This document shows, in pieces, positions 1-64,000 of a DNA stretch of 64,000 bases (the first letter of the stretch is position 1; every line of letters starts with the position of its first letter). The stretch spans positions 46,669 through 110,668 of the forward strand of contig JAPOVF010000399.1 of NCBI GenBank assembly GCA_026708285.1. The letters are read 5' to 3'. The position numbers were made by a program, and so were the translations under genes. This DNA is from Acidobacteriota bacterium (lineage in GTDB: Bacteria; Acidobacteriota; Thermoanaerobaculia; Multivoradales; Multivoraceae). The notes under the pieces are model-generated. The model did no database searches. It was not told the origin of the DNA and saw only the letters and a list, made by a program, of their open reading frames with translations.

Positions 1-28
1 TTTCTCGTTCTGACCCGACGGCAACGGC

Positions 29-1075
29 CTAAGGGTTCCGCCACTCGATCCACCAGCCGTGCGGCGAGGCCCGGGCGAGCAACTCCGTCTCGCCGGCGCC
101 GTCGCGGTAGCGCGTCAGCGTCAGGCACGGCGGGTGGACGCCTTCGAGAGCCACGCGCCAAACAGGCCGTTCCCGGCTCCGGACCTCCAGCGCTTCCGTG
201 ATCCGTCGCCGGCCCTCGCGGGGAACCTGGTACATCGCGATCGTCGAGTAGACGACCAGCGCCACCTCGGCCGGGACACGCTCGACTAGGTGCGGCAGGT
301 CCCGGGAAGCGTCGCCGCGATGGAGGCGGATCGGGCTGTCCTTCAGTTCGGCCGCGGCGTCCACGAGCTGGGCGTGGCGCTCCACGTGCTCGGGCCAGAT
401 CAGCGCGCGCAGCCAGAGCAACTCATCCGCGTCGCCGAGGTCGATCGGGTTCAGGTCGATTCCGTCGCGGCTGGCTACCGGGATCTCCCGTGGCGGCGCC
501 GACGGTGTGCCTGGGCCGCGAAGATCGGCTTCGAGTTCGACCCGCGCCGCCTCTCTTCCCCAGCGCAGGACCTCGCTTCCGTCTCGCAGATACCGGTAGG
601 CATAACGATCGAAGTTCGAGTTCAGGCCGGCGCTGGCGCCGACATCGATCAGCGCGAGCGGCGCTCTGGCCTCGCGGTGGACCAGGCCGAAGGCGGGCAG
701 AAGGCAGGTGCAGCGCCGTACGACCTGGGTCTGGGTGCGACGAGTGGTGATCAGCTCCGCGACCCGCTCGCGGTGTTCGAGACAGAAGGCCCGGAAGAGC
801 GGGAAGGCTTCGCCCGGCGGCGGTTCCGGGTCCGACAGGATCGGGTAGTGCGCGGCCAGAGCGTGCTCGACTCCCTGCAGGAGCAGGTACTGCACTGCCC
901 CGAAGAGCATGTTCGGCGCCGGTTGACCTCGTTGCCGCCCCGCCGCGAGTGCCAGCAGTTCGCCGTCTCCCGCCACGCCCGCGGCGAGTGCCGCGTAGGT
1001 CGGCGAGTCGAGGTCCGGCGCTTCGACGCGGGCGAACTGCTCGAAGGCGGCGCTGAGGTCCGGATACGCGCTCAA
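29..1075 (-). CDS. DUF2332-family hypothetical protein
   Basis: 348-aa ORF. The motif LIDVGASAGLN and the overall composition resemble the uncharacterised DUF2332 family. No known function. Confidence 0.4.
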   Translation of the reverse strand: MSAYPDLSAAFEQFARVEAPDLDSPTYAALAAGVAGDGELLALAAGRQRGQPAPNMLFGAVQYLLLQGVEHALAAHYPILSDPEPPPGEAFPLFRAFCLEHRERVAELITTRRTQTQVVRRCTCLLPAFGLVHREARAPLALIDVGASAGLNSNFDRYAYRYLRDGSEVLRWGREAARVELEADLRGPGTPSAPPREIPVASRDGIDLNPIDLGDADELLWLRALIWPEHVERHAQLVDAAAELKDSPIRLHRGDASRDLPHLVERVPAEVALVVYSTIAMYQVPREGRRRITEALEVRSRERPVWRVALEGVHPPCLTLTRYRDGAGETELLARASPHGWWIEWRNP

Positions 1076-1174
1076 CGGCCGGCAACGCCTGGGTCGGCTT
1101 GCCGCGGCGCACGCAGCTCGACGGCGCTACCCATATGATGGCAATACAACGACAAGCAGCACTCTGGGGGACAC

Positions 1175-2884
1175 ATGATAGCTACCCGCAATCTTCTGGT
1201 CGTACTGGCGCTCCTCCTCGCGGGCTTCGTCCTGGTTCTGTTGCTGCCGAATGAACCGACAGGCGATCCGGCGGAAACCGGGACAACTCGAGTGGTCGCG
1301 AGCACCGACTACGCCGACCTGGTCTCCCTTTTCGGAGAGTTTCGTTCGTTCCAACAAGGCGACTCCGGCAACATCCAGTCCTATTCGCAGAGTGGCTGGA
1401 TCCTGTCGAACCTGGACGCCGCGCCCGATTTCTCCGCCACCGCAATGGCAGAACAATACGGTGACCTGGGGGCGTTTCAGACGCGGCTGGAGTCGATCGA
1501 CCCCACGGGTTGGACAATCTCGCAACAGGTTGATTACCAGCTCGTCCGGGCGGAGCTGAACGGTTACGAGTTCCAGCACCGGGTTCTCAGCCCATGGTCC
1601 AGGGATCCCGGCTTCTACAACGACGTGATCGCCACGTTCGCCTGGGTAGCCGAACCGCCTCTGCAGGGGAACGAAGTGGCAGCTCTGCAATCAAGGCTCC
1701 AATCGGTACCCGATCTGGTGCAACAGGCGAAAGCGAATCTCACCGACTTCTCGCTGATCGCCGCCGACATGGCCACTCTGGCCATTCTCTCCATCGGAGA
1801 TACCAGATCGGACTACCAATCGCTCGCACAGGGCCTGAGGATCCATCATCCGGAACTCGTGGCCGACGTGGACTCGGCGCTGATCGCGATCGACGACTAT
1901 GAGGACTGGATACGGTCCAACGAGGATCGGATGACGGGCACGATCGGCGTGGGCAGGGAGAACTACAACTGGCTGCTCAGGAACGTCTATCTGTTGCCCT
2001 ATACCTGGGACGACATTCGGACGATCGTCGAGCTCGAAGACAACCGCGTGATCACCTTTCAACGACTGGAGGAGAACCGGAATCGCGATGTTCCGCCCAT
2101 CGTACCGGTCGGGTCACAGGTCGAGTACAGGGAAGGCATCGAAGAAGCCGTCGATCACATCATGAGCTTCCTGCGCAACGAGGAGATCTTCACGGTGCAC
2201 GACTTCCTCGTGCCGGATGACTATTTCGACTCGCGACTTTTCGGAAAGGGGTATTCCCTGGAGGATCCCTGGCCGGAGAAGCACGATTACTTCTTCAACT
2301 TCTCTCACCGGGAAGCGGTGATGGAGAACACCCATGAGCTGGTCGGCCATCATTTCGACATGCTCAGAGCGCAGCGCGAAAGTCACCCGATCCGTGGCGG
2401 AGAACGCCCGTACAAGATCTCGACCGCTCGCGACGAGGGGCTCGCGTTCGCCCTGGAGGAGCTGCTGATGCATGCGGGATACCTGGACGGACGCAATCCC
2501 CACGGCAGGGAGATCACCTATGAACAGGCGGCTTTCCGCACCGTGCGCGCACTCTCCGACATCTACATGCACAGCGGCGACTGGAGCCTGGAAGAAGCAA
2601 TGCAGTTCTGTGTCGCCAATGCGCCGCACGGCGAGTTGCTGGATGGCAGCCACCATCTGTGGTTCGAACTGGATACGACGCTGCGCGGCGTGGGACATCA
2701 CATGCTCATGGTCCTGGGGAAGGTCCAGTTCATGAAAGTGATGCGAGACCGCGCCAATCAACTCGGCGACGACTTCAACTTGCGTGAGTTCCTCGATGAG
2801 GTCTACGCTGCGGGCCAGATCCCCTGGTCGCTCATGCGGTGGGAGCTGACCGGGTACGACGACGAGGTCTCACAACTGTGGTGA
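1175..2884 (+). CDS. secreted DUF885-family protein (putative metallo-hydrolase-like, HExxGHH motif)
   Basis: 569 aa with an N-terminal hydrophobic signal/TM segment (LLVVLALLLAGFVLVLLL). The internal motif HELVGHH matches the HExxPGHH motif typical of DUF885 proteins. Confidence 0.5.
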   Translation: MIATRNLLVVLALLLAGFVLVLLLPNEPTGDPAETGTTRVVASTDYADLVSLFGEFRSFQQGDSGNIQSYSQSGWILSNLDAAPDFSATAMAEQYGDLGAFQTRLESIDPTGWTISQQVDYQLVRAELNGYEFQHRVLSPWSRDPGFYNDVIATFAWVAEPPLQGNEVAALQSRLQSVPDLVQQAKANLTDFSLIAADMATLAILSIGDTRSDYQSLAQGLRIHHPELVADVDSALIAIDDYEDWIRSNEDRMTGTIGVGRENYNWLLRNVYLLPYTWDDIRTIVELEDNRVITFQRLEENRNRDVPPIVPVGSQVEYREGIEEAVDHIMSFLRNEEIFTVHDFLVPDDYFDSRLFGKGYSLEDPWPEKHDYFFNFSHREAVMENTHELVGHHFDMLRAQRESHPIRGGERPYKISTARDEGLAFALEELLMHAGYLDGRNPHGREITYEQAAFRTVRALSDIYMHSGDWSLEEAMQFCVANAPHGELLDGSHHLWFELDTTLRGVGHHMLMVLGKVQFMKVMRDRANQLGDDFNLREFLDEVYAAGQIPWSLMRWELTGYDDEVSQLW

Positions 2885-2898
2885 CACTGGCTGCCCGG

Positions 2899-3954
2899 TC
2901 AACGAGCGGCAGTTCCGCGATCTCTGAACGCTGAGGCGATCGACTCCCCGTAGGGCGGCCGGAGCACGCCGGCGTCGGTGATCAAGGCGGCCACCAGCTC
3001 CGCCGGCGTGACGTCGAACGCAATGTTCAGGGCCTCGGTGTCCTGGGGCGCGATCCGCTTGCCGAAGGCGTGGACCACCTCCTCGGCGTCGCGTTCCTCA
3101 ATCGGAATGTCCGCGCCGGACGCCGTGTCCCGGTCGATCGTCGACAGCGGCGCCGCGACGTAGAACGGCACGCCGTGACGGGCCGCGAGCACGGCGACCG
3201 GGTAGGTGCCGACCTTGTTCGCGACGTCGCCGTTGGCGGCGATCCGGTCGGCGCCGACGACGATCTTCTGGACCCAGCCGCGCGCGATGATCGCGCCGGC
3301 GCTGTTGTCGGTGATCAGGCGGTGCGGGATCTCGAGACGGCCGAGCTCCCAGGTGGTCAGCCGCGAGCCCTGGAGCAGCGGCCGGGTCTCGTCGACCCAC
3401 ACGCTGGCGAGCCGCCCCGCCGACCACGCCGCCTCGACCACGCCGATCGCCGTGCCGTAGCCGGCGGTCGCCAGGGCCCCGGCGTTGCAGTGGGTCAGGA
3501 CGCGGTCGCCCTCCTCGAACAGGCCCCGGCCGAACTTGCCGATCCGGCGGTTGGCGGCGATGTCCTCGCGGTGCACGTTGCGAGCCCAATCGAGCAGCCG
3601 CTCCCGCAGCTCTTCGCGCTCCCCGGCTTCGACGGAGCGTTCATGGAGCGCGCGCCCCTGGTCCAGAGCCCAGCGGAGGTTGACCGCAGTCGGTCGCGTT
3701 GCCAGCAGCAGCTCGTAGGCGGCGGCGAAGTCCCCGGCACCGAGCACCAGGCCGTAGGCCGCGGCAACACCGATCGCCGGTGCACCCCGCACGGAAAGAC
3801 GTCGAATCGCCTCGGCCACGTCCTCGGGACGCCGGCAGCGAAGCCACACTTCCTGCTCCGGAAGCAGGGTCTGATCCAGCAGCAGGAGCGCATCGTCACT
3901 CCACCGGATCGGCGAGAAGCCCTGTTCCGTCGCTCCAGGTGGCTCCACCGCCAT
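2899..3954 (-). CDS. mtnA: S-methyl-5-thioribose-1-phosphate isomerase (eIF-2B alpha/beta/delta family)
   Basis: 351 aa with an MtnA-like N-terminus (IRWSDDALLLLDQTLLP) and an eIF2B-family core (GAPAIGVAAAYGL). Confidence 0.8.
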   Translation of the reverse strand: MAVEPPGATEQGFSPIRWSDDALLLLDQTLLPEQEVWLRCRRPEDVAEAIRRLSVRGAPAIGVAAAYGLVLGAGDFAAAYELLLATRPTAVNLRWALDQGRALHERSVEAGEREELRERLLDWARNVHREDIAANRRIGKFGRGLFEEGDRVLTHCNAGALATAGYGTAIGVVEAAWSAGRLASVWVDETRPLLQGSRLTTWELGRLEIPHRLITDNSAGAIIARGWVQKIVVGADRIAANGDVANKVGTYPVAVLAARHGVPFYVAAPLSTIDRDTASGADIPIEERDAEEVVHAFGKRIAPQDTEALNIAFDVTPAELVAALITDAGVLRPPYGESIASAFRDRGTAAR

Positions 3955-3994
3955 GCGCGAAGCCTAGCCTGCTGCAGGTTGGCCTCCTGCTCTG

Positions 3995-4591
3995 TCAGAC
4001 TCCCTTCCAGAACTCACGATCGCGAACGTAGCGCAGAACCTGGATCTTCCCCGTGCGGCTGTACACCCGAACGGCAAACAGGTGGTAGCCGTCGGTGAGG
4101 AAGACGGTACCCGGGCTCGCGGTACCGGCGGGGCTGAAGGAAGCGATGTCGCTACGGCCGAACCGGACCGGATCGTCCAGGCGATCGAGTCGGCCTGAGC
4201 CGGTGAACTCCGCCGGCTCCAGGTCATCCGGAATGCCGAAACGCACGCCCCTGCCGACGTGAAGCAACCGTGCCGGCCTCCCGATCCTGGGATCCGTGCC
4301 GGAGTTCAGATCAGCCGTGCGCACGCCGTCACCGTCCCCGTCCGCGTAGAGGGAGAAGACGGGTTCCGCGTGGGAGTCCTCGAACTCGAACCGAATCGCA
4401 ACCGCCACACCGTAGCGGACCGCGCTGCCGCGCGCGGCCCAGAGGGCCGAGGCAACTTCGGCGGCCGCCAGACGCACTCGGTGCTGGGCGATCTGCTGGC
4501 GCAAGGGCGGCACCGCCAGGGTGGCCAGCAAGGCCAGGATCGTCGTGGCCACCAGCAGCTCGAGAAGCGTAAAGCCGGTGCGGTCCTTCAT
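3995..4591 (-). CDS. prepilin-type N-terminal methylation domain pseudopilin (GspH/FimT-like)
   Basis: Class III signal motif G|FTLLELLVATTILALLATLAVP follows a short leader. The likely start is the internal Met (MKDRTGFTLLE). Confidence 0.6.
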   Translation of the reverse strand: MKDRTGFTLLELLVATTILALLATLAVPPLRQQIAQHRVRLAAAEVASALWAARGSAVRYGVAVAIRFEFEDSHAEPVFSLYADGDGDGVRTADLNSGTDPRIGRPARLLHVGRGVRFGIPDDLEPAEFTGSGRLDRLDDPVRFGRSDIASFSPAGTASPGTVFLTDGYHLFAVRVYSRTGKIQVLRYVRDREFWKGV

Positions 4592-4675
4592 GCCCGCAAG
4601 CGCCGGCAGAGACATGGAGGCGGGCGAGAGCGCCCACCCGCCTCCATGCTGTCGAGCGCTACGGCTTCGCGCCGA

Positions 4676-5044
4676 TCAGGGGCCGTCGGTAGGGCCATCC
4701 GACTCTTCGTCGGAGTCCGTCTGCTCCCTGGGGACTCGCACCTTGTCCGTCAATGTCGTGTCCCCGTCGGTCGTCACGTAGGGCCGCATGCGCTCGAACG
4801 ATCGCTCGCCGATGCCGCGGACGAGCATCAGGTCCACGGCCGACTCGAACTTGCCGTTCTCCGTTCGGAACTCCACGATTCGCCCTGCCGTCGACGGCCC
4901 GACGCCGGGCAGGAGGGCGAGCACCGCAGCATCCGCGGTGTTGATGTTGACTACGCCTTCGGCTGCTCCGGCCGGCATCACTGCCACCAGGCCAAGCACG
5001 AGCACTACCGCCGACGCGATCGTCTTCCTTCTCTTCATCTTCAT
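4676..5044 (-). CDS. comEA: ComEA-like helix-hairpin-helix DNA-binding protein
   Basis: Basic N-terminus with a signal/TM segment, then tandem HhH motifs (VNINTADAAVLALLPGVGPSTAGRIVEFR ... LMLVRGIGERSFERM) typical of ComEA. Confidence 0.65.
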   Translation of the reverse strand: MKMKRRKTIASAVVLVLGLVAVMPAGAAEGVVNINTADAAVLALLPGVGPSTAGRIVEFRTENGKFESAVDLMLVRGIGERSFERMRPYVTTDGDTTLTDKVRVPREQTDSDEESDGPTDGP

Positions 5045-5487
5045 CTCCATTTGGTCCCGCAGGGTTCTCGTATTGATCAACTGCCATCACCGAGCAAGAA
5101 TCGCAATGCCGGGGGGACACCGGAGTGTCCCCCCGACCCCTTGCCAACTTGGCTCCCTGCTTTGCCTTGGGCACCTCCTTGCTCCCGATGGGTAGATGCC
5201 CGCTCTGCTTTCAAGTTCCCCGCCAACTTGAGCGAACCACGCAAGAGTTTTAGAATCAATCAGTTACAGAAGCACTAGGCAGAGCCCATTGGAGCATTTC
5301 GTCAAGCGACCTTGCCCCGTGCCAGCGAGCGCGGGCCGCAACCTCCTCACCTGGCAGGAGCTATGCCCGCGAGGACCGGCGTCAAGGGTGCTGGACCGAT
5401 TCCAAAACTCCTGACACTGCGACAGGGGTCGAACCGCCCCAGGAGGGCCACCCCGCGCCGGCCGGGTCGTTGTAGATTAGCCAGCCG

Positions 5488-6225
5488 ATGGCTAGCGGCC
5501 GGAGCAAGTCCCCAGGATCCCCAACCGGACGCCGAACGTCCGTGGCCCGCGAGTACCTCGAGGCGCTGATCGTCGCGGCGGTCTTCCTGGGCTTCACGAA
5601 CAACTTCGTCCTCAAGACCTTCTACATCCCCAGCGGGTCGATGGAGGACACGCTACTGATCGGCGACCACCTGTTCGTGAACCGGTACATCTTCGGGCCG
5701 CGCCCCACGACACTGGAGCAGAAGCTGCTGCCTGGCCGCGAGGTGCGGCGGGGGGACATCGTCATCTTCCGGTCGCCCGAAACGCCGAAGATCGACCTCG
5801 TCAAGCGCTGTATCGGCCTGCCGGGCGATGAGATCCGGATGGTCGACAAACGGCTCCTGCTGAACGGGGAGGAGGTAGACGACGGCGTCTACGCGGTCCA
5901 TCGGGACCCCCGAACGTACCCCTCCACGGGCCCGTTCGGCCCAACACAGCTTCGTCGCGACAACTGGGGACCGCTTCTCGTCCCCGACGACCACCTCTTC
6001 TGCCTGGGCGACAACCGTGACCACTCCCACGATTCCCGCTACTGGGGCCCGGTTCCGCTCTCCCTGGTCAAGGGCCGGGCGGCGATGGTCTACTGGTCGT
6101 ACGGAGGTGAGACGCCTGACGGCACCTGGCACGGCCTCGGTCACCGTCTGAGGCAGCTCGCGAACACCGCTCTCGGCTTCCTGACCAAGACCCGTTGGGA
6201 CCGGACCTTCAAGGTGATCAAGTAG
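5488..6225 (+). CDS. lepB: signal peptidase I
   Basis: Catalytic Ser motif GSMEDTLLIGDH and box E GDNRDHSHDSRYWGPV. Confidence 0.8.
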   Translation: MASGRSKSPGSPTGRRTSVAREYLEALIVAAVFLGFTNNFVLKTFYIPSGSMEDTLLIGDHLFVNRYIFGPRPTTLEQKLLPGREVRRGDIVIFRSPETPKIDLVKRCIGLPGDEIRMVDKRLLLNGEEVDDGVYAVHRDPRTYPSTGPFGPTQLRRDNWGPLLVPDDHLFCLGDNRDHSHDSRYWGPVPLSLVKGRAAMVYWSYGGETPDGTWHGLGHRLRQLANTALGFLTKTRWDRTFKVIK

Positions 6226-6884
6226 AGCGGCCCTTGCGGTACTGGTCGCGCTTGGGACTCCTCAAGCTGTGCCGCGACGGCGCGGACGTGCTGCTTGTCG
6301 CCGCCATCCTGGCGCTGTTCGTTCGCGCCTTTTTCGTCCAAGCCTACCGCATTCCCTCCGAATCGATGGAACCGACCCTGATGGTCGGTGATCATCTGCT
6401 GATCAACAAGTTCGTCTTCGGCGCCGGTGCCGGTCGCTGGGGACCTCTCGTGCCTCAACGCCCGGTGCGACCGGGCGACCTGGTCACCTTCCGTGGCATC
6501 GAGGAGCCCGCCCACGAGCTGCTCAAGCGCTGCGTGGCAACCGGCGGCACGGTGGTGGAGATCGATTCGAAGAGGCTCCGGGTCGACGGCCGCGAAGTCG
6601 ACGAGACGGCCTACGTCGTCCACTCGGACAGTCGGGTCTATCCCCGCTCGGAGTTCCTCCATGAGAGTTTCTGGCGCCGAGACGCCTACGGTCCCGAATC
6701 CGTGCCGGACGGGAGCCTCTTCTGTCTGGGCGACAACCGCGACATATCGCGCGACTCGCGCTTCTTCGGTCCGGTTGGAACCGAGCTGGTCCGCGGGCGG
6801 CCGTTCCTCGTCTACTGGTCGCGTGACAGGGAAGCGGGAAGATGGGCCGTCCGCTGGCGGCGCACCCTCCACGTTCCCCGCTGA
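6195..6884 (+). CDS. lepB: signal peptidase I (second tandem paralog)
   Basis: Motifs SESMEPTLMVGDH and GDNRDISRDSRFFGPV. Overlaps the upstream lepB by ~30 nt. Confidence 0.8.
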   Translation: MGPDLQGDQVERPLRYWSRLGLLKLCRDGADVLLVAAILALFVRAFFVQAYRIPSESMEPTLMVGDHLLINKFVFGAGAGRWGPLVPQRPVRPGDLVTFRGIEEPAHELLKRCVATGGTVVEIDSKRLRVDGREVDETAYVVHSDSRVYPRSEFLHESFWRRDAYGPESVPDGSLFCLGDNRDISRDSRFFGPVGTELVRGRPFLVYWSRDREAGRWAVRWRRTLHVPR

Positions 6885-6929
6885 TCCGGCAGCAAACCCG
6901 AGGGCCGGAGCCGCGGGCCCCTCGCCGGC

Positions 6930-7619
6930 TCAGGCGCCGACCTCAGCCAATCCAGCCAGGACCACCTCGGGGTCGGCGGCCCGGGTCAGCGGCCGCCCGA
7001 TCACCATCAGGTCCGCCCCGGACCGCAGCGCCGCCGCCGGCGTCGCGACCCGGCGCTGATCGTCGCTCCTGGAGTCTTCGAAGCGGATTCCCGGGCTCAC
7101 GAGGAGGAAGTCCGGCCCAAGTCGCTTGCGCAGGGAGGCCAATTCCAGCGGCGAACAGACGACGCCCGAGCAGCCGCTCCTCTCTGCTGCAGCCGCCCAG
7201 CCCAGGGTACGGGTCCCGGGCAGGCCCGGCAGATCCAGTTCTTCGAGATCTTCAGCCGCGAGATGGGTGAGAACCGTGATCGCGAGGACGCGGATCTCGT
7301 CGCCGCCTGCCTCGACGGCAGCCTCCATCATGCGCCGACCACCGCCCGAGTGCACCGTCAGGTAGGAGACACCCAGCTCCCTGGCCGCGCCGACCGCGCC
7401 CGCGACGGTACTCGGAATGTCGTGGAACTTCAGGTCGAGGAAGACCTCAGCACCGGTCCCGGCGGCCTCTTCGACCGCCGCACGCCCCCAACGCAGGAAG
7501 ACCCGCGGACCCACCTTCAACACGCCAACCCGCGGTCCGAAGAGAGAGCACCAGCGACTGAAGGTCTCGCGATCGTCGGTGTCGAGGGCCACGGCGACCC
7601 GCCTGAGCCTCCCGCTCAT
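6930..7619 (-). CDS. pyrF: orotidine 5'-phosphate decarboxylase
   Basis: 229 aa. Motifs VALDTDD, LKVGPRVF and DLKFHDIPSTV are characteristic of PyrF. Confidence 0.8.
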   Translation of the reverse strand: MSGRLRRVAVALDTDDRETFSRWCSLFGPRVGVLKVGPRVFLRWGRAAVEEAAGTGAEVFLDLKFHDIPSTVAGAVGAARELGVSYLTVHSGGGRRMMEAAVEAGGDEIRVLAITVLTHLAAEDLEELDLPGLPGTRTLGWAAAAERSGCSGVVCSPLELASLRKRLGPDFLLVSPGIRFEDSRSDDQRRVATPAAALRSGADLMVIGRPLTRAADPEVVLAGLAEVGA

Positions 7620-8557
7620 TCCTGCCTCGCCGCCGCTCCGACCAGGGAGCGGACCGACGCCACGCCCTCCGTCTGCAGGCGATCCCGGAGTCCATCCACC
7701 AATCGCTCGGCCGTCCTGGGGTCGCGGAAGAGCGCCGTGCCGACCTGAACCGCCGAGGCACCGGCGAGCAGGAACTCGAGGACGTCGTCTACCGTCTCGA
7801 CCCCGCCGATGCCGATCACCGGCAGGTCGACTTCGCGGGCGACATCCCAGACGATGCGCAACGCCAGCGGCTTGATCGCCGGACCCGACAGGCCGCCACG
7901 CACCGTCGAGAGCACCGGACGCCGGGCGTTCGTGTCGATCGCCATGCCGACGAACGTGTTCACCGCCGACAGGATATCGGCGCCCCCGGCACTCGCCGCC
8001 TGGCCCAGGGCTGCCGGCTCGGTCACGTTCGGCGACAGCTTGACGACCACGGGCTTGCCGGTCGCGGAACGCACCCGGCGGACCAGGCCGCAGAGGATCT
8101 CCGGGTCATGACCGAACTCGATGCCGCCCTTGCTCACGTTCGGGCAGGACACGTTCAGCTCGACCGCGGCCACGCCCGCATGGGGATCGACGCGCTCGGC
8201 AAGCCGCACGTAGTCGTCCTGGTCGTATCCGAAGAGGTTGACGATCACCTTCGGCGGCAGCCCGACGAGGCCCGGCAGAACGTCGTCCAGGAACCTGTCC
8301 ACGCCGATGTTCTGCAGCCCGATCGAGTTCAGCATGCCGCCGCGGGTCTCGGCGATCCGGACCGGCGGATTGCCCGCCAGCGGTTCGAGCGACAGTCCCT
8401 TCGTCACCAGGCCACCCAGTCGATGCAGATCCGCCCGCTCCGCGAACTCCAGGCCGTAGCCAAACGTCCCGCTGGCCGTCAGAATCGGATTCTGCAGCTC
8501 GAGCGGCCCCACCTGCGTCGACAGGTCCGGGCCGGATCCGCCGCTTTCCCTGGTCAC
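7616..8557 (-). CDS. pyrD: dihydroorotate dehydrogenase catalytic subunit (class 1B)
   Basis: Motifs LQNPILTASGTFGYG, VVKLSPN, LSCPNV and IGIGGV. The start is set at GTG 8557, abutting the pyrK stop; the annotated upstream extension would overlap pyrK by >100 nt. Confidence 0.85.
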   Translation of the reverse strand: MTRESGGSGPDLSTQVGPLELQNPILTASGTFGYGLEFAERADLHRLGGLVTKGLSLEPLAGNPPVRIAETRGGMLNSIGLQNIGVDRFLDDVLPGLVGLPPKVIVNLFGYDQDDYVRLAERVDPHAGVAAVELNVSCPNVSKGGIEFGHDPEILCGLVRRVRSATGKPVVVKLSPNVTEPAALGQAASAGGADILSAVNTFVGMAIDTNARRPVLSTVRGGLSGPAIKPLALRIVWDVAREVDLPVIGIGGVETVDDVLEFLLAGASAVQVGTALFRDPRTAERLVDGLRDRLQTEGVASVRSLVGAAARQE

Positions 8558-9381
8558 CAGACCACCTCCTCCAGATCGAACACCGGGCCGTGACGGCAGC
8601 AGAGCGCGTAGCCGCCCTTCTTGAGCTCCACGGCGCAGCCCAGACAGGCGCCGTAGCCGCAACCCATCGGTGTCTCCATCGCGGCCTCTCCGGCGATTCC
8701 GTGATCGGCGGCGATTCGCGCTACCGCGGCCATCAGACCGTGTGGGCCGCAGGTGTAGACCGCGCCGTACGCGATCTCCGCCTCCGGCCTGCCGGCCTCG
8801 AGCGTCTCAAGAAGCGCCTCCGTCACCAATCCGTGGATCCCCGCGCTGCCGTCCTCCGTGGTCATGACCAGCCGACCACCCGTGCTTTCGCTCAAGCGCC
8901 GGAACTCGTCCGCCTCGACGAGATCGCCCGCGGTGCGACCGCCGTAGTAGAAGTCGAAAGGCCTTTCGGCACCCGCCAGCGCCTCGGCCAGCAGACCGAG
9001 ACCTGCCGATCCGATGCCTCCCGCAACCAGGGCCGACCTGCCGCGAGCCGCTCCCGCCTGTCCCATAGTATGGAATCCTCGCCCCAAGGGCCCAAGCACC
9101 GGGACGTCCTCGCCGGCGGTGCAGGCAGCCAGCGCCTCAGTACCCCGCCCGATCACCTTGCCGAGCAGGGAGATGACCAGGGCACCTTCTCCGGCCGGCT
9201 CCTGGCCATAGACCGAAAACGCCCGTCTCAGGTACGGCTCCGCCTGGTCGGCCCCAGCCACCATGACGAACTGCCCGGGCACGGCGGGCTCCATGCCGTC
9301 CACCCGGATCCGCAGCAGGAAGTGCCGAAGAGGCAACGGCCGGACCTCGAGCACTCTCCCCGTCGCGTCCAGCGCCGCCAT
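8554..9381 (-). CDS. pyrK: dihydroorotate dehydrogenase electron-transfer subunit (FAD/2Fe-2S)
   Basis: C-terminal [2Fe-2S] motif CGYGACLGCAV...LCCRHGPVF and an FNR-like N-terminal domain. The real start is probably the internal Met (MAALDATGRVLEV) at 9381; the ORF as listed (to 9570) carries a 63-aa extension. Confidence 0.8.
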   Translation of the reverse strand: MAALDATGRVLEVRPLPLRHFLLRIRVDGMEPAVPGQFVMVAGADQAEPYLRRAFSVYGQEPAGEGALVISLLGKVIGRGTEALAACTAGEDVPVLGPLGRGFHTMGQAGAARGRSALVAGGIGSAGLGLLAEALAGAERPFDFYYGGRTAGDLVEADEFRRLSESTGGRLVMTTEDGSAGIHGLVTEALLETLEAGRPEAEIAYGAVYTCGPHGLMAAVARIAADHGIAGEAAMETPMGCGYGACLGCAVELKKGGYALCCRHGPVFDLEEVVW

Positions 9382-9471
9382 GGCGCGAGCGAGGGTAGCA
9401 CCCCATCGTGGCACCGGTCGAAAGCCGGACGCCGAGCCTGAGGCCGCGACAGCCCGGTAGAGTCCATCCCA

Positions 9472-11121
9472 GTGAATCGAGAACGGCTGCTCAGCTTCGC
9501 CGCCTGCGCGATACCCGGGCTTCTGGCCGGGATCCACCTGGCGGGGCTCCTCTTCTTTCTCAACCCTCACTTGCCGTTTCAGCCAGGGCCGGTGTTTCGA
9601 ACCAGCGCCTACTACGGTCTGCTCGGGGCTCTCAGCAGCACCGTGCTACTGGCGCCCATCTCCTGGCGGACACCCGAGCGCGCAGGGCGGCTGCTTCCCT
9701 GGTGCCTCGGGGCCGTGTTCGGCGCCGCGGCCGGCCTCGACCTGGCCCACGCGGCACTCTACGACCACTTCCTGCCTCCAGGCATCCACGATCGGCTGAT
9801 CAAGGCCGGGCTCTGGCTCGTCCTGGCCGCGGCCGTCACGTTCTACACGGCGTTCCTTCACACCTACCGCCGGCAGAGGCCCTACGGGGCTCGCAGCCGC
9901 TTCGGCATCGCCAGCCTCGCGGTCCTGACCGTGTACTCGGTCTTCGAACGGCGCGAGGCGTTCGAGCCGCCGCCGCAGCGGAAGCCGCGCGAGGCGGCGA
10001 TCGAGGCCGCACCACCGCCCAACCTCCTGATCGTCGGCCTCGACGGCGCCTCGCTCGACGCGATCCTGCCCCTCTCCGAGCAGGGGCTGCTTCCGTTCTT
10101 CTCACAGACCATGCGATCCGGCAGTTACGGACGCGCCGAGTCGGTCGAACCGGCGAGCCGTCTGCCTCTCTGGACGACGGTCGTGACCGGCAAGTACCCG
10201 TTCCGCCATGGGGTCGTGTCAGAGGCGACGCGGGGCGCGCCCTGGCTTGGAGGGGAACGTTTCCACCTGGCGCCCCGCGGTATCGCCTTCGGCGTCTGGG
10301 GCGATCGCGGCATGACCCAGGGTGGGCCGGCCGTGCTGCCTTCCGCTCCCTCCCTCTGGCAGATTGCGGCGGGGTTCGGCCTCGACGTGTTCGCACTCGA
10401 CTCCGGGGTCGGTCTCACGGACTCGGCCGTGGCGCGAGCCGCCGCGCTGGGTTCGGCCATGGAGGACGAGCGGCTGGCACGGCTCGGCGACGGCCCGCCA
10501 TCGGCGCTCTACACTGCGGCGCTCCGCGATCTGGAGACTCAAACCCAACTGCTGGAGATCCTGTCGTCGCGATCTCCGGAAGTCGATACCGGGCTCGTCG
10601 TCTTCGCGGTCATGGACGGACTGGCCGCAGTCTCGCACTTGTACTACGACTCCTACGAGGCCGTTCAATTCGACGGCGACCAGGAGCAGGCGCACGTCGA
10701 TCGGGCGCGCTGGCTGTCCGCCTACTACGCCTTCGTGGACGGCCTCGTGGCGGAAGCCTGGGAGCGACTGCCGCCGCCGCGGACGCTGGCGGTGGTCAGC
10801 GCGTACGGCTGGAGGCGGTCCGGACCCGTGCGCCGCCTGTTCGGCCTACGCGGCAGGGCGCCCGCCGGGGTAGGGAGCGGTTACCAGAACACGCCCGACG
10901 GGCTGCTTCTGCTCCGAGGACAGGGAATCAACGAGGACCGTCTCCTGACCCGGCTTGGCATCCAAGACGTGGCGCCTACGCTTCTCTACGCTCTGAACCT
11001 GCCGACCGCGCTCGACATAGACGGCCGTGTCCTCACAGAGGCCTTCGACGCGTCGACGCTGGCCCGCCGGCCGATCGCTTTCGTGCCCTCCTACGAAACG
11101 AAGACCGGTCCCGGGAGCTAG
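9472..11121 (+). CDS. membrane-anchored alkaline-phosphatase-superfamily enzyme (type I phosphodiesterase/nucleotide pyrophosphatase-like)
   Basis: Several N-terminal TM helices, then an AlkP-core-like region (LLIVGLDGASLD...WTTVVTGKYPFRHGV). The overlapping 575-aa frame starting at 9408 is Arg-rich junk. Confidence 0.5.
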   Translation: MNRERLLSFAACAIPGLLAGIHLAGLLFFLNPHLPFQPGPVFRTSAYYGLLGALSSTVLLAPISWRTPERAGRLLPWCLGAVFGAAAGLDLAHAALYDHFLPPGIHDRLIKAGLWLVLAAAVTFYTAFLHTYRRQRPYGARSRFGIASLAVLTVYSVFERREAFEPPPQRKPREAAIEAAPPPNLLIVGLDGASLDAILPLSEQGLLPFFSQTMRSGSYGRAESVEPASRLPLWTTVVTGKYPFRHGVVSEATRGAPWLGGERFHLAPRGIAFGVWGDRGMTQGGPAVLPSAPSLWQIAAGFGLDVFALDSGVGLTDSAVARAAALGSAMEDERLARLGDGPPSALYTAALRDLETQTQLLEILSSRSPEVDTGLVVFAVMDGLAAVSHLYYDSYEAVQFDGDQEQAHVDRARWLSAYYAFVDGLVAEAWERLPPPRTLAVVSAYGWRRSGPVRRLFGLRGRAPAGVGSGYQNTPDGLLLLRGQGINEDRLLTRLGIQDVAPTLLYALNLPTALDIDGRVLTEAFDASTLARRPIAFVPSYETKTGPGS

Positions 11122-11131
11122 GAGGCAGCTT

Positions 11132-11632
11132 CTAGCGCCGTCCGCCGTCACCCGTCGAGGACTCGCCGGCCGACCCCGTCGCGCCCGGCATAGCGAATCG
11201 CTGCAGAGCCGGATCGGCTTCCTCCGGTGTCGGCGCCGGCTTGCCGCCATCCACGATGGACGGTCTCGAGGGACGCGGCTCTTCGGCGGGACTCATCTTG
11301 CACTGACCCTGGAAGAACGCCCCGCTCGCGATGACAAGAGCGGGTGCGCTGATCTCGCCTTCGACGTGACCGTTCACGCCGATCTCAATCCGCTTCTTGG
11401 CCACTACCTGACCCTCGAGCCGTCCCGAGACGCTGAGTTCGCCCACATTGACGACACCTTCCAGCACGCCGCCTTCGCCGACGATCAACTCGCCTTCCGA
11501 TTCCACCGTGCCGTTGAAGCGGCCATGGACCCGGAACGTGTTCTTGAATCGGAGTTCTCCCTGGACCTCGCAGCCAGCATCGAGAAAGCCGTTCAGGTCG
11601 CCTGGGGAGCTGTTCTTGAGGATCTTCGACAT
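11132..11632 (-). CDS. bactofilin (polymer-forming cytoskeletal protein)
   Basis: Repetitive beta-helical bactofilin (DUF583) core (G-x-V-x-G-x-L pattern; FKNTFRVHGRFNGTVESEGELIVGEGGVLEGVVNVGELSVSGRLEGQV) with a Pro-rich C-terminal tail. Confidence 0.75.
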   Translation of the reverse strand: MSKILKNSSPGDLNGFLDAGCEVQGELRFKNTFRVHGRFNGTVESEGELIVGEGGVLEGVVNVGELSVSGRLEGQVVAKKRIEIGVNGHVEGEISAPALVIASGAFFQGQCKMSPAEEPRPSRPSIVDGGKPAPTPEEADPALQRFAMPGATGSAGESSTGDGGRR

Positions 11633-11658
11633 GGCAGGGCTCGCTCCGACGTTGGTTG

Positions 11659-12537
11659 TCACTCCGCCGCCAGCCGCTCGTAGATGCGGATCAGCTCGGG
11701 TTCGGAGTGGAAGTGGATCTTGAGGACGCCGCCACCCCCGCGGCGGCGGCTGATTTCGACGCGGGTCTGCAGTCTACGCGTTAACCGCTCGACTGCGTCA
11801 GCCGTGTGGGGATCGCCGTCCGGCTTGGCCGCCCTTCGCTTCGCGGCAGGTTTCGTCCGAAGCCCGGCCGCGATGCGCTCCAGCTCTCGCGCACTGAGGG
11901 ATTCGCGCTCCGCGCGGATGCCCAGCTCGATCTGGCTCTGTTCGTCGCCAAGCGCCAGCAAGGGACGAGCCTGGCCCGCCGTCAGCCCTCCGGACTGCAA
12001 CTGCTCCTGCACCTCGGCAGGCAAGCGGAGCAGGCGCAGGGCATTGGCCACCGCGGCTCTGCTCCGGCCAAGACGGCCAGCAATCTCCTGCTGCGAAAGC
12101 CCAAACTCGTCGCTGAGCGTCCGAAAGGCCTTCGCCTCTTCCAGCGGGTTCAGATCGGAACGCTGGAGGTTCTCGACCAGGGCGAGGCGCAGCATTTCGC
12201 GCTCGTCGTCCACGTCCCGAAAGACGACCGGCACCGTCGCCAGACCCGCCTGCCGAGCCGCCCGCCAGCGACGCTCGCCGGCGACGATCCGGTACCGGCC
12301 TCCGCGATCCGGCCCACCGGTGACGACGATCGGCTGGAGCACCCCGATCTGGGCGATCGAGTCCGCCAGTACCGACAGGGCCTCCTCGTCGAACCGGTCG
12401 CGCGGCTGCCGGCTGTTCGGTTCGAGCTCCGCCACCGGCAACTCGCGTTCCACCCGCGGCGCGGCCGGAGAACGGGCCCCGCTGTCGGCGAACAACTCAT
12501 CCAGCCCACGACCGAGGCCACGCCGTCTGCTGCTCAC
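11659..12537 (-). CDS. parB: chromosome partitioning protein ParB/Spo0J
   Basis: N-terminal RGLGRGLDEL, the ParB box (GERRWRAARQAGL) and an HTH region. It lies directly upstream of parA in the operon. Confidence 0.9.
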   Translation of the reverse strand: MSSRRRGLGRGLDELFADSGARSPAAPRVERELPVAELEPNSRQPRDRFDEEALSVLADSIAQIGVLQPIVVTGGPDRGGRYRIVAGERRWRAARQAGLATVPVVFRDVDDEREMLRLALVENLQRSDLNPLEEAKAFRTLSDEFGLSQQEIAGRLGRSRAAVANALRLLRLPAEVQEQLQSGGLTAGQARPLLALGDEQSQIELGIRAERESLSARELERIAAGLRTKPAAKRRAAKPDGDPHTADAVERLTRRLQTRVEISRRRGGGGVLKIHFHSEPELIRIYERLAAE

Positions 12538-12555
12538 GTGACTCCGATGGCGCGA

Positions 12556-13314
12556 TCAGGGCCGGCGGGCCGCGAGTTCCTGCGCCAAGCCCAGATACGC
12601 CTGGGCACCCTTGCTCTTGATGTCGTACTGCAGGACTGGCATGCCGTGACTCGGCGCCTCGGCCAGACGGACGTTGCGCGGAACCATCGTATCGCAGACG
12701 ATGGACCCGAAATGCCGGCGCACCTCGCGCGCAACGTCCCGAGACAGGTTCGTGCGGTCATCGTACATGGTGAGGATCACGCCGGCGATCGCCAGGTCGG
12801 GCCTTCCAAGCTCCCGGACGCGCTGAACGGTCGCCATCAGCTCGCTGATGCCCTCGAGCGCAAAGTACTCGCACTGCAGCGGTACGACGACCGCGTCAGC
12901 AGCATAGAGGGCGTTCAGGGTCAGTCGGCCCAGTGCCGGGGGGCAATCCACGAAGACACGTTCGTATTGCTGGGCAAGGCCTTCGAGCGAAGCGCCAAGC
13001 CGCCGGATCCACGCCTGGTCTCGCTGCAGGCCGAACTCCGCTCCCACCAGGTCCCGGTTCGCGGGCAGCAGGTCGAGGTAGGGAAACCCGGTCGGGACGA
13101 CGACCTCCGCGGCGTCGGCGTCCCCGGAGAGCACCTCGAACAGGGTGGGCGCGCGGCCCGACCAGCCGAGCCCGCGGCTGGCGTTTCCCTGCGGGTCGCT
13201 GTCGACGAGCAGCACCCTTCGCTCCATGGCGCCGAAGGCCGCCGCGAGATTGATCGCCGACGTCGTCTTGCCCACGCCGCCCTTCTGGTTGGCGACCGCC
13301 AGGAGGTCAGCCAC
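12556..13314 (-). CDS. parA: chromosome partitioning ATPase ParA/Soj
   Basis: Deviant Walker A motif AVANQKGGVGKTT. The start is set at GTG 13314, as the longer ORF to 13416 would overlap rsmG by 110 nt. Confidence 0.9.
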   Translation of the reverse strand: MADLLAVANQKGGVGKTTSAINLAAAFGAMERRVLLVDSDPQGNASRGLGWSGRAPTLFEVLSGDADAAEVVVPTGFPYLDLLPANRDLVGAEFGLQRDQAWIRRLGASLEGLAQQYERVFVDCPPALGRLTLNALYAADAVVVPLQCEYFALEGISELMATVQRVRELGRPDLAIAGVILTMYDDRTNLSRDVAREVRRHFGSIVCDTMVPRNVRLAEAPSHGMPVLQYDIKSKGAQAYLGLAQELAARRP

Positions 13315-13951
13315 GGCGGATCGGCCGAAGCAGGAGAAGCCGGCGGTGCTGGCTGTCGGGCAGACCCATTTCTTCTTCCACGGAACACATCGCCGCCAGC
13401 CCGGGCGCCAGTTCACGGCCAGCCCAGACCATCAGACGCCCACCACCCGGAAGCGCCTCGATCAGACGGGCCAATGTGACCTTCGGAAGCCGCACGCCGC
13501 GCAGCGCCACGAACTCTACCGCCCCGGCCAGGCGGCCTGCCGACTCCGGGTCCACCCGTTCCCGAACAACCCGCACCCCTGGAAGGTCAAGCTCCCGGAC
13601 CGCTTCCGCCAGGAACGCAGCCTTCCGTTCGCGCGCCTCCACCAGAACGACGCTCCGCTCCGGATGCAGGGCCGCCAGGACAAGCCCCGGAAAACCCGCA
13701 CCGCTGCCGAGGTCCAGAAGCGACATACCTTCGCCCTCGGTTCTTGACGGCCTCCAGTAAGCCCGAGCCGCAACCGACTCCGCATAGTGCCGCCGGACCC
13801 AGACCTCCGGAGAACCCTCGCCCACGAGGCGAACCACCCGGTTCCATCGCTGCAAGAGTTCCGCATGCCTGTTCAACCGTCCGATCACCTCCCGCGACAG
13901 ACGATCACCGAACTCCCGCCGAAACAACTCCTCATGTTTCACGTGAAACAC
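13307..13951 (-). CDS. rsmG: 16S rRNA (guanine527-N7)-methyltransferase
   Basis: GidB family motifs LLDLGSGAGFPGLVLA, EARERKAAFL. The start codon is a GTG lying inside a parS palindrome. Confidence 0.85.
   Translation of the reverse strand: MFHVKHEELFRREFGDRLSREVIGRLNRHAELLQRWNRVVRLVGEGSPEVWVRRHYAESVAARAYWRPSRTEGEGMSLLDLGSGAGFPGLVLAALHPERSVVLVEARERKAAFLAEAVRELDLPGVRVVRERVDPESAGRLAGAVEFVALRGVRLPKVTLARLIEALPGGGRLMVWAGRELAPGLAAMCSVEEEMGLPDSQHRRLLLLRPIRRG
13935..13950. promoter_or_regulatory. parS: parS centromere site (TGTTTCACGTGAAACA)
   Basis: Perfect 16-bp palindrome identical to the canonical parS consensus. It overlaps the rsmG start, just upstream of parAB. Confidence 0.85.
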
Positions 13952-13980
13952 CCTGCGAGGAGGGGCTCCAACAGGAACCC

Positions 13981-13996
13981 TGTTTCACGTGAAACA
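13981..13996. promoter_or_regulatory. parS: parS centromere site (TGTTTCACGTGAAACA), second copy
   Basis: Second perfect copy, 46 bp from the first. The two copies plus their spacer form a larger near-palindrome. Confidence 0.85.
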
Positions 13997-14121
13997 TGCA
14001 CGGCCTCAGTCCGCGAACCGCCCAACTCTTCCATCTCCCAGTCGAGGGTATCTCTCCACAATCGGACGTTCTGGAGCTTTCGTCCGAAGCACGCAGCCCT
14101 TTCGCCCCTTGCATGAAAAAA

Positions 14122-14186
14122 GCTCGTGCTCGCTGCTTCGCAGCATCGCGCTCGATGCGGACCAGAAGGTCCGCGCATGTATGGTC
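14122..14186 (-). repeat. partial copy of the 3' hairpin module of the ~340-bp repeat family
   Basis: gctgcttcgcagcatcgcgctcg...gcggaccagaaggtccgcg is the reverse complement of the tail of copy A (23440-23500). Confidence 0.6.
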
Positions 14187-14299
14187 CGCCCCGCTGATGC
14201 AAGGGCTTTTCTGGAGTTGGCGGCGAGAGGTGCAGTTTGCTCGCATGTATTCGGCCTGTTGACGGGAGTCTCGTAGACAGCTCCCTGGCCCCGATGGAT

Positions 14300-15700
14300 T
14301 CCGCGCGCGTCGGCCTCTAAACACCCAGACGGCCTCTTGATGGGCCCTTGCGCGGGCTCAGGCTTCTCGACGCGCCGGGACTGTCCTGTTTCGCCATCAC
14401 TCGTTCAAGTCCTCGCAACCGCTTGGTTGGTCATCCTCCTTCGTTGATCGTCCTTCGTCTGACTGAGGCGGTTCATGCCGCTCGGCTGGGCCCTGCCTGG
14501 TCAGCCCGGTAGTAGTCGTCACGTCGCAGCAGCGCCCAGGCGGTCCGCGCCATCTTGTTGGCGATCGCCACGGTGGCGATGTTCGAGCCGCGGTTCTTCT
14601 TCAGGGCCAAGGCCCGCTCCTTGAGTCGAGTCCGTTGACCCAGGTGAGCCGTGCGCAGCACCGACCGGGCGCCATGGACCAGAAGAGCCCGCAGATACCG
14701 GTCACCACGCTTGCTGATGCCCAGGAGCACCGTGCGACCGCCCGTCGATGCCTGTCGAGGCACCAGGCCGATCCACGCCGCCATCTCGCGGCCACTGGCA
14801 AACACCCGGGCGTCGCCGACAGCCGCCACCAGAGCCGTCGAGGTGATCGGCCCAAACCCCGGCACCGCCAGCAGACGACGGCACAACGGATTGTGCTTCG
14901 ACTCGTGCTCCAGCAGTGACGTCAGACCCGCTACCTCCTCACGGGCCCTGACCAGCGACTCGTACTGCTTCCACAGCAGCCAGCGAGTCATCGACGGCAG
15001 GCCGTTCGACGTGTCCGACGCGATGTCGGGTACCTCACGCCTCACCACGTGGAGACCCAAGGGCAGCACGATCCCGTACTCGCGCAGAAACCCGCGCATC
15101 TGGTTGCCCAGCTGCGTGCACAGGCGCACCTGCAGCTGACGCGTACGGTGCACCTGCTGCAACGCTCGACGCTCCTTCGTCTTGTGCGGCACGAAACGCA
15201 TCGTCGGCCGCCCCACCGCCTCGCAGATCGCTGCCGCGTCGTGGAAGTCGCTCTTGTTCGACTTCACGTACGGACGCACAAACTGCGGACTCATCATCCG
15301 CGCGTCGTGGCCCAGACTCTCCAGCTTGTCCACCCAGTGGTGAGCACCGCCGCAGGCCTCCAGACCCACCAGACACGGCTTGAGTCTCGACATCAGCTCC
15401 ATCAACCCGGGCGCCTTCATCTGCTGCTGCAGTACCGGCTCACCGGCCCCGTTGACACCACACACCTGGTACACGTGCTTGCCCAGATCAATGCCGATTC
15501 GACTAATCTCTTCCACGGTCCGTCCCCCCTTGTCGCTTGGGTAAAAGCACCCATTCTGGCCCTCGAGAGGCCGTAAAGGTGCGGGGCGGACCATCCCATT
15601 ACCCAGAGCACGGCCGTCAGGCGGCGACACTCCCTACAGCAACCTGACTGTTTCCGTGCCCGCCAGCGACGCGGTTCAAACGCCGCCCCAAGTCAGCCGT
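14300..15700 (-). mobile_element. IS110-family insertion sequence (approximate ends)
   Basis: Recombinase CDS with ~170-200 bp non-coding flanks on each side. It is inserted between rsmG and jag next to a REP-like hairpin. This family has no terminal inverted repeats, so the ends are not resolved. Confidence 0.6.
14473..15516 (-). CDS. IS110-family transposase/recombinase (DEDD RuvC-like N-domain + Transposase_20 C-domain)
   Basis: N-terminal IGIDLGK (the DEDD first Asp). C-terminal region LLAVPGFGPITSTALVAAVGDARVFASGREMAAWIGLVPRQASTGG matches the IS110-family C-domain. The start is set at GTG (VEEISRIGIDLGK), preceded by GGGGGGA. Confidence 0.85.
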   Translation of the reverse strand: MEEISRIGIDLGKHVYQVCGVNGAGEPVLQQQMKAPGLMELMSRLKPCLVGLEACGGAHHWVDKLESLGHDARMMSPQFVRPYVKSNKSDFHDAAAICEAVGRPTMRFVPHKTKERRALQQVHRTRQLQVRLCTQLGNQMRGFLREYGIVLPLGLHVVRREVPDIASDTSNGLPSMTRWLLWKQYESLVRAREEVAGLTSLLEHESKHNPLCRRLLAVPGFGPITSTALVAAVGDARVFASGREMAAWIGLVPRQASTGGRTVLLGISKRGDRYLRALLVHGARSVLRTAHLGQRTRLKERALALKKNRGSNIATVAIANKMARTAWALLRRDDYYRADQAGPSRAA

Positions 15701-15794
15701 GAAACCCAGAACCCCCCTACCTGACAAACAGCGCGGGGCGCGCCCAAACGCCGACGACCTCCAGCCTGCCCGGGGCCGGAGGAGGGGCTCCCAG

Positions 15795-16085
15795 GGGGCT
15801 GTCGGCAAGCGACGCCCGACGCGACTTCATGAACCACCGCGGAACCGGAGCGCAGCCGACCGCAGCGAGCGTCCAACCTCCATTCATCCGGTAAACGCGA
15901 GCGGCCCCTGGGAGCCCCTCCTCCGGCTCCGGGCAGGCGCGTGCGCCCGACGCCCCCGCATGCACCACCGCCGAACCGGAGCGCAGCCGACCGCAGCGAG
16001 CGTCCAACCTCCATCCATCCGGTAAACGCGAGCGGCCCCTGGGACCCCCCTCCTTCGGCCCTGCCCAGGCGGGTGGGGCCCGACG
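15795..16085. repeat. tandem direct repeat, ~141-bp unit x ~2.1 with an inverted partial arm at 15763-15790
   Basis: The unit gaaccaccgcggaaccggagcgcagccgaccgcagcgagcgtccaacctccattcatccggtaaacgcgagcggcccctgggagcccctcctccggc starts at 15821 and again at 15962 with few mismatches. cctgcccggggccggaggaggggctccc at 15763 is the reverse complement of the unit end. Confidence 0.8.
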
Positions 16086-16103
16086 ACCACCAACCGAGGC
16101 GCG

Positions 16104-16904
16104 CTACACGCTGCGGATGTTGACGCGTTTGAAGTAGCCGTTGCCCTGGCTCTCGGTTTCGACGTCAGGGTCGTCGGCCAGGGTCAGGTGGACGATGCGG
16201 CGGTCGGCGGGGTTCATTGGACGCAGGGTGCGGATGCCGCCGCGGGAGACCACCTCGTCGGCGACACGGCGTGCGAGGCCTCGGAGACGTTCTTCCTTCC
16301 TGCGCTGATAGCCGCCGCTGTCGAGGCGGCACGGCACGATTCGTCCCAGCTCCCTGAACATGACCCGCGGCAGGAGGTGCTGGAGCGCCAGCAGGACCTG
16401 GCCTTCGTCCTCCACGAGGAGCTCCTGGTCCACTCCCTCGATCTCGACCTCCAGCCGGCCGTCGGCCAGCACCATCTCCGCCGACACCTCGAGGTCGGCC
16501 AGCTCCAGCAGTTGCCGAAGCGCCTGCTGGGCAATCTCCAGGATCTCCTCGGAATCCACGGCCGGAGAGTCCACGTCCTCCGGCGCCACCATGTCCGGCG
16601 CCGGCGCCTCCTCCGCTGCCTCCGCCAGCGCATCATCCGAGTGAACCGATGCGGACTCAGCGGCCGTCTCGCCGTCGCGTTCGTCGGTTAGTTCGTCGGT
16701 TGCTTGATGCGCCTCCGAGCGCGGGCCGACCTCTTGCGGGTCGACACGGATCACCACCCGACGGCGCTTGACGAATCCGTGTCGCTTCTCGACCCGGTCA
16801 AACACCACTTGGTCGGGCGATACGCCGAAATGGTTCGCGGCCGCCAGCACCGCTCTGGCCTCCGTTTCGCCTGAAAAGAACACGTTCTTGGTTGGTGTGT
16901 TCAT
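16104..16904 (-). CDS. jag: Jag/KhpB RNA-binding protein (KH + R3H domains)
   Basis: C-terminal R3H-like LRPMNPADRRIVHLTL and an acidic linker. It follows yidC as in the conserved rpmH-rnpA-yidD-yidC-jag cluster. Confidence 0.75.
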   Translation of the reverse strand: MNTPTKNVFFSGETEARAVLAAANHFGVSPDQVVFDRVEKRHGFVKRRRVVIRVDPQEVGPRSEAHQATDELTDERDGETAAESASVHSDDALAEAAEEAPAPDMVAPEDVDSPAVDSEEILEIAQQALRQLLELADLEVSAEMVLADGRLEVEIEGVDQELLVEDEGQVLLALQHLLPRVMFRELGRIVPCRLDSGGYQRRKEERLRGLARRVADEVVSRGGIRTLRPMNPADRRIVHLTLADDPDVETESQGNGYFKRVNIRSV

Positions 16905-16923
16905 CTAAGTCCCGTCCTGTGCC

Positions 16924-18678
16924 TCACTTCTTGGTCTCCGTCGCCTTCGGCGCCACTTCGCCCCCGAGGTAGCCCTTCTTCTTCAGCTTGTTGTAGACGC
17001 CCGTCTGCACGATTCCCAGCAGATTGTTCGTCAGCCAGTAGAGCACCAGGCCGCTCGGAAAGCTGAACGAGAAGATCGTGAACCAGATCGGCATCGTGTT
17101 GATGATCAGCTTCTGCGTCTTGTTGGGCGGCGGCGGCAGCATCCGTTGCTGGAGGAACTGCGAGGCGCCCATGACGAGTGGAAGCACGTAGATCGGATCC
17201 GGCAGCGCGAGGTTCTGAATCCACCCGAGCCAGGACGCGTCCCACAGCTCCACCGCCTCGCTCAACAGCCGGAAGAAGCCGAAGAACACGGGCATCTGGA
17301 ACAGGATCGGCAAGCATCCGCTGGCAGGGTTCACGCCCTCCTCCCGGAACAGCGCCTGAATCTCCTCGTTCATCTTGCGCTGCATGTCCATGCGCGGACG
17401 GCCCTTCCCGTCCTTCAGCTTGGGCCGGTACTTGGCGCGGATCGCTTCCATGCGCGGATTCAGCTTCTGGATCCGCTGCATCGAAACCTGACTCTTGTGG
17501 GTCAGCGGGAACAGCACCAGCCGGATGACCACGGTCATCAGGACGATGCTCCACCCGTAGTTCGCCACGATGTTGTCGTAAATCCAGCGTAAACCGAACT
17601 GCAACGGTCTCGAGATCACGCCGAAGAAGCCATACCGCACGGTCTTTTCCAACCGCACGCCCATCGCCGCCAGAGCGTCGTACTGCTTGTCACCGAAGTA
17701 CGCGCGGCCGGCCAGTTCGCCGCCCGAGGAGCGCAGAACCAGCATCAGGTCCCGGGTCAGCTCGGCGGTGGCGACGTCCGCGGCCTCGAACATGACGAAA
17801 CCGCCCAGGTTGCCGTCGGCCTCTTCCAGGTTGGCGACAGGGCGCGCCTGCACCATTCCCCTTGCACCTGCAGGAATCACGGCTGTGATGAAGTACCGGT
17901 CTTCGAGCGCCACCCAGCGCGGACTGCTCCCGAGATCCCTGGGATCCTCGGTCTTCCGGGGCTCCAGCGACTCCATGTCGCCATCCGAGAACCAGGTCGC
18001 CGCTCTCCGCTGCTGGCTCGACAGGCGGCTCTGCAGTTCCTCCACGGTCGGATTCCGGATTCCCGGACCCAACACCAGCCCCCACGAGTCACCGGGAGAC
18101 TCGACTTCGTACCGGAAGGTCAGACCCCCCACCTGCGTCGTCACTTTCGGAATGTGAAACGTCTTCGTCGCGGTGCCGAGGTCACCGCTGTAGCGGAAGC
18201 TCAGCCGGGTGTCGCCGTCGACGGTTGAGCGATCGACGACGAACAGCGCCTCGTTGAGCGGCGAAGTCCGCTGTGAACCCTGGAACGCGAAGGGGTAGGG
18301 CTGGCCCCGTTCGCGCCGGCGCACCAGTTCCACCGGCTCGCCGCCGTCCGGGCGGCGCAGTTCGAAGGACAGCAACTGGGCGCCGCGGTTGGTGAATTCG
18401 AGCGTGGCGTTGCCCGACTCCAGCACCACCCGCTGCTCGGCCGCGGCCTCGACTCGTTGCACGACCGGGGAGGGCGGAGGCGTCGCCGCCGTCTGCCCGA
18501 TCGGGGCCGGAACCGCGGAACTCGGTTCTCCGGCCGTCCCGGCGTCCACCTCTCGGTCGACGAGGCCAGACTCCACCGGCGCCCGCTCCACCGGTGGCGG
18601 CGGCGCGAAGAGCGCCTGCCAGAGAAGCAGAACACCCAGCGACAGGACCGCGGCGAGCAGGAGTCTTCGACTATCCAT
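16924..18678 (-). CDS. yidC: membrane protein insertase YidC
   Basis: 584 aa with an N-terminal TM segment and a large periplasmic domain. The C-terminal 5-TM core (WGWSIVLMTVVIRLVLFPL...) is typical of YidC/Oxa1. Confidence 0.9.
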   Translation of the reverse strand: MDSRRLLLAAVLSLGVLLLWQALFAPPPPVERAPVESGLVDREVDAGTAGEPSSAVPAPIGQTAATPPPSPVVQRVEAAAEQRVVLESGNATLEFTNRGAQLLSFELRRPDGGEPVELVRRRERGQPYPFAFQGSQRTSPLNEALFVVDRSTVDGDTRLSFRYSGDLGTATKTFHIPKVTTQVGGLTFRYEVESPGDSWGLVLGPGIRNPTVEELQSRLSSQQRRAATWFSDGDMESLEPRKTEDPRDLGSSPRWVALEDRYFITAVIPAGARGMVQARPVANLEEADGNLGGFVMFEAADVATAELTRDLMLVLRSSGGELAGRAYFGDKQYDALAAMGVRLEKTVRYGFFGVISRPLQFGLRWIYDNIVANYGWSIVLMTVVIRLVLFPLTHKSQVSMQRIQKLNPRMEAIRAKYRPKLKDGKGRPRMDMQRKMNEEIQALFREEGVNPASGCLPILFQMPVFFGFFRLLSEAVELWDASWLGWIQNLALPDPIYVLPLVMGASQFLQQRMLPPPPNKTQKLIINTMPIWFTIFSFSFPSGLVLYWLTNNLLGIVQTGVYNKLKKKGYLGGEVAPKATETKK

Positions 18679-18940
18679 CCGCCTCGGCTCTCATGCCCCG
18701 CAGCTTCAGGGACCCCACGCCGGCGGGCGGCAGATCGATGCCTCCGCGGCCGAGAGGCTGGCAGCGGAGCAGGCGCCGGATCGTCAGCCAGCTCCCTACC
18801 ACCAGGCCGTGGCTCCGCAAGGCGATCTGCCCGTACTCGGAACAGGTCGGACTGAAACGGCAGGCGCGTGGAAGGAGCGGCGACAACCAGCGCTTGTACG
18901 CGCGCAGCGACGCCACGGCGAAGCGGACTGGAACGTTCAT
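18671..18940 (-). CDS. yidD: membrane protein insertion efficiency factor YidD
   Basis: 89 aa (MNVPVRFAVASLRAYKRWLSPLLPRACRFSPTCSEYGQIAL...) matching the DUF37/YidD signature. The ATG at 18940 was confirmed in the sequence. Confidence 0.85.
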   Translation of the reverse strand: MNVPVRFAVASLRAYKRWLSPLLPRACRFSPTCSEYGQIALRSHGLVVGSWLTIRRLLRCQPLGRGGIDLPPAGVGSLKLRGMRAEADG

Positions 18941-19311
18941 GACCGCGACGACCTGCGGAGGCGGGAACGGCGGGGGCCGTACCGGCCAGCCGCTCGAAAC
19001 AGGCGGTCGAGTTCCCGGTAGAAGCTGCGCCGGTTCGCTTCGGCAGCCGCGGCCTTCAGGTGGACCACCACGTCCACCGCGGGCAGCTTGTCCCGCCGGA
19101 CCTGCTGGCGGTAGTGCTCCCGCACCCGCCGGCGGAGCCGGTTCCGCACCACGGCTCCGCCGACGCGCCGACTGGCCGTGAGGCCGAGCCGCGGGTGCCC
19201 GGCATCGTTCTCCCGCACGTGGAACACCGCGATGTCGCCATGCAGGCGCCGACCCCGACGGTAGACCCTGCGATAGTCCCGGCTCGACCGGATCCGTCCG
19301 GCCCCCGGTGC
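18937..19311 (-). CDS. rnpA: ribonuclease P protein component
   Basis: SSRDYRRVYRRGRR...HPRLGLTASRRVGGAVVRNRLRRRVRE matches the RnpA RNR motif. The start is non-ATG and approximate. Confidence 0.7.
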   Translation of the reverse strand, partial: APGAGRIRSSRDYRRVYRRGRRLHGDIAVFHVRENDAGHPRLGLTASRRVGGAVVRNRLRRRVREHYRQQVRRDKLPAVDVVVHLKAAAAEANRRSFYRELDRLFRAAGRYGPRRSRLRRSSRS

Positions 19312-19352
19312 GACACCGGAGTTGCACCGCGGGCTGCTCGCTCGACTCAAGG

Positions 19353-19487
19353 TCAGACCGTGAGGCGCTTGCGGCCCTTGCGGCGGCGGCGCGAGAGAAT
19401 CGCCCGCCCGTGTCTCGTCCGCATGCGGGCGCGGAAACCGTGTTTCTTCTTGCGACGCCGGTTGTTCGGCTGGTATGTCCTCTTCAC
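19353..19487 (-). CDS. rpmH: 50S ribosomal protein L34
   Basis: [44 protein letters not shown], with a GTG start at 19487. Confidence 0.9.
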
Positions 19488-19522
19488 GTTGCTTCCCTGC
19501 TGTTTGCTTCCGTGCTGGTTGA

Positions 19523-19612
19523 TGGCGGAGAGGGTGGGATTCGAACCCACGGATCGCGCAAACGATCAACGGTTTTCGAGACCGCCCCATTCGACCACTC
19601 TGGCACCTCTCC
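19523..19612 (-). tRNA. tRNA-Ser (anticodon CGA)
   Basis: The reverse complement folds as a type II tRNA: acceptor GGAGAGG, anticodon stem GCGGT/ACCGT around loop CTCGAAA (anticodon CGA), long variable arm GATCG/CGATC, T-arm GTGGGTTCGAATCCCAC, and an encoded 3' CCA. Confidence 0.85.
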
Positions 19613-19659
19613 TCGTTCCCAGGCCTCTTGGTGCGCCTTCACCCTCTCCAGCCCCAGAA

Positions 19660-19749
<90 letters not shown>

Positions 19750-19750
19750 C

Positions 19751-20257
19751 TCAATCGAAAAGCCCGTTCGACCGTAGACGCCGGAAGAACGCGCGCAACA
19801 AAGCTGAGCTCTCCTCCGCCAGGACGCCGGAGCATACCGTGATTTGGTGATTCAGTCTCGGTTCACGGACGACATCGCCGACCGAGCCGCAGTAGCCGCC
19901 CTTCGGATCCCGCGCCCCGAACACGAGTCGCTCCACGCGAGCGTTGACCATCGCACCGGCGCACATCGCACAGGGCTCGAGCGTCGCGTACACGGCGCAG
20001 CCATCCAGCCGCCAGCCGTTCTGGCGAGCGGCTGCCTGAGCCAGTGCGATCATCTCGGCATGGGCCATCGGGTCGCCCCAGGACTCCCTGCGGTTGTGGC
20101 CGCGGCCGACCACCTCTCCGCCGCGCACGACCACCGCGCCCACCGGAACCTCACCGGCGGCTGCAGCGAGCCGAGCCTCCTCGAGAGCCAACCCCATGGC
20201 AGTTCGATCGTCCACCCGGAGCCCCTCCATCCAGTCGGCGAGCAACCGTAGCAGCAT
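19751..20257 (-). CDS. tadA: tRNA-specific adenosine deaminase
   Basis: CMP/dCMP deaminase zinc motifs [11 protein letters not shown] and PCAMCAGAM. Confidence 0.85.
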
Positions 20258-20492
20258 CCGTCCCCGCGCCGCATCGAAACCGTCCGCCAGGCGACCCGGG
20301 CTGCTACCATTTCACCCGATCCCCGTCTCTACGCACGGACGCGGGATCGAGAGGTGAACGAAGGGTTCGGGCCCTGTGTTTCGACCGGCCCCGAACCTCG
20401 TCAGGCCCGGAAGGGAGCAGCGATAGGGTGTTCGTTTCGAGGGCGCAGTACAGCCGGAACCCTTCATTGACTTCTCCCTCCACCAGCCGGTT

Positions 20493-22190
20493 GTGACGTA
20501 CCAGGCGCTGGCGCGCAAGTGGCGCCCCCAGAGGTTCGCGGAACTGGTCGGCCAGGAGGCCATCGTGACCGCGCTCGGGAACGCGCTGCGCGAAGGGCGC
20601 ATCGCCCAGGCCTACCTGTTCTCGGGCATCCGCGGCGTCGGCAAGACCACGGCGGCCCGCGTGCTCGCCAAGGCGCTGAACTGTGTCGGCGCCGACGGTT
20701 CCGCCACCGCACCGGCCGCCGAACCGTGCAACGAATGCCCGGTCTGCGTCGAGATCACACAAGGGGGAGACCTGGACGTTCTCGAAATCGACGCCGCCAC
20801 CTACTCCAAGGTCGAACAGGTCCGCGACCTCACCGAGAGCCTGAAGTACGGCCCCGCGCGCGACCGCTACAAGGTGGTGGTCCTCGACGAGATCCACCGC
20901 CTTTCCCGGCAGGCCTTTGACGCCCTGCTCAAGATCGTCGAGGAACCGCCGGCCCACCTCACCTTCGTCTTCGCGACGACCGAGATCGAGATGGTGCCGG
21001 CGACGATTCTGTCCCGCTGCCAGGAGTTTCACTTCCGCCGCGTGGCGGCCAGGGAGATGGTGGCCCACCTGACGAGGATCTGCGAAGCGGAGGAGATCGA
21101 GGCCAGCCAGGCGACCCTGCACCTGATCGCCCGCGCCTCCGAGGGCAGTGTGCGCGATGCGGTGGCCCTCCTCGACCAGCTCGCCACGTTCGGCGACGGA
21201 AAGCTGGCCGACGAGGATGTCGGCCGGCTGCTGGGCGGAATCGACACGGAACTGCTCTCCACGCTTCTTACGGCCATCCTGGGTGGCGACGGAGCCCAGG
21301 TGTCGCGGACGATCCGCTCGATCGAGGACGGCGGCACCGATCCGCGGCAGGTGTTCACCCACTTCCTGGGCTTCCTGCGCAGCGCCCTGCACCTGGCGCA
21401 GGGCCTCGACCCCGAGCAGGCCGATCTGCCCGTCGAAGCCGCAAAGGAACTGGCCCGGGTGGCGGCAGATGCGGGCTACGAGAACCTGCTGCGCCTGCTG
21501 CATCTGCTGCTCAGCAGCGAGACGGTCGTCCGGCGCGCCGACGCGCCCGGTCTGGCGCTGGAGGTCGCTCTGCTGCGCGCTGCCGAGTTGCCGAGACTCG
21601 TGCGGATCGAGCAACTCGGTGCCACGCTGCCGGACGCCCTGCCCGCCGCCCCGGACCCGACAGCTCCACCCGGCACCCCCGGGCAGGATCCACTGGTTGC
21701 GTCCGGCGCCGGCGGCCCGGCTGACGCTGCGGGCGCCGACGACGAGATCCAGCGTGTCCTGGCCGCCAACCATCCCTCCCTGGCCGGCCTGCTCGACTTT
21801 CACAAGGCCCGCTTCGCGGTGCAGGGCAGCACTCTCGTCATCACCGCGGTTCCGGCCCTCGAGGAGGCGCTTCGCGACGCCTCGAAGGCGGCCCAACTGA
21901 AGGACGCGGCACGCGCCGTCCTCGGCCCCGACGCCGACTGGAAGACGACCGGCGCCGCGCCCGGCGCGCGGGAAGACGCTCCTTCTCCGGCCGGTCACGC
22001 CCCACGGACCAGCCCGCCGGGGCCGGCGCGGGAAACGGCATCCGGACGACCGCCCCGGCGATCCCAGGGCAGCCGCAGCCCCCAGCCAAGCGAGAAGGCG
22101 CGCCGGACCGCGGAGGAGAACCCGACCGTGCGCGCGGTGCTCGATATCTTCGGCGGCCGCGTGGTCGACGTAAGGCCCCGGACCCACTGA
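20493..22190 (+). CDS. dnaX: DNA polymerase III subunits gamma/tau
   Basis: MTYQALARKWRPQRFAELVGQE, Walker A GIRGVGKTT, and sensor/zinc module CNECPVC. The 724-aa ORF on the opposite strand is antisense junk. Confidence 0.9.
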   Translation: MTYQALARKWRPQRFAELVGQEAIVTALGNALREGRIAQAYLFSGIRGVGKTTAARVLAKALNCVGADGSATAPAAEPCNECPVCVEITQGGDLDVLEIDAATYSKVEQVRDLTESLKYGPARDRYKVVVLDEIHRLSRQAFDALLKIVEEPPAHLTFVFATTEIEMVPATILSRCQEFHFRRVAAREMVAHLTRICEAEEIEASQATLHLIARASEGSVRDAVALLDQLATFGDGKLADEDVGRLLGGIDTELLSTLLTAILGGDGAQVSRTIRSIEDGGTDPRQVFTHFLGFLRSALHLAQGLDPEQADLPVEAAKELARVAADAGYENLLRLLHLLLSSETVVRRADAPGLALEVALLRAAELPRLVRIEQLGATLPDALPAAPDPTAPPGTPGQDPLVASGAGGPADAAGADDEIQRVLAANHPSLAGLLDFHKARFAVQGSTLVITAVPALEEALRDASKAAQLKDAARAVLGPDADWKTTGAAPGAREDAPSPAGHAPRTSPPGPARETASGRPPRRSQGSRSPQPSEKARRTAEENPTVRAVLDIFGGRVVDVRPRTH

Positions 22191-22226
22191 CCCTCCGAGT
22201 TCAACCCCCGACAAGGAACGTCCACG

Positions 22227-22520
22227 ATGAACATCCAGAAGCTGATGCGGCAAGCCCAGGAAATGCAGCAGCAGATGCAGCGTGATCTGGCGGCAGCCGA
22301 GTTCACCGCCAGCGTCGGCGGCGGCATGGTCGAGGTGCGAATGAACGGCGAGAAGGAGGTCCTGGGCGTTCACATCGATCCGGAAGTCCTGGACCCTGAG
22401 GATCCGGGCATGGTCCAGGACCTGGTGCAGGCCGCCGTGAACGAAGCCGGACGCAAGGTGAACGAGTACGTAGGCCAACGTCTCGGCGGCATGGCCGCCG
22501 GGATTCCCGGCCTCACCTGA
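22227..22520 (+). CDS. ybaB: nucleoid-associated protein YbaB/EbfC
   Basis: 97 aa (MNIQKLMRQAQEMQQQMQR...) in the typical dnaX-ybaB-recR arrangement. Confidence 0.85.
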   Translation: MNIQKLMRQAQEMQQQMQRDLAAAEFTASVGGGMVEVRMNGEKEVLGVHIDPEVLDPEDPGMVQDLVQAAVNEAGRKVNEYVGQRLGGMAAGIPGLT

Positions 22521-23107
22521 TGCCGGCCGACCCGCTCTCCAGCCTGGTCGAGGAACTCTCGCGCCTGCCGGGCATCGGCCCGAAGACCGCCCGCCGACTG
22601 GCGCACCATCTGCTCCGTGTCGACCGGAGCCGGGCGGAAGCGCTCGCCCAGGCGGTCATCGACGTCAAGGACCGCATGATCCACTGCTCCACCTGTCACC
22701 AGATCACCGCGGTGGATCCCTGCTCGATCTGCAGCGACCCGCAGCGCGACCGAACCAAGCTGTGCGTCGTCGAGGAGCCGTTCAACATCGAACCGATCGA
22801 GCGCACCGGTGAGTTCCACGGCCTGTACCACGCCCTTCTGGGCTCCCTTTCGCCCCAAAGAGGCGTAGGACCCGACGAGCTGACGGTCGCGTCCCTCCTG
22901 GAGCGCCTCGACGGCATCGAGGAGGCCATCTTGGCGATGAACCCGAACGTGGAGGGCGAAGCCACAGCCCTCTACCTGGCCAACCTCCTCGCCCGCCGCG
23001 GCGTCCGCGTCACGCGCCTCGCCTTCGGTCTCCCCGTCGGCGGCGACATCGACTACGCCGACCAGGTCACCCTGGCCCGGTCCCTGGCCGGCCGCCGCTC
23101 GTTGTAG
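22520..23107 (+). CDS. recR: recombination protein RecR
   Basis: HhH motif LPGIGPKTARRLAHHLL, zinc finger CSTCHQITAVDPCSIC and a Toprim domain. Confidence 0.9.
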   Translation: MPADPLSSLVEELSRLPGIGPKTARRLAHHLLRVDRSRAEALAQAVIDVKDRMIHCSTCHQITAVDPCSICSDPQRDRTKLCVVEEPFNIEPIERTGEFHGLYHALLGSLSPQRGVGPDELTVASLLERLDGIEEAILAMNPNVEGEATALYLANLLARRGVRVTRLAFGLPVGGDIDYADQVTLARSLAGRRSL

Positions 23108-23150
23108 CTGGGGACCCGCCCGTCCGGAGCCTGCGGGAAGGGCGTCGGGC

Positions 23151-23515
23151 TGCACCCGCCCGTCTTGGGTCCGGAGGGGTCAGCTCCCAGGGTGACGTGA
23201 GCGCTTCATTGGAGATGGGAGGGGATGGCGCTCACTCCGCTTCACTCGCTCCGGTTGGGCGTCGGTTGCGTGCAACGTCGTCGGCCGTCGCTCGTTCAGA
23301 GGCACCTGGGAGCTGACCCCTCCGGCCCCGACTGGGCTGGCGGTCGTTGCCCTGAGGCGAGGCACCGACCTACAACGCCCGCAGCGATCTCATGTGATCC
23401 GCATGTAGAGAAGCTCGCCGCACCGGTGCCGCTCTCTGGGTGCGCGGACCTTCTGGTCCGCAGCGAGCGCGATGCTGCGAAGCAGCGAGCGCGAACTCTA
23501 GACACGCAGACGAGA
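23151..23515 (+). repeat. ~340-bp structured intergenic repeat, copy A
   Basis: Begins cacccgcccgtcttgggtccggaggggtcagctcccag. The internal 20-bp inverted repeat ccggaggggtcagctcccag / ctgggagctgacccctccgg is ~130 nt apart. The 3' hairpin is GCGGACCTTCTGGTCCGC. It exactly fills the gap between the convergent recR and aminotransferase genes. Confidence 0.85.
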
Positions 23516-23516
23516 G

Positions 23517-24827
23517 TCAGACCTTCGACACCAACACAGACGCAGCCTGGATCAGCACGTCGGCCGCGTAGTCCAACTGGACTTCGGTGATAGCCAGCGG
23601 TGGCGCGATCTGCAGCACCGTGCCGGTTGCGCCGCCGCTCAGGGCGATCACGCCCCGTTCCAGGAGGTGCCGGCACAGGCCGGCCGCGCGCTCCCGGCTC
23701 TCGAGTTCCACGCCCCACAGCATCGCGGTGCCCCGGACGCCCACGACGCCGGGGCACTGCTTCAACGACTCGACGCGACGGCCGAAGCGGCTCCCGAACT
23801 CCCGGGCCCTCTGAATCAGGCGCTCACTCTCGATCACTTCAAGCGTCGCCAAAGCCGCGGCACAGGCAAGCGGATGCGCGACGAATGTGGCCGTGTGCCG
23901 GGCCTCGCCCTCCGTCTCCCAAGCGGCCATGACCTCCTTCTCACCCAGCACGGCTGCGATGGGAAGACCGCCGCCCAGGGCCTTGCCGCAGCAGATCAGA
24001 TCGGGCTCGATGCCCGCCTCCCCGCTCACGAACCACTCGCCGCAGCGGCCGAACGCGGTGAAGATCTCGTCAACCGCCAGGACCACGTCGTGTTCGCGAC
24101 ATGCCGAGGCCAGTCCGGCCAACCAGCCGCGAGGCGGCCATCGGGTTGCCTCGCGGCCGATCACCGGTTCGACCAGGCAGGTTCCGATGTCCGGCTGCCG
24201 GTCCAGCAATTGCCGCACCTCCTCAGGCTCGGCGCCATGGGGCAGACGGTGAACCAGGCTGTCCAGCGGCTCCGTGAAGGGCGTCCGAAAGGTCGGCCTC
24301 GAAGTGCCCTGGAGGGCGCCCAACGTCGTGCCGTGGTAGGCCGGCGTGAACGCGAGGACTCCAGGACGGCCGCTGTACAGGCGCCCTGTCTTGAGCGCGA
24401 TCTCGACCGCGTCGGCTCCCGAGGCGGCAAAGTAGACCCGCGGCTCGCGGAGCGGCGCCAGACGACCCAGACGCTCGCTCAGTTCAACGCGAGCAGGATG
24501 AGCGAATACGTCACCCAGTCCATGAAGAAGGCGATCGGCCTGCCGCTTGACCGCCGAAACCACGGCAGGATGCCGGTGGCCCACCGCGGCCACTCCGAAT
24601 CCAGCCGTCAGGTCGAGGAAGCGATTGCCGTCGATGTCCAGCACATTGCTGCCAAGAGCCTCCTCCCACAGCATCGCCGTGCTTCCGGCGACCAAGGTGT
24701 TGATCCCCGGCGCCTCCGCCCCTTCGAGCCGCCTAGCAGCCCGTCGTGCGCGCGGCCCCGGAAGCGAAGTTCGGATCTCCGGCAGCTGATCTCCGCGGAC
24801 GAGTCGGTGCGAACAAGGAGCAGCCAT
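23517..24827 (-). CDS. class III (omega-type) PLP-dependent aminotransferase
   Basis: 436 aa with a class III aminotransferase pattern (DEIFTAFGRCGEWF..., LICCGKALGGGLP). Substrate cannot be assigned. Confidence 0.7.
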   Translation of the reverse strand: MAAPCSHRLVRGDQLPEIRTSLPGPRARRAARRLEGAEAPGINTLVAGSTAMLWEEALGSNVLDIDGNRFLDLTAGFGVAAVGHRHPAVVSAVKRQADRLLHGLGDVFAHPARVELSERLGRLAPLREPRVYFAASGADAVEIALKTGRLYSGRPGVLAFTPAYHGTTLGALQGTSRPTFRTPFTEPLDSLVHRLPHGAEPEEVRQLLDRQPDIGTCLVEPVIGREATRWPPRGWLAGLASACREHDVVLAVDEIFTAFGRCGEWFVSGEAGIEPDLICCGKALGGGLPIAAVLGEKEVMAAWETEGEARHTATFVAHPLACAAALATLEVIESERLIQRAREFGSRFGRRVESLKQCPGVVGVRGTAMLWGVELESRERAAGLCRHLLERGVIALSGGATGTVLQIAPPLAITEVQLDYAADVLIQAASVLVSKV

Positions 24828-24880
24828 GCCGAAGGTCAGAGGCTAGCGCCCCTTGGCCTGGGCTTGCTACGCTGGAACCT

Positions 24881-24973
24881 GGCCCGCTACGGCCCGCGGC
24901 TGACCCCCGACGTAGGGCTGGAAGTAAGACACCCCCTCATCCGAGGCGGCTGTTGCGTCACCCGTAGCGGGCC
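24881..24973. repeat. 19-bp inverted repeat pair (CCGCGGGCCGTAGCGGGCC family) in the aminotransferase leader; third copy at 25586-25604
   Basis: ggcccgctacggcccgcgg at 24881 and ccgtagcgggcc at 24962 are mutual reverse complements. The full 19-mer recurs at 25586-25604 in inverse orientation. Confidence 0.7.
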
Positions 24974-25363
24974 ATCTGGGCAGTGCCGTCAGCAGTCCGC
25001 GGGAGTCAGCCGCGCACGGACCATAGTTGCGGCCGAGGCCACCGCCTATACCCATTTGCGGCCCTGCATTTGCACGTATGCGCTTGCAGGTGATCCCCTG
25101 GCTTAACGCCCGAGCTCGGGACATGACCCCCGCGCGGCCTTTCCTGGCGTCGACCGGGGCCAAAGGCGGAGCCGGGTGGCGCTCTCGTGGGGTAAGCCTC
25201 CTGCCCTAGCCCGCGCCTGGGAGGGACCGAACGCGCCTAGCAGCTAGCCGAAGGGCCCAGCCGTTCGCCGTCAACCGCAACGGACGAGCGGCGCGGAAGA
25301 CGTGCTCGACAACTGCGCCAAGGCGAAGGACAACCGCCGCCGCCTACGCCGAAGCGGGGCCAG

Positions 25364-25525
25364 TCAACGGAAGATCAACCAAAGTCCGAACAGCAACACG
25401 CTGTAGAACGCGATGTCGAACAGCGTTCCAGCAACCTTCCGTGCAACAGGTCCGGTCAGCCACGCCGGGAGCGTGACGCCTTCCGGATCACGGTAGCGAC
25501 GGCGAATGATGTCTCCTGTCGTCAT
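25364..25525 (-). CDS. hypothetical small membrane protein
   Basis: A ~53-aa ORF from an internal Met (MTTGDIIRRRYRDPEGVTLPAWLTGPVARKVAGTLFDIAFYSVLLFGLWLIFR) with a C-terminal TM helix. No family was recognised. Confidence 0.25.
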   Translation of the reverse strand: MTTGDIIRRRYRDPEGVTLPAWLTGPVARKVAGTLFDIAFYSVLLFGLWLIFR

Positions 25526-25735
25526 CAACATTGGTGCTCCAACGGCTCGGTGAAGGGAGCGCGAAAGGCCGACCTCGGGCGAGGTCGCGGGCCGTAGCGG
25601 GCCAAGTTCCACATTAGCAACCCCGCGCCATCTGTGTGCTAGAATCCTTACCGTCTTACTTCCAGTCTACGGTCGGGTCGTCGCGGATGAGCCGTCGACG
25701 GCGGGCTGTAGCACCCACTAAGGGGAGGCTACGAA

Positions 25736-26511
25736 TGAGGGAAGCTCTACGGGGCACGCTGCTGAGCGCGCTGTTCTTCGCCCTGCTGATCGGCGGCGCG
25801 CCGGGGATGGCGGCGGGAAAGCAGCTGCACTCGAAAGACGACGAGTTGATCCAGCCGATAGGGCCGTTCAACCCGATGCTGCTCGATGACGAACAGGGCG
25901 CAGCGTGGTTCGCGGATCTCATCCGACAGTCGGGCGGCCAGCTCAAAGACAAGGACTTCTACATCGACATTCCGGTCAAGACGACCCGGGAGCACCACGA
26001 CATGGTCGTCTACGGCATCCCCCCAACGGAGAGGGGCGAGGAAGAAGAAGACGGGCCCGCATCCGTGCGACAGGAAGCCGTAGGCGGCGAAACAGGGGTC
26101 ACCGTTGGCTACTACCGGTGCAACATCACGGCCCACAACCCGCACATGAGCCAGAACTTCTTCACCAGGGCCAAGACCGTGAAGGCGAAGGCCGAAGGCA
26201 ACTGCAACTACATCCCGGTCCGGATATCCCTGTCTCCGCCGCGGAGCCAGATGCGGTGGGAAATGTGGATGGCCCTCTACCACCGGACTCCTCCCTACGG
26301 CACAGTCGGCTACACGAAGCACCGCAGGATGGGCTGGTGGGCTCGGTGGTCGCCGCGGTCGGCTTTCGTCGACACCGGTGGCCTCTGCCGAAACGGGCTG
26401 TACATCAACAACGTGATTGTGATGTTCTTCGTGCCTTGGCCGTACTACACGTCGGCGAGCACTCCGCTCGTGGCGTACCGTGGCAAGTCCGCATGGGTCG
26501 AGAGCTGCTGA
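25736..26511 (+). CDS. secreted Cys-containing protein of unknown function (low-GC islet gene)
   Basis: From MREALRGTLLSALFFALLIGGAPGMAAGK, which is a signal peptide, ~258 aa with several Cys and Trp/Tyr-rich segments. It is visibly less GC-rich (e.g. third codon positions) than the flanking genes. No family was recognised. Confidence 0.5.
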
Positions 26512-26522
26512 ATGCTTTGAGG

Positions 26523-26580
26523 GCGCCTGAGCGTTGGGATAGTCCTACGGGGCTCCGGGTTCGATTCCCGGCAGGCGCCC
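26523..26580 (+). ncRNA. tRNA-like minihelix (acceptor stem + T-arm, no complete D/anticodon arms), 10 nt after the stop of the secreted-protein gene
   Basis: 5' GCGCCTG pairs with 3' CAGGCGC. It has a canonical T-arm CCGGGTTCGATTCCCGG, a short hairpin CGTTGGGATAGTCCTACG, a discriminator C, and CAC rather than an encoded CCA. Confidence 0.4.
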
Positions 26581-26891
26581 ACTCACCCCCACAGGAGAGA
26601 ACCAACGAGGAAGATGAGCCGGAAGATCAGCGGTGAGCCGCTGAGGCGGTTGTACAGGTCTAACGGCGGGGGTGCGGGGCGGCACTCTCGTAACGAGGTC
26701 GCTTGCTGCAAAGCGGACCAGCTACGGCTCTCCCTCTCAGAGAGCCCCGCCGCTCCGCCCAGAGATAGGGAGTCACTCCGGCACGCTCCCGCGATTTCGC
26801 CGGCGAGGTGGGCCCCTTTTGCCCCGCGGTCAGCGGCGATTCGGCGGCTGCCGGTCCGCTCAGCGCCTCTGTCTGGATCGTTGACCGGGAG

Positions 26892-27119
26892 CTAGCTCGA
26901 GGGAACTGGCCACGCGCCGATCACGGCACCGCCGGCGGCGATCGTGAACAGCAGGCAGCCGGCGTTGTTGAGGGCCGTGCGCATGTGCTTGGCGGTTTGC
27001 TGCAGGGCGACGATCTCGTCTCGTGCGGCGGGAGTGACCTCGCAGATGGTCCGGGCGGTCTCGGTGATCTCGGCGAGCACGCGGCGGTTCTCCCGGATCC
27101 GGTCGTCGGTGCTGGTCAT
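26892..27119 (-). CDS. hypothetical small protein
   Basis: ~75 aa from an internal Met (MTSTDDRIRENRRVLAEITETARTICEVTPAARDEIVALQQTAKHMRTALNNAGCLLFTIAAGGAVIGAWPVPSS), helical with a C-terminal hydrophobic segment. Confidence 0.25.
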   Translation of the reverse strand: MTSTDDRIRENRRVLAEITETARTICEVTPAARDEIVALQQTAKHMRTALNNAGCLLFTIAAGGAVIGAWPVPSS

Positions 27120-27270
27120 CGGGAGCGATCGAAGGATCGGTCGTCGCGAAGGCGCTCTAGCGTCCGCTGTGGCTACTGGGAAATCGGGACTAGGTTGGGG
27201 GACAGTCCTCCACGGTCTTTCCCCGCAAGTACCTACCTTCTCTACTACTTCGCGAGATTCCGGCCGGGAA

Positions 27271-27372
27271 GGAGTGAGCGCCACCCCCTTACATCTCCTC
27301 TCAAGCGCGAACGTCACCCTGGGAGCTGACCCCTCCGGCCCCGACTGGGCGGGTGCAGCCCGACGTTAAGCG
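27271..27372 (-). repeat. ~340-bp repeat family, truncated copy B (5' ~100 bp only)
   Basis: ggagtgagcgccaccccc...ctcaagcgcgaacgtcaccctgggagctgacccctccggccccgactgggcgggtgcagcc is the reverse complement of the 5' module of copies A and C. Confidence 0.75.
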
Positions 27373-28568
27373 GTCGCGATGCGGTCGCAGATGCGGTCGA
27401 GCGTCGACTCGTCGAGGTAGGGGTGCATGGGCAGGCTGACGACGCGGTCGGCCAGGCTCTCGCTGACGGGCAGCGATCCCGGACCGTGGCCATGCCGTTC
27501 GTACGCCGGCTGCAGGTGCATCGGGCAGGGGTAGTGGACCGCGGTCGGTATGCCTGCCCGTGCCAGGTGGCCGCGCAGGGCGTCCCGGGTCTCCGCCGAC
27601 GGCCTTCCGTCCGCGTCGTCCACCCGCAGCGTGTACTGGGCCCAACTGGACTCCACGTCGGGTTCGCAGACCGGCGCGGCGACGCGCCACGGCGTGCCCA
27701 TCGACGCCGACGCCTCGCCCAGCCTCCTCGTGTAGCCGGCGGCGACGGCGCGGCGGGCCGTCAGTTCCTGCTCGAAGATCGTCAGTTTCGCCAGCAGAAC
27801 GGCGGCCTGCAGGGTGTCCAGCCTGCCGTTCATCCCCAGCCGCACGATGTCGTAGCGGTCGGCGCTCTGGCCGTGCTCGCGCATCGAACGCACCACCTCC
27901 GCAGTGGCAGGTTCCGTGCAGAAGATCGCACCCGCGTCGCCGTAGGCGCCGAGCGGCTTGGCGGGGTAGAAGCTGGTCGTCGTCAGGGCGGCCAGCGATC
28001 CGACGGGCCTGCCGCCGCGACGGGCGCCGAAGCTCTGGGCGGCGTCCGAGACGACCCCCAGCCCCCTAGAAGCCGCCCAGTCGGCCAGCGGCTGCGGGGG
28101 CATCGGCTGGCCGAACAGGTCGACGGTGATCACCGCCCTGGGGACGGCGCCGCCGGTCCGCTCGAGCCTGTCGAACTCGCGCTCGAGGGAACCCATGTCG
28201 AGCAGGAAGTCGTCCTCCCGGACGTCCACGAACACTGGCACGGCACCCGCTAGCAGGACGACTTCCGCCGTCGCCGTGAACGTGAAGGACGGAACGAACA
28301 CCGCGTCGCGCCGCCCCTCGGTGCGGCCGACGCCCAGTGCGAGCAGGGCGATCAGCAGGGCGTCCGACCCGCTGGATACGGCGACCGCCGGGGCCCCGCC
28401 GAGCCTGCCGAGCTCCGCCTCCAGTTCCTCGACCTCGGGTCCCATCACGTAGCGGCCATGGTCGAGGACGGCCGCGATCCGCCGGTCGATCTCCGGCCGC
28501 AGCCGTCTCGACTGAGCAGCCAGGTCGACGAAGGGAATCGGCTGCCGTCGCTCCGTGACCGTCGTCAT
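27366..28568 (-). CDS. DegT/DnrJ/EryC1/StrS-family PLP-dependent sugar aminotransferase
   Basis: Family pattern GSDALLIALLALG, FVPSFTFTATAE, SFYPAKPLGAYGDAGAI. The start is set at the internal Met (MTTVTERRQPIPFVDL). Confidence 0.75.
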   Translation of the reverse strand: MTTVTERRQPIPFVDLAAQSRRLRPEIDRRIAAVLDHGRYVMGPEVEELEAELGRLGGAPAVAVSSGSDALLIALLALGVGRTEGRRDAVFVPSFTFTATAEVVLLAGAVPVFVDVREDDFLLDMGSLEREFDRLERTGGAVPRAVITVDLFGQPMPPQPLADWAASRGLGVVSDAAQSFGARRGGRPVGSLAALTTTSFYPAKPLGAYGDAGAIFCTEPATAEVVRSMREHGQSADRYDIVRLGMNGRLDTLQAAVLLAKLTIFEQELTARRAVAAGYTRRLGEASASMGTPWRVAAPVCEPDVESSWAQYTLRVDDADGRPSAETRDALRGHLARAGIPTAVHYPCPMHLQPAYERHGHGPGSLPVSESLADRVVSLPMHPYLDESTLDRICDRIATA

Positions 28569-29665
28569 GGCCCGGAGTGTATGGGGATTGCAGCCAGCGA
28601 CTTGCGAAGCAGCGACGAGGTCGGCAGATCGTCGATCTCCCCGGGAGCGAACCACCCGAGTTCACCCCCGGACGATCCCGGGTAAGGCTCCTCGAGCCCG
28701 GCGTCCGGCCACCAGTTAGCGACTGCGACCCGAACGAGGAAATCCCGGTAGGTGACCGCGTGACGAACCAAGGCGTCCTCTTCGCACTCCCACTCTCCTC
28801 CGAACGCCTCGGCGAGCAAGGCCGCCGCTTCGCTCGGGGACTCGTCCCCCCTCTCCAGTTCGACCGTCGGCAGGTGCCACCGGCCGGCCAGCCACTCCGC
28901 GTCACCAGGGCGGCAGTGCAGCAGCAGGCCGCCATCCCTCCTGACCACAGCCGTGAAGCAGTGAACGATCTCCCGTGTTCGACGCCGGGATTTGGCGGGA
29001 TAGTCCCGGGGATCTAGGCCGTCGGTGCCGAAGGCCGCACATCCAGGAGAAAGCGGACAGGCGTCGCAGTCCGGGCGCCTGTGCCGGCAGACGAGCGATC
29101 CCACCTCCATCAAGGCCTGATTCGAATGGCCGGGGCGTTCCGGGTCCAGGAGCCTCGCCGCGGTCGCCAGCAGGCCACGTCGGGCCTCCGCCCGCTTCGG
29201 CGGCAGCGGGGAAGCCAGGAAACGGCTCAGCACCCGCTCCACGTTGCCGTCGAGCACCGGCACGCATTCACCATCCAGCCGGCTGGCGAGCATCGCGGAC
29301 GTGTAGGGGCCCACGCCGGGCAACTCGCTCCATTCCGCGGCGCTTCCGGGAAACCCGGCCCGGCGGGCCAGGATGCGGGCCGCGCGATGGAGGTTCCGCG
29401 CCCGGCGGTAGTAGCCGAGGCCCGACCAGGCTGCCTCCACCTCCTCGACCGCGGCTTCGGCCATCGCATCGAGCGTCGGGAAGGCCTCGAGGAAGCCCGG
29501 ATAGCGCGACACCACGACCTCGCTGCGGGTCTGCTGGAGCATGACTTCCGCAACCAGCACTTCATAGGGATCCTCGGATCGACGCCACGGCAGGTCGCGG
29601 CGGCAGCGGTCAAACCAGTCCAGGAGCCCGTCCCTGAGCCGCTCCGGAGGGACTAACTGCAACAT
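28565..29665 (-). CDS. mutY: A/G-specific adenine DNA glycosylase
   Basis: HhH-GPD core (VAEVMLQQTRSEVVVSRYPGFLEAFPT), a [4Fe-4S] cluster loop (CRHRRPDCDACPLSPGC) and a C-terminal NUDIX-like domain. Confidence 0.85.
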   Translation of the reverse strand: MLQLVPPERLRDGLLDWFDRCRRDLPWRRSEDPYEVLVAEVMLQQTRSEVVVSRYPGFLEAFPTLDAMAEAAVEEVEAAWSGLGYYRRARNLHRAARILARRAGFPGSAAEWSELPGVGPYTSAMLASRLDGECVPVLDGNVERVLSRFLASPLPPKRAEARRGLLATAARLLDPERPGHSNQALMEVGSLVCRHRRPDCDACPLSPGCAAFGTDGLDPRDYPAKSRRRTREIVHCFTAVVRRDGGLLLHCRPGDAEWLAGRWHLPTVELERGDESPSEAAALLAEAFGGEWECEEDALVRHAVTYRDFLVRVAVANWWPDAGLEEPYPGSSGGELGWFAPGEIDDLPTSSLLRKSLAAIPIHSGP

Positions 29666-29866
29666 GGGTCAGAACCTAGGCCCGCCGAGGCCGCCAGACG
29701 ACCGACCGACCGTCAAGAAAAGATGAAGAAAGTGGTCCGAAACCTCTTGTTCCCGCGTAGGCCCGCTGCTATCCTGCCCTTCTCGCGCAACGGAGACCGC
29801 CCGGCCTGAAACCACTGGACGCCTGCTTGGCCGAGAACCGCCAGTTTCGGCGCCGGTCGTCCCGAG

Positions 29867-29888
29867 TTTTTCCACACTGTGCGGAAAA
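29867..29888. promoter_or_regulatory. inverted pair of DnaA-box-like 9-mers (TTTTCCACA c TGTGcGGAAAA) in the dnaA upstream region
   Basis: TTTTCCACA is a common variant of TTATCCACA. The second half-site is an imperfect reverse complement. It sits ~170 bp upstream of the dnaA start. Confidence 0.5.
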
Positions 29889-30050
29889 GCTGCGGAACAT
29901 AGCTCTACGGAGCGGCTTGTCCCTAGCAAACGTCTAGGACAGAGGTGGTGAGCGCGCGTCTGGAGTCGGGGGGATCGGTGCGTCTCGGGAAGGGGAACAG
30001 GAAGGATAAAGGGGGGCTGGCGCCGGACGGCGCTGAACGGAGTGTGCGGC

Positions 30051-31382
30051 ATGCCTAGTTCCGTTTGGCCGACTCTACGCCGCCAGCTGCGCGCGGACCT
30101 GCCGCCAGAGGAGTTCCGCACCTGGTTCCACCCACTTCGGGTCGCTTCCGAGGACGCTGAACGGCTGGTCCTCGAAGCGCCGAACTCCCGCTTCGTCGCG
30201 GCGCTCGAGGAGGGCTTCCGTCCGATCGTCGACTGGGCGATCGCCGATCTCAAGGGGCCTACGTTCGAGGTTCTCTTCAAGAGCAGCGATTCCATCAAGG
30301 AGACCGCGCGGCCCGCGCCGAGTCCCCCGAAGGCGAAGGCGGCCCACGACGACGCGGCCGGCGGGAGCGCCCTCAATCCCCAGTACCGCTTCGACTCGTT
30401 CGTGATCGGCAACTCGAACCGGTTCGCCTGCGCCGCGTCCCAGGCGGTGGCGGAGAAGCCCGGAATCGCCTACAACCCGCTCTTCCTCTACGGCGGCGTG
30501 GGCCTGGGCAAGACCCACCTCCTGCACGCGATCGGCAACCGCCTCCGCCGGACCCTGCCCGGCACGCGCGTCGTCTATCTGGCCGCCGAGGACTTCGTCA
30601 ACGATCTGATCACGTCGATCCGCTTCGAGCGGATGCCCGCCTTCCGCGAGCGCTACCGGACGATCGATGTCCTTCTGGTCGACGACATTCAGTTCCTGGC
30701 CAGGAAGGAGCGATCGCAGGAGGAGTTCTTCCACACCTTCAACGTGCTCTACACGCGCCAGAAGCAGATCATCGTCACCTCCGACGCGCAGCCGCGGGAC
30801 CTGGCCGACATGGAAGAGCGGCTCCGCAGTCGTTTCGGCTCCGGCCTGCTCGCGGACATCCAGCCCCCGGACCTGGAGACGAAGGTGGCCATTCTCCAGC
30901 GCAAGGCCCGGCAGGTGCAGAGCCTCGATCTCGATACGGATGTCGCCCTGTTCATCGCCCGCCAGGTGCACTCCAACGTGCGCGAACTCGAAGGGCTGCT
31001 CAACCGCGTCACCGCCTTCGCGTCGCTCTCCGGCGCGCGTCTCGACCTGGACTTCGCGAAGGAGGCCCTCCGCGATGTGCTTCCGGAACAGGACCGGCCG
31101 GTGTCTTCCGCGCAGATCGTCAAGCTGGTAGCCCACCACTACGGACTCAAGGTGCGCGAGATCAAGAGCAAGAGCAACTCGCGGCAGATCACGTATCCCC
31201 GGCAGATCGCGATGTACCTCTGCAAGCGGCTGACCCCGATGTCGTATCCGGAAATCGGCAGGCTGTTCAACGGCAAGCACCACTCCACGGTGATGTACTC
31301 CGTCGAGCAGATCGAGCGCCGTCGCTCCGAAGACGAGCGCCTGGCGGCTCAACTGGAACGCTTCACCCGTCAACTCGGTTGA
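30051..31382 (+). CDS. dnaA: chromosomal replication initiator protein DnaA
   Basis: AAA+ Walker A LFLYGGVGLGKTHLLHAIGN, box VII/sensor motifs, and C-terminal domain IV (HHSTVMYSVEQIERRR). Confidence 0.95.
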   Translation: MPSSVWPTLRRQLRADLPPEEFRTWFHPLRVASEDAERLVLEAPNSRFVAALEEGFRPIVDWAIADLKGPTFEVLFKSSDSIKETARPAPSPPKAKAAHDDAAGGSALNPQYRFDSFVIGNSNRFACAASQAVAEKPGIAYNPLFLYGGVGLGKTHLLHAIGNRLRRTLPGTRVVYLAAEDFVNDLITSIRFERMPAFRERYRTIDVLLVDDIQFLARKERSQEEFFHTFNVLYTRQKQIIVTSDAQPRDLADMEERLRSRFGSGLLADIQPPDLETKVAILQRKARQVQSLDLDTDVALFIARQVHSNVRELEGLLNRVTAFASLSGARLDLDFAKEALRDVLPEQDRPVSSAQIVKLVAHHYGLKVREIKSKSNSRQITYPRQIAMYLCKRLTPMSYPEIGRLFNGKHHSTVMYSVEQIERRRSEDERLAAQLERFTRQLG

Positions 31383-31620
31383 GGCGGCGCCAACTCCTCG
31401 CGGACTCTTCCCGGCACCGCCCGGCCCCGAACTGCTGCGGAATCGCGGCGGATCCGCCCTGGAGCGAACTGCGCGGCGGCGGCGGATTCCGGAGCCTCCG
31501 CTTCGGCCGTTCTGTGGACCCAGATCGGTCCGGATCCGACCCGAGCACGGCACGGCGCCGAAATGCACAGCGAGTCCACCGTCGAGTCCGCCGCTTACCG
31601 ACAGGGATTCCTCGTTGTAA

Positions 31621-31660
31621 CCTTTTTGTTTTTAGTGGTTTAAGTGACACATGCACGACC
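31621..31660. promoter_or_regulatory. AT-rich tract (candidate DNA-unwinding element) in the dnaA-dnaN intergenic region
   Basis: cctttttgtttttagtggtttaagtgacacatgcac is strikingly AT-rich for a ~70% GC genome. The DnaA-box-like TCTGTGGAC lies ~110 bp upstream (31511-31520). Confidence 0.45.
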
Positions 31661-31721
31661 GTTCCCAGGGCCTTCTACGGCAACTTGGATGGTGTATATT
31701 GACTCCCTGAGGAGAGCGTAG

Positions 31722-32834
31722 ATGAAGACCAGGGTTGAACGGAGAGAACTGCTGACCGAACTCGCCGCGATGCGCGGCATCGTCGAGAGCAGGTCCACGA
31801 TTCCGGTCTTGTCCCATCTCCTGTTGCGCGTCCGCGACAACCGGCTGGAACTGGCGGCCACCGACCTCGATGTTTCGCTCACGTCCTCGTGTGCGGCCGA
31901 GGAAGGGTCCTGTGAACCGGGCGCCACAGCCGTTCAGGCGCGAAAGCTCCTGGAAATCGTCCGCGCTCTCGGCGACGGCGCGCTGGAACTCTCGACGGGG
32001 GAGTCGAACTCCCTTCACATCGTCGCCGGTTCCTCGCGATTCCGCATCAACGGTCTCTCGGCCGAGGACTTTCCGACCCTTGCCGCAGTCGATCCCGAGT
32101 CGGCTTCCGCGACCTTCGAGGCGCCATTTGCGGACCTCAAGCGGATGATCGGCAAGGTCATCTTCGCGGTCTCCGCCGAAGAGTCGCGGTTCCAGTTGAA
32201 CGGCGCGTTGCTCAAGCTGAAGGATGGGGGCGTCGAGTTGGTGGCCACGGACGGCCATCGACTGGCCCTGATCGAGGCGGAGATGCCGGGCGTCGCCGAG
32301 GCGGACGGCGTGCTTGCTCCGCGCAAGGCGCTGCTGGAGTTGATGCGCTTCGACAGCGATGAGGCCGCCACGTTTCGCCGCGGCGAGCATCATCTCGCCT
32401 TCGTGATCGGGCGTCGCGAGCTGACCTGCCGCATCCTCGAAGGCACCTTCCCGGACTACGAGAAGGTCATCTCGAAGGACAACGACAGGAAGGCGTCCTT
32501 CGACCGGCAGGAACTCTCCGAGGTCGTCCATCGGGTTTCGCTGTTGACCGGCGACCGCGCACCCATGGTGAGGCTGAAGTTCGATGAAGGGTCGCTGCTC
32601 GTGTCGTCGTCGAATCCGGACCTGGGCGAGGCCGAAGAGACGCTCGAGTGCGACTACGAGGCGGAGAATCTGGAGATCGGTCTGAACCCCGCCTACGTTC
32701 GGGACTTCCTGGGCGCGGTCGATACCGACCGGGTCGAGTTCGCGCTGAAGGACGAGAACAGCCAGTGCGTCGCGCACCCCGTGGAGGGCGCCGATTCGCG
32801 CTACCTCTGCGTGATCATGCCGATGCGGCTGTAG
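31722..32834 (+). CDS. dnaN: DNA polymerase III beta sliding clamp
   Basis: 370 aa with an MKTRVERRELLTEL... N-terminus and a three-domain clamp architecture, immediately after dnaA. Confidence 0.9.
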   Translation: MKTRVERRELLTELAAMRGIVESRSTIPVLSHLLLRVRDNRLELAATDLDVSLTSSCAAEEGSCEPGATAVQARKLLEIVRALGDGALELSTGESNSLHIVAGSSRFRINGLSAEDFPTLAAVDPESASATFEAPFADLKRMIGKVIFAVSAEESRFQLNGALLKLKDGGVELVATDGHRLALIEAEMPGVAEADGVLAPRKALLELMRFDSDEAATFRRGEHHLAFVIGRRELTCRILEGTFPDYEKVISKDNDRKASFDRQELSEVVHRVSLLTGDRAPMVRLKFDEGSLLVSSSNPDLGEAEETLECDYEAENLEIGLNPAYVRDFLGAVDTDRVEFALKDENSQCVAHPVEGADSRYLCVIMPMRL

Positions 32835-32902
32835 CTCGCTGGATCCGTTCGCTGAACGGCCTCGTAACTATCCTGTTTTCAGGCATTTACAGATTGAGCT
32901 GA

Positions 32903-35428
<2,526 letters not shown>

Positions 35429-35438
35429 TCGGCCGGCC

Positions 35439-38006
35439 GTGACCAAGGACGAGCCCCCTATCACGCCGCCGCCGGAGCAAGCGGCGTCAGACCGCCAGAC
35501 CGTGCCCGTGCAGCTCGAGCGCGAGATGCGCCGGAGCTATCTCGACTACGCGATGAGCGTGATCATCGGCCGTGCCCTGCCCGACGTGCGGGACGGTCTG
35601 AAACCGGTTCACCGACGCGTTCTCTACGGCATGTGGGAGGCCGGCAACACGGCCGGTCGCGCGTACAAGAAGTCGGCGCGCATCGTCGGCGACGTGATGG
35701 GCAAGTACCACCCCCACGGCGACGGTCCGATCTACGACACGGTGGTCCGCCTCGCGCAGGACTTCTCCATGCGCTATCCCCTGGTCGACGGCCAGGGCAA
35801 CTTCGGTTCGATCGACGGCGACAACCCGGCGGCGATGCGCTACACGGAGGTCCGGCTCACCCGGATCGCCGAGGAGATGCTGCGCGAGGACATCGACAAG
35901 GACACGGTCGACTGGGTACCGAACTACGATGGCTCGGAGCAGGAGCCCTCGCCCCTGCCGGCCCGCATCCCGAACCTCCTGGTCAACGGTTCCGCCGGTA
36001 TCGCGGTCGGCATGGCGACGAACATCCCGCCCCACAACCTCGGTGAAGCGATCGCGGCGGTCAAGCTGCTCATCGACCGTCCTCAGGCGTCATTGGACGA
36101 GCTGATGGAGATCCTTCCTGGTCCGGACTTTCCGACGGGAGGGTTCATCCACGGGCGCGACGGCATCCGCAGCGCCTACGAGACCGGCCGCGGTTCGATT
36201 CAGGTACGGGCGCGCGCCGACATCGTCGACCGGGGGTCGGACCGCCAGTCGATCATCGTGTCCGAGATTCCCTACCAGGTGAACAAGGCGCGGCTGATCG
36301 AACGGATCGCCGAACTCGTGCGCGAGAAGAAGCTCGAGGGCATCCGCGATCTTCGCGACGAGTCCGATCGGGACGGCATCCGCATCGTGATCGACCTGAA
36401 GCGGGGCGAGGTCGCCGAGGTCATCCTGAACACGCTCTACAAGATGACCAAGCTCCAGGTCAGCTACGGCATGAACATGCTGGCGATCGTCGACAGCCAG
36501 CCCCAGGTGCTGACCCTGCGCGAGCTGCTGCGCCACTTCCTGGACCACCGCCGCACGGTCGTCATCCGGCGATGCCGCTACGAGTTGGCGCGGGCCGAGC
36601 TGCGCGCCCACATCCTCGAGGGTCTGCTCATCGCGCTCGACCATCTGGACGAGGTGATCGCCACGATCCGGGCCAGCCACACGCCGCCGGAGGCGCGGAC
36701 GCGCCTGACCGCGAACTTCGCCCTGACCGACCGCCAGGCGCAGGCGATCCTGGACATGCGACTGCAGCGGTTGACGGGACTCGAACGCGAGAAGATCCAG
36801 GAGGAGTACGGCGAGCTGCTCGCCGAGATCGGCCGACTGCGCGCCATCCTGGGGTCCGACGAGCTGTTGCTGGCCGAGATCCGGGGCGAACTCGACGCGA
36901 TCGAACGGCGCTACAGCGACCCGCGCCGCACCGAGATCGTCGCCTACTCCTCGGACATCACGATCGAGGACATGATCGCCGATGAGGACATGGTGATCAC
37001 GGTGACGCGGTCGGGCTACGTCAAGCGCTCCCCGCTCAGCCTGTACCGCTCCCAGCATCGCGGCGGCAAGGGCCGGACCGGCATGGCGACGCGGGACGGC
37101 GACTTCGTGGAGCAGCTCTACGTCGCCTCGGCCCACAGCTATGTCCTCGTGTTCACCGACCGGGGCCACTGCTACTGGCTCAAGGTGCACCAGATCCCCC
37201 AGATGGGTCCGGCGGCGCGGGGCAAGGCGATCGTCAATCTCCTGCGGCTGGACAGCGGCGAGGGCGTGGCGGCGACCGTTGCGGTCCGCGAGTTCCCGGA
37301 AGACCGGTTCCTGACCTTCGCCACCGAGACCGGCGTGGTGAAGAAGACGGTGCTGTCGCACTACTCGCGTCCCCGAGCCAACGGCATCATCGCGGTTCGG
37401 ATCGACGAGGGCGACCGGCTGCTGACGGTGAAGCTGACCGACGGCGGCAGCGACCTCGTGCTGGCCACCCGGATGGGCTACTCGGTCCGGTTCCCCGAGA
37501 ACGACCTGCGCTCCCTGAGTCGTGCGACGCGCGGCGTGCGCGGGATCAGTCTGCGCCGCGGTGACCGGGTCGTCTCGATGGAGTGCCTGCTGCCGCCGGC
37601 GTTGGACGACGAGACGACGGGGCCGCCGGAGACGACGCTGCTGACCGTCAGCGAGAACGGCTTCGGCAAGCGGACGGCGCTCGACGAGTACCGCCGCCAG
37701 TCGAGGGGCGGGCTCGGGATCATCAACCTCAAGGTCTCGGACCGGACGGGCACGGTCGTCGGTGTCCGCGAGGTGGAGGACGACACGGAGCTGATGCTGA
37801 TCACCCACGAGGGAAAGATCATCCGCATCAACGCTGGCAGCGTGTCCCTGATCGGCCGCGCCACTCAGGGAGTCAAGGTGATGGACCTGGACGACGGCGA
37901 CCGCATCGTCGCCCTGGCCCGGATTCCGGATCGCGGCGAGGAGGACGAAGAGGACGGCGCCGACGAGGCCGGGGGCGGAGCCGAAGACACGGAGCCGATC
38001 AACTAG
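35439..38006 (+). CDS. gyrA: DNA gyrase subunit A
   Basis: Catalytic Tyr region ([10 protein letters not shown]), a QRDR-like segment ([11 protein letters not shown]), C-terminal beta-pinwheel repeats and an acidic tail. Confidence 0.95.
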
Positions 38007-38031
38007 GAGCCGCTTCAGGAGAGATTCACGC

Positions 38032-38691
38032 ATGAAGTTCTTTCTCGACACCGCGGACATCGGAGAGATCGAGACCGGCCTCGAGTGGGGCATGGTCGAC
38101 GGGGTGACGACCAACCCGAGCCTGATCGCCAAGCAGGGCAAGCCATACCTGCCGACGGTTCGCGAGATCGCGGAGCTCGTGCCGGGTCCGGTGAGCGGCG
38201 AAGTGCTCGCCACCGACCTCGAAGGCATGCTCGAGCAGGGCCGCCGCCTGGCCGGCCTCGCCGACAACGTGGTGGTCAAGGTGCCGCTCGGTCCGCCCGG
38301 ACTCACCGCGGTGCGCCGGCTGGCGGCGGAGGGCATCCGCTGCAACGTGACCCTGTGCTTCTCGCCGTCCCAGGCTCTGTTGGCGGGCAAGGCGGGAGCC
38401 GCCTACATCTCACCCTTCGTCGGCCGGCTGGACGACATCGCCCAGGACGGCATGGACCTGATCCGGCAGGTGATCGCGATCTACTCTCACTACGACTTCG
38501 GGACCGAGGTCCTGGTTGCTTCCGCCCGCCATCCCGTTCACGTCGTCCTGTCGGCGGAGATGGGCGCGGATGTAATCACCCTGCCGTTCAAGACCCTGAG
38601 CCAGCTCTACCGGCACCCGTTGACGGATATCGGTCTGAACCAGTTCCTCTCGGACTGGGAGACGACCGGCCGCAGCTTCGACGACGAGTGA
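38032..38691 (+). CDS. short transaldolase / fructose-6-phosphate aldolase family
   Basis: 219 aa with the [14 protein letters not shown]-terminus and the Schiff-base Lys region (VVVKVP) typical of TalC/Fsa-type enzymes. Confidence 0.75.
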
Positions 38692-38713
38692 GCGGAACGG
38701 GGGTAGAGCCGCA

Positions 38714-40114
38714 ATGAGCATCGACGCCGTTCTGGAGAGGGTGGACCGGGAAACCGGCGCCAGCCTCGAGCAGTTGAAGGACTACCTCCGGATCCCGTCC
38801 ATCTCGACGGACCCCGCTTACGCGGGAGAGGTGGGGCGCTGCGCCGGATTCGTCGAGGAACGGCTGAAGGCCGCAGGCCTGGACACGGAGATCATCGAGA
38901 CCGCGGGCCATCCGCTGGTCTACGGTGAGTGGCTAGGCGCTCCCGGCCGTCCCACCGTTCTCTTTTATGGCCACTACGACGTGCAGCCGGTGGACCCCCT
39001 GGACGAGTGGCGTCACGACCCGTTCGAGCCGACCATCGAGACCGGCGAGCGTGGCGAGCGGATCGTGGCGCGGGGCGCGACGGACGACAAGGGCCAGTCC
39101 TTCACCCACATCAAGGCGGTCGAGGCGCTGATGGCGGAGACCGGCAGTCTGCCCGTCAACGTGAAGTTCCTGATCGAAGGCGAGGAGGAATGCGGCGGCG
39201 AGGCGATCGAGGCCTATGTCCGGAGTCGGGCAGCTGAACGGCTCGGCTGCGACCTGGCGCTGGTCTCGGACACCTCGATGTACGGACCGGGCCAGCCCTC
39301 CGTTCTCTACGGCCTGAAGGGGCTGCTCTACACCGAGGTCCGGGTCCGCGGAGCGGCCCGGGATCTCCACTCCGGCACGTTCGGCGGTGCGGTGGCGAAT
39401 CCGCTCAACGCCCTGGCGACGATGCTGGCCGGGCTGCGCGACCCGGAGGACGGCCGGATTCTGATCCCCGGTTTCTACGACGACGTGCGGCCACTGGCCG
39501 CGGGCGAGCGCTCGGCGTTCGCCGCGCTGCCGTTCGACGAGACGAAGTACGGCGACGAGATCGGCGCCACCGCCCTGTGGGGCGAGGCCGGCTACACGAC
39601 CCTGGAAAGGGTCTGGGCCCGGCCGACGTGCGATGTCAACGGGATCTGGGGCGGCTATCAGGGCCCGGGCGCCAAGACGGTGATCGCCAACCGCGCCGGC
39701 GCCAAGGTCTCCATGCGCCTGGTTCCCGACCAGGAACCGGATCGGATCTTCAGGGCCCTCGCCGAGCACCTGCGAGCGGCGGCTCCCCCCGGCATCGAGG
39801 TGGAGGTGGATCACCTGAACGGAGCACCGCCGGTACTCGTCGACCTCGAAGGGCCGCTCGTCGATGCGGCTCTCGTGGGCGTGGAGGAGGCCTGGGGCCG
39901 CGCTCCGGTCCGGGTTCGGGAAGGCGGTTCGATTCCGATCGTCTCGACGCTGTCGGAGGTGCTGCGCGCGCCGGTCCTGCTGATCGGATTCGGCCTCTCC
40001 GACGACCGGCTGCACGCGCCGAACGAGAAGATGGACCTCGTCAACTTCTACCAGGGCATTCGCACGATCGTTCGCGTACTCGACCGGGTGGGTTCCGTCG
40101 ATCCGGGAGCTTGA
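38714..40114 (+). CDS. M20-family metallopeptidase/dipeptidase
   Basis: Motifs YGHYDVQP, ARGATDDKGQ and EGEEECGG are M20/ArgE/DapE signature metal-binding residues. Confidence 0.7.
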   Translation: MSIDAVLERVDRETGASLEQLKDYLRIPSISTDPAYAGEVGRCAGFVEERLKAAGLDTEIIETAGHPLVYGEWLGAPGRPTVLFYGHYDVQPVDPLDEWRHDPFEPTIETGERGERIVARGATDDKGQSFTHIKAVEALMAETGSLPVNVKFLIEGEEECGGEAIEAYVRSRAAERLGCDLALVSDTSMYGPGQPSVLYGLKGLLYTEVRVRGAARDLHSGTFGGAVANPLNALATMLAGLRDPEDGRILIPGFYDDVRPLAAGERSAFAALPFDETKYGDEIGATALWGEAGYTTLERVWARPTCDVNGIWGGYQGPGAKTVIANRAGAKVSMRLVPDQEPDRIFRALAEHLRAAAPPGIEVEVDHLNGAPPVLVDLEGPLVDAALVGVEEAWGRAPVRVREGGSIPIVSTLSEVLRAPVLLIGFGLSDDRLHAPNEKMDLVNFYQGIRTIVRVLDRVGSVDPGA

Positions 40115-40686
40115 ACGAGCGCGAGATCAAGATCCCCGTGAGCGACCTGGACGCCGTCCGGGAGCGGCTGGTCGCGGTGGGCGCCGATCCTCACCGCCCG
40201 GCTTCGCTGGAAAGGAACGTGGTGTTCGATCGAGTCGACCAGCCGGTGGACCAGAGGCTGCGGTCCCGCGGCGAGTTGCTTCGTCTGCGCACCGACGGCG
40301 CCGGCAGCCGGCTGACCTTCAAGTCGGCGCCGCGATTCGAGAGTGGCGTCAAGGAGCGGCTGGAACACGAGGTCTCGGTCGATGACCCGGAGGCCACCCG
40401 GCTCGTGCTGCAGTCCCTGGGATTCGCGGTCACCGCCCGCTACGAGAAGGTCCGCGAGACGTGGCGGCTGCTCGGTTGCGAGGTCGCGCTCGACCGGACC
40501 CCCATGGGCGGCTTCGTGGAAGTGGAGGAACTGGCCGGCGGTGCGCCGGCGGACCGGATCGAGCAGGTCTGCCGGCGCTGCGGGCTCGATGCCGGTCGCG
40601 CGGTGCCGGAGGACTACCTGGCGCTCTACCGGAGCTATCGCGAGGGCCGGGGGGAGCTGCCGCGGGACATGGTCTTCACGCAGTGA
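40111..40686 (+). CDS. CYTH-domain protein (class IV adenylate cyclase/triphosphatase fold)
   Basis: 191 aa beginning REIKIPV (CYTH ExExK-type start). The TTG start overlaps the M20 stop (gcTTGAacg). Confidence 0.55.
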   Translation: MNEREIKIPVSDLDAVRERLVAVGADPHRPASLERNVVFDRVDQPVDQRLRSRGELLRLRTDGAGSRLTFKSAPRFESGVKERLEHEVSVDDPEATRLVLQSLGFAVTARYEKVRETWRLLGCEVALDRTPMGGFVEVEELAGGAPADRIEQVCRRCGLDAGRAVPEDYLALYRSYREGRGELPRDMVFTQ

Positions 40687-41735
40687 GGCCCGAGGGCCGG
40701 CGGGTGCGGGCGCTCGTTCTCTGCGCCGGACGGGGCGAACGGCTCCGGCCGCTGACCGGCGGGCTCGCCAAGCCGCTGCTGCCGGTCGCCGGCCGCGCGG
40801 TGGCGACGCGGACGATCGAGATCCTCCACCGTGCCGGGTGCGAAACCGCGGTCAACCTGCACCACCTTTCGGAGTCCGTGCGGCGGGGACTCACCTCGGA
40901 AGCCGGCGAACGCGGAATCGACCTGACCTTTGCCCTCGAGCGGGATCTGCTGGGGACCCTGGGAGCGGTCGTCAACCTTCGGGACTTCCTGGCCGAGGGC
41001 GACGACATCGTGCTCGTGAACGGCGACTCGCTCTGCCGCTGGCCGCTGCGCGACGTCCTTGACCGGCACCGCAGGAGCGGAGCCGACGTCACCCTTCAGA
41101 TCGGCCCTACACCTCCCGGTGAGGGCCTGGGCGGCGGGGTGGAGGTCGATCACCGCGGGCTCGTCACCGGGCTCCGCGACCTGCGCGTCGGCTCGTTGCG
41201 CGGACGGAACCGGACCTTCCAGGGGTTGCACGTCCTGTCGCGCCGGGTCCTGGACGCCGTTCCGTCGCCCGCGACCTCGAACGACATCGTCGAAGGCCTC
41301 TACCAGCCTCTCCTGCGCGCGGGGTCCCGGATCGTCGGCTTCGGCTGCCGTCGCCGCTGGCACGACCTCGGCACACCGCGCCGCTATCTGGACGGCGCCC
41401 TCGACTGGGGACGGACCGCCGGCGGCCGTCGGCGGCGCCGGCGCTTCGTCGCCCCGGGCGTCACGATCGGCAGCGGCGCGGCCGTGGAGCACAGCGTGGT
41501 CGAGACCGGCTGTCGCCTGGGCGCCGGCTCGCTGGTAGAGCGGAGTCTGCTGATGCCGGGTGTCCGGATCGGCGACGGAGCCCTGCTTCACGACTCGATC
41601 GTGGCGCCGGGAGTTCAGGTGCCCTCGGGGCTCGAGGTGCACGGCCGGCTCGTCACACCCCCCGACTGGGGCCGAACCCGGGACGGGCGGTCAGAAGAGC
41701 GGGACGGGCTCGTCTATACGCCCCTAGGCCAGTAA
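40683..41735 (+). CDS. sugar-phosphate nucleotidyltransferase with C-terminal left-handed beta-helix
   Basis: N-terminal ALVLCAGRGERLRPLTGGLAKPLLPVAG (the NTP-transferase G-x-G-x-R-L loop) and C-terminal hexapeptide repeats. The GTG start overlaps the CYTH stop (caGTGAgg). Confidence 0.7.
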   Translation: MRPEGRRVRALVLCAGRGERLRPLTGGLAKPLLPVAGRAVATRTIEILHRAGCETAVNLHHLSESVRRGLTSEAGERGIDLTFALERDLLGTLGAVVNLRDFLAEGDDIVLVNGDSLCRWPLRDVLDRHRRSGADVTLQIGPTPPGEGLGGGVEVDHRGLVTGLRDLRVGSLRGRNRTFQGLHVLSRRVLDAVPSPATSNDIVEGLYQPLLRAGSRIVGFGCRRRWHDLGTPRRYLDGALDWGRTAGGRRRRRRFVAPGVTIGSGAAVEHSVVETGCRLGAGSLVERSLLMPGVRIGDGALLHDSIVAPGVQVPSGLEVHGRLVTPPDWGRTRDGRSEERDGLVYTPLGQ

Positions 41736-43043
41736 CACCTCCCGCAGCGCCGGATCCTCGGCCGGTATCTCGATGATCCGCTCGGGGAGGTGCGCGCAGC
41801 GCTCGAGCGCCGGCGGTACCGGCGGCGTGATGCCGACGGCGTCGCGGATCACGTTGGCGAACTTCGCCGGGTGCGCCGTCCCCAGCACGACGCCGGTGCC
41901 GCCGCCCCGGGCTTCGAGTTCGTCCTTCAGGCCGAGGTAGCCGACGGCCGTGTGGGGGTCCAGCATGCAGCCGCGGTTCTCGTACACCTCGCGCATCGCG
42001 CTTCGCGTGGCCCGATCGTCGAAGGAGTGGCCGGCCAGGTCACTCCGGAGGTCGGAGAGGGGGTCGGTCCCGTCGGAGTACAGGTGCCGGATGCGGGCGA
42101 AGTTGCTGGGATCGCCGACGTCCATCGCGTTGGAGATCGTGGCCACCGAGGCGCGCGCCAGGTAGTCGCCGCTGGCGAGGTACGCGGGGACGACGTCGTT
42201 CACGTTCGTGGCCGCGACGAAACGCGAGACGGGAAGACCGATGCGCTTGGCGAGCAGGCCGGCGGTCAGGTTGCCGAAGTTACCGCTCGGCGTGGAGAAG
42301 ATGAGCGGGCCGTCGGCTTGGCCGGGAGACGCCGACAAGAGCTGCGCCCAGGCGTGGAAGTAGTAGAAGACCTGTGGCAGCAGTCGTCCGACGTTGATCG
42401 AGTTGGCGGAAGCGAGAGGCCGCCGCCCCCGCAGTTCCCGGTCCGCGAACGCGGCCCGGGCCATGCGCTGGCAGTCGTCGAAGGTTCCCGCGACGGCCAC
42501 GGCGGTCACGTTGCCGCCCAGGGTGGTGAACAGGCGCCGCTGGGCCTCGGTCACCAGACCCTGGGGGTAGAGCACGCAGACCCTGAACCCGGCAACACCG
42601 CTGAAGGCGTGCGCCACGGCGCTTCCGGTGTCCCCGCTGGTGGCCACGATCACGGTGGTGTCCAGACCCTCGGCATCGGTGAAGCGCGACATGAGCCGGG
42701 CCATGACCCGGGCCGCGATGTCCTTGAACGCCAGCGTCGGTCCGTGGAACAGCTCCAGGCAGAAGATGCCGGGTTCGATCGGGACGAGGGGGATGGGGAA
42801 GTCGAGGGCGTCTTCGAGCAGCAAGGCGAGGTCTTCCTCCGGGACTTCCGAGCCGAACAGGCGGCTGCCGAGGATGCTCGAAATGCCGGTCAGGGGCATC
42901 AGTCTCAGGAGGGCCAACTGCTCGGCCGTCAGCGGCTCCAGGCGCTCCGGGACGTACAGGCCGCCGTCCGGGGCCGGACCCTCGAGCAGGGCGCGGCCCA
43001 GGGACGCCGCCGGCGCCTGGCCGCCGGTGCTGACGAAGCGCAA
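41724..43043 (-). CDS. thrC: threonine synthase
   Basis: PLP-lysine motif FHGPTLAFKD and a long fold-type II PLP domain. Confidence 0.85.
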   Translation of the reverse strand: MRFVSTGGQAPAASLGRALLEGPAPDGGLYVPERLEPLTAEQLALLRLMPLTGISSILGSRLFGSEVPEEDLALLLEDALDFPIPLVPIEPGIFCLELFHGPTLAFKDIAARVMARLMSRFTDAEGLDTTVIVATSGDTGSAVAHAFSGVAGFRVCVLYPQGLVTEAQRRLFTTLGGNVTAVAVAGTFDDCQRMARAAFADRELRGRRPLASANSINVGRLLPQVFYYFHAWAQLLSASPGQADGPLIFSTPSGNFGNLTAGLLAKRIGLPVSRFVAATNVNDVVPAYLASGDYLARASVATISNAMDVGDPSNFARIRHLYSDGTDPLSDLRSDLAGHSFDDRATRSAMREVYENRGCMLDPHTAVGYLGLKDELEARGGGTGVVLGTAHPAKFANVIRDAVGITPPVPPALERCAHLPERIIEIPAEDPALREVLLA

Positions 43044-43045
43044 GG

Positions 43046-44053
43046 TCAGGCTCCGTCCGTGTCGCCGGCGCCTTCGATCACGCGCGCGCCCGGGGCCGGC
43101 AGCGGCGACACGAGCCGGTCGCAGTCGACCCCCAGGGCGTGCTCGAGGGCGGCCGCCATCGCCGCGGCGACCTCCCCGGCGCGGTCTCTGCCGTCACAGA
43201 GGGCGAACACGGCGGGACCGCTGCCCGAAAGGCTGCAGCCGAGCGCTCCGGCAGCGATGGCCGCCTGTTTGGCGTCGTAGAAGCCGGGTACGTTCGGCCC
43301 CCGCACGGGCTCGGCGACCACGTCGACCAGGGATCGGGACAGGAGTTCAAGGTCGTTGCGGTAGAGCGACGCCACCAGAGCCGCGGCGTTGCCCCACTGG
43401 GTCACCGCGCGCTCAAGCGGCAGATCGCGGTCGAGTCTCGACCGTGATTCCCGGGTGTTCACGTGGGTGTGGGGCCGCGCGAGGGCGCAGGTGAGACCCT
43501 CGGGCACCGGCAACTCGACGACGTCCGGCTCCGGCTCGAGCGAACGGACCAGGACCAGGCCTCCGAACAGCGCCGGGGCCAGGTTGTCCGCGTGGGCGCC
43601 GCCGCTCGCCAGGACCTCTCCGGCCAGCGCGTAGCGCAGCAGAGCCGCTGGCGGCAGCTCGAGTCCCAGCAGGGCATCGACCGCGACGACTGCCGCCACC
43701 GCGCTGGCGGCACTCGAGCCGAGGCCGCTTTCGAGCGGCATGCGTTTCTCGATCTCCAGGTCGACGGCGCGATCCGGAGCCTCCGCCTGGAGCAGCGCCC
43801 GGGCTGCCACCGCCGCGGTGTTCCTGCCGGTCTCGTGTGGCAGCCGGCCGTCGTCGCCGGCAATCGCCGTGATCCTGACCGGGCCGCAAGCTCCGGCGCG
43901 GCCGTCCCGGACCCCCTCGGTCGCTGTGACCACGTCACCCGGTCCGGACGGGGAGCGGTCGGCCTCCGACTGCAGGGCGAAGCCCAGAATGTCGAATCCA
44001 CAGCCGATGTTCGAGACCGACGCCGGGGCGAACGCCCTCACCGAGCGGCTCAT
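43046..44053 (-). CDS. thrB: homoserine kinase
   Basis: GHMP kinase motif PLESGLGSSAASAVA and N-terminal NIGCGFDILGFAL. The start is set at the internal Met abutting asd. Confidence 0.85.
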   Translation of the reverse strand: MSRSVRAFAPASVSNIGCGFDILGFALQSEADRSPSGPGDVVTATEGVRDGRAGACGPVRITAIAGDDGRLPHETGRNTAAVAARALLQAEAPDRAVDLEIEKRMPLESGLGSSAASAVAAVVAVDALLGLELPPAALLRYALAGEVLASGGAHADNLAPALFGGLVLVRSLEPEPDVVELPVPEGLTCALARPHTHVNTRESRSRLDRDLPLERAVTQWGNAAALVASLYRNDLELLSRSLVDVVAEPVRGPNVPGFYDAKQAAIAAGALGCSLSGSGPAVFALCDGRDRAGEVAAAMAAALEHALGVDCDRLVSPLPAPGARVIEGAGDTDGA

Positions 44054-45135
44054 CCGCCGGTTTGCCGGGCGCATCGGGCGACCACGAGTTCCGCGGCCAG
44101 CACGGCGCCGCCGGCGGCGCCCCGCAGCGTGTTGTGCGACAGGGCGACGAACCGGAAGTCGAGCACGGGGCACTCGCGCAACCGGCCGATCGGGACCGTC
44201 ATGCCCTGCCCCAGGTCGCGGTGAATCCGGGTTTGGGGCGGCTCGTCATCGCCAAGGTAGACCGTAGGCAGTTCCGGCGCCGAGAACAGGCCGAGCTCCT
44301 GCGGTTCACCGCGGAAGCTGCGCCAGGCCTCCCGCACCTCCTCCGGTTCGGGCTCGCTCTTCAGGCTGACCGAGATGCAGAGCGTGTGGCCGTCGACGAC
44401 GGGTACGCGGTTGCACTGGGCCGAGACCACGATCCGGGCCGGATCGATCGCGCCTTTGTCGACCCGACCGAGGATCTTCCCGGTTTCGATCTCGAGCTTC
44501 TCCTCCTCGCTGGCAATCCACGGAATCACGTTGTCCATCATCTCGTAGCTCGAGATTCCGGGCAGGCCCGCGCCGGAGACCGCCTGCAGGGTAACCACCG
44601 AGAGGCGGTCGATGCCGAACGCGTCGTGCAGCGGCTTGAGCGCCAGCACCAGGCCGATCGTCGAGCAGTTGGGGTTGGCGACGATGCCGCTCGGCAGCAG
44701 GGCGCCATCTGTTGGCGGCGCCAGCAGGTCCAGGTGGTCCGGATTGACCTCGGGCACCAGCAGCGGGACGTTCTCGTCCATGCGGTGTGCGCTCGCGTTG
44801 GTGACCACGAGGCTGCGCCGGGCGAACTCGGGCTCGATGTCTCTCGCCACGCTGGCGTCCAGGGCGGAGAAGACCAGGTCGAAGTCGTCGCCGTCGAGCT
44901 CGTCGCAGGTCCGTACGGTCATCGCGGCGATCCGTTCGTCGACCGGCTGCGTCTGGATCCAGGTCACGGCGTCGCGATAGCTCTTCCCGGCCGAGCGCTC
45001 GGAAGCCGCCAGGGCCCCGATCTCGAACCACGGGTGTCCGGCGAGCAACGTGACGAACCGCTGGCCCACCGTGCCGGTCGCGCCCAGGACCGCCGCGCGC
45101 AGGGGGCGACTCGGGTTCAGGCCAAGAGGACTCAT
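44050..45135 (-). CDS. asd: aspartate-semialdehyde dehydrogenase
   Basis: NAD-binding AVLGATGTVGQRF and the catalytic Cys region SNPNCSTIGLVLAL. Confidence 0.85.
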   Translation of the reverse strand: MSPLGLNPSRPLRAAVLGATGTVGQRFVTLLAGHPWFEIGALAASERSAGKSYRDAVTWIQTQPVDERIAAMTVRTCDELDGDDFDLVFSALDASVARDIEPEFARRSLVVTNASAHRMDENVPLLVPEVNPDHLDLLAPPTDGALLPSGIVANPNCSTIGLVLALKPLHDAFGIDRLSVVTLQAVSGAGLPGISSYEMMDNVIPWIASEEEKLEIETGKILGRVDKGAIDPARIVVSAQCNRVPVVDGHTLCISVSLKSEPEPEEVREAWRSFRGEPQELGLFSAPELPTVYLGDDEPPQTRIHRDLGQGMTVPIGRLRECPVLDFRFVALSHNTLRGAAGGAVLAAELVVARCARQTGG

Positions 45136-45178
45136 GACGGGCTCCCAGGTTGCCGCGGGCCGCCGGAGGAGGGAGCGC

Positions 45179-47722
45179 TCATGGGGCGGAGCCCCTCTCG
45201 GCCCAGGCCCGGAGTATGTCAGCGAAGACACCGCCCGCGGTCAGGTCGGTGCCGGCGCCCGGACCCTGGACGACCAGGGGGCGTTCCCGGTAGCGCCGGC
45301 TGCGGAACACGAACATGTTGTCCGAAGCCGGCATGCCCGCCACCGGGTGGTCGGCGGGCACGGCTCGCAGACCGACCCGGGCGGCGGCCGCTTCGCCGGA
45401 CAGGTCGAGTTCGGCCAGGTAGGCGAGCTCCAGCCCAGCCGACGCGGCGTCGGCGAAACGGTGCTTCATCTCGCCGTCGGCTTTGGCCAGCCGTTCCCAC
45501 CAGGCGTCGAGCGGCAGGTTGCCCAGCTCGGGCCGGTCGAGCATGGGTTCGACCTCGATGTCGTCCAGATCGAGATCGCAGCCGCAGATCCGCGCCAGGA
45601 TGAGCAGCTTGCGGGCGACGTCCAGGCCGCCGAGATCGTCTCGCGGATCCGGTTCCGTGTAGCCCAGGCGGTGGGCCTCGCGGACCGCTTCGCTCCACAC
45701 GTCGCCCGCGCCCAGCTTGCCGGTCAGATAGGCGAGGGTGCCCGAGAACACCCCGGAAACCGTGTCGATGCGGTCGCCCGCGCCGAGCAGCATGTCCGCG
45801 GTGTGGAGCACCGGCAGGCCCGCGCCGACGGTCGCCTCGTGGAAGACGTTCTGCGCTCCGTTCGACCGGAAGGCGCGAAAGTCAGCGATCGGTCCCGCGA
45901 AGGGCAGCTTGTTCGCGCTGGCGACCGCCGCGCCGGCGGCCAGCGCGCCGTGGTAGACGGCGGCCAGGGAGCCGCTGGCGGTCACGTCGACGAGCACCGT
46001 GCGGCCGCCGCCGGCCGCCGTCTCGCCGAGGTGGTCGAGCAGGCGGTTCAGGTCGGCTGCTTCGCCGCTGCGCTCGAGCACGGACCGCCAACCTTCGGGG
46101 TCGCGCGCGGCGCCGGCGTCGAGGCTCCTGCCGCGGCGGGTCTGAAGGTGCATGTAGCGAGAGCTGGCTAGGCCCCGCAACTGCAGGTCGATCCCCTGCC
46201 GGGAGAGGGACTCGCGCTCGGCCGCCAGTTGCCGCAAGAGCGCCGAGCCGACCCCGCCGACACCGAGGACGTAGACCGCGAGCCGTCCCGAAGCGGCGCG
46301 GTGGAAGAACTCCCGGTGGATCCAGCGGACCGCCCGGCCCTCGTCGGCCCTGGCCACGACCATCGAGATGTTCCGTTCGGACGACCCCTGGGCCACGGCC
46401 CTCACATTCACCCCGCGCCGGCCCAGGATGCCGAACACGCGTCCCGCAATGCCGGGCCGATCCCGCATGCCGTCGCCAACCACGGCAACGATCGACTGGT
46501 CCCGCTCGACCCTGATGGGCCGCACCGATCCGGCCATGATCTCCGCCTGGAACTCGGCGTCTACCGCTTTCCTGGCCGCTTCGGAGACGCCGGGCTCGAC
46601 CGCGAAGCAGATCGAGTGCTCGCTCGAGGCCTGGGAGATCAGGATCGCGCTGGCGCCGCTCGCCGCCAGGGCGTCGAACAGCCGCGCGGCGACTCCCGGA
46701 GTGCCGACCAGGTTGTCGCCGACCAGGAGCATCAGGTGGACATCGTCGATCGAGGAGATGCCGGTAACCGCGGTTCCCCGGGCCCTCTCCCTGGCGAGTC
46801 CGTCGTCGTCGATCAGCGTGCCGGGATGCTCGGGGTCGAGGGTGTTGCGGACCAGCAGCGGAATGCCCTTGCGCCGCGCCGGCGTCACGGTCGGCGGATA
46901 GACGACCCTGGCGCCGAAGTGGGAGAGTTCGAGCATCTCCTCGTAGCTCAGCCGCGGGATCGGCAGCGCGTCCTCCACGCGCCGGGGGTCGGCCGTCATC
47001 ACGCCGGGGACGTCGGTCCAGATCTCGATCCGCTCGGCCTCGAGCGCGGCGCCGACGAGGGCCGCGGTGAGGTCGGAGCCGCTGCGTCCCAGGGTCGTCG
47101 TCTCACCCTCCGGACTACTTCCCAGGAAACCGGTGATCACCTGCAGCGGGGCATCGCGCCCCAGTGCGGCGAAGTGGGAGGCGATCGCCCGGAGGGTCGG
47201 TTCCAGATCGACCGTCGCCCCCTGGAACGAGCGATCGGTGGAGACCATGGGGCGTGCGTCGCAGGCCGCGGCAGGCAGCCCCTCGGCGCGCAGCGCGGCG
47301 GCCAGGAGCTGGGTGGACAGGAGTTCCCCGTGGCAGACGATCCGGTCGATCAGGGCCTCGTTCGAACGGCCGTCGCCAGCGCCGTCCGGAGCGCAGTCGC
47401 TCAGTGCCGATGCAAGGTCGTCGCACAGGGACTCGACCGTGGCCGCGACCGCCGGCCGCTCGTCGTCGGCCGCTACCTGGCCCGCGATGTCCAGGTGATG
47501 GACGCGAAGCGCCTCCGCCTCGCGTGCCGCCTCAGCCGGATCGCGCCCCTCGAGGCAGGCCGAGGCAAGCCCCAGCAGCCGGTCGGTGACGCCTCCAAGG
47601 GCCGACACCACCACCGCGCCGTTCGCGGCCGAGCCTTCGAGCCGCCTCCGCACAATGCGGGCCGCGACCTGCAGCCGGCCTGCATCGGCCACGGAGGAGC
47701 CGCCGAACTTGAGGACCTTCAT
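45179..47722 (-). CDS. thrA: bifunctional aspartokinase / homoserine dehydrogenase
   Basis: 847 aa with an aspartokinase N-terminus ([17 protein letters not shown]), ACT domains and a C-terminal homoserine dehydrogenase domain. Confidence 0.85.
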
Positions 47723-47834
47723 GATGCGTCGGAGGTGGAGTCACGTCGTCGGTAGGGCGCGAAAGGCGCATTAGCGTACACGCCAACGCGAGCCGGCGCT
47801 ATGGCGTGAGTTCGCCGAAGCGAAGTCGTCGGAC

Positions 47835-48165
47835 GCACCCGCCCTTGGGTCCGGAGGGGTCAGCTCCCAGGGTGACGTGAGCGCTTGAGAGGAGATGTGA
47901 GGAGATGGCGCTCACTCCGCTTCACTCGCTCCGGTTGGTCGTCCGTTGCGTGGGGGGCGTCGGCCGTCGCTCGTTCAGAGGCACCTGGGAGCTGACCCCT
48001 CCGACCCCGACCGGGCTGGAGGTCGTTGCCGTGAGGCGAGGCACCGACCTGCAACCTCCGCAGCGGTCCCATGTCATCCGCATGTAGAGAAGTCCGCCAC
48101 ACCGGGGCCGATCTGTGGGTGCGCGGACCGTGGCGCGGACCTTCTGGTCCGCGTTTGCCGCATCC
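47835..48165 (+). repeat. ~340-bp structured intergenic repeat, copy C
   Basis: Near-identical to copy A over the 5' ~230 bp, including both 20-bp inverted-repeat arms. The 3' hairpin GCGGACCTTCTGGTCCGC is present. Confidence 0.85.
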
Positions 48166-48194
48166 GCCGTAGGCGGAATCCGCGGCGGCCTGTT

Positions 48195-49226
48195 TCAGAA
48201 CAGGGTGCCCCGGACTTGCAGGTCCAGGTGTTCGTACGCTCGCTTTGTCGCCACCCGGCCACGGCGGGTGCGCTGTAGGAATCCCTTCTGGACGAGGTAC
48301 GGCTCGTAGAAGTCCTCGATCGTTCCCTCGTCTTCCCCGACCGAGGCCGCGAGCGCCTTCAGGCCGGCCGGGCCGCCCCCGTACTGTTCGATCAGCAGTT
48401 TCATGATCCTGCGGTCGATCTTGTCCAGGCCCTGCTCGTCGACCTCCTGCTGAAGGAGAGCCTCGTTTGCGGTGTCGCGGTCGATCCGTCCGTCCGCTTC
48501 GATCTGCGCGTAGTCGCGCACCCGTCGCAGCAGCCGGTTCGCGATCCTGGGCGTACCGCGGCTGCGCCGCGCGATCTCGTCGGCGCCGCCCAGATCGACT
48601 GGCACCTCGAGCAGATCGGCGGAGCGCTGGATGATCACGCTGAGGACGTCGGGACCGTAGAAGTCGAGCCGGTGGACGATGCCGAAGCGCCCCTGCAGCG
48701 GCGGTGTGATCAGGCCGGCGCGGGTCGTGGCCCCGACCAGCGTGAAGCGTGGCAGGTCGATGCGCACCGTCCTGGCCATCGGTCCGGAGCCGATCACCAG
48801 GTCGAGCTGGAAGTCCTCCAGCGCAGGGTAGAGGATCTCCTCCACGGTCGGACCGAGACGGTGGATCTCGTCGATGAAGAGGACGTCCCCGGGCTCGAGG
48901 TTGGTCAGGATCGCTGCCAGGTCGCCCGCCCGCTCCAGGACCGGACCGGAAGTGGATCGCAGCGCCGAACCCATCTCCCTGGCGATGATGTGCGCGAGGG
49001 TCGTCTTGCCCAGCCCGGGGGGGCCGAACAGCAGCACGTGATCCAGAGCTTCGCCCCGCCGGCGCGCGGCCTGCATGTAGATGTCGAGCAGCTCGACGAT
49101 CTTCTCCTGGCCCAGATACTCGCTCAGCCGCTGCGGCCGAAGCGACGGTTCGAGACGGCGATCCTCCGCGTCCCCGACGGCTGAGAGAACGCTCTCTTCA
49201 CCGTCGGTGCCGCCGGTCCCGGCCAT
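48195..49226 (-). CDS. ruvB: Holliday junction branch migration helicase RuvB
   Basis: [15 protein letters not shown] and Walker [16 protein letters not shown]. Confidence 0.9.
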
Positions 49227-49261
49227 GGTCGGATGCTATCGCGGCCCCTGACACTGGCCGC

Positions 49262-49599
49262 CTGCCCGGATTCCGCCTGCGGCGGATGCGGACCAAAAGG
49301 TCCGCGCACCCAGAGAGCGACCCCGGTGTGGCGGACTTCTCTACATGCGGATCACACGAGACCGCTACGGGCGTTGCAGGTCGGTGCCTCGCCGCACGGC
49401 AACGACGTCCAGCCCGTCTCGGGGCCGGAGGGGTCAGCTCCCAGGTGCCTCTGAACGAGCGACGGCCGGCGCCCCTCCACGCAGCCGACGACCAACCGGA
49501 GCAAGTGAAGCGGAGTGAGCGCCATCCCCTCACATCTCCTCTCAAGCGCTCACGTCACCCTGGGAGCTGACCCCTCCGGACCCAGGACGGGCGGGTGCG
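49262..49599 (-). repeat. ~340-bp structured intergenic repeat, copy D (inverted orientation)
   Basis: Its reverse complement matches copies A and C. It contains GCGGACCAAAAGGTCCGC hairpin variant and fills the ruvA-ruvB gap. Confidence 0.85.
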
Positions 49600-49609
49600 T
49601 CCGGTGCGT

Positions 49610-50227
49610 TCAGAGCCGGGAGAGCTGGCGCAGGCTCTGGCGGAGGAGTTCCTGGAACTCGACGTCGCGGTGCTCGGTGAGGACGCGGGAGACCGCGCGC
49701 CGGGCTTCGTTCGGGCGGTAGCCGAGGTTGAGCAGGGCGCTGATGACCTGTTCCTGGTCGTCCTCCAGTTCGGGCTCCGTCTCGGCCGGCGGCGGTTCGG
49801 CGCCGGACTCGGCCAGCAGCAGCTTCGCCTTTTCCTTCAGTTCCAGGACCATTCGCTCGGCGGTCTTGCGGCCGATCCCCGGGATCCGGGTCAGGGCGGC
49901 GACGTTGCCGCCGGCGATGGCCGTCAGGAGGTCGGCGGTCGAACCGCCGGAGAGAACGACCTGGGCCAGTCGGGGTCCGACACCGCTGACGCCGAGGCAG
50001 TGCTCGAACAGGGTGCGCTCCGCCTCGGTCCAGAAGCCGAACAGTTCGATCGCGTCGGCGCGTACGTGGGTGTGGATGTGGAGACCGAACTCGGCGCCGC
50101 CTTCCAGCTTGTCCAGCTCGAAGTACGTCGAGAGGGGGATGCGCACGGAGTACCCGACGCCGCCCACGTCGAGAACCAGGAGTTCGGGCCCCAGGGACTG
50201 ACGACGCCCGCGCAGGTAGCCGATCAA
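49610..50227 (-). CDS. ruvA: Holliday junction DNA helicase RuvA
   Basis: MIGYLRGRRQSLGPELLVLDVGGVGY N-terminus and two HhH motifs. Confidence 0.9.
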   Translation of the reverse strand: MIGYLRGRRQSLGPELLVLDVGGVGYSVRIPLSTYFELDKLEGGAEFGLHIHTHVRADAIELFGFWTEAERTLFEHCLGVSGVGPRLAQVVLSGGSTADLLTAIAGGNVAALTRIPGIGRKTAERMVLELKEKAKLLLAESGAEPPPAETEPELEDDQEQVISALLNLGYRPNEARRAVSRVLTEHRDVEFQELLRQSLRQLSRL

Positions 50228-50252
50228 GCGGGAGTCGCGGGCCGTGCGGCGG

Positions 50253-52205
50253 TCAGGTCCCGGCCGCCTCGGTCTCTCCGAGACCGAAGTTCTCGATGAA
50301 GTCCTTCGTGTAGCTGACGCCGAGCTCTTCGCGCAGGCGCCCGAGCACGGATTGCAGCATGCTCAGGGTGCGTTCAGCCAGGAGTTCGTTCCGCGTCGTC
50401 TCCGGATCGAACTGCAGCGGGTCGAAGGACTGCCGTTCGGTGACCTCGAACAGCACGCCGCCGAACGGCGTGTCGACGGGGCCGCCGAACTGGCCCGCGG
50501 CGAGAGTGAAGACTTCGCGGGAGAGGTCCGGCGCGGCGCCCAGCGCTCCGATCGGCTGCCGCAGGCCGAAGTTGCCGCTCTCCTCCACCGTCGCGTCGAA
50601 CTCGTTCGCCGCGTCGTCCAGGCTCAGTCCCCCGTCCAGCCGCTGCTTCGTCTCCGTGAGCGCGGCGGTCAGCAGTTCCCCCTCCTTCCGACGGCGCAGA
50701 GCGTCGCGTACGTCGACCTCGACCTCCGCGAATTCGGCGTCCCGCGGCGGCAGGGCCTCCAGTAGCGAGAGCAGAGCCCAGCCGGCCGCGATGCGGACGG
50801 GTTGCGACCACGTGTCGGATTCCAGGCCGAACGCTTCCGAGGAGAAGTTGAAGTTGCGGCCGACGCCGGGAACGGCGTCATCCTCCGCGAACGGCTCGGT
50901 GACCTCGAAGCTGATGCCCTCGGCGGCGGCCAGTTCACGGGCCTCGGTCTCGCCCTCGAACGGCTGGTCCGCCAGCCTCCCGGCGAGAGCGTCGATGCGG
51001 CTTCGGCCCTCTTCCTCGGCCTTGCTGGCCAGGAGCTGAACACGGATCAGGTTGCTGACCTCTTCCAGTGTCTGCCGCCCACCTTCCCTGCGGTCGTGAA
51101 CGAGGATCAGGTGGTGTCCGGTGCGGGGTCCGAGCTGGTTCTCGATCGGACCGACCAGCTCGCCGCTGCCGGCGCCGAAAGCGGCTTCCTCGAAGGCCTG
51201 TGTCATCGCGCCGCGGCCGAAGTAACCGAGGTCGCCGCCGTTCGCCCTGTTCGCCTCGTCGTCCGAGTGTTCGGCGGCCAGCGCGGCGAAGTCCTCGCCC
51301 GCCTCGATACGCCTGCGCAGGTCGCTCAGTTCCGCGCGGGCCTGCTCTCCGCTGCGGTTCGCGGTCTCGAGCAGGAGGATGTGGCTGGCCCTCACCTGTT
51401 CCGGTACTTCGAATTGCGCGGTGTTGTCGTCGTAGTACCCCTGAACCTCTTCGTCGGTCACTTCGAGTTCGGCGCGGACCGTGTTCGTGTTGACCAGGAG
51501 GTAGCCGACCCGTCTGCGCTCGGGCAGCCGGAAGTCGTCCCGGCTCTCTTCGAAGAACAGGGCGGCCTCCTCGGCCGAAGGCTCAGCCTCCGCGCCGTAG
51601 CGACTGGCGGGAACCTGGATGTAGCGGATGGCCGCCAGCTCGGCGGCGTCGCGGGCCCGCTGTTCGACCTCGGCGTCGGAGACGTGGGCGACCTCGCTCA
51701 GCGCCGCTTGCAGCTTGCCCACCAGGAGGGACGTCCGCAACTCGGCCTCGAACTCGTCCACCGTGTAGCGGGCCCTGCGGAGGGCCTCCTGGTACTGGCG
51801 GGGGCCGATGAAGTTGCCGGCGGCGTCGGTCAGGGCGGGTATGGAGAGGATCTCCTCCTGCAGCTCGTCGTCGCTGACCGTCAGTCCCAGCCGTTCCGCC
51901 TCCCGGGTGAGGAGGCGGTCATTGATCAGTGCTTCGAGGGTCTGCACCGGCAACTGCAGTTGATCGGCGAGGTCCGCGGTGTACGCGTCGCCGTAGATCT
52001 CCCGGTAGCGGTTCTCGGCGTTCCGGTAGGCACGCTCGAACTCGACGAAGGTGATGTCCTCCCGGCCGACCTTGGCCGCGACCTGGTTGATCTGGGTGCC
52101 GTCGAGCGCCTGAAAGTCGGTGAAGACCAGCAGCACGAACACTCCCGCGAGCCCGATCGCCAGCGGGTAGAAGCTCTTGATGTTCTTTCGGATGACGTTC
52201 AGCAT
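50253..52205 (-). CDS. ppiD: periplasmic chaperone PpiD-like (SurA N-domain + parvulin PPIase)
   Basis: 650 aa with an N-terminal TM anchor and a parvulin motif (SHILLL...GGDLGYFGRGAM). Confidence 0.7.
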   Translation of the reverse strand: MLNVIRKNIKSFYPLAIGLAGVFVLLVFTDFQALDGTQINQVAAKVGREDITFVEFERAYRNAENRYREIYGDAYTADLADQLQLPVQTLEALINDRLLTREAERLGLTVSDDELQEEILSIPALTDAAGNFIGPRQYQEALRRARYTVDEFEAELRTSLLVGKLQAALSEVAHVSDAEVEQRARDAAELAAIRYIQVPASRYGAEAEPSAEEAALFFEESRDDFRLPERRRVGYLLVNTNTVRAELEVTDEEVQGYYDDNTAQFEVPEQVRASHILLLETANRSGEQARAELSDLRRRIEAGEDFAALAAEHSDDEANRANGGDLGYFGRGAMTQAFEEAAFGAGSGELVGPIENQLGPRTGHHLILVHDRREGGRQTLEEVSNLIRVQLLASKAEEEGRSRIDALAGRLADQPFEGETEARELAAAEGISFEVTEPFAEDDAVPGVGRNFNFSSEAFGLESDTWSQPVRIAAGWALLSLLEALPPRDAEFAEVEVDVRDALRRRKEGELLTAALTETKQRLDGGLSLDDAANEFDATVEESGNFGLRQPIGALGAAPDLSREVFTLAAGQFGGPVDTPFGGVLFEVTERQSFDPLQFDPETTRNELLAERTLSMLQSVLGRLREELGVSYTKDFIENFGLGETEAAGT

Positions 52206-52267
52206 GGCGGTGGCTCCCTGCCGCGTTCGCAGCCGGTGGCGATGGTAACAGGATAAGGTTCGCCGCG

Positions 52268-53284
52268 ATGCGCTTCCTGCATTGGTTCTCCAGCAATTTG
52301 GCGATCGACCTGGGGACCGCGAACACCCTCGTGTTCACCCAGGCGAACGGCATCGTCGTGCGCGAGCCGTCGGTCGTGGTCGTGAACAACCAGAGCAACC
52401 GCATCGAGGCGGTGGGCGCCGAGGCCAAGGAGATGCTCGGCCGCACTCCGGGCATCCTGGTGCTCGTGCGGCCGATGAAGGACGGCGTGATCGCCGACTT
52501 CGAGATGACCGAGCAGATGCTCAAGTACTTCATTCGCAAGGCCCATCACGGCCGGCGTTTCGCCCGCCCACGGATCGTGATCGGCGTGCCGTCCGAGATC
52601 ACTCCCGTGGAGAAGCGCGCCGTGCGGGAGTCCGCGATGAGCGCCGGCGCCTCGGAGGTCTTCCTGGTCGAGCAGGCCATGATGGCCGCGATCGGCGCCG
52701 GTCTGCCGATCACCGAACCGACCGGCAACATGATCGTGGACATCGGAGGCGGCACGACCGATGTCGCCGTCATCTCGCTCGCCGGGACGGTGTACAGCCG
52801 GTCGTTGCGGGTGGCGGGCAACGCGATGGACGACGCGATCGCCCAGCATCTCAAGCGCGAGCACAATCTTCTGATCGGCGAACGGACAGCGGAGGAAATC
52901 AAGGTCGAGATCGGCTCCGCGTTTCCCCTCCAGGAGAGGATGCACATGAACATCACGGGGCGCGACCTCGTGAAGGGCGTGCCGCGCAGCCTGAAGGTCT
53001 CCGACGAGGAGATCCGCGAAGCGCTGGCCGAGCCGGTGTCCGCGATCGTCAACTCGGTGCTTCAGGCCCTCGAACGGATGCCGCCGGAGCTTTCGGCCGA
53101 CGTGATGGACAAGGGCGTCGTGCTGTCCGGTGGGGGTGCGCTGCTCCTCGCGCTGGACCAGCGCCTGCGCGAGGCGACGGGACTGCCGGTCTTTGCCGCC
53201 GAGGATCCACTTGCCTCCGTCGTTCTCGGCGCGGGCCGGGCCCTGCGGGACATCGATCTGCTGCGAAGGGTCTCCGTTCGCTAG
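52268..53284 (+). CDS. mreB: rod shape-determining protein MreB
   Basis: AIDLGTANTLVF and IVDIGGGTTD are the actin-like phosphate loops. Confidence 0.95.
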   Translation: MRFLHWFSSNLAIDLGTANTLVFTQANGIVVREPSVVVVNNQSNRIEAVGAEAKEMLGRTPGILVLVRPMKDGVIADFEMTEQMLKYFIRKAHHGRRFARPRIVIGVPSEITPVEKRAVRESAMSAGASEVFLVEQAMMAAIGAGLPITEPTGNMIVDIGGGTTDVAVISLAGTVYSRSLRVAGNAMDDAIAQHLKREHNLLIGERTAEEIKVEIGSAFPLQERMHMNITGRDLVKGVPRSLKVSDEEIREALAEPVSAIVNSVLQALERMPPELSADVMDKGVVLSGGGALLLALDQRLREATGLPVFAAEDPLASVVLGAGRALRDIDLLRRVSVR

Positions 53285-53321
53285 CGCACGCTCCTAGGCA
53301 CGAAGAGCTAAGGTCCCCTGG

Positions 53322-54164
53322 ATGAGCGAGCGCCGGGTCGCGATCCTGTTCGGCGGCGTCGTAGTCTTCCTGCTGGCGTTGCTCACGGCTCAGGAGCCGC
53401 AGAGGGCGGGGGACCTGGCGCTCTGGGTCGAGGGCCCGGTCAAGCAGTTCGTCGCCACCGTTGCCGAGACCGTGGACCGCGTCCGCCAAGGTCGGGTTGC
53501 CCGGGCCGAGATGGAGCGCGAGAACGTGGAATTGCGGGAGCGCGTCCGCGAACTCGAGGCGGCCTACGCGGCCAGCGTGGGCGTCCGCCTGGAGAGCGAC
53601 CTGGTCTCGAAGCAACTGCGCTACGAGCCGCCCGCGGATGCGGATCTCCTGTTGGCGGATGTCGTGTACGTCGATCACTACTCCTTCAGGCGGACCGCGA
53701 TTCTGCGTCTGCCCGCTGGCGCGAGACGGGACGACTGGGCGCGGAAACCCGTGACGACGGCTGAGGGCCTGCTGGGACGTGTCGTCTCGGCGGGCGGCGG
53801 CTATGCCCGGGTGCTGCTGGTCACGGACCGGGACTCCTCGGTCGGCGCCATGGTCGAGCGTACGCGTCGCCAGGGCATCGTCCGCGGCACGAGGGAGGAT
53901 CCCGGCGTGCTCTCGCTCATGTTTCTACCGCTGCAGGTCGACGTGCGACCCGGGGACCTCGTGGTCACCGCGGGCATAGACGGCGTCTTCCCGCGCGGCA
54001 TCCCGGTCGGCACGATCACTTCGGTCGAGTCCGACGGCGACCTGTTCCACGCCATCAGGGTGGTTCCGAGCGTCGATCTGGGATCGCTCACCCATGCGTA
54101 CATCTGGCGCCACGACCCGGTGCCCGAGGTGTACATGGACGGCGGGGATGGCGTCAGCCAGTAG
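53322..54164 (+). CDS. mreC: rod shape-determining protein MreC
   Basis: N-terminal TM segment, coiled coil and a C-terminal beta domain. It directly follows mreB. Confidence 0.8.
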   Translation: MSERRVAILFGGVVVFLLALLTAQEPQRAGDLALWVEGPVKQFVATVAETVDRVRQGRVARAEMERENVELRERVRELEAAYAASVGVRLESDLVSKQLRYEPPADADLLLADVVYVDHYSFRRTAILRLPAGARRDDWARKPVTTAEGLLGRVVSAGGGYARVLLVTDRDSSVGAMVERTRRQGIVRGTREDPGVLSLMFLPLQVDVRPGDLVVTAGIDGVFPRGIPVGTITSVESDGDLFHAIRVVPSVDLGSLTHAYIWRHDPVPEVYMDGGDGVSQ

Positions 54165-54666
54165 GTTCGCCGGTGCTCTGGCGGCGGTCGCTCTCGTCGA
54201 GGTCCTGCTTGGTGAAGTGCTGCCGGCGGCGGCGAACGTCGTTGAACTGTTCGTGCTGCTCGTCGTCCTCATCAGCCTCAGGGGGAATTCGCTTCACGGT
54301 CTGACCGGCGGTCTCGCGGCCGGTCTGGTCCAGGACACTCTCACGGCCTCGCTCTTCGGTCTGAACAGCCTGGCCTGCTGTGTCGTCGGCTACGGGGTCG
54401 CACGAGCCTCGCAGCGGATCCTGACGAACCGGCGCATGGTGGCGGGGCTTCTGATCGCGGTGGGCGTGATGGTGCATCAGGTTCTGGTGATCGGCCTGCT
54501 CACCGTTCTCGACATCGCCGATGTCGACCCCGACGTGCTCGTCGTCCTCTCACGGGCTCTCCTGACGAGCGCGGTGGGCCTGGCGTACCTGTGGCTGGCC
54601 CGGCGACTGCGAGAGTGGGCCCTCAGGCGGCGTACACTGGCAGCGAGACGACTTCGTTCGAAGTAG
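54148..54666 (+). CDS. mreD: rod shape-determining protein MreD
   Basis: ~170-aa polytopic membrane protein following mreC. The start is set at the internal Met. Confidence 0.6.
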   Translation: MASASRFAGALAAVALVEVLLGEVLPAAANVVELFVLLVVLISLRGNSLHGLTGGLAAGLVQDTLTASLFGLNSLACCVVGYGVARASQRILTNRRMVAGLLIAVGVMVHQVLVIGLLTVLDIADVDPDVLVVLSRALLTSAVGLAYLWLARRLREWALRRRTLAARRLRSK

Positions 54667-54679
54667 CCCGGAGGCAACG

Positions 54680-56482
54680 GTGAACCTGCAAAGCCCTGGC
54701 CACGAACACAGTGCGGATCGCGTGCTGCTGCTGATGGCGACGCGCCTGAGGTGGCTCGTCGGCTCTCTCGCGGTCGGTTTCGCGGTCGTTCTGGGTTCGT
54801 ACTGGTACTACCAGGTCGTTCGCGGGGAGCACTACGGCCGGCTGGCGGAGAACAACCGCCTGCGGATCCTGCGGCTGGACGCGCCTCGCGGGTTGATCTA
54901 CGACCACTCCGGTCAAGTCCTGGTTGAGAACACACCGACCTTCCGCCTGCTGATCGTGCGGAACCGGAGCGCCGATCTGGAGGCGAGCCTGGCGTTTGCG
55001 GCCGACATTCTCGGCCACGACGACAGCAGGGAGCTGGAGCGTTCGCTCGAGCGCTACCGCGGCGTCGGTTCGGACGTCCCCGTGCTGCTGGCCGAGGAAC
55101 TGGAACTGAACCAGGTCGCGCGCTTCGAGGTCTCGGTCCTGGAGCATCCGGAGTTCGAGGTCTCCGCTTCGAGGCGCCGCCTCTACCGGTACAGCGACCA
55201 GACCGCGCATCTTCTCGGGTATCTCAGCGAACCCACGGCGGCCGAGCAGGATCGCGATCCCACCCTGGTCGCGGCCGACATGATCGGCCGCAGCGGCGTG
55301 GAACGCCTGCGGGACCGCGCACTGCGCGGCACGGCGGGCGAGCGCACGGTGGTCGTCGACAGCCGGGGTCGGTTGGTGTCCGACGAGGATGTCGACCGGC
55401 TCGACGCGGTGGGAGGCGAGTCCGTCCACCTGACCGTCGATCTCCGATTGCAGCAGGAAGCGCAGAGTCTGCTGGTGGACAAGGTCGGCGCGATCGTGGC
55501 TCTCGATCCCAGGGACGGCGCCGTGCGGGCCATGGCCTCCTCGCCCTCCTTCGATCCGAACGGTTTCGCCGGCCGGCTCAACCAGGAGGATTGGGAGCGG
55601 ATCGTCGGCGCGCCGAACAGACCTCTTCAGAACCGGGCCATCCAGAACACCTACCCGCCGGGATCGGTGTTCAAGATCGTCATGGCGGTGGCGGGTCTGG
55701 CCGGGGGCCTGATCGATCCGGAGGAACGGATCTGGTGCGGGGGCGCGACACGGATCTACGACCGCCGCTGGCGCTGCTGGCAATCGAGGGGTCACGGTCG
55801 CCTGAATCTGCGCGGCGCCCTTCAACACTCCTGCGACATCTACTTCTATCGCCAGGGCATGAAGATGGGGATCGAGACGATCGCCCGCTACGCCCGCCGG
55901 TTGGGGCTCGGTGAGCCGACGGGTATCGAGTTCCCCGGCGAGCGGGAAGGACTGGTGCCCGATGCCGAGTGGAGCCTCACGAGCCGGGGGCTGCCCTGGT
56001 ATCCAGGTGAAACGATTTCGGTGGCGATCGGCCAGGGACCGCTGCTGACCACGCCGCTTCAGGTGGCGGTGATGACGGCGGCGGTCGCGAACGGGGGCTT
56101 CCTGGTGCGGCCCTACGTGCTGGCGGGTGGAGCGCGGCGGCCGGAGCCGATCGGCCTCGATGACGAGGTCGTGGCCTTCGTCGCGGACGCGCTGGCCAAT
56201 GTCGTGGAGACGGGCACCGGCCGCAGCGCCAGGAACCCGGTCGTGACGGTCGCGGGGAAGACCGGCACCGCGCAGGTCATCGCTCAGGAGACCTGGACGC
56301 GATCCGAGGACCTGCCCTTCGAGCACGGGGACCACGCCTGGTTCACGTCCTACGCCCCGGTCGATGCGCCTGAACTGGTTGTCGTCGTGTTCGTGGAACA
56401 CGGAGGCCGGGGTTCCGAGGTCGCGGCGCCCCTGGCCAGGCGGATGCACGAGAGCTACTTCGGTGCTTCTCCCCAGACCTGA
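54680..56482 (+). CDS. mrdA: penicillin-binding protein 2 (elongasome transpeptidase)
   Basis: N-terminal TM segment, SxxK motif (GSVFKIV), SxN and KTGT motifs. Confidence 0.9.
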   Translation: MNLQSPGHEHSADRVLLLMATRLRWLVGSLAVGFAVVLGSYWYYQVVRGEHYGRLAENNRLRILRLDAPRGLIYDHSGQVLVENTPTFRLLIVRNRSADLEASLAFAADILGHDDSRELERSLERYRGVGSDVPVLLAEELELNQVARFEVSVLEHPEFEVSASRRRLYRYSDQTAHLLGYLSEPTAAEQDRDPTLVAADMIGRSGVERLRDRALRGTAGERTVVVDSRGRLVSDEDVDRLDAVGGESVHLTVDLRLQQEAQSLLVDKVGAIVALDPRDGAVRAMASSPSFDPNGFAGRLNQEDWERIVGAPNRPLQNRAIQNTYPPGSVFKIVMAVAGLAGGLIDPEERIWCGGATRIYDRRWRCWQSRGHGRLNLRGALQHSCDIYFYRQGMKMGIETIARYARRLGLGEPTGIEFPGEREGLVPDAEWSLTSRGLPWYPGETISVAIGQGPLLTTPLQVAVMTAAVANGGFLVRPYVLAGGARRPEPIGLDDEVVAFVADALANVVETGTGRSARNPVVTVAGKTGTAQVIAQETWTRSEDLPFEHGDHAWFTSYAPVDAPELVVVVFVEHGGRGSEVAAPLARRMHESYFGASPQT

Positions 56483-57578
56483 TCCCTGGCTCCAGGTACG
56501 GCGGCTGCGGGCCGTCTCGTGGCAACTCGCCGGCGCGGCGCTGGCCCTGTCGACGGTGGGTCTGGTGGTGATCTCGAGCGCTTCGGCCGAACTGACGGCC
56601 AACTACGTCTCGCGCCAGTCCCTCTGGATCGCCTTGGGCGTGGTGGTCATGCTCGTAGCGGCCCTCGTCGACTACAACGTCCTGCTTCGGTACGCCATCT
56701 GGATCTACGCGGTGGCCGTGGTGGCGCTGGCGGCAGTGACGTTCTTCGGCCACGAAGCGGGTGGCGCCCGCAGTTGGATCGGGATCGGCGGTCTCGGCGG
56801 CCAGCCCTCCGATTTCTGCAAGATCGCGACGGTTCTGCTGCTGGCGCGGCGGCTGGCGGATTCCCAGGCGCCCGTTCCACCCCGGGGCGGCCTGTGGATG
56901 ACAGCAGCCATCTGTGCGCTGCCGGTGCTCCTGATCGCGCGCCAGCCGGACATGGGGGGCGCGCTCATGTTCGTGCCCGCGCTCGCCGCGATGGCGGTCG
57001 TCACCGGTGTCAGTCTGCGTTCGGCGCTCGTTGCGCTCGGCGCGGCTGTGGCCCTCGTGGCCGCCCTGTGGGTGTTCGCTCTGCCGGACTACCAGAAGAC
57101 GCGTGTCCTGAGTTATCTGCAGCCCCAGGCGGATCCCCTGGGATCGGGTTACCAGGTGCGTCAGAGCCGGATCGCGGTCGGATCGGGGCAGGCCCTGGGC
57201 AAGGGCTATGGCGAAGGGACGCAGTCGAACCTGCGCTTCCTGCCAACGCCGCACACGGACTTCGTGTTCGCGGTGCTGGCCGAGGAGTACGGATTCGCCG
57301 GCGTCACGCTCGTCATGGCGCTGTTCCTCCTCTACCTGGGTAACGGTGTCCGTATCGCGCTGTCGGCCCGGGATCCGGCAGGTCTGCTGCTGGTGGTCGG
57401 GCTTCTGGCCTTCCTCACCGGCTACGTTCTCTACAATACGGCGATGGTGGTCGGATTGCTGCCGATCACGGGCATACCGCTGCCCTTCCTGAGCTACGGC
57501 GGTTCCTTCATGCTCTTCTGCTGCGCGGCCACGGGGCTGATGATCGGCCTCGACCTGCGGCGGTTCGTCAACGTCTGA
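56463..57578 (+). CDS. mrdB: peptidoglycan glycosyltransferase RodA (SEDS family)
   Basis: Polytopic FtsW/RodA/SpoVE family protein (LPITGIPLPFLSYGGS). The GTG start is set to overlap the mrdA stop. Confidence 0.85.
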   Translation: MLLPRPDPWLQVRRLRAVSWQLAGAALALSTVGLVVISSASAELTANYVSRQSLWIALGVVVMLVAALVDYNVLLRYAIWIYAVAVVALAAVTFFGHEAGGARSWIGIGGLGGQPSDFCKIATVLLLARRLADSQAPVPPRGGLWMTAAICALPVLLIARQPDMGGALMFVPALAAMAVVTGVSLRSALVALGAAVALVAALWVFALPDYQKTRVLSYLQPQADPLGSGYQVRQSRIAVGSGQALGKGYGEGTQSNLRFLPTPHTDFVFAVLAEEYGFAGVTLVMALFLLYLGNGVRIALSARDPAGLLLVVGLLAFLTGYVLYNTAMVVGLLPITGIPLPFLSYGGSFMLFCCAATGLMIGLDLRRFVNV

Positions 57579-57621
57579 TCCGTCCGGTACCCGCTGCGGA
57601 CAAGTCGGTCTTCCACGTCGT

Positions 57622-59040
57622 ATGGACACAGAGCTTCTGGTGGAGAGCGATCCGCTCCAGACGCGGGTCGCCGTCGTCGAGTCCGGCCGGTTGGCGGAAC
57701 TGCTGATCGAGCGCCGCGGGCGTCGCGGTCAGGTCGGCAACCTGTACAAGGGCCGGGTGCGCCGCGTTCTCCCGGGCATGAGAGCGGCTTTCGTCGACCT
57801 GGGACTCGCTCGTGACGGCTACCTGTGGATCGAGGACTGTTTGCCGCGCCGTGGCCAGGACCTGATCGTTCAGGTCACCAAGGATGGACTCGCGGGCAAG
57901 GGAGCGCGGATCACCACCCAGATCACGCTGCCCGGCCGCTACCTGGTGCTGACGCCGACCGCGGACCGTGTCGGCGTCTCGAAGCGCATCGTCGACGACG
58001 AAGAACGGGATCGCCTGAAGCGACTGGCATCGGCCGTATGCGACGACGACAGCCCCGCGCCTGGGTGCATCGTGCGGACCGCGGCGACCGGCGCGGCCGA
58101 GGAGCAGATCCGGGCGGACTACGCGGCGCTCCTGGCGGTCTGGCGGCGGCTCGAGGAGCGGGCGGCGGCCGCGCCCGCGCCGGCTCTGCTCCAGCGGGAG
58201 GACGAGCTGGACCTTCGTGTGATCCGCGACCTGTTCTCGGTCGATTTCGGGGCGCTGCTGGTCGACGGAGCCGACGCCTACCGGCGAATCGCGGAGTACC
58301 TCGAGCGGGTGCAGCCGGAGCTCGTCGACCGGGTGGAGCGGACCCGGAGTGGTCTGTTCGAGCGCTACCGGATCGACGACCAGTTGGAAGCAGCGCTGCG
58401 GGACCGCGCACCGCTTCCGTCCGGCGGCTACCTGGTGATCAACCAGACCGAGGCGCTGGTCGCGATCGACGTGAACACCGGCCGGGACGTGGGCTCCGCG
58501 GACTTCGAAGAGACGATTCTCAGGACGAACCTGGAGGCGGTCGTGGAGGCGGTGCGCCAGATCCGGCTGCGCGACCTGTCCGGCATCCTGGTGATCGATC
58601 TGATCGACATGGAGCGCGAGGACCACCGCGAGCGGGTGTTCGCCCGCCTCGAAACGGAGCTGAAGCGAGACCGCGCCAGACACAGGGTGCTCGACATCTC
58701 GGAGTTCGGCCTGGTCCAGCTGACCCGCCGGCGCAGCCACGCGAATCTGGAGACGCTGCTGACCAGGGACTGCCCCTACTGTCAGGGGGCGGGCCGGATC
58801 AAGTCGGTTGCCACGATCTGTCTGGAGTTGCGGCGGAGCTGCCTGGCCCGGGCCCGGGCCGGGGTCCGTCAGTTGGCGGTGCGGGTCCACCCCGAGGTCC
58901 TGGAGGGTCTGCGCGGCGCCGAGTCGGCGGTGCTCGACGGCCTGCAGGGGGCGTTCGAAGCACCGGTCATCGTTCAGGCGGATCCGGAGTTGCATCGCGA
59001 GCACTTCGTCCTGGCCGAACTGGCGGGGGAGCGGGCCTGA
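57622..59040 (+). CDS. rng: ribonuclease E/G family endoribonuclease (RNase G-like)
   Basis: S1 domain (GNLYKGRVRRVLPGMRAAFVDLG) and the RNase E/G catalytic DNase I-like domain. It is 472 aa with no scaffold region. Confidence 0.85.
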   Translation: MDTELLVESDPLQTRVAVVESGRLAELLIERRGRRGQVGNLYKGRVRRVLPGMRAAFVDLGLARDGYLWIEDCLPRRGQDLIVQVTKDGLAGKGARITTQITLPGRYLVLTPTADRVGVSKRIVDDEERDRLKRLASAVCDDDSPAPGCIVRTAATGAAEEQIRADYAALLAVWRRLEERAAAAPAPALLQREDELDLRVIRDLFSVDFGALLVDGADAYRRIAEYLERVQPELVDRVERTRSGLFERYRIDDQLEAALRDRAPLPSGGYLVINQTEALVAIDVNTGRDVGSADFEETILRTNLEAVVEAVRQIRLRDLSGILVIDLIDMEREDHRERVFARLETELKRDRARHRVLDISEFGLVQLTRRRSHANLETLLTRDCPYCQGAGRIKSVATICLELRRSCLARARAGVRQLAVRVHPEVLEGLRGAESAVLDGLQGAFEAPVIVQADPELHREHFVLAELAGERA

Positions 59041-59084
59041 ACTCCGAGGCGGACGGGCCGGAGCTCCGGTTCGAGTTCGACGGC

Positions 59085-61259
59085 GTGACCGGCGCCGTCG
59101 ACCCGGGGGCCGCGGGCGACCTGGATGCCGACTTCGAAGCGGCTCTTCGCCGCCTACTCGATCCGGCGAACGCCGGCCGCAGTCTGCACTGGGGCCGGAG
59201 CTACCTGTACGAAGGCTCGTGGCAGCGGCGCCGAGACGGGGGCGAAGTCGCCGTCGTCGTCAAGCAGTTCCGTCACGACGACCTGCGGGCGAGGCTTCGC
59301 CGCCGCCGGCGGGGCAGTCGGGCGCGGCTGAGCTTCCATGCCGCGCGCCGGCTCCGGGCTCTGGGCATCCCGACGCCGGAGCCGCTGCTCTACGCGGAGT
59401 CGACGGCGGTGGAGGGTCCCGCCTGGTTCGTGTGCCGGCGGGTGCCGGAGGCCGTCGAACTGCGGTACGTGCTCAGGGCCCTGAACTCCGGCGAAGGCCC
59501 GGGGCGTTTCCCCGGAATCGACGGAGTGGCCCTGCTGCGCCGGGTCGGCGCTCTGGCCGCGGAACTGCACCGCCACGGCGTCTGGTTCCGGGATCTGACC
59601 TCCGGCAACGTGCTGCTGTCGGCACCGACCACGGATGCCGAGCTGTACCTCGTGGATCTGAACCGCGCCCGCTTCCGGGGACGGCTTTCCGTGAGCCAGC
59701 GCCTGCGGGATCTCAGCAGGATGCCCGTGTTGCGCCCGGCGGACCGCGCCGAATACCTCCGCGGCTACCGCCCCGCCGGGCTGCCGCGGTTTCAGCAGCT
59801 CTGGTTCGACCTCTACCACCACGGTTTCCGTCTCAGGATCCGGTCCAAGCACGGTGCCCGGCGGGGTCTGCGCCGCGTGGCCGACCTGCTCCTGCCGCGC
59901 CGGCGCGCGCACCCTCACGTCCCCGGCGCGGACACGGCCGCGAAGGCTCAGGAACGGGCGGTGTGGGATCCGCTCACCGACCAGCCCCACCAGCACGCAA
60001 CCCGTAGCCAGCGCCTCGGGGTCCGTCTGCGCGACGCGGCCCATCATGCCCGTCCGCTCCTTCGCGCCGCCGGACCGCTGCTCGGATCGATCCTCGAGGC
60101 GAAGCGCGTTCGGCGCCGGCTCGATCGACTCCCGGAGAGGATCCCGTTCCATGGCCTCGGCGTGGCGGTCGGTCCGGATTCGGCGCCGGTTGGCGACCTG
60201 GTCGAGGCGATCGACGATCTCGGGGTCGACAGCGTGTTGCTGCGCTTCCACCTCTGGCGGGATCTCCACGACGACCTGCTGGAGCTGGCGGAGATCCTCG
60301 CCCGGGCGGAAAGGAGGCCGGTCGAGCTGGTGTTCCAGTTGAGCCAGGACCGGTCGCTCGTGCGGGACGGCGAACTCTGGCGACGGCGCGTGGAGGAAGC
60401 CGTCGCCGCGCTCATGCCGTTCGGGCAGAGCTTCCTCATCGGCCAGGCGCCCAACCGGAGCAAGTGGGGCGTGTGGAGACCTGACGAGTACTGGAGTCTC
60501 CTGGCGGCCGGCGTCAGGGCCGTGCGGGCAGCGGACCGGGACGCGTGCGTTCTCGCGCCCGCGGTCATCGACTTCGAACCGCACGCGACAGCCGGACTCG
60601 TGCACTCGGGGTTGCGGGAGCACCGGTTCGACATCCTGGCGAGTCAGCTCTACGTCGACCGGCGGGGGGCGCCGGAGAACCGCCAGCTCGGCTTCGACCT
60701 CGCCGGCAAGCTGGCCCTGCTGCGAGCCCTGGCCCGCAGGGCGCCCGACTGCGCGTCGGATCGAAGCTGGGTCACCGAGTTCAACTGGCCGCTCCGGGAA
60801 GGGCCCCACGCCCCCGCCGGCCGCGATGTCGCCGTCGACGAGGACACCCAGGCCAGCTACCTCGTCCGCTACTGCCTCGAGGCCCTGGGAACCGGTCTTG
60901 CCGAGCGTGTCTTCTGGTGGCAATTAGCGGCGGCCGGCTACGGGCTGATCGATCCCCGCGGGGGCGCCCTGCGCCGGCGGCCCGCTTACCTCGCCCTCCG
61001 TCAGCTCCAGCGCGCCTTCGCGGGCGCCGGGGTCGAACGGCTGAGGCTGCCGCCGGGAGTGCGCGGCTACCGGGCGCTCCGGCCCGGCCGGGAGATCCAG
61101 GCGCTGTGGACGACCGACCGCCGCGGCCGCTCCTTCGGTCCCCCCGTCCGCGTCCGCAGGGCATGGGATCGCGACGGCCGGGAATCGGATTCCGGCGACG
61201 TTCCGTTGGGGCCGGCGCCGGTCTACTTCGAGTGCGAGAGGTCAGACACCGGGACGTAA
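59085..61259 (+). CDS. two-domain protein: Kdo/WaaP-family lipopolysaccharide-kinase-like N-domain fused to a TIM-barrel glycoside-hydrolase-like C-domain
   Basis: N-domain kinase-like motifs (VVVKQF..., HRHGVWFRDLTSGNVLL, LYLVDLNRARF). C-domain has GH-A-like TEFNW and an aromatic-rich barrel. No Met occurs in the first ~170 codons after the rng stop, so the start is non-ATG; GTG 59085 is proposed (CTG 59037 possible). Confidence 0.55.
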   Translation: MTGAVDPGAAGDLDADFEAALRRLLDPANAGRSLHWGRSYLYEGSWQRRRDGGEVAVVVKQFRHDDLRARLRRRRRGSRARLSFHAARRLRALGIPTPEPLLYAESTAVEGPAWFVCRRVPEAVELRYVLRALNSGEGPGRFPGIDGVALLRRVGALAAELHRHGVWFRDLTSGNVLLSAPTTDAELYLVDLNRARFRGRLSVSQRLRDLSRMPVLRPADRAEYLRGYRPAGLPRFQQLWFDLYHHGFRLRIRSKHGARRGLRRVADLLLPRRRAHPHVPGADTAAKAQERAVWDPLTDQPHQHATRSQRLGVRLRDAAHHARPLLRAAGPLLGSILEAKRVRRRLDRLPERIPFHGLGVAVGPDSAPVGDLVEAIDDLGVDSVLLRFHLWRDLHDDLLELAEILARAERRPVELVFQLSQDRSLVRDGELWRRRVEEAVAALMPFGQSFLIGQAPNRSKWGVWRPDEYWSLLAAGVRAVRAADRDACVLAPAVIDFEPHATAGLVHSGLREHRFDILASQLYVDRRGAPENRQLGFDLAGKLALLRALARRAPDCASDRSWVTEFNWPLREGPHAPAGRDVAVDEDTQASYLVRYCLEALGTGLAERVFWWQLAAAGYGLIDPRGGALRRRPAYLALRQLQRAFAGAGVERLRLPPGVRGYRALRPGREIQALWTTDRRGRSFGPPVRVRRAWDRDGRESDSGDVPLGPAPVYFECERSDTGT

Positions 61260-61273
61260 GATGACTTCCGGCG

Positions 61274-62071
61274 ATGATCGAAGTGGCTCGATGTCTGATT
61301 CGCTACCGCGGCCTGGTCTGGACGCTGGTGTTGCGGGAGCTGCGCGCGCGCTACCGGGGCAGCGTGCTGGGCTTCCTCTGGTCCCTGATCAACCCGCTGC
61401 TGCTGCTCGCCGTGTACTCGTTCGTCTTCAGCCAGATCCTGCCGCGCGACGTGGTCTCGGTGGAGCCCTACGGTGTCTTCCTGGTGACGGGCCTCTTTCC
61501 CTGGATCTGGGTGTCCACCTCCCTGCTGGAGGGCTGCTCGTCCCTGACCGGCAACAGTGCGCTGATCCGCAAGGCGGTGTTTCCGGTCGAGGTGCTGCCC
61601 GCGGTGGCGGTGGTGGCGAACCTCGTGCACTTCCTGCTCGCGCTTCCGATCGTGGCCGTGGCGCTGATCCTGAGCCGGCTGCTCGGCTATCCGATCGCGG
61701 GCTGGACCTTCGTGCTGTTGCCGGCCGTCCTGTTGATCGAGGTGGTCATGGTGGCGGGCCTCGTCTTCGCGCTGTCCGCGGTGAACGTCCACTTCAAGGA
61801 CGTTCGGGACCTGCTCGGCAACGTCCTCGTGCTGGCCTTCTTCATGGCGCCGATCATCTACACGCTGAGCGATATTCCTCCCGGGTTGGCCCAGGTGGTG
61901 CAGTTGAACCCGTTCACGTCCTTCACGGTGGCGATCCAGGATCTCCTCTTCTTCGGGCGCCTGCCGGTGACCGGGGACTGGCTCGTCATGGCGGTGATCG
62001 CCGTCGTGTCGTGGGCGGTGGGCGCCGGCCTGTTCGCCCGCCTGAGCGACACCCTGGCCGAGGCGGTCTGA
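61274..62071 (+). CDS. ABC-2 type polysaccharide export permease (Wzm/KpsM/TagG-like)
   Basis: 265 aa with 6 predicted TM helices and the ABC-2 signature region. It lies directly upstream of a Wzt-like ATPase. Confidence 0.8.
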   Translation: MIEVARCLIRYRGLVWTLVLRELRARYRGSVLGFLWSLINPLLLLAVYSFVFSQILPRDVVSVEPYGVFLVTGLFPWIWVSTSLLEGCSSLTGNSALIRKAVFPVEVLPAVAVVANLVHFLLALPIVAVALILSRLLGYPIAGWTFVLLPAVLLIEVVMVAGLVFALSAVNVHFKDVRDLLGNVLVLAFFMAPIIYTLSDIPPGLAQVVQLNPFTSFTVAIQDLLFFGRLPVTGDWLVMAVIAVVSWAVGAGLFARLSDTLAEAV

Positions 62072-62072
62072 G

Positions 62073-63494
62073 TTGCCCGCGCCGGCAGTCGTCCTCCGCG
62101 GCGTGGGCAAACGCTACCGGCGCGAGGCCGGCGGCTACCGCCTGCGGACTTTGAAGAGCGCGCTGCTCGAAGGCAGCCTGACGAGCGGGCTGGGCGCGGC
62201 CGACGCGGTCGAGGCTCTCGAAGACGTCAGTTTCGAGGTCGCTGCCGGCGAGGCCGTCGGCGTCATCGGCGGCAACGGTTCCGGCAAGTCGACGCTGATC
62301 AAGCTGGTCGCCGGCCTGTTGCGGCCCACCGCCGGCGAGCTGGCGGTGAACGGCCGCGTGGCTGCCCTGATCGAGCTCGGCGCGGGCTTTCACCCCGAGA
62401 TCTCGGGTCGGGAGAACATCTTCATCAACGGCGCCCTGCTCGGGCTGAGCCGGCGCGTGATCGAAGAGCGCTACGACGACATCGTGGAGTTCGCGGGCCT
62501 TTCCGACTTCATCGAAGAGCCGATCAAGAACTACTCCTCGGGCATGTACGTTCGCCTGGGCTTCTCGGTCGCCATTCACACCGACCCCGAGATTCTCCTG
62601 GTCGACGAGGTGCTGGCGGTCGGTGACGAGGAGTTCGTCCACCGCTGCATCGCCCGGATCGAGGAGCACCTTGCCGGGGGCGGCACGCTGCTCTTCGTGA
62701 GCCACTCGATGGGCCTGGTCGAGGAACTCTGCGACCGGGCGGTCTGGCTGGATCAGGGGCGTAGCAGGGCGATCGGTTCGCCGCGGCGCGTGATCGACGC
62801 CTATCTCGAGGGAGTGGCGAAGCGCGAGGGCGAGGCCCATGACCGTCGCCGGGTCCGGGGCGCCCAGCAGGAGCAGTCGCCGCCGGAAGAGGAGGCCGCC
62901 GCGACGGCGCCCGCCGCGGAGGAGGAGGTCCTGCGCTGGGGGTCCGGCCAGGCGCGGATCGTCGGCGCGCGCCTACTGGCCGGGACCTCGGCCGAGGAGC
63001 GCTATCACGTGCATTGCGGCGAGGCGGTGGCGTTCGAGCTCCAGGTGGAGCCGCGGGAAGCCCTCGACGACTTCGTCTTCGGGGTCGGGGTCAAGACGCC
63101 CCGAGGTGTCGACTGCTGGGGCACGAACACCGATCTCGCCGGCTACGAACCGCGGCGTCTGCGCGGTCCGGTGCGGGTACGCCTGGTCTGCCCGGAACTG
63201 CGGCTGGCCCCGGGCGAGTACACGGTCGATCTCGCGGTTCACGCGCGCGACGGCAGAGCGTACGATTACCGTCGCGGAGCGTTCAGGTTCACGGTGGCCG
63301 AGAGTTCCGCGCTCCGAAGCATCGGTCTCTACCTGCCCGACCATGAGTGGCAGGTCGAGGCGCTCCCCGGCGGCGGCGCCGCCCCGCAAGCGGCGATCGA
63401 GTGGCTTTCGCCTGTCCACGCGAACAGCGGGGGCGGCCCCCGGAATGCCGGCCGGAAGGCCGGCGCACCCAGTGACTCACGGAGGATGGAATGA
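62073..63494 (+). CDS. polysaccharide ABC exporter ATP-binding protein with C-terminal substrate-binding extension (Wzt-like)
   Basis: Walker A GGNGSGKST, ABC signature YSSGM, Walker B LLVDE, plus a ~200-aa C-terminal beta-rich extension like the Wzt C-terminal carbohydrate-binding domain. Confidence 0.8.
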   Translation: MPAPAVVLRGVGKRYRREAGGYRLRTLKSALLEGSLTSGLGAADAVEALEDVSFEVAAGEAVGVIGGNGSGKSTLIKLVAGLLRPTAGELAVNGRVAALIELGAGFHPEISGRENIFINGALLGLSRRVIEERYDDIVEFAGLSDFIEEPIKNYSSGMYVRLGFSVAIHTDPEILLVDEVLAVGDEEFVHRCIARIEEHLAGGGTLLFVSHSMGLVEELCDRAVWLDQGRSRAIGSPRRVIDAYLEGVAKREGEAHDRRRVRGAQQEQSPPEEEAAATAPAAEEEVLRWGSGQARIVGARLLAGTSAEERYHVHCGEAVAFELQVEPREALDDFVFGVGVKTPRGVDCWGTNTDLAGYEPRRLRGPVRVRLVCPELRLAPGEYTVDLAVHARDGRAYDYRRGAFRFTVAESSALRSIGLYLPDHEWQVEALPGGGAAPQAAIEWLSPVHANSGGGPRNAGRKAGAPSDSRRME

Positions 63495-63805
63495 GCGAGC
63501 GACCCAAGGAAGAACAGGACGACCTGGACCCGTCCTCGTCGATCAACGTCAAGATCGGCGACGCCGAACTCAAGGGGGCGTACTCCAACCTGCTGCGCAT
63601 CACCCATACCCGCGAGGAGTTCATCCTCGACTTCATCAACGTGGTGCCGCCCCAGGGCATCGTCAGCGCCCGCATCGTGACCAGCCCGGGGCATCTCAAG
63701 CGGATCATCCGCGCGCTGGGCACGAACCTGCGGCGCTACGAGGAAGTCCACGGCGTGATCGAGGAGGCCCCCGACCCGACGGAACAGTCCGGCCGCGTCA
63801 ACTGA
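63491..63805 (+). CDS. DUF3467-family small protein
   Basis: 104 aa. [17 protein letters not shown] resembles the DUF3467 core. Confidence 0.4.
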
Positions 63806-64000
63806 CGCGCTGGCTCTTCAGGTACATCGACGCGATCACGTCGCGGTAGCGCTCGCTGACGATCTTCCGGCGCACCTTCAGGGTGGGCGTGATCTCGCCC
63901 TCCTCGATCGTCAGCTCGCGCTCCAGCAACCGGAAGCGGCGCACCCGTTCATGTGCCGGCAGGAGTGCGTTGGCCCGGTCCAGCAGGCCCTGGACGATCT
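63798..64000 (-). CDS. AMP-dependent synthetase/ligase (long-chain acyl-CoA synthetase-like), 3' end only
   Basis: The C-terminal ...[28 protein letters not shown] is the conserved C-terminal Lys region of acyl-CoA synthetases. It runs off the window and overlaps the DUF3467 stop convergently. Confidence 0.6.

What the first reader, a model, noticed from the sequence alone, without database searches (positions are those of the whole stretch)
14300..15700. IS110-family element between rsmG and jag with structured non-coding flanks (candidate bridge-RNA locus)
A DEDD/Transposase_20 recombinase (14473-15516, minus strand) sits where many bacteria carry mnmE-mnmG, next to a REP-like hairpin fragment and two parS sites. 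The ~200-nt region upstream of its start (15517-15720) contains complementary arms (GGTCCGCCCC ... GGGGGGACGGACC) and could encode the non-coding guide ('bridge') RNA found in the non-coding ends of IS110-family elements. The downstream flank (14280-14472) is the alternative, as in the IS1111 subgroup.
Basis: partly seen in the sequence, partly recalled or inferred. Interest (0 to 1): 0.65.

Follow-up and report, generated by a model that had tools for sequence, protein, structure and literature searches.

The report
IS1111-type insertion sequence with 3' guide RNA
This is an intact 1.4-kb mobile element of a known RNA-guided kind (IS1111 branch of the IS110 family). Its guide ("bridge"/"seek") RNA lies downstream of the transposase gene, not upstream as first proposed, and matches the host repeat it inserted into, so it is a clean but ordinary new member.

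Summary
The element is real, but its limits are 14178-15601 (minus strand, 1,424 bp), not 14300-15700. Nine other distinct insertion contexts plus two perfect and one 1-mismatch unoccupied copies of the host repeat in the window fix the ends exactly. They are TAATGGG+ATGGTCCGCCCCGC on the left and GCGGGGCGGACCAT+ACA on the right. That is a 14-bp perfect subterminal inverted repeat with 7-nt and 3-nt extensions and no target duplication, the IS1111 signature.

Only 85 nt upstream of the GTG start belong to the element; 15602-15720 is host repeat. They form a 5'-UTR hairpin that buries the ribosome-binding site and start codon, not a guide RNA.

The guide RNA is in the 295-nt downstream non-coding region, core 14426-14229:
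- A covariance model built from it hits directly 3' of the transposase gene in about 150 distant relatives.
- 45 of 53 pairs show compensatory change.
- One stem-loop (14378-14301) carries CCGCGCA and UCUGGGUG, which match the two strands of the target TCTGGG^TGCGCGG.
- The same positions track each relative's own flanks (own 11.1 nt vs cross 7.5 nt).
- AUACAUGCG tracks the right end.

Verdict: new member of a known kind; the downstream alternative is supported, the upstream one is not.

The parts
14178..15601 (-). Complete IS1111-type insertion sequence, 1,424 bp
   Evidence: Identity with independent copies L081, L082, L083 and L166-L173 starts and stops exactly here. Joining the flanks recreates the intact host repeat seen at 23435-23461 and 49288-49314.
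15595..15601 (-). Left terminal extension TAATGGG (7 nt)
   Evidence: It matches the 7-nt left extension described for the IS1111 family (PMC11187229).
15581..15594 (-). Left subterminal inverted repeat ATGGTCCGCCCCGC. It is also the 5' arm of the 5'-UTR hairpin.
   Evidence: 14-nt perfect inverted repeat with 14181-14194 (I8).
15514..15529 (-). 3' arm of the 5'-UTR hairpin (GGGGGGACGGACC) plus the GTG start. It contains the Shine-Dalgarno-like purine run.
   Evidence: Folds with the left repeat. The same architecture occurs in relatives with different repeats.
14473..15516 (-). Transposase/recombinase gene, 347 aa. Motifs: IGIDLG at 7, GLEACG at 51, DFHD at 90, GLVPRQASTG at 250.
   Evidence: An identical 347-aa protein is P0001.
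14229..14426 (-). Core of the guide (bridge/seek) RNA. It is closed by GCGGUUGC (14422-14415) pairing with GCAAACUGC (14240-14232).
   Evidence: 87-89% nt identity to copies whose tnp is 76-80% identical, with third codon positions at 65%. CM R1 hits. Covariation.
14301..14378 (-). Target-binding stem-loop (78 nt): outer stem, internal loop, inner GGCC/GGCC hairpin
   Evidence: All 8 outer-stem pairs show compensatory change and 94.8% of cells are paired. The stem was recovered independently on a MAFFT alignment. Coordinates.
14349..14355 (-). Guide 1, CCGCGCA. It is complementary to the top strand TGCGCGG immediately right of the insertion point.
14322..14329 (-). Guide 2, UCUGGGUG. It equals the top strand TCTGGG|TG, so it is complementary to the bottom strand left of and across the insertion point.
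14293..14298 (-). Junction segment UCCAUC. It is a candidate left-end (donor) contact, but in this element it pairs better with the RNA's own GAUGG.
   Evidence: Inconclusive.
14253..14290 (-). Third stem-loop (GGCC/GGCC plus GGGAG/CUCCC)
   Evidence: 97.9-99.7% of cells paired, with compensatory changes in the inner helix.
14242..14250 (-). Junction segment AUACAUGCG. It equals the right-end terminus plus the first bases of the right flank (ATACA|TGCG).
   Evidence: It tracks each relative's own right end (own 5.6 nt vs cross 3.5 nt).
14197..14202 (-). -35-like TTGCAT. In a circularised element it sits 17 nt from CA|TAAT, a -10 formed across the joined ends.
   Evidence: Inferred promoter, not tested.
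14181..14194 (-). Right subterminal inverted repeat GCGGGGCGGACCAT
14178..14180 (-). Right terminal extension ACA (3 nt)
14157..14177 (-). Right half of the split target, TGCGCGGACCTTCTGGTCCGC (a REP-like hairpin). Host DNA, not part of the IS.
15602..15608 (-). Left half of the split target, ...CTCTGGG. Host repeat, not part of the IS.

Best explanation
Window 14178-15601 (minus strand) is an intact insertion sequence of the IS1111 subgroup of the IS110 family. It inserted, in one fixed orientation and without target duplication, into a REP-like host repeat between rsmG and jag.

It encodes a 347-aa DEDD/Transposase_20 recombinase. In its right-end non-coding region it encodes a structured guide RNA of about 190 nt (14426-14229) of the seekRNA/bridge-RNA kind.

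One stem-loop of that RNA (14378-14301) presents two short guides across an internal loop:
- CCGCGCA pairs with the top strand just right of the insertion point.
- UCUGGGUG pairs with the bottom strand just left of it, overlapping guide 1 by TG.
Together they specify the target TCTGGG^TGCGCGG.

A junction segment, AUACAUGCG, matches the element's right terminus and the adjoining flank.

By analogy with ISEc11, ISPa11, ISKpn4 and IS621, the recombinase-RNA complex would excise the element as a circle. The joined ends would create the promoter TTGCAT-17-CATAAT. The complex would then recombine the circle into a new copy of the target.

Shown here by computation: the boundaries, the repeats, the target, conservation, structural covariation, and guide-flank co-variation across relatives.

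Inferred from the literature: that the RNA is made and processed, that it binds the protein, that a circle forms, and that the promoter is active.

The upstream 'arms' are a separate feature. They form a conserved 5'-UTR hairpin in which the left subterminal repeat pairs with the ribosome-binding site and start codon, most likely damping translation.
For: Boundaries and target:
- Searches give nine other distinct insertion contexts (L081, L083, L166-L170, L172, L173), plus L082 whose left junction alone is on the contig. L171 shares its upstream context with L166. Transposases are 70-100% identical. The ends, orientation and target are the same in all.
- Intact targets lie in the window at 23435-23447 and 49302-49314, with a 1-mismatch site at 48114-48126.
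- There is a 14-nt perfect sTIR with 7/3-nt extensions, as defined for IS1111 in PMC11187229 and PMC11208160.
- The left end has 85 nt of non-coding sequence and the right end 295 nt.

Protein.

RNA:
- The core is more conserved than the gene.
- CM R1 gives full-length, same-strand hits directly 3' of tnp in about 150 of 160 loci at 40-53% aa identity, and only one hit in the window.
- 88.3% of cells are paired vs 65.4% in shuffles and 27-43% when partners are slid. 45 of 53 pairs have compensatory change.
- The same main helices come out of an unfitted MAFFT/RNAalifold run, where 21 of 31 pairs are compensatory.

Guides:
- In 66 unique relatives, the 5' side of the internal loop is the reverse complement of the right flank and the 3' side equals the left flank. 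Own mean is 11.1 nt vs 7.5 nt cross; 59% of own pairs reach 12 nt vs 0.9% of cross pairs.
- For the window, own is 13 nt vs a maximum of 11 in 59 cross pairings.
- The order (top-strand complement first) and the overlap at the insertion point match the published IS1111 seekRNAs.
- A Klebsiella plasmid relative shows the same pattern.

Right-end segment.

Junction promoter: 8 of 12 matches with a 17-nt spacer. The family mean is 8.55 for joined ends vs 7.47 and 6.07 for the integrated junctions.
Against: - There are no expression, binding or transposition data for this element.
- Only one copy is present in 64 kb, although two perfect targets are unoccupied.
- A single-sequence fold of the whole downstream region is no better than shuffles (z -0.64).
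- No Rfam family matches.
- RNAalifold pairs parts of the two guides with each other, so they may be closed in the free RNA.
- The left-end contact is weak in this element: 4 nt, versus 5 bp with the RNA's own GAUGG.
- The A4 pair counts come from a model-fitted alignment and lean towards the model.
Confidence: 0.9

Rival explanations
1. One reading: the guide RNA is encoded upstream of the transposase start (15517-15720), as in IS110-group elements such as IS621, and the arms GGTCCGCCCC / GGGGGGACGGACC are part of it.
For: The arms exist and fold. IS110-group elements do carry the RNA upstream.
Against: - Only 85 nt upstream of the start are inside the element. Similarity between copies ends at 15601 except for the shared target motif.
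- 15602 onward continues the host repeat found intact elsewhere in the window.
- CM R1 has a single window hit, and it is downstream.
- No segment of the 85-nt left end matches the target the way the downstream guides do.
- The element has the long sTIR and long right end typical of IS1111, not the IS110 group.
Confidence: 0.02
2. The upstream arms are a DNA-level signal rather than an RNA hairpin. They would be a third, inverted copy of the subterminal repeat next to the start codon, serving as an extra recombinase-binding or alternative recombination site.
For: The 3' arm is an inverted partial copy of the sTIR and changes together with it in relatives. Sequence alone cannot tell RNA pairing from a repeated DNA site. 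ISPpu9, in the IS110 group, forms several circles from repeated boxes (PMC12288879).
Against: - The 3' arm always overlaps the purine-rich ribosome-binding site and the first two bases of the start codon. That placement is what a translational hairpin needs and has no obvious reason at the DNA level.
- G-U pairs are tolerated: 7 GU at the first pair and 4 UG at the second. That fits RNA pairing, not a DNA repeat.
Confidence: 0.15
3. The element is an immobile relic. The protein and RNA are conserved in sequence, but this copy no longer moves.
For: There is a single copy in the window despite two perfect free targets. The same insertion is present in a 99.74%-identical strain, so it has been stable at this site.
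Against: - The ORF is intact, both ends and the guides are intact, and the catalytic motifs are present.
- The IS is 100% identical between two strains whose flanks differ at 23 of 8,801 positions.
- A 98.8%-identical copy sits in a different context (L081).
Confidence: 0.12
4. The downstream structured region belongs to the host, for example as an rsmG leader, a terminator or part of the REP-like repeat, and not to the IS.
For: It lies between the transposase stop and rsmG, next to host repeats.
Against: It travels with the transposase gene in every copy, in unrelated gene neighbourhoods, and lies inside the right subterminal repeat. No Rfam family matches it.
Confidence: 0.01

Closest known systems
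IS1111-family elements with seekRNA: ISEc11, ISPa11, ISKpn4/ISPst6 (Siddiquee et al. 2024, PMC11187229)
   Same: - DEDD recombinase of 330-350 aa with a GL-P----S/TG motif.
- A perfect subterminal inverted repeat, with 7-nt left and 3-nt right extensions.
- No target duplication, and one fixed orientation.
- The long non-coding region lies downstream of tnp.
- The RNA has a top-strand complement 5' of a bottom-strand complement, and the two overlap at the insertion point.
- The target-binding stem-loop is 78 nt, within the 70-100 nt reported for seekRNAs.
- Like ISPa11, it targets a REP-type hairpin.
   Different: - The transposase is at most 50% identical to any IS in the annotated plasmid set and at most 49% to any in one-genome-per-species contigs.
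- The repeat is 14 bp rather than the usual 11-13 bp.
- The target sequence differs.
- Nothing about this element has been tested experimentally.
- Identity to the named IS themselves could not be measured, because ISfinder is not available here.
IS621 bridge RNA (IS110 group; Durrant et al. 2024, PMC11208160; Hiraizumi et al. 2024 and 2026)
   Same: - The same protein family.
- A guide RNA whose internal loop carries two guides for opposite strands on either side of a short core.
- A second set of contacts for the element's own ends.
- A circular intermediate with a junction promoter is expected.
   Different: - The RNA is at the 3' end of the element, not the 5' end.
- The sTIR is long rather than 2-3 bp.
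- The guide order is reversed relative to the IS110 type.
- The end-matching segments sit in a multi-branch junction, not a simple internal loop, as Durrant et al. noted for many IS1111 members.
Unnamed IS1111-type element on Klebsiella pneumoniae plasmid CP025214 (locus L174)
   Same: - 47.5% aa identity.
- Left end TAATGGA+ATGGTCGCCTCCC and right end GGGAGGCGACCAT+CTA.
- R1 hits 3' of tnp at 55 bits.
- Guides UUUAUUCA and GCUUUGUUGA match its flanks ggctttgt^tgaataaa.
- AUCUAUG matches its right end.
   Different: It has a different target and a different repeat sequence. The host is an enterobacterial plasmid. I did not establish its ISfinder name.

Membership tests
IS1111 subgroup of the IS110 family | N-terminal DEDD (RuvC-like) domain plus C-terminal Transposase_20 domain | tested here: met
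   PF01548 2e-15 and PF02371 3e-22. NF033542 at 313.6 bits, cut-off 140. Motifs IGIDLG, GLEACG and DFHD.
IS1111 subgroup of the IS110 family | Subterminal inverted repeats of about 7-17 bp (usually 11-13), perfect or nearly so | tested here: met
   ATGGTCCGCCCCGC at 15594-15581 and its complement at 14194-14181: 14 of 14. Definition.
IS1111 subgroup of the IS110 family | Asymmetric terminal extensions, 7 bp left and 3 bp right | tested here: met
   TAATGGG and ACA, fixed by comparison with intact targets and ten copies. There is a 1-nt ambiguity (T).
IS1111 subgroup of the IS110 family | The longer non-coding region is downstream of tnp | tested here: met
   295 nt downstream vs 85 nt upstream.
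IS1111 subgroup of the IS110 family | C-terminal GL-P----S(T)G motif and a transposase of 330-350 aa | tested here: met
   GLVPRQASTG at residue 250; 347 aa. Criterion.
IS1111 subgroup of the IS110 family | One specific target, one orientation, no target-site duplication | tested here: met
   All copies sit at CTGGG^TGCGCGG(A/G)CCTTCTGG(T/C)CCGC in the same orientation. The joined flanks equal the intact repeat.
IS1111 subgroup of the IS110 family | Circular intermediate with abutted ends creating a promoter | not testable with these tools
   Only a sequence prediction is possible: TTGCAT-17-CA|TAAT.
seekRNA / bridge RNA | Encoded in the element's non-coding end on the transposase strand, and conserved across relatives | tested here: met
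   R1 hits 3' of tnp, on the same strand, in about 150 loci. The core is more conserved than the gene.
seekRNA / bridge RNA | Conserved secondary structure supported by compensatory changes | tested here: met
   fitted alignment; unfitted alignment.
seekRNA / bridge RNA | [quoted passage not shown] | tested here: met
   CCGCGCA (14355-14349) then UCUGGGUG (14329-14322), overlapping at TG. Criterion.
seekRNA / bridge RNA | Guides change with the target in relatives (natural reprogramming) | tested here: met
   Own 11.1 nt vs cross 7.5 nt; 59% vs 0.9% reach 12 nt.
seekRNA / bridge RNA | Segments matching the element's own ends (donor recognition) | tested here: inconclusive
   The right end is clear: AUACAUGCG, own 5.6 nt vs cross 3.5 nt. 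The left end is weak: own 4.65 nt vs cross 4.04 nt, only 4 nt in this element, and the segment also pairs with an internal GAUGG.
seekRNA / bridge RNA | The RNA is expressed, binds the recombinase and is required for circle formation and transposition | not testable with these tools
   Known for ISEc11, ISPa11 and ISKpn4. Not known for this element.
IS110 group proper (IS621-like) | Long left end carrying the guide RNA upstream of tnp, with no or only a 2-3-bp sTIR | tested here: not met
   The left end is 85 nt with no model hit, and the sTIR is 14 bp.

The most novel reading that the evidence does not exclude
The conserved left-end hairpin could be a built-in riboregulator of this IS1111 clade. 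The ribosome-binding site and start codon lie inside a third, inverted copy of the subterminal repeat. Every transcript entering through the left end would then fold shut over the translation start. The same sequence might also act at the DNA level or be bound by the recombinase-RNA complex, giving autoregulation. I found no description of this for IS1111 elements in the held literature. The general principle, sequestration of IS translation signals by terminal repeats, is known for IS10 and IS50; that statement is from my own knowledge.
Probability: 0.35. Interest if true: 0.4.

Novelty: new member of a known kind. Interest (0 to 1): 0.3.

Why it matters
It adds a fully delimited, apparently intact IS1111-type RNA-guided recombinase system from a high-GC (68%) uncultured lineage. 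Its ends, target, guide positions and about 66 naturally reprogrammed relatives are now assigned. That is useful for annotation, because the longest ORF and the obvious flanks would give the wrong boundaries. It is also useful as raw material for the guide code of the less-studied IS1111 branch. It does not change how these elements are understood.

Tried and rejected
- Rfam scans found nothing relevant: E up to 10 on 13500-16500 and gathering threshold on the whole window. The only local match was a chance P10 hit inside the ORF.
- Single-sequence folding of the 295-nt downstream region was uninformative (z -0.64).
- Protein-seeded scans of one-genome-per-species contigs and JGI metagenomes gave only relatives at 53% identity or less. 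Close copies came from the protein search plus contig look-ups.
- I looked for an IS-free allele of the jag-rsmG spacer. I found only the same insertion in a 99.74%-identical strain, plus short contigs that stop in the host repeat.
- I tested whether transcripts from the predicted junction promoter escape the left-end hairpin. They do not: the hairpin still folds at -33.5 and -29.2 kcal/mol from the likely start sites. I dropped that idea.
- Treating UCCAUC (14298-14293) as a clean left-end guide did not hold. An unfitted alignment pairs it with a conserved internal GAUGG, and the left end, GAUGG and UCCAUC all co-vary.
- The predicted pairing between the two target guides (helices 9 and 10) is probably inflated by the model-fitted alignment. 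It was not recovered.
- Partridge & Hall 2003 could not be read.
Full report
**What is at the coordinates.**
The minus-strand ORF 14473-15516 (GTG start, 347 aa) carries Pfam DEDD_Tnp_IS110 and Transposase_20. It scores 313.6 bits against NCBIfam NF033542, 'IS110 family RNA-guided transposase'. The longest ORF reaches 15630, but that start lies outside the element. The 347-aa form is the one found elsewhere, including the identical protein P0001. All neighbours are on the minus strand: parB, parA, rsmG (13307-13951), the IS, jag/R3H (16104-16904), yidC.

**True limits of the element.**
A BLAST of the region against the window showed that 14121-14177 and 15748-15966 belong to one composite host repeat. 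That repeat is intact at 23126-23497, 47957-48152 and 49285-49420. At our locus it is split...GGTCCGCGCA ends at 14177 and CCCAGAG... resumes at 15602. Joining the two halves recreates the intact copies exactly.

Ten other loci give nine distinct insertion contexts, because L171 shares its upstream context with L166. They are:
- L081 (98.8% nt).
- L083 (80% nt, on a 1.9-Mb contig).
- L166-L172 (transposase 71% identical, six distinct gene neighbourhoods).
- L173 (72%).
A further copy, L082 (91.6% nt), shows the same left junction, but its contig ends before the right end.

In every one, similarity begins at TAATGG(G/A)ATGGTCCGCCCCGC and, where the right end is on the contig, ends at GCGGGGCGGACCATACA. 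The flanks are always the same: CTGGG on the left and TGCGCGG(A/G)CCTTCTGG(T/C)CCGC on the right, in the same orientation.

The IS is therefore 14178-15601 (1,424 bp). It has a 14-nt perfect subterminal inverted repeat, a 7-nt left and a 3-nt right extension, and no target duplication; only a 1-nt T is ambiguous. These are the defining features of the IS1111 family (PMC11187229; PMC11208160). The transposase also has the IS1111-type GL-P----TG motif (GLVPRQASTG) and a length within 330-350 aa.

**The upstream flank.**
Only 85 nt (15517-15601) lie between the left end and the start codon. 15602-15720 is host repeat and is not shared between copies beyond the target motif.

They fold into a hairpin of -36 to -39.5 kcal/mol (z -2.1) that buries the purine-rich ribosome-binding site and the first bases of the start codon.

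The same design recurs in relatives whose repeats have different sequences. Examples are ATGGTCTCCTCC...GGAGGAGACCATG and GTGGACGGCGCCC...GGGGAGCCGTCCATG. Supporting numbers:
- The repeat's best partner lies at a fixed distance from the start. The median duplex z is -2.5, and 61% of cases fall below -2.
- The nine basal pairs are 82% paired, vs 72% in shuffles and 26-43% when slid.
- Four of the nine pairs show compensatory changes, and G-U pairs are tolerated.

I read this as a translational hairpin, not a guide RNA. A DNA-level role for the third repeat copy cannot be excluded. The hairpin still forms in transcripts starting at the predicted junction-promoter start site. So it is not simply a guard against read-through.

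**The downstream non-coding region.**
The 295 nt between the stop codon and the right end contain a core, 14426-14229. This core is 87-89% identical to copies whose transposase genes are 76-80% identical, with third codon positions at 65%.

A covariance model built from six close copies (R1) gave one hit in the window. It gave full-length, same-strand hits immediately 3' of the transposase gene in about 150 of 160 loci, at E from 1e-5 to 1e-15. Those loci encode transposases only 40-53% identical.

On the 98-sequence model alignment:
- 88.3% of cells are paired, vs 65.4% in shuffles and 27-43% for slid partners.
- 45 of 53 pairs show compensatory change.

That alignment is fitted to the model, so I repeated the test on an unfitted MAFFT alignment of 24 diverse sequences. 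RNAalifold recovered the outer and inner helices of the first stem-loop and both helices of the third stem-loop. In that run, 21 of 31 pairs had compensatory changes.

**Guides.**
The stem-loop 14378-14301 (78 nt) has an outer stem, an internal loop and a small inner hairpin.
- The 5' side of the loop carries CCGCGCA (14355-14349), the reverse complement of TGCGCGG, the first seven bases right of the insertion point.
- The 3' side carries UCUGGGUG (14329-14322), identical to TCTGGG|TG across the insertion point.

The top-strand complement comes first and the two matches overlap (TG). This is what was reported for ISEc11, ISPa11 and ISKpn4 seekRNAs.

The decisive test is co-variation. I located the subterminal repeats, and hence the flanks, of 74 relatives. 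Among 66 unique RNAs:
- The same loop positions match each element's own flanks: mean 11.1 nt against its own flanks vs 7.5 nt against others'.
- 59% of own pairs reach 12 nt, vs 0.9% of cross pairs.
- The window scores 13 nt vs a maximum of 11 in 59 cross pairings.

A Klebsiella plasmid relative (47.5% aa identity) behaves the same way.

**Contacts with the element's own ends.**
In the multi-branch junction, AUACAUGCG (14250-14242) equals the last bases of the right end plus the first bases of the right flank. The corresponding segment tracks each relative's right end, for example AUGUAAG, AUAUAAG and ACACAUGAC (own 5.6 nt vs cross 3.5 nt). This fits two published points. Flank bases are needed for circle formation in ISEc11. 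Excision substrates span both loops in IS621.

The left-end candidate UCCAUC (14298-14293) is weak here. It has 4 complementary bases, and in the unfitted alignment it pairs with a conserved internal GAUGG. All three sequences co-vary, so its role is unresolved. Durrant et al. already noted that donor-binding bases of many IS1111 RNAs sit in a multi-loop.

**Junction promoter.**
Joining the ends would place TTGCAT (14202-14197) 17 nt upstream of CA|TAAT. That is 8 of 12 consensus matches, better than either integrated junction. A TTGnnn hexamer just inside the right repeat is common in the family. The joined-ends mean is 8.55, vs 7.47 and 6.07 for the integrated junctions. This is an inference from sequence and from the family literature.

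**Status of this copy.**
The ORF, the ends and the guides are all intact. A metagenome contig 99.74% identical to the window over 8.8 kb carries the same insertion. Its IS is 100% identical, although the flanks differ at 23 positions. A 98.8% copy lies in another context (L081). The window holds one copy. It also has two perfect free 13-nt targets and one with a single mismatch. Activity cannot be judged from sequence.

**Comparison and verdict.**
The element meets every sequence-level criterion of the IS1111 subgroup and of a seekRNA/bridge RNA that I could test. It fails the IS110-group criterion of an upstream RNA. Its transposase is at most 50% identical to anything in the annotated plasmid set and at most 49% to anything in representative genomes. 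Close relatives exist only in metagenome assemblies. It is a new member of a known kind.

Its preferred location for the RNA is wrong. Interest is modest (0.3). The most novel item is the conserved left-end hairpin, which I did not find described for this family.

Noticed in passing
window 15514-15594 (minus strand): The left subterminal repeat pairs with the ribosome-binding site and start codon of the transposase. In effect, a third inverted copy of the repeat abuts the start. The design is conserved, with compensatory changes, in relatives that have different repeats.
   Followed up: partly
window 15602-16090; also 23126-23497, 47957-48152, 49285-49420, 63447-63472: A composite host repeat family: a hairpin GCGGACCAGAAGGTCCGC followed by about 300 nt. 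The copy next to the IS contains a 131-nt tandem duplication (15813-15918 / 15944-16049, 92%) and a 41-nt inverted repeat (15764-15804 / 15898-15938). It is the IS target and looks REP- or MITE-like.
   Followed up: partly
window 13935-13950 and 13981-13996: Two perfect parS-type palindromes TGTTTCACGTGAAACA, 46 nt apart. The first overlaps the 5' end of the longest rsmG ORF (13307-13951) and the second lies just upstream of it.
   Followed up: no
window 12104-20904 vs L175 (ENA ERZ27276915, contig k141_189724): A 243-kb metagenome contig is 99.74% identical here (23 mismatches) and has the same insertion at the same site. The 1,424-bp IS itself has no mismatch.
   Followed up: yes
window 19526-19612, 19663-19749, 20365-20463: Two long-arm tRNAs and the small SRP RNA lie next to the rpmH/rnpA end of the cluster (Rfam gathering hits).
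   Followed up: no
L083 about 4410-4440; L164/L165 after about 2760: In L083 a second, unoccupied copy of the target lies about 60 nt beyond the IS. In L164/L165 the copy loses similarity in the middle of the guide RNA and has no right end, so it is truncated.
   Followed up: no
L022 3166-3350(+) and 3505-3685(-); L105 965-1164; L106 161-339; L008 588-771(-): There are extra model hits. Two different IS1111 members sit tail to tail in L022. Guide-RNA-like hits also lie upstream of, or apart from, a transposase gene in L105, L106 and L008. These may be neighbouring copies or solo RNA modules.
   Followed up: no
window 14393-14397 with 14293-14297, and relatives (A6 columns 34-38 / 141-145): A conserved GAUGG near the 5' end of the RNA pairs with CCAUC in the junction, and both resemble the left terminal extension (xGATGGx). 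The three sequences co-vary (L022, L105, L116). This suggests either an RNA mimic of the left end or a switch between RNA-RNA and RNA-DNA pairing.
   Followed up: partly
L176-L178 (Logan contigs): Short-read assemblies carrying the identical jag gene all break 88-131 nt after its stop codon, inside the host repeat. The spacer is a general assembly breakpoint.
   Followed up: no

Follow-up and report, generated by a model that had tools for sequence, protein, structure and literature searches.

The window, by which we mean the whole 64,000-nt stretch of Acidobacteriota DNA analyzed here, carries in its intergenic gaps a family of structured noncoding repeats built around a core of about 202 nt that recurs in Thermoanaerobaculia-type Acidobacteria, where MAGs of at least 20 species carry it, and in metagenomes. 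The fold of this core is specific to one strand, its internal strands are invariant while its helices covary, it is placed preferentially in the sense orientation behind genes, it is syntenic across species, and few copies are detected per genome; taken together, these features suggest a sense-strand 3'-UTR element. The reading that we favor, which in our estimate has about an even chance of being correct, is that of an old, vertically inherited structured element that is transcribed in the 3' UTR of the gene upstream and acts at the RNA level.

Copies of the repeat family in the window

Three full copies, one truncated copy, and one diverged copy are present in the window (Table 1), where the flanking genes code for RecR, a class-III aminotransferase, a DegT-type aminotransferase, AK-HSDH (thrA-like), RuvB, RuvA, a Jag/R3H protein, and an IS110-family transposase. 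A repeat search of the window aligned 23152-23331 with 49419-49598 (93% over 180 nt), 23279-23450 with 47958-48129 (91% over 172 nt), 27271-27342 with 49512-49583 in copy 3 (93% over 72 nt), and 14110-14177 with the 3' tail of copy 1 (88% over 68 nt), a degree of similarity that is far beyond chance. The first-pass annotation of this DNA had located such copies in the gaps between recR and the aminotransferase gene, thrA and ruvB, and ruvB and ruvA; both the repeat positions, by way of matches of 72 to 180 nt at 91 to 93% identity, and the flanking genes are borne out by our analysis.

The census itself was incomplete, as it lacked the diverged (type B) copy at 15746-15944 on the minus strand, which follows the jag/R3H gene and is sense to it. 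This copy retains the motifs GCTCCGGTT and GGGCGTCGCT as well as the complementarity of its P1 arms, the sequences of which differ from those of type A. In a close relative, the orthologous copy (L034:7699-7900) lacks the insertion sequence (IS) that interrupts the one in the window. A tail fragment noted earlier near 14 kb is real, but it is the severed 3' end of this same copy, on the minus strand at 14110-14186. The partial duplicate adjoining the type-B core matched at 92% over 106 nt in the repeat search and covers positions 42-150 of the covariance model described below.

Among the remaining copies, the core of copy 2 has as its closest relative the orthologous copy L051:2079-2280 (96% identity), that of copy 3 is sense to ruvA, begins 12 nt past the stop codon of this gene, and lies upstream of ruvB, and the truncated copy 5 starts 10 nt past the stop codon of the DegT aminotransferase gene, likewise in the sense direction. 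Of the full copies, 1 and 3 have the perfect 20-bp inverted repeat once ascribed to every copy, and copy 2 matches at 19 of 20 positions (CTGGGAGCTGACCCCTCCGA). The GC hairpin GCGGACC-TTCT-GGTCCGC, reported as a perfect hairpin of each copy, is present four times in the window (0.31 expected), each time adjoining an element; in copy 3 its loop reads TTTT.

Table 1. Features of the repeat family and of the associated insertion sequence (positions are those of the window)
Feature	Position	Strand	Remarks
Core, copy 1 (type A)	23152-23355	+	45 nt past recR stop codon
Copy 1, P1 arms	23155-23194 / 23305-23341	+	Structure prediction
Copy 1, hairpin A	23197-23235	+	Structure prediction
Copy 1, conserved strand J1	23236-23256	+	TCCGCTTCACTCGCTCCGGTT; sequence and structure prediction
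Copy 1, hairpin B	23257-23286	+	Structure prediction
Copy 1, conserved strand J2	23287-23305	+	GTCGCTCGTTCAGAGGCAC; sequence and structure prediction
Copy 1, tail	23356-23508	+	GGCA..TGCC-type hairpin, linker, CTGGGTGCGC, GC hairpin, 3' extension
Copy 1, tail motif CTGGGTGCGC	23436-23445	+	
Copy 1, GC hairpin GCGGACC-TTCT-GGTCCGC	23444-23461	+	
Copy 1, 3' extension	23463-23508	+	Present at 14110-14176 too
Core, copy 2 (type A)	47835-48034	+	thrA/ruvB gap, antisense to both; model R1 204 bits
Copy 2, tail	48035-48189	+	CTGGGTGCGC partly duplicated, then two hairpins
Copy 2, tail hairpins	48135-48152 and 48158-48189	+	
Core, copy 3 (type A)	49394-49598	-	Model R1 208 bits
Copy 3, tail	49260-49393	-	CTGGGTGCGC at 49304-49313; GCGGACC-TTTT-GGTCCGC at 49288-49305
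Core, copy 4 (diverged, type B)	15746-15944	-	Model R1 104 bits, E 3e-25, full length
Partial tandem duplicate of type-B core	15945-16075	-	5' two-thirds of core, 131 nt
Copy 4, tail, 5' part	15601-15745	-	Ends in CTCTGGGT at IS junction
Copy 4, tail, 3' part	14110-14176	-	GCGCGGACC-TTCT-GGTCCGC, second hairpin, T run
IS1111-group IS110-family IS, 1,424 bp	14177-15600	-	Inside copy 4 tail
IS ends	AATGGG-ATGGTCCGCCCCGC ... GCGGGGCGGACCAT-ACAT; transposase ORF end 14473	-	Junction comparison
Truncated copy 5	27271-27356	-	5' arm and hairpin A only; breaks after GGCGCTCACTCC

The conserved core and its distribution

Scanning of one genome per prokaryotic species with the exact 19-mer arm GGAGGGGTCAGCTCCCAGG recovered 57 loci, nearly all of them in MAGs labeled Thermoanaerobaculia, Candidatus Multivorans, Acidobacteria, Holophagales, or Vicinamibacteraceae; three of the 57 are in unrelated taxa and, having no covariance-model match, are chance matches. 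Complete chromosomes contain four to six copies of the exact 19-mer. Comparison of the loci by blastn and nhmmer revealed that they have in common only a core of ~202 nt, GCACCCGCCCGTCTTGGG ... CTGGGCTGGACGTCGGTGCC. The remaining ~110 to 130 nt of the window copies consist of a lineage-specific linker and a separable short hairpin module: CTGGGTGCGC and the GC hairpin follow only 22 of 77 cores, at a spacing of 9 to 240 nt. Hence, the unit of ~340 bp that had been proposed is a composite of two modules, and it is the 202-nt core that is conserved across genomes.

From 52 cores we built a covariance model, R1, against which the type-A copies of the window score 204 to 219 bits. To add diversity, metagenome contigs were scanned with a pattern for the junction, GCTCCGGT-N20-34-GGGCGTCGCTYGC, to which type A does not conform, and this yielded 66 stretches, about 25 of them with full members of other subfamilies. 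By the covariance model, the 19-mer loci hold ~55 full cores and the metagenome contigs ~25 more.

Searches of the whole window with the 4,227 Rfam families at the gathering threshold retrieved only two tRNA-Ser genes and the SRP RNA. Copy 1 searched at E <= 10 gave Pxr as its best match, at 20 bits against a threshold of 80 bits, and the region 14050-16110 gave nothing at E <= 1. The Rfam comparison raised in the first-pass annotation thus assigns the element to no family, and we rejected a known RNA family on this ground. A phage or plasmid origin was likewise discarded, as members are absent from the IMG/VR pattern matches, the INPHARED phages, and the PLSDB plasmids. Nor is the repeat a small protein-coding ORF: most copies have stops in all frames, and their indels are mainly of 1 or 2 nt, in line with the earlier judgment that the ORF translations are spurious. 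In the library of papers that we surveyed for its sequence motifs and for Acidobacteria repeats, there was no prior description of the element.

The 5'-end motif CACCCGC is repeated upstream of 18 of 73 copies, sometimes as tandem arrays with a unit of 20 to 21 nt. A 20-nt unit, GCACCCGCCTGGCGTCGGAC, was considered as a general insertion target and dismissed, since the window lacks it and just two of the 57 loci have it; it represents a tandem expansion of the 5' end that is local.

Predicted fold, covariation, and strand specificity

RNAalifold, applied to the 52 cores, predicted P1 as a long closing helix, two hairpins (A, and B at the apex), and some short helices; 12 of the pairs have compensatory changes. 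In an alignment of 80 members to the model, 97% of the cells of this first structure are paired and 21 of its 40 pairs change on both sides, values reached by none of 500 shuffles, while sliding the 3' partner by one to three columns lowers pairing to only 36 to 53%. Refolding of 44 thinned sequences suggested a rod in which one conserved internal strand is paired with the other, forming a helix whose G-C pairs are split by tandem U·C/C·U mismatches. This rod structure has 59 pairs, 29 of which change on both sides, with 269 compensatory cells; 94% of its cells are paired as against 37 to 47% in the slid-partner controls, and again none of 500 shuffles reached the observed values, with the caveat that the paired percentages of both structures are inflated, the alignments having been fitted to the structure of the model and the sequences being related. 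Thus, the covariation that the first-pass annotation had taken as the mark of a functional RNA is present, and its description of a structured noncoding intergenic repeat family stands, with the fold kept by compensatory changes.

On the basis of these predictions, the sense strand would fold into a long irregular rod, with P1 (~37 bp, its right arm having an 8-nt bulge) as the closing helix, hairpin A on the side, and hairpin B at the apex. The interior of the rod would be an interrupted helix formed by the near-invariant pyrimidine-rich strands CUCGCUCCGG and CGUCGCUCG. Pairs between J1 and J2 covary, one being AU in 54 sequences and GC in 21 without exception, another CG in 59 and GC in 8, and a third CG in 72 and GC in 3; hairpin A covaries as well. 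At least seven different P1 arm sequences exist, all still complementary, a covariation that would equally arise from inverted-repeat arms bound by a transposase. Changes at the level of subfamilies, moreover, represent few independent events.

Four blocks of the core are near-invariant, namely, the 5' GCACCCGCC, CTCGCTCCGGT, GGGCGTCGCTCG..GAG, and the 3' GGCTGGA. They fall in the unpaired or internal strands and at the base of the stem, whereas the middle of P1 and the loops are variable, and this pattern is the reverse of what is expected for the terminal inverted repeats of a transposon.

The pairing is also asymmetric between the strands. G·U exceeds A·C by 186 to 29 in the first structure and by 307 to 60 in the rod structure; G·U reaches a frequency of 10% or more at eight pairs and A·C at none, and three G·U pairs of the apical helix are near-fixed. 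Therefore, the fold forms on one strand only, as RNA or single-stranded DNA. The scores of R1 show the same polarity, with 204 to 219 bits on the forward strand of the type-A copies against 34 to 44 bits on the reverse (219 and 34 bits, respectively, for the core of copy 1).

Position relative to genes, synteny, and age

Analysis of the gene contexts revealed that the upstream gene shares the strand of the element in 56 of 73 copies, as judged from genes called by a crude GC3-based heuristic that, according to tblastn, miscalled ruvA; four of the 17 opposite-strand exceptions are such miscalls, and their correction raises the count to 60 of 73. Counting each upstream gene family once leaves a ratio of about 24 same-strand to 9 opposite-strand, and in tandem-gene contexts, with the ruvA miscalls uncorrected, 28 copies are sense and 9 antisense. 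In the window, four of the five members are in the sense direction, behind recR, ruvA, the DegT gene, and jag. The core typically starts 10 to 90 nt past the stop codon. Given this short distance behind a same-strand stop codon, the core most likely lies in the 3' UTR of that gene, and its position thus makes its transcription most likely too.

A different reading of the same structure is that each copy is a separate small-RNA gene, driven by a promoter of its own and acting in trans, for example, as part of a multicopy protein sponge. The conserved structure and the invariant single-stranded motifs, among them a conserved GGA in the hairpin A loop, would suit such a role, as would the fact that some copies antisense to both neighbors, e.g., that at 47835-48034, stay intact. 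Against it, the sequence upstream of the core has no conservation across loci and often amounts to just 10 to 40 nt past a stop codon, and neither a sigma-70-like promoter consensus nor an intrinsic-terminator consensus was found around the cores. These observations argue for cotranscription with the upstream gene over independent genes, so that the proposal of noncoding RNA genes with their own promoters, put forward in the first-pass annotation, fits less well than cotranscription, and we regard it as very unlikely. The intact antisense copies and the lack of these consensus sequences also weigh against the 3'-UTR reading.

The upstream genes, recA, recR, and ruvA aside, are functionally diverse, and we accordingly dropped the idea of a common regulon. 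The presence of the recombination genes recA, recR, and ruvA among the upstream genes may be due to chance, as the sampling was centered on the window.

Several lines of comparison bear on the age of the element. Most copies have as their nearest neighbor the one that occupies the same locus in another species, not a paralogue from their own genome. The arrangements ruvA-E-ruvB-E-thrA, DegT-E-aminotransferase-E-recR, recA-E, and jag-E (where E is the element) each recur in three to six species, and between genomes the flanking spacers are unalignable whereas the core aligns. Between the window and locus L009, the identity of orthologous cores is close to that at the third codon positions of ruvA (0.76 versus 0.75); therefore, the element is not globally slow-evolving. 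The changes in the core are concentrated in the loops and the middle of P1, which indicates a site-specific rather than a global constraint.

A site-specific IS1111-group insertion

The insertion sequence at 14177-15600 codes for a recombinase with the PF01548 (DEDD) and PF02371 (Tnp_20) domains and a match of 313 bits to NCBIfam NF033542. It has a left end of ~85 nt, a right end of ~300 nt, and a 14-bp subterminal inverted repeat, ATGGTCCGCCCCGC. Members of the IS1111 group have a short left end, a long right end, and subterminal inverted repeats of 7 to 17 bp, insert site specifically without duplication, and carry their guide RNA in the right end (Durrant et al., PMC11208160), and the features of the present IS place it in this group of the IS110 family.

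From the IS junctions in the window, the IS at locus L028, and the uninterrupted tails of other copies, we placed the insertion point at CTGGGT^GCGCGGACC, directly 5' of the tail hairpin. The IS at L028 is a homologue (68% amino acid identity) that lies at the same target, CTGGGT^GCGC, behind a type-A core. A link between the repeat family and the nearby IS110-family element, which had been surmised from the known preference of such elements for REP-type hairpins, is thereby confirmed, in the sense that the family supplies the target. Within its right end, the IS holds GTCTGGGTG...GACGCGCGCGG, which is similar to the two halves of the target and may be the guide that matches them; the short hairpin module behind the core would then be the programmed target of an RNA-guided IS1111-group IS. 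Mobilization of ssr9 by ISPpu9 has been described (PMC12288879). We considered the element as a derivative of the neighboring IS110 or a module mobilized by it and rejected both, for it shares no sequence with the IS ends.

An alternative is that the family is an ancient or decaying MITE whose terminal inverted repeats are the P1 arms and which spread early, is now mostly immobile, and is tolerated only at sites and in orientations that do little harm. Inverted arms of ~37 bp, a size of 200 nt, and dispersed intergenic copies are in keeping with such an origin, as are the several subfamilies with matched arms, the truncated and internally deleted derivatives, the local partial duplications, and the role as an IS target, which REP and MITE elements often play (PMC11208160). 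However, a scan of 73 copies with 3- to 8-mers at all boundary offsets uncovered no target-site duplication, the best 5-mer agreement (15%) coming from a conserved internal motif. Moreover, the terminal sequences GCACCCGCC...GGCTGGA do not form an inverted repeat, the arms are less conserved than the interior, and the asymmetry between G·U and A·C indicates pairing in a single strand. The copies are orthologous across species and not polymorphic, few are detected per genome (four to six of the exact 19-mer per complete chromosome), and none occur in the phage or plasmid collections. Across ~1 Mb of flanking sequence, we saw no transposase gene bounded by matching ends, the only transposase nearby being that of the IS110 family, whose ends are unrelated to the element; thus, neither polymorphism nor an autonomous partner attests to mobility among the examined loci. 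The lack of target-site duplications, the clustering by orthologous locus, and the conservation of the interior speak against the label of a MITE in the strict sense, another suggestion of the first reading of this DNA, and we hold the ancient-MITE account to be unlikely. Such a distant origin would be compatible with a present existence as a 3'-UTR RNA element.

Inverted core pairs and gene inversions

At three or more loci, inverted pairs of cores face each other around a single gene. Comparison across genomes, based solely on tblastn coordinates relative to the outer genes, revealed that ruvB is codirectional with ruvA and thrA in the window and at loci L009, L016, and L041 but inverted in L051, from a close relative of the window genome, and in L036. 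Similarly, L045 and L030 carry the aminotransferase gene in an orientation, relative to the DegT gene and recR, opposite to that in the window, L021, L008, and L034. A third core-pair locus displays no inversion. Misassembly seems unlikely as the source of these inversions, as several of the records are chromosome-level MAG assemblies that we take to be long-read. Mixed orientation of the downstream genes was set aside as evidence of inversion, being partly an artifact of counting the gene enclosed by a pair twice. We propose that the inverted core pairs flanking ruvB and the class-III aminotransferase gene have mediated their inversion between closely related species. As a separate observation, the short-read contigs with the recR gene of the window all end ~86 nt past the gene, within the repeat arm; this recR occurs in ENA ERZ27276915 and in the runs SRR23238833, ERR5002189, ERR5005005, and ERR5004218.

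These arrangements could also mean that the element works as a site at the level of DNA or single-stranded DNA, either as a REP/REPIN-like hairpin for a RAYT or a nucleoid protein or as a recombination site that allows the genes between a pair to invert. Such a site would account for the facing pairs around single genes at no fewer than three loci and for the occurrence of ruvB and the aminotransferase gene in both orientations among closely related long-read genomes. It would also be consistent with the motif CGCTC as three direct repeats, with the tolerance of folded single-stranded DNA for G·T pairs, and with the location of the element behind recA, recR, and ruvA. Nevertheless, ordinary homologous recombination suffices to account for the inversions, given repeats of 200 bp with ~90% identity, and one pair locus shows no inversion. 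The orientation tracks the neighboring gene and not the replication strand, with both orientations found within 2 kb, and the 110-nt spacer disfavors cruciform extrusion. Furthermore, no recombinase or RAYT gene is linked to the element in the examined loci (8 kb around the matches). On balance, a DNA-level site appears quite improbable to us.

Relationship to known repeat elements

Among known systems, the element resembles ERIC (the enterobacterial repetitive intergenic consensus, 127 bp) in being an imperfect intergenic palindrome of transcribed regions with a low to moderate copy number, conserved clade-wide across many species, often at orthologous sites; the mode of spread of ERIC is unknown. 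There is no sequence similarity between the two, and ERIC belongs to Gammaproteobacteria, whereas the present element belongs to Acidobacteria. Unlike ERIC, the latter is longer (202 nt) and has a branched interior with invariant unpaired strands and a clear bias toward the sense orientation. ERIC elements at the 3' ends of genes alter mRNA decay, and the paired arms of cotranscribed Correia elements are cut by RNase III (PMC10969869). The Correia element (CREE), a MITE of Neisseria, similarly has long paired arms that can form an RNA hairpin if cotranscribed. However, it is distinguished by TA target-site duplications, hundreds of copies, presence/absence polymorphism, and promoter/IHF functions, none of which we found here.

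REP, BIME, and REPIN elements are, like the present family, extragenic palindromes behind genes, and a BIME-like identity had been entertained in the first-pass annotation. REPs, though, are palindromes of 20 to 40 nt that usually number in the hundreds, and REPINs are simple RAYT-maintained doublets. The core, at 202 nt and branched, is five to ten times too long for either. The tail module of CTGGGTGCGC and the GC hairpin is by itself REP-like, being REP sized and a site-specific target of an IS110-family element, and IS621 and ISPpu9 are known to insert into REPs (PMC11208160; PMC12288879).

Finally, the core has compensatory changes for a common fold and strand-specific pairing in which G·U is tolerated and A·C is not, as is general for structured RNAs. 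With the orphan structured RNA motifs of the kind cataloged in Rfam it shares, in addition to these compensatory changes, invariant junction nucleotides and variable loops. It differs from them in being multicopy, in lying 3' of genes, and in having an unusually long closing helix of 37 bp.

Functional and evolutionary implications

Under the 3'-UTR reading, the core would be transcribed within the 3' UTR of the same-strand upstream gene and act in cis at the RNA level, with the predicted rod presumably forming in the transcript. Plausible roles are those of a module for 3'-end processing or stability or of a termination and insulation module. Its long duplex would be a natural substrate for an RNase III-type enzyme, and the invariant internal loop may be the binding site of a protein. 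By analogy with the Correia and ERIC elements, cis control of 3'-end processing, stability, or read-through would be the most economical mechanism. A bolder model, to which we give limited credence, is that of a new class of structured RNA, a rod of ~190 nt whose invariant pyrimidine-rich internal loop would bind a specific protein. Lying in the 3' UTRs of a gene set that includes recA, recR, and ruvA/ruvB throughout a bacterial class, it would place their transcripts under shared posttranscriptional control, and its facing pairs would bound naturally invertible single-gene cassettes.

The family is well defined and testable, and it belongs to a poorly studied, mostly uncultured class of Acidobacteria from wastewater, sponges, and soil. 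As a genomic repeat, it breaks short-read assemblies and seeds inversions around ruvB and the aminotransferase gene. Its tail module is a natural target of a probable RNA-guided IS1111-type recombinase and could be useful for studies on the programming of targets by bridge or seek RNAs. If the core is selfish DNA, it would be a repeat that has persisted at orthologous sites through speciation with its fold kept; should it instead be an RNA element, bacteria would have in it a rare conserved multicopy 3'-UTR structure with a specific invariant internal loop.

Gene context of the core

The core, a 202-nt structured intergenic repeat, is carried by three recombination loci, namely, recA, recR, and ruvA/ruvB. 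The first of these genes precedes it in six species (L001, L028, and four other loci), which represent a single cluster of upstream genes; the other genes found upstream of cores are functionally unrelated and code for a GST, an epimerase, a CoA-transferase, a symporter, and secreted proteins.

Two facing inverted cores flank ruvB in the window (47835-49598). In the window, L009, L016, and L041, ruvB points the same way as ruvA and thrA; it is inverted with respect to both in L036 and L051. The L051 genome is closely related to that of the window, and its ruvB alignment covers only 289 of 343 residues.

A class-III aminotransferase gene sits between the DegT gene with its core and the core next to recR (window 23152-27356). 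Compared with the window, L021, L008, and L034, this gene is inverted in L045 and L030, and L025 shows the order DegT-core-recR without any aminotransferase gene. In the window, the stretch from this gene to copy 5, the shortened core behind the DegT gene, spans 24854-27270 and contains an inverted repeat pair and two orphan ORFs, for which no match was found in Pfam or NCBIfam. This stretch may be the insertion responsible for the truncation of copy 5.

The features at window 19523-19749 and 20365-20463 are ordinary: two tRNA-Ser genes (anticodons CGA and GGA), whose last 31 nt at the 3' side are identical, and a small SRP RNA located upstream of dnaX-ybaB-recR.

Tandem repeats and derivatives of the core

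Many cores are directly preceded by short tandem repeats of 20-21-nt units, up to 8 in number, each repeat opening with the core's own 5' motif, GCACCCGC. Such repeats lie upstream of 18 of the 73 copies versus downstream of 3, and their unit number varies among species at one and the same locus.

Coordinates of features within and around the core copies
Feature	Location	Strand	Remark
GCACCCGC tandem repeats	L008:6871-6930; L021:5042-5130; L045:3150-3213; L025:6560-6599; window 23115-23151
Arms-only core copies	L083:5469-5540; L112:7502-7573		interior deleted
Tandem partial core copies	L016:6413-6760
Core copies with internal insertion	L006:4228-4496; L056:2461-2729		insertion of ~66 nt
Inverted repeat pair	window 24854-24898 / 25586-25630		45 nt
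Orphan ORFs	window 25636-26511; 26808-27329
Complete IS1111-group IS110-family element	window 14177-15600	-	14-bp subterminal inverted repeats

The IS1111-group element

The right end of the IS (~300 nt) includes GTCTGGGTG...GACGCGCGCGG, which is similar to both halves of the IS target CTGGGT^GCGCGG and is a candidate guide-RNA loop. The annotated GTG start of the long ORF (15630) falls outside the IS boundaries; therefore, the true start is further downstream.

Assembly breaks at the core

All four short-read Logan contigs with the window's recR (L140-L143) stop 85-86 nt past the recR stop codon, at a point within an arm of P1, the long closing helix of the core. The core repeat therefore breaks short-read assemblies.

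What the first reader, a model, noticed from the sequence alone, without database searches (positions are those of the whole stretch)
24830..27370. ~2.5-kb low-GC islet between two aminotransferase genes and mutY, carrying a secreted Cys-containing protein and a tRNA-like element
The interval between the class III aminotransferase start and the DegT gene holds: a 19-bp repeat present 3 times (24881, 24962, 25586; two copies inverted, bracketing ~700 bp); a small membrane ORF; a signal-peptide protein gene (25736-26511) with visibly lower GC than its neighbours and no recognisable family; a tRNA-like minihelix directly after its stop; and a truncated copy of the 340-bp repeat. This pattern suggests a horizontally acquired cassette or decayed integrative element, though no integrase is present.
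Basis: partly seen in the sequence, partly recalled or inferred. Interest (0 to 1): 0.6.

Follow-up and report, generated by a model that had tools for sequence, protein, structure and literature searches.

The report
Decayed mobilizable-plasmid remnant with secreted-protein cargo
The 2.4-kb stretch between two aminotransferase genes is the worn-down remnant of a small mobilizable plasmid-like element that landed in a recombination hot spot near the replication origin of a sponge-symbiont acidobacterium, leaving an intact gene for a secreted protein of unknown function and a truncated tRNA look-alike; this kind of remnant is common, though these details are not.

Summary
In 17 related Acidobacteriota genomes the order dnaA-mutY-DegT-aminotransferase-recR is conserved, with 12-500 nt between DegT and the aminotransferase except where an IS element sits. 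None carries the islet genes there. The islet (about 24854-27187) shares four segments with a 10.25-kb circular element (L093) that encodes a MobQ-type relaxase, ParA, an RHH protein and a Xer-like tyrosine recombinase:
- the last 16 relaxase codons, 100% identical;
- the small gene that follows the relaxase (orf75);
- two partial, inverted copies of the element's promoter and 5'UTR cassette.

One cassette copy drives the secreted protein. The "19-bp repeat" is part of this cassette. The same element end (27187) is joined to three different flanks in three metagenomes.

The secreted protein belongs to a rare, unannotated family with four conserved Cys and an AHNPH...VKAK motif. Its C-terminal beta-sandwich has no significant structural match. 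Its GC3 (0.84) equals the genome mean, so it is not compositionally foreign.

The minihelix is clearly tRNA-derived (acceptor stem plus T-arm, no anticodon arm). It is invariant in the three copies found, so whether it functions could not be tested.

This is an ordinary kind of feature with modest interest.

The parts
24854..24974 (+). Element-derived regulatory module, copy 1 (distal half). It holds module A (24854-24898), module B (24906-24930) and the third CCGTAGCGGG core (24962-24974). It abuts the native aminotransferase upstream sequence at about 24853.
   Evidence: 80% identical over 111 nt to L093 9646-9752, which lies upstream of the recombinase gene. Homology to relatives' DegT-aminotransferase spacers resumes at 24851-24853.
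24975..25363 (.). Unassigned, probably decayed DNA. No convincing ORF. L096 carries a 150-nt insertion at 25255.
   Evidence: No match in relatives, in L093 or in PLSDB. No protein remnant was detected. A GC3-periodic stretch at 25280-25430 is unexplained.
25364..25531 (-). orf55, a 55-aa ORF with a C-terminal hydrophobic segment. Coding status is uncertain.
   Evidence: Called in public assemblies. GC3 is only 0.68. One non-synonymous difference against L096. No family hit.
25532..25577 (-). 46-nt fragment of a class III aminotransferase gene (residues about 177-191, RSAFRAPFTEPLEHQ). It marks an old breakpoint.
   Evidence: 91% identical to the L013 aminotransferase gene, E = 8.5e-12. 87% at protein level to L013. 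By hand count on the sequence it is only about 74% identical to the window's own gene.
25586..25734 (+). Element-derived regulatory module, copy 2 (proximal half). It holds module A' (25586-25630), an extended -10 TGcTAGAAT (25637-25645), module B' (25653-25677) and a 5'UTR whose hairpin covers the Shine-Dalgarno sequence (25678-25734).
   Evidence: 80-85% identical to L093 9481-9698 (reverse) and 6492-6601, which are the upstream regions of two other secreted-protein genes. Consensus fold. The stringent sigma-70 consensus scan found no promoter here, so the -10 reading is by eye.
25735..26511 (+). sec258, a 258-aa secreted protein. It has an N-terminal signal peptide, a low-confidence linker, and a C-terminal beta-sandwich domain with 4 conserved Cys and an AHNPH...VKAK...GTQV...C.NG.Y motif.
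   Evidence: alignment A1; pLDDT about 90 over most of residues 121-258. Searches gave no significant structural or family match. GC3 is 0.842. No indels in the three versions found, and all amino-acid differences lie within residues 1-71.
26521..26581 (+). tRNA-like minihelix. The acceptor-type stem pairs 26521-26529 with 26572-26580. A D-loop-like single strand contains GGG. A hairpin runs 26541-26554 with a UACG loop. The T-arm is 26555-26571. There is no anticodon arm.
   Evidence: Its 3' 21 nt are identical to genuine tRNA-Gly and tRNA-Arg genes of unrelated organisms. It is identical in L096 and L097.
26583..26891 (.). Spacer between the minihelix and orf75. 26583-26805 is conserved without indels in L096 and L097. 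Strain-specific indels lie beyond that point.
   Evidence: No RNA family and no convincing ORF.
26892..27119 (-). orf75, a truncated copy of the small tail-anchored protein gene that follows the relaxase gene on the donor element.
   Evidence: 79% identical at protein level to L093 orf80. Homologues P0056-P0061 include a paralogue in the same MAG. P0057 and P0059 sit with a 4-nt overlap behind MobA_MobL genes. The C-terminus is altered by a 242-nt deletion relative to L097.
27120..27166 (-). Last 16 codons of a MobA/MobL (MobQ-type) relaxase gene; the rest is deleted.
   Evidence: 47 nt 100% identical to L093 5954-6000. tblastn of MobA residues 330-345 gives 100%. The L093 relaxase scores 3.2e-65 against Pfam MobA_MobL and is 47-50% identical to annotated MobQ relaxases.
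27167..27187 (-). Common end of the mobile segment (GATTTCCCAGTAGCC...), joined to three different flanks in three assemblies.
   Evidence: The window has 83 unknown nt plus the truncated repeat. L096 has the 21-nt tandem-repeat part of the repeat next to DegT. L097 has the 3' end of an unrelated gene.
27188..27270 (.). 83 nt of unknown origin between the element end and the truncated repeat.
   Evidence: No match in any locus held. Absent from L096.
27271..27365 (-). Truncated copy (first about 95 nt) of the roughly 310-nt intergenic repeat. It is orthologous to the full copy that relatives carry right after DegT.
   Evidence: L006 11279-11381 corresponds to window 27373-27271; the homology ends inside the repeat.

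Best explanation
The islet is what is left of a roughly 10-kb mobilizable plasmid-like or integrative element. That element carries a MobQ-type relaxase, ParA, an RHH protein and a Xer-like tyrosine recombinase, and circulates in sponge-associated Acidobacteriota. It became inserted between DegT and the class III aminotransferase. This is a repeat-flanked hot spot next to oriC that in relatives also takes IS elements and flips the aminotransferase gene.

Shown here:
- The insertion interrupted the intergenic repeat copy behind DegT.
- The backbone is gone: recombinase, ParA, the 551-aa protein, and the relaxase except for its last 16 codons.
- What survives is the small post-relaxase gene (itself truncated), one cargo gene (sec258) with the element's own promoter/5'UTR cassette, a tRNA-derived minihelix directly behind it, a rearranged second partial copy of the regulatory region that now lies in front of the aminotransferase gene, and a 46-nt aminotransferase fragment from an earlier breakpoint.

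Inferred function:
- sec258 is the selected part. It is transcribed from the extended -10 promoter at 25637-25645, and translation is probably tuned by the hairpin over the Shine-Dalgarno sequence.
- The protein is exported by its Sec-type signal peptide and folds outside the cytoplasm into a disulfide-stabilised beta-sandwich. It is most likely a binding or host- or competitor-interaction protein rather than a housekeeping enzyme.
- The minihelix is most likely a degenerate tRNA gene or tRNA-associated recombination relic that came with the cargo. If transcribed with sec258, it would act as a stable 3' structure or an RNase P/RNase Z processing site defining the mRNA 3' end.
For: Insertion. 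17 related genomes keep dnaA-mutY-DegT-aminotransferase-recR and have no islet genes there. The homology breakpoints are at 27270/27271 and about 24853.

Donor.
- orf75 homologues lie behind MobA_MobL genes on L093/L094 and on L095. L095 is a contig from the same metagenome assembly, and its protein is deposited under the same MAG locus-tag prefix.
- L093 repeats itself after 10,250 bp, so it is circular or tandem. Its GC is 68.2%, the same as the host.
- Four islet segments match L093 at 80-100% identity. 16 of 16 relaxase residues are identical.
- Pfam identifies the recombinase and relaxase, and the relaxase is 47-50% identical to MobQ relaxases.

Discrete mobile end. The same terminus is joined to three different flanks.

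Decay against retention. The three versions (window, L096, L097) differ by independent indels of 132-242 nt in and around orf75 and at 25255. The block 25255-26805, which holds the promoter, sec258 and the minihelix, has no indels and is 99% identical. All sec258 amino-acid differences lie in residues 1-71, outside the conserved domain.

Hot spot. There are IS4-like and IS110 transposases at the same locus in L016 and L019. The aminotransferase is inverted in 6 of 17 relatives.

Cargo logic. The same 5'UTR and first signal-peptide codons precede two other small secreted Cys-containing proteins on L093.

sec258. It belongs to a real family with 4 conserved Cys, has a confident beta-sandwich model, and one homologue lies next to a DsbA gene.
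Against: - No recombinase gene or remnant was found in the window.
- No att-type direct repeats or target duplication were found at the ends.
- The L093 recombinase is Xer-like and could be a plasmid resolvase rather than an integrase. The route of entry (site-specific, or homologous or illegitimate recombination at the repeat) is therefore open.
- L093 itself carries neither sec258 nor the minihelix, so the actual donor variant has not been seen intact.
- GC3 gives no sign of foreign origin. That fits a donor native to the clade but does not independently support transfer.
- About 590 nt (24975-25565) and 83 nt (27188-27270) remain unexplained.
- No expression data exist, and the functions of sec258 and the minihelix are inference only.
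- dN/dS rests on fewer than 10 differences.
Confidence: 0.8

Rival explanations
1. The region is ancestral to the clade and was deleted in the relatives. On this view it is not an insertion, and the plasmid similarities reflect the plasmid having picked up chromosomal DNA.
For: GC3 of sec258 and orf75 is native-like. The plasmid-like element has host-like GC. Plasmids do capture chromosomal segments.
Against: All 17 relatives that span the locus lack it, including the closest, which has 94% DegT identity. The islet interrupts a repeat copy that is intact in relatives. It contains the 3' end of a relaxase gene plus the gene that follows it, in the same 4-nt-overlap arrangement as on the element. 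The same end is found at a different flank in L097.
Confidence: 0.05
2. The left part (24854-25630) is a non-autonomous transposon (MITE-like) bounded by 45-nt terminal inverted repeats, independent of the rest.
For: There is a 45-nt, 84% inverted repeat bracketing 687 nt, one arm exactly at the insertion boundary. The locus attracts IS elements in relatives.
Against: Both arms correspond to a single-copy sequence in the donor element's promoter/operator region (L093 9646-9698), with the flanking modules collinear with that region. There is no target-site duplication, no other copy in the 64-kb window or in any relative locus, and the accompanying module B is permuted rather than mirrored.
Confidence: 0.05
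3. The minihelix is a selected, functional RNA module of the cargo cassette. It would be a tRNA mimic cut by RNase P/Z to form the sec258 mRNA 3' end and release a small tRNA-like RNA, as MALAT1 does with mascRNA. It would not be a relic.
For: It is co-oriented with sec258 and begins 9 nt after the stop codon. It has 14 uninterrupted Watson-Crick pairs, a canonical T-loop, a GG-containing D-loop analogue and a UACG tetraloop. Its best Rfam match is the mascRNA model, E = 0.0023. It lies inside the indel-free 99% block retained in all three versions.
Against: The three copies are identical, so there is no covariation and no test of constraint: about 0.9 differences would be expected in 60 nt at the local divergence. 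No second example lies behind any other family member or cargo gene. The Rfam score of 29.9 is below the gathering score of 42.5. There is no encoded CCA in register. There are no expression data.
Confidence: 0.15
4. The islet is a prophage remnant and sec258 is a phage moron.
For: One distant family member (P0013) sits in a phage-like contig with a phage lysozyme and DUF1064. orf75 has a very weak match to an Rz-like spanin PHROG, E = 0.12.
Against: There are no PHROG hits for sec258 or orf55. There are no matches in 50,697 phage records or in IMG/VR scans. The backbone remnants are relaxase-associated, not phage.
Confidence: 0.03

Closest known systems
Genomic islets left by decayed integrative and mobilizable elements or integrated MobQ plasmids
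   Same: It is lineage-specific and absent from the orthologous site in relatives. It carries truncated backbone genes (relaxase 3' end and its downstream gene) next to retained cargo. It sits at a repeat- and IS-rich hot spot. Different strains show different deletions.
   Different: No recombinase and no att repeats remain. The donor's recombinase is Xer-like. Codon usage is indistinguishable from the host. The donor regulatory region is present as two partial inverted copies, one of which now lies in front of a core gene.
tRNA-like structures and mimics: mascRNA/MALAT1 3' processing element (Rfam RF01684), the tmRNA tRNA-like domain, tRNA 3' fragments at island att sites
   Same: It has an acceptor stem coaxial with a canonical T-arm and no anticodon arm. 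It sits at the 3' end of a longer transcript unit, like mascRNA. Its 3' half is identical to real tRNA-Gly/Arg genes, as att-site fragments are.
   Different: It scores below the Rfam threshold, and mascRNA is a vertebrate family, so this is a structural resemblance only. Unlike att-site fragments it retains the 5' acceptor strand. Unlike tmRNA it has no G3-U70, no coding part, and is not detected by ARAGORN.
Integron-like or moron-like cargo cassettes on mobile elements
   Same: Several unrelated small secreted proteins on the donor share one conserved upstream module (promoter, 5'UTR, first signal-peptide codons). This suggests cargo exchange by recombination within that module.
   Different: There is no attC or attI site and no integron integrase. 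The shared module is 5' of the genes and includes coding sequence. Only three instances have been seen.
REP/MITE-like intergenic repeats flanking genes
   Same: The roughly 310-nt repeat has a 25-nt internal inverted repeat, is strictly intergenic, and occurs in inverted pairs around single genes (the aminotransferase in relatives, ruvB in the window).
   Different: It is much longer than classical REPs. No transposase association or target duplication was examined. Here it is only the landing pad, not part of the inserted DNA.

Membership tests
Integrative/mobilizable element remnant (genomic islet) | Present in one lineage and absent from the orthologous locus of relatives | tested here: met
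   17 related genomes span the locus and none has sec258, orf55 or orf75 there. Breakpoints are defined at 27270/27271 and about 24853.
Integrative/mobilizable element remnant (genomic islet) | Sequence homology to a bona fide mobile element backbone | tested here: met
   The relaxase 3' end is 100% identical over 47 nt and 16 aa. The orf75 segment is 91% identical at DNA level. The regulatory modules are 80-85% identical to the 10.25-kb element L093.
Integrative/mobilizable element remnant (genomic islet) | Integrase or recombinase gene within the island | tested here: not met
   tblastn of the L093 recombinase and all other L093 proteins against the window found only the relaxase tail and orf75.
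Integrative/mobilizable element remnant (genomic islet) | Flanking direct repeats (attL/attR) or target-site duplication | tested here: inconclusive
   No direct repeat at the two boundaries appears in the repeat searches. The end at 27187 is shared by three contexts with no common flanking core. The other end is obscured by rearrangement.
Integrative/mobilizable element remnant (genomic islet) | Deviant base composition or codon usage | tested here: not met
   GC3 is 0.842 for sec258 and 0.908 for orf75, against 0.834 +/- 0.043 for window genes. Total GC is only 3 points lower.
tRNA gene | Cloverleaf with D-arm, anticodon arm and T-arm, recognised by tRNA models | tested here: not met
   ARAGORN finds only the two tRNA-Ser genes. 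Rfam tRNA gives no hit, and tRNA-Sec gives E = 0.18 with large deletions. The element is 56-61 nt and has no anticodon arm.
mascRNA-menRNA (RF01684) | Score at or above the Rfam gathering threshold | tested here: not met
   29.9 bits against a gathering score of 42.5, E = 0.0023 in a 2.8-kb search. This is a structural resemblance only.
tmRNA / two-piece tmRNA | tRNA-Ala-like domain plus tag reading frame | tested here: not met
   There is no ARAGORN tmRNA call and no Rfam tmRNA hit. The sequence shows G3-C, not G3-U.
MITE/IS element (for 24854-25630) | Terminal inverted repeats plus target-site duplication and multiple genomic copies | tested here: not met
   The inverted repeat is present. 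Both arms map to one single-copy donor sequence. There are no other copies in the window or in relatives, and no duplication is seen.
Any curated protein family for sec258 | Significant match to Pfam, NCBIfam, PHROG, PADLOC or PDB sequences or folds | tested here: not met
MobQ relaxase gene | N-terminal relaxase domain (MobA_MobL) | tested here: not met
   Only residues 330-345 of 345 remain, so this is a remnant and not a gene.

The most novel reading that the evidence does not exclude
On small MobQ plasmids of sponge-symbiont Acidobacteriota, a conserved module swaps genes for small secreted, disulfide-bonded proteins in and out. The module comprises a promoter, an operator, a 5'UTR with a hairpin over the Shine-Dalgarno sequence, and the first signal-peptide codons. 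The tRNA-like minihelix behind sec258 would be a functional part of such a cassette: an RNase P/Z-processed 3' end, or a recombination or attachment site that mimics a tRNA. The chromosome has domesticated one such cassette.
Probability: 0.12. Interest if true: 0.65.

Novelty: new member of a known kind. Interest (0 to 1): 0.35.

Why it matters
- It shows how a sponge symbiont's chromosome acquires secreted-protein genes. A small mobilizable element lands in a repeat-flanked hot spot beside oriC, its backbone erodes, and one cargo gene with its own expression signals is kept.
- It identifies an unannotated family of secreted, four-cysteine beta-sandwich proteins, found so far only in unannotated metagenome assemblies and uncultured genomes. 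It also identifies a circulating plasmid type that carries several such proteins behind one shared 5' module. Both are candidates for symbiont-host or symbiont-competitor interaction studies.
- The tRNA-like minihelix would be of wider interest only if shown to be processed or used as a recombination site.
- Otherwise the finding is a well-documented example of an ordinary process.

Tried and rejected
- Treating the inverted 19/45-nt repeats as transposon ends. Rejected because both arms map to one single-copy promoter/operator region of the donor.
- Reading the left part as a decayed second aminotransferase copy. Only a 46-nt (15-aa) fragment exists.
- Looking for remnants of sec258-like or donor proteins in 24975-25585. 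Nothing convincing.
- Phage origin. No PHROG, INPHARED or IMG/VR matches.
- Known plasmid origin. The islet and sec258 have no PLSDB match.
- Defence system. No PADLOC hits.
- Finding the parent tRNA or further minihelix copies. The metagenome scan with the 3' half returned only unrelated tRNA-Gly/Arg genes and att-type 3' fragments. There was no minihelix near other family members or in relatives.
- A viral-contig search with the family alignment failed for lack of a conserved stretch.
- Two literature searches gave nothing specific.
- Consensus sigma-70 promoter scan. No hit at stringent settings, so the extended -10 reading is by eye.


Full report
**Setting.** The window is high-GC (68.3%). 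It holds dnaX, ybaB, recR (22520-23107), a class III aminotransferase (AT3, 23517-24827, minus strand), DegT (27366-28568, minus), mutY and dnaA (from 30042), so this is the neighbourhood of the replication origin. The secreted protein is deposited as a hypothetical protein of an Acidobacteria MAG (locus tag OXG74_21515). Near-identical contigs occur in several metagenome assemblies.

**Observation.**
The gene starts at 25735, not 25736.
- The repeat of about 19 bp is the core of a longer imperfect inverted duplication.
- The minihelix is a genuine tRNA-type structure. It has a 9-bp acceptor-type stem, a T-arm with the canonical TTCGATT loop, a 5-bp hairpin with a UACG loop, and a GG-containing single strand where the D-arm would be. 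It has no anticodon arm.
- A simple scan for a T-arm followed directly by a 7-bp acceptor stem, run over about 900 kb of window and loci, returned the annotated tRNAs of these stretches, this element, and three other matches: two chance hits (L030, L041) and one alternative register inside a tRNA-like match in L013. Chance is therefore excluded.
- 'Low GC' is true but mild: 65.4% for the islet and 63.1% for the gene. GC3 of the gene (0.842) equals the mean of the window's genes (0.834 +/- 0.043). The deficit lies in codon positions 1 and 2.

**Synteny.**
- A scan of one genome per species with DegT returned 18 related Acidobacteriota loci, labelled Candidatus Multivorans, Thermoanaerobaculia, Vicinamibacteraceae and Holophagales.
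- In the 17 that span the region, the order dnaA-mutY-DegT-AT3-recR is kept. The DegT-AT3 gap is 12-500 nt, or 2.2 kb in L016, where an IS4-like DDE transposase is inserted. No locus contains sec258, orf55 or orf75.
- L019 has an IS110 transposase between AT3 and recR.
- Homology between the window and its closest relatives stops at 27271, inside the repeat copy that follows DegT. It resumes at about 24853, 26 nt upstream of the AT3 start.
- The islet is therefore a lineage-specific insertion of about 2.4 kb that interrupted and partly replaced an intergenic repeat.

**Origin.**
- orf75 (26892-27119, minus; GC3 0.908) has homologues. Two of them (P0057 and P0059, 88% and 67% identical) lie with a 4-nt overlap behind MobA_MobL relaxase genes. 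P0059 is deposited under the same MAG locus-tag prefix (OXG74) as the window's protein, and its contig comes from the same metagenome assembly.
- The contig L093 repeats itself after 10,250 bp, so it is circular or tandem. Its GC is 68.2%. It encodes a tyrosine recombinase with SAM-like N-terminal domains, a 169-aa protein, ParA, an RHH protein, a 551-aa protein, the relaxase (47-50% identical to annotated MobQ relaxases), the orf75 homologue, and several small proteins with signal peptides and cysteines.
- Four islet segments match it:
  - 27166-26924: relaxase tail plus orf75, 91% overall, with the 47 nt of relaxase tail 100% identical and 16 of 16 residues matching;
  - 25636-25742: 84% to the upstream region of a 96-aa cargo gene;
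  - 25781-25568: 80% to the upstream region and first codons of a 171-aa cargo gene;
  - 24865-24974: 80% to the adjoining stretch upstream of the recombinase gene.
- In L093 the regulatory region is a single collinear unit. Its order is: CCCGCTACGGG core, module B, module A, -10 region, module B', about 85 nt of 5'UTR, ATG.
- In the window its distal half (core, B, A) lies inverted next to AT3. Its proximal half (A', -10, B', UTR) drives sec258. The 45-nt module A is present in both halves. It also rules out the transposon-end reading.
- A 46-nt AT3 fragment (25532-25577) lies beside A'. It is closer to the AT3 allele of relative L013 (91%) than to the window's own gene (about 74% by hand count). 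It records an earlier breakpoint or an earlier host.

**Mobility and decay.**
- Two further versions exist in other samples.
- L096 has the islet at the same locus. It lacks 27207-27343 and 26806-26937, and has 150 extra nt at 25255.
- L097 has 242 extra nt at 26923, which gives a full-length 82-aa orf75 homologue. Its element end is joined to the 3' end of an unrelated gene.
- All three share exactly the same end, GATTTCCCAGTAGCC (window 27187 downward), and the same truncation point in the relaxase.
- In L096 the central block 25255-27082 is 98.6-99% identical to the window. The outer islet parts and chromosomal flanks are 89-94% identical. This suggests the cargo block has been exchanged recently.
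- The indels all fall outside 25255-26805. That block, with promoter, sec258 and minihelix, has no indels.
- sec258 differs by 2-5 amino acids, all within residues 1-71. This fits selective retention of the cargo while the backbone erodes. The numbers are too small for a formal test.

**The secreted protein.**
- A word-indexed search of 5.8 billion clusters found only the protein itself.
- An exhaustive phmmer search of 1.84 billion representatives found 38 relatives at 29-42% identity (one further short N-terminal match excluded).
- An alignment of 36 members shows an N-terminal signal peptide and a variable linker. The conserved C-terminal domain has four near-invariant cysteines and the motifs C..AHNPH.G, VKAK..G.C, W.L.M.L, H.R.G....W, GTQV....C.NG.Y, and a C-terminal V..C.
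- No member has a curated domain, and no PDB sequence matches the profile.
- The AlphaFold model is confident for most of residues 121-258 (pLDDT about 90, all-beta).
- Foldseek found only non-significant generic beta-sandwich matches in PDB and BFVD.
- Family members sit in varied accessory contexts: next to DsbA; between pnp and recN; in a small operon of unknown proteins; in a phage-like contig; in a region with toxin-antitoxin genes and a patatin gene.
- The most defensible reading is an exported, disulfide-stabilised binding or interaction protein carried as accessory cargo. Its biochemical function is unknown.

**The minihelix.**
- Its 3' 21 nt (T-loop plus CAGGCGC) are identical to real tRNA-Gly and tRNA-Arg genes from unrelated metagenomes, and to several tRNA 3' fragments of the kind left at island borders. 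So it is tRNA-derived, and the 7-bp register GCGCCUG/CAGGCGC is the natural one.
- Unlike att fragments it retains the 5' strand. It looks like a tRNA that lost the 3' half of the D-arm and the anticodon arm.
- It is identical in the window, L096 and L097. It is absent from L093, from relatives and from the neighbourhood of other family members. Neither covariation nor recurrence can be used.
- I rate 'relic that travelled with the cargo, possibly serving as a stable 3' structure' above 'dedicated processed RNA module'. The latter is not excluded.

**Mechanistic summary.**
- Shown: insertion at a hot spot; donor type; erosion of the backbone; retention of one cargo gene with donor-derived expression signals; a discrete shared element end.
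- Inferred: the route of entry. No recombinase or att repeats are left, and the donor recombinase is Xer-like.
- Inferred: the promoter (extended -10 TGcTAGAAT, 25637-25645).
- Inferred: the regulatory role of the repeated CCGTAGCGGG cores as operators and of the hairpin over the Shine-Dalgarno sequence.
- Inferred: Sec export and disulfide bonding of sec258, and any role of the minihelix.

**Verdict.** This is a new member of a known kind, a decayed mobile-element islet. It has three mildly unusual details: an unannotated secreted-protein family, a shared 5' cargo module, and a tRNA-derived minihelix. Interest is 0.35.

Noticed in passing
L010 11263-12527 against L012 11213-12477; also L009, L011, L015, L016, L022: The class III aminotransferase gene is inverted as a single gene between close relatives. 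The gene is 94.7% identical in reverse orientation while both flanks are collinear at about 96.5%. 6 of 17 related species carry the flipped state. In L006, L009 and L013 the gene is bracketed by inverted copies of the roughly 310-nt repeat, which could mediate the flip.
   Followed up: partly
window 47835-48129 (+) and 49287-49598 (-): Two full copies of the same roughly 310-nt repeat, in inverted orientation, bracket ruvB (48195-49226). This is the same 'one housekeeping gene between inverted repeats' layout seen around the aminotransferase in relatives.
   Followed up: partly
L016 11503-13287; L019 12867-14138: An IS4-like DDE transposase lies between DegT and the aminotransferase in L016. 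An IS110-family transposase lies between the aminotransferase and recR in L019. The locus is an insertion hot spot across species.
   Followed up: yes
window 25653-25734; L093 6515-6593 and 9528-9610: A 5'UTR of about 85 nt is conserved upstream of three different secreted-protein genes. It has a predicted hairpin (GTAGC-ACCC...GGGG-AG-GCTAC) that covers the Shine-Dalgarno sequence. It may be a translational control element. Only three copies are known, so there is almost no covariation.
   Followed up: partly
L093 6594-6884, 7035-7277, 9012-9527: The 10.25-kb MobQ element carries at least three small proteins with signal peptides and several cysteines (96, 80 and 171 aa). None has a family assignment. 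The 171-aa protein shares its first ~40 residues (about 42% identity; the first ~15 nearly identical) with sec258, because the shared 5' module extends into the coding region.
   Followed up: partly
L096 against window 24592-27435: Identity is mosaic. The central islet block 25255-27082 is 98.6-99% identical. The outer islet parts and the DegT and aminotransferase flanks are only 89-94% identical. This suggests recent exchange of the cargo block between diverged hosts.
   Followed up: partly
window 25280-25430: There is strong third-position GC periodicity (0.82 against 0.52-0.54) in a plus-strand frame ending at TAG 25404. It overlaps orf55 on the other strand. It may be the tail of a lost gene. 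No homologue was found.
   Followed up: partly
window 27188-27270: 83 nt between the mobile segment's end and the truncated repeat have no match in any locus held and are absent from L096.
   Followed up: partly
L013 11200-11340; also L009, L022 and L096 76-110: A tandem array of a 21-nt unit (GCACCCGCCTGGCGTTGCGCT) lies directly after DegT, at the start of the repeat copy. Copy number varies between species.
   Followed up: no
window 15729-16049 and 14110-14177: Further diverged or partial relatives of the roughly 310-nt repeat are present, including a 131-nt tandem duplication (15813-15918 and 15944-16049).
   Followed up: no
L003 and L005 contig ends (window 26575 and 26518): Two independent assemblies of the same population break inside or just before the minihelix. 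This could reflect strain heterogeneity or coverage. It was not resolved.
   Followed up: no
L097 1883-1885, aligned with window 25735-25737: The sec258 start codon is ACG in L097. An in-frame ATG 16 codons upstream (window 25687) would add an Arg-rich N-terminus (MSRRRRAV...). The true start, or the functionality of that allele, is therefore uncertain.
   Followed up: no
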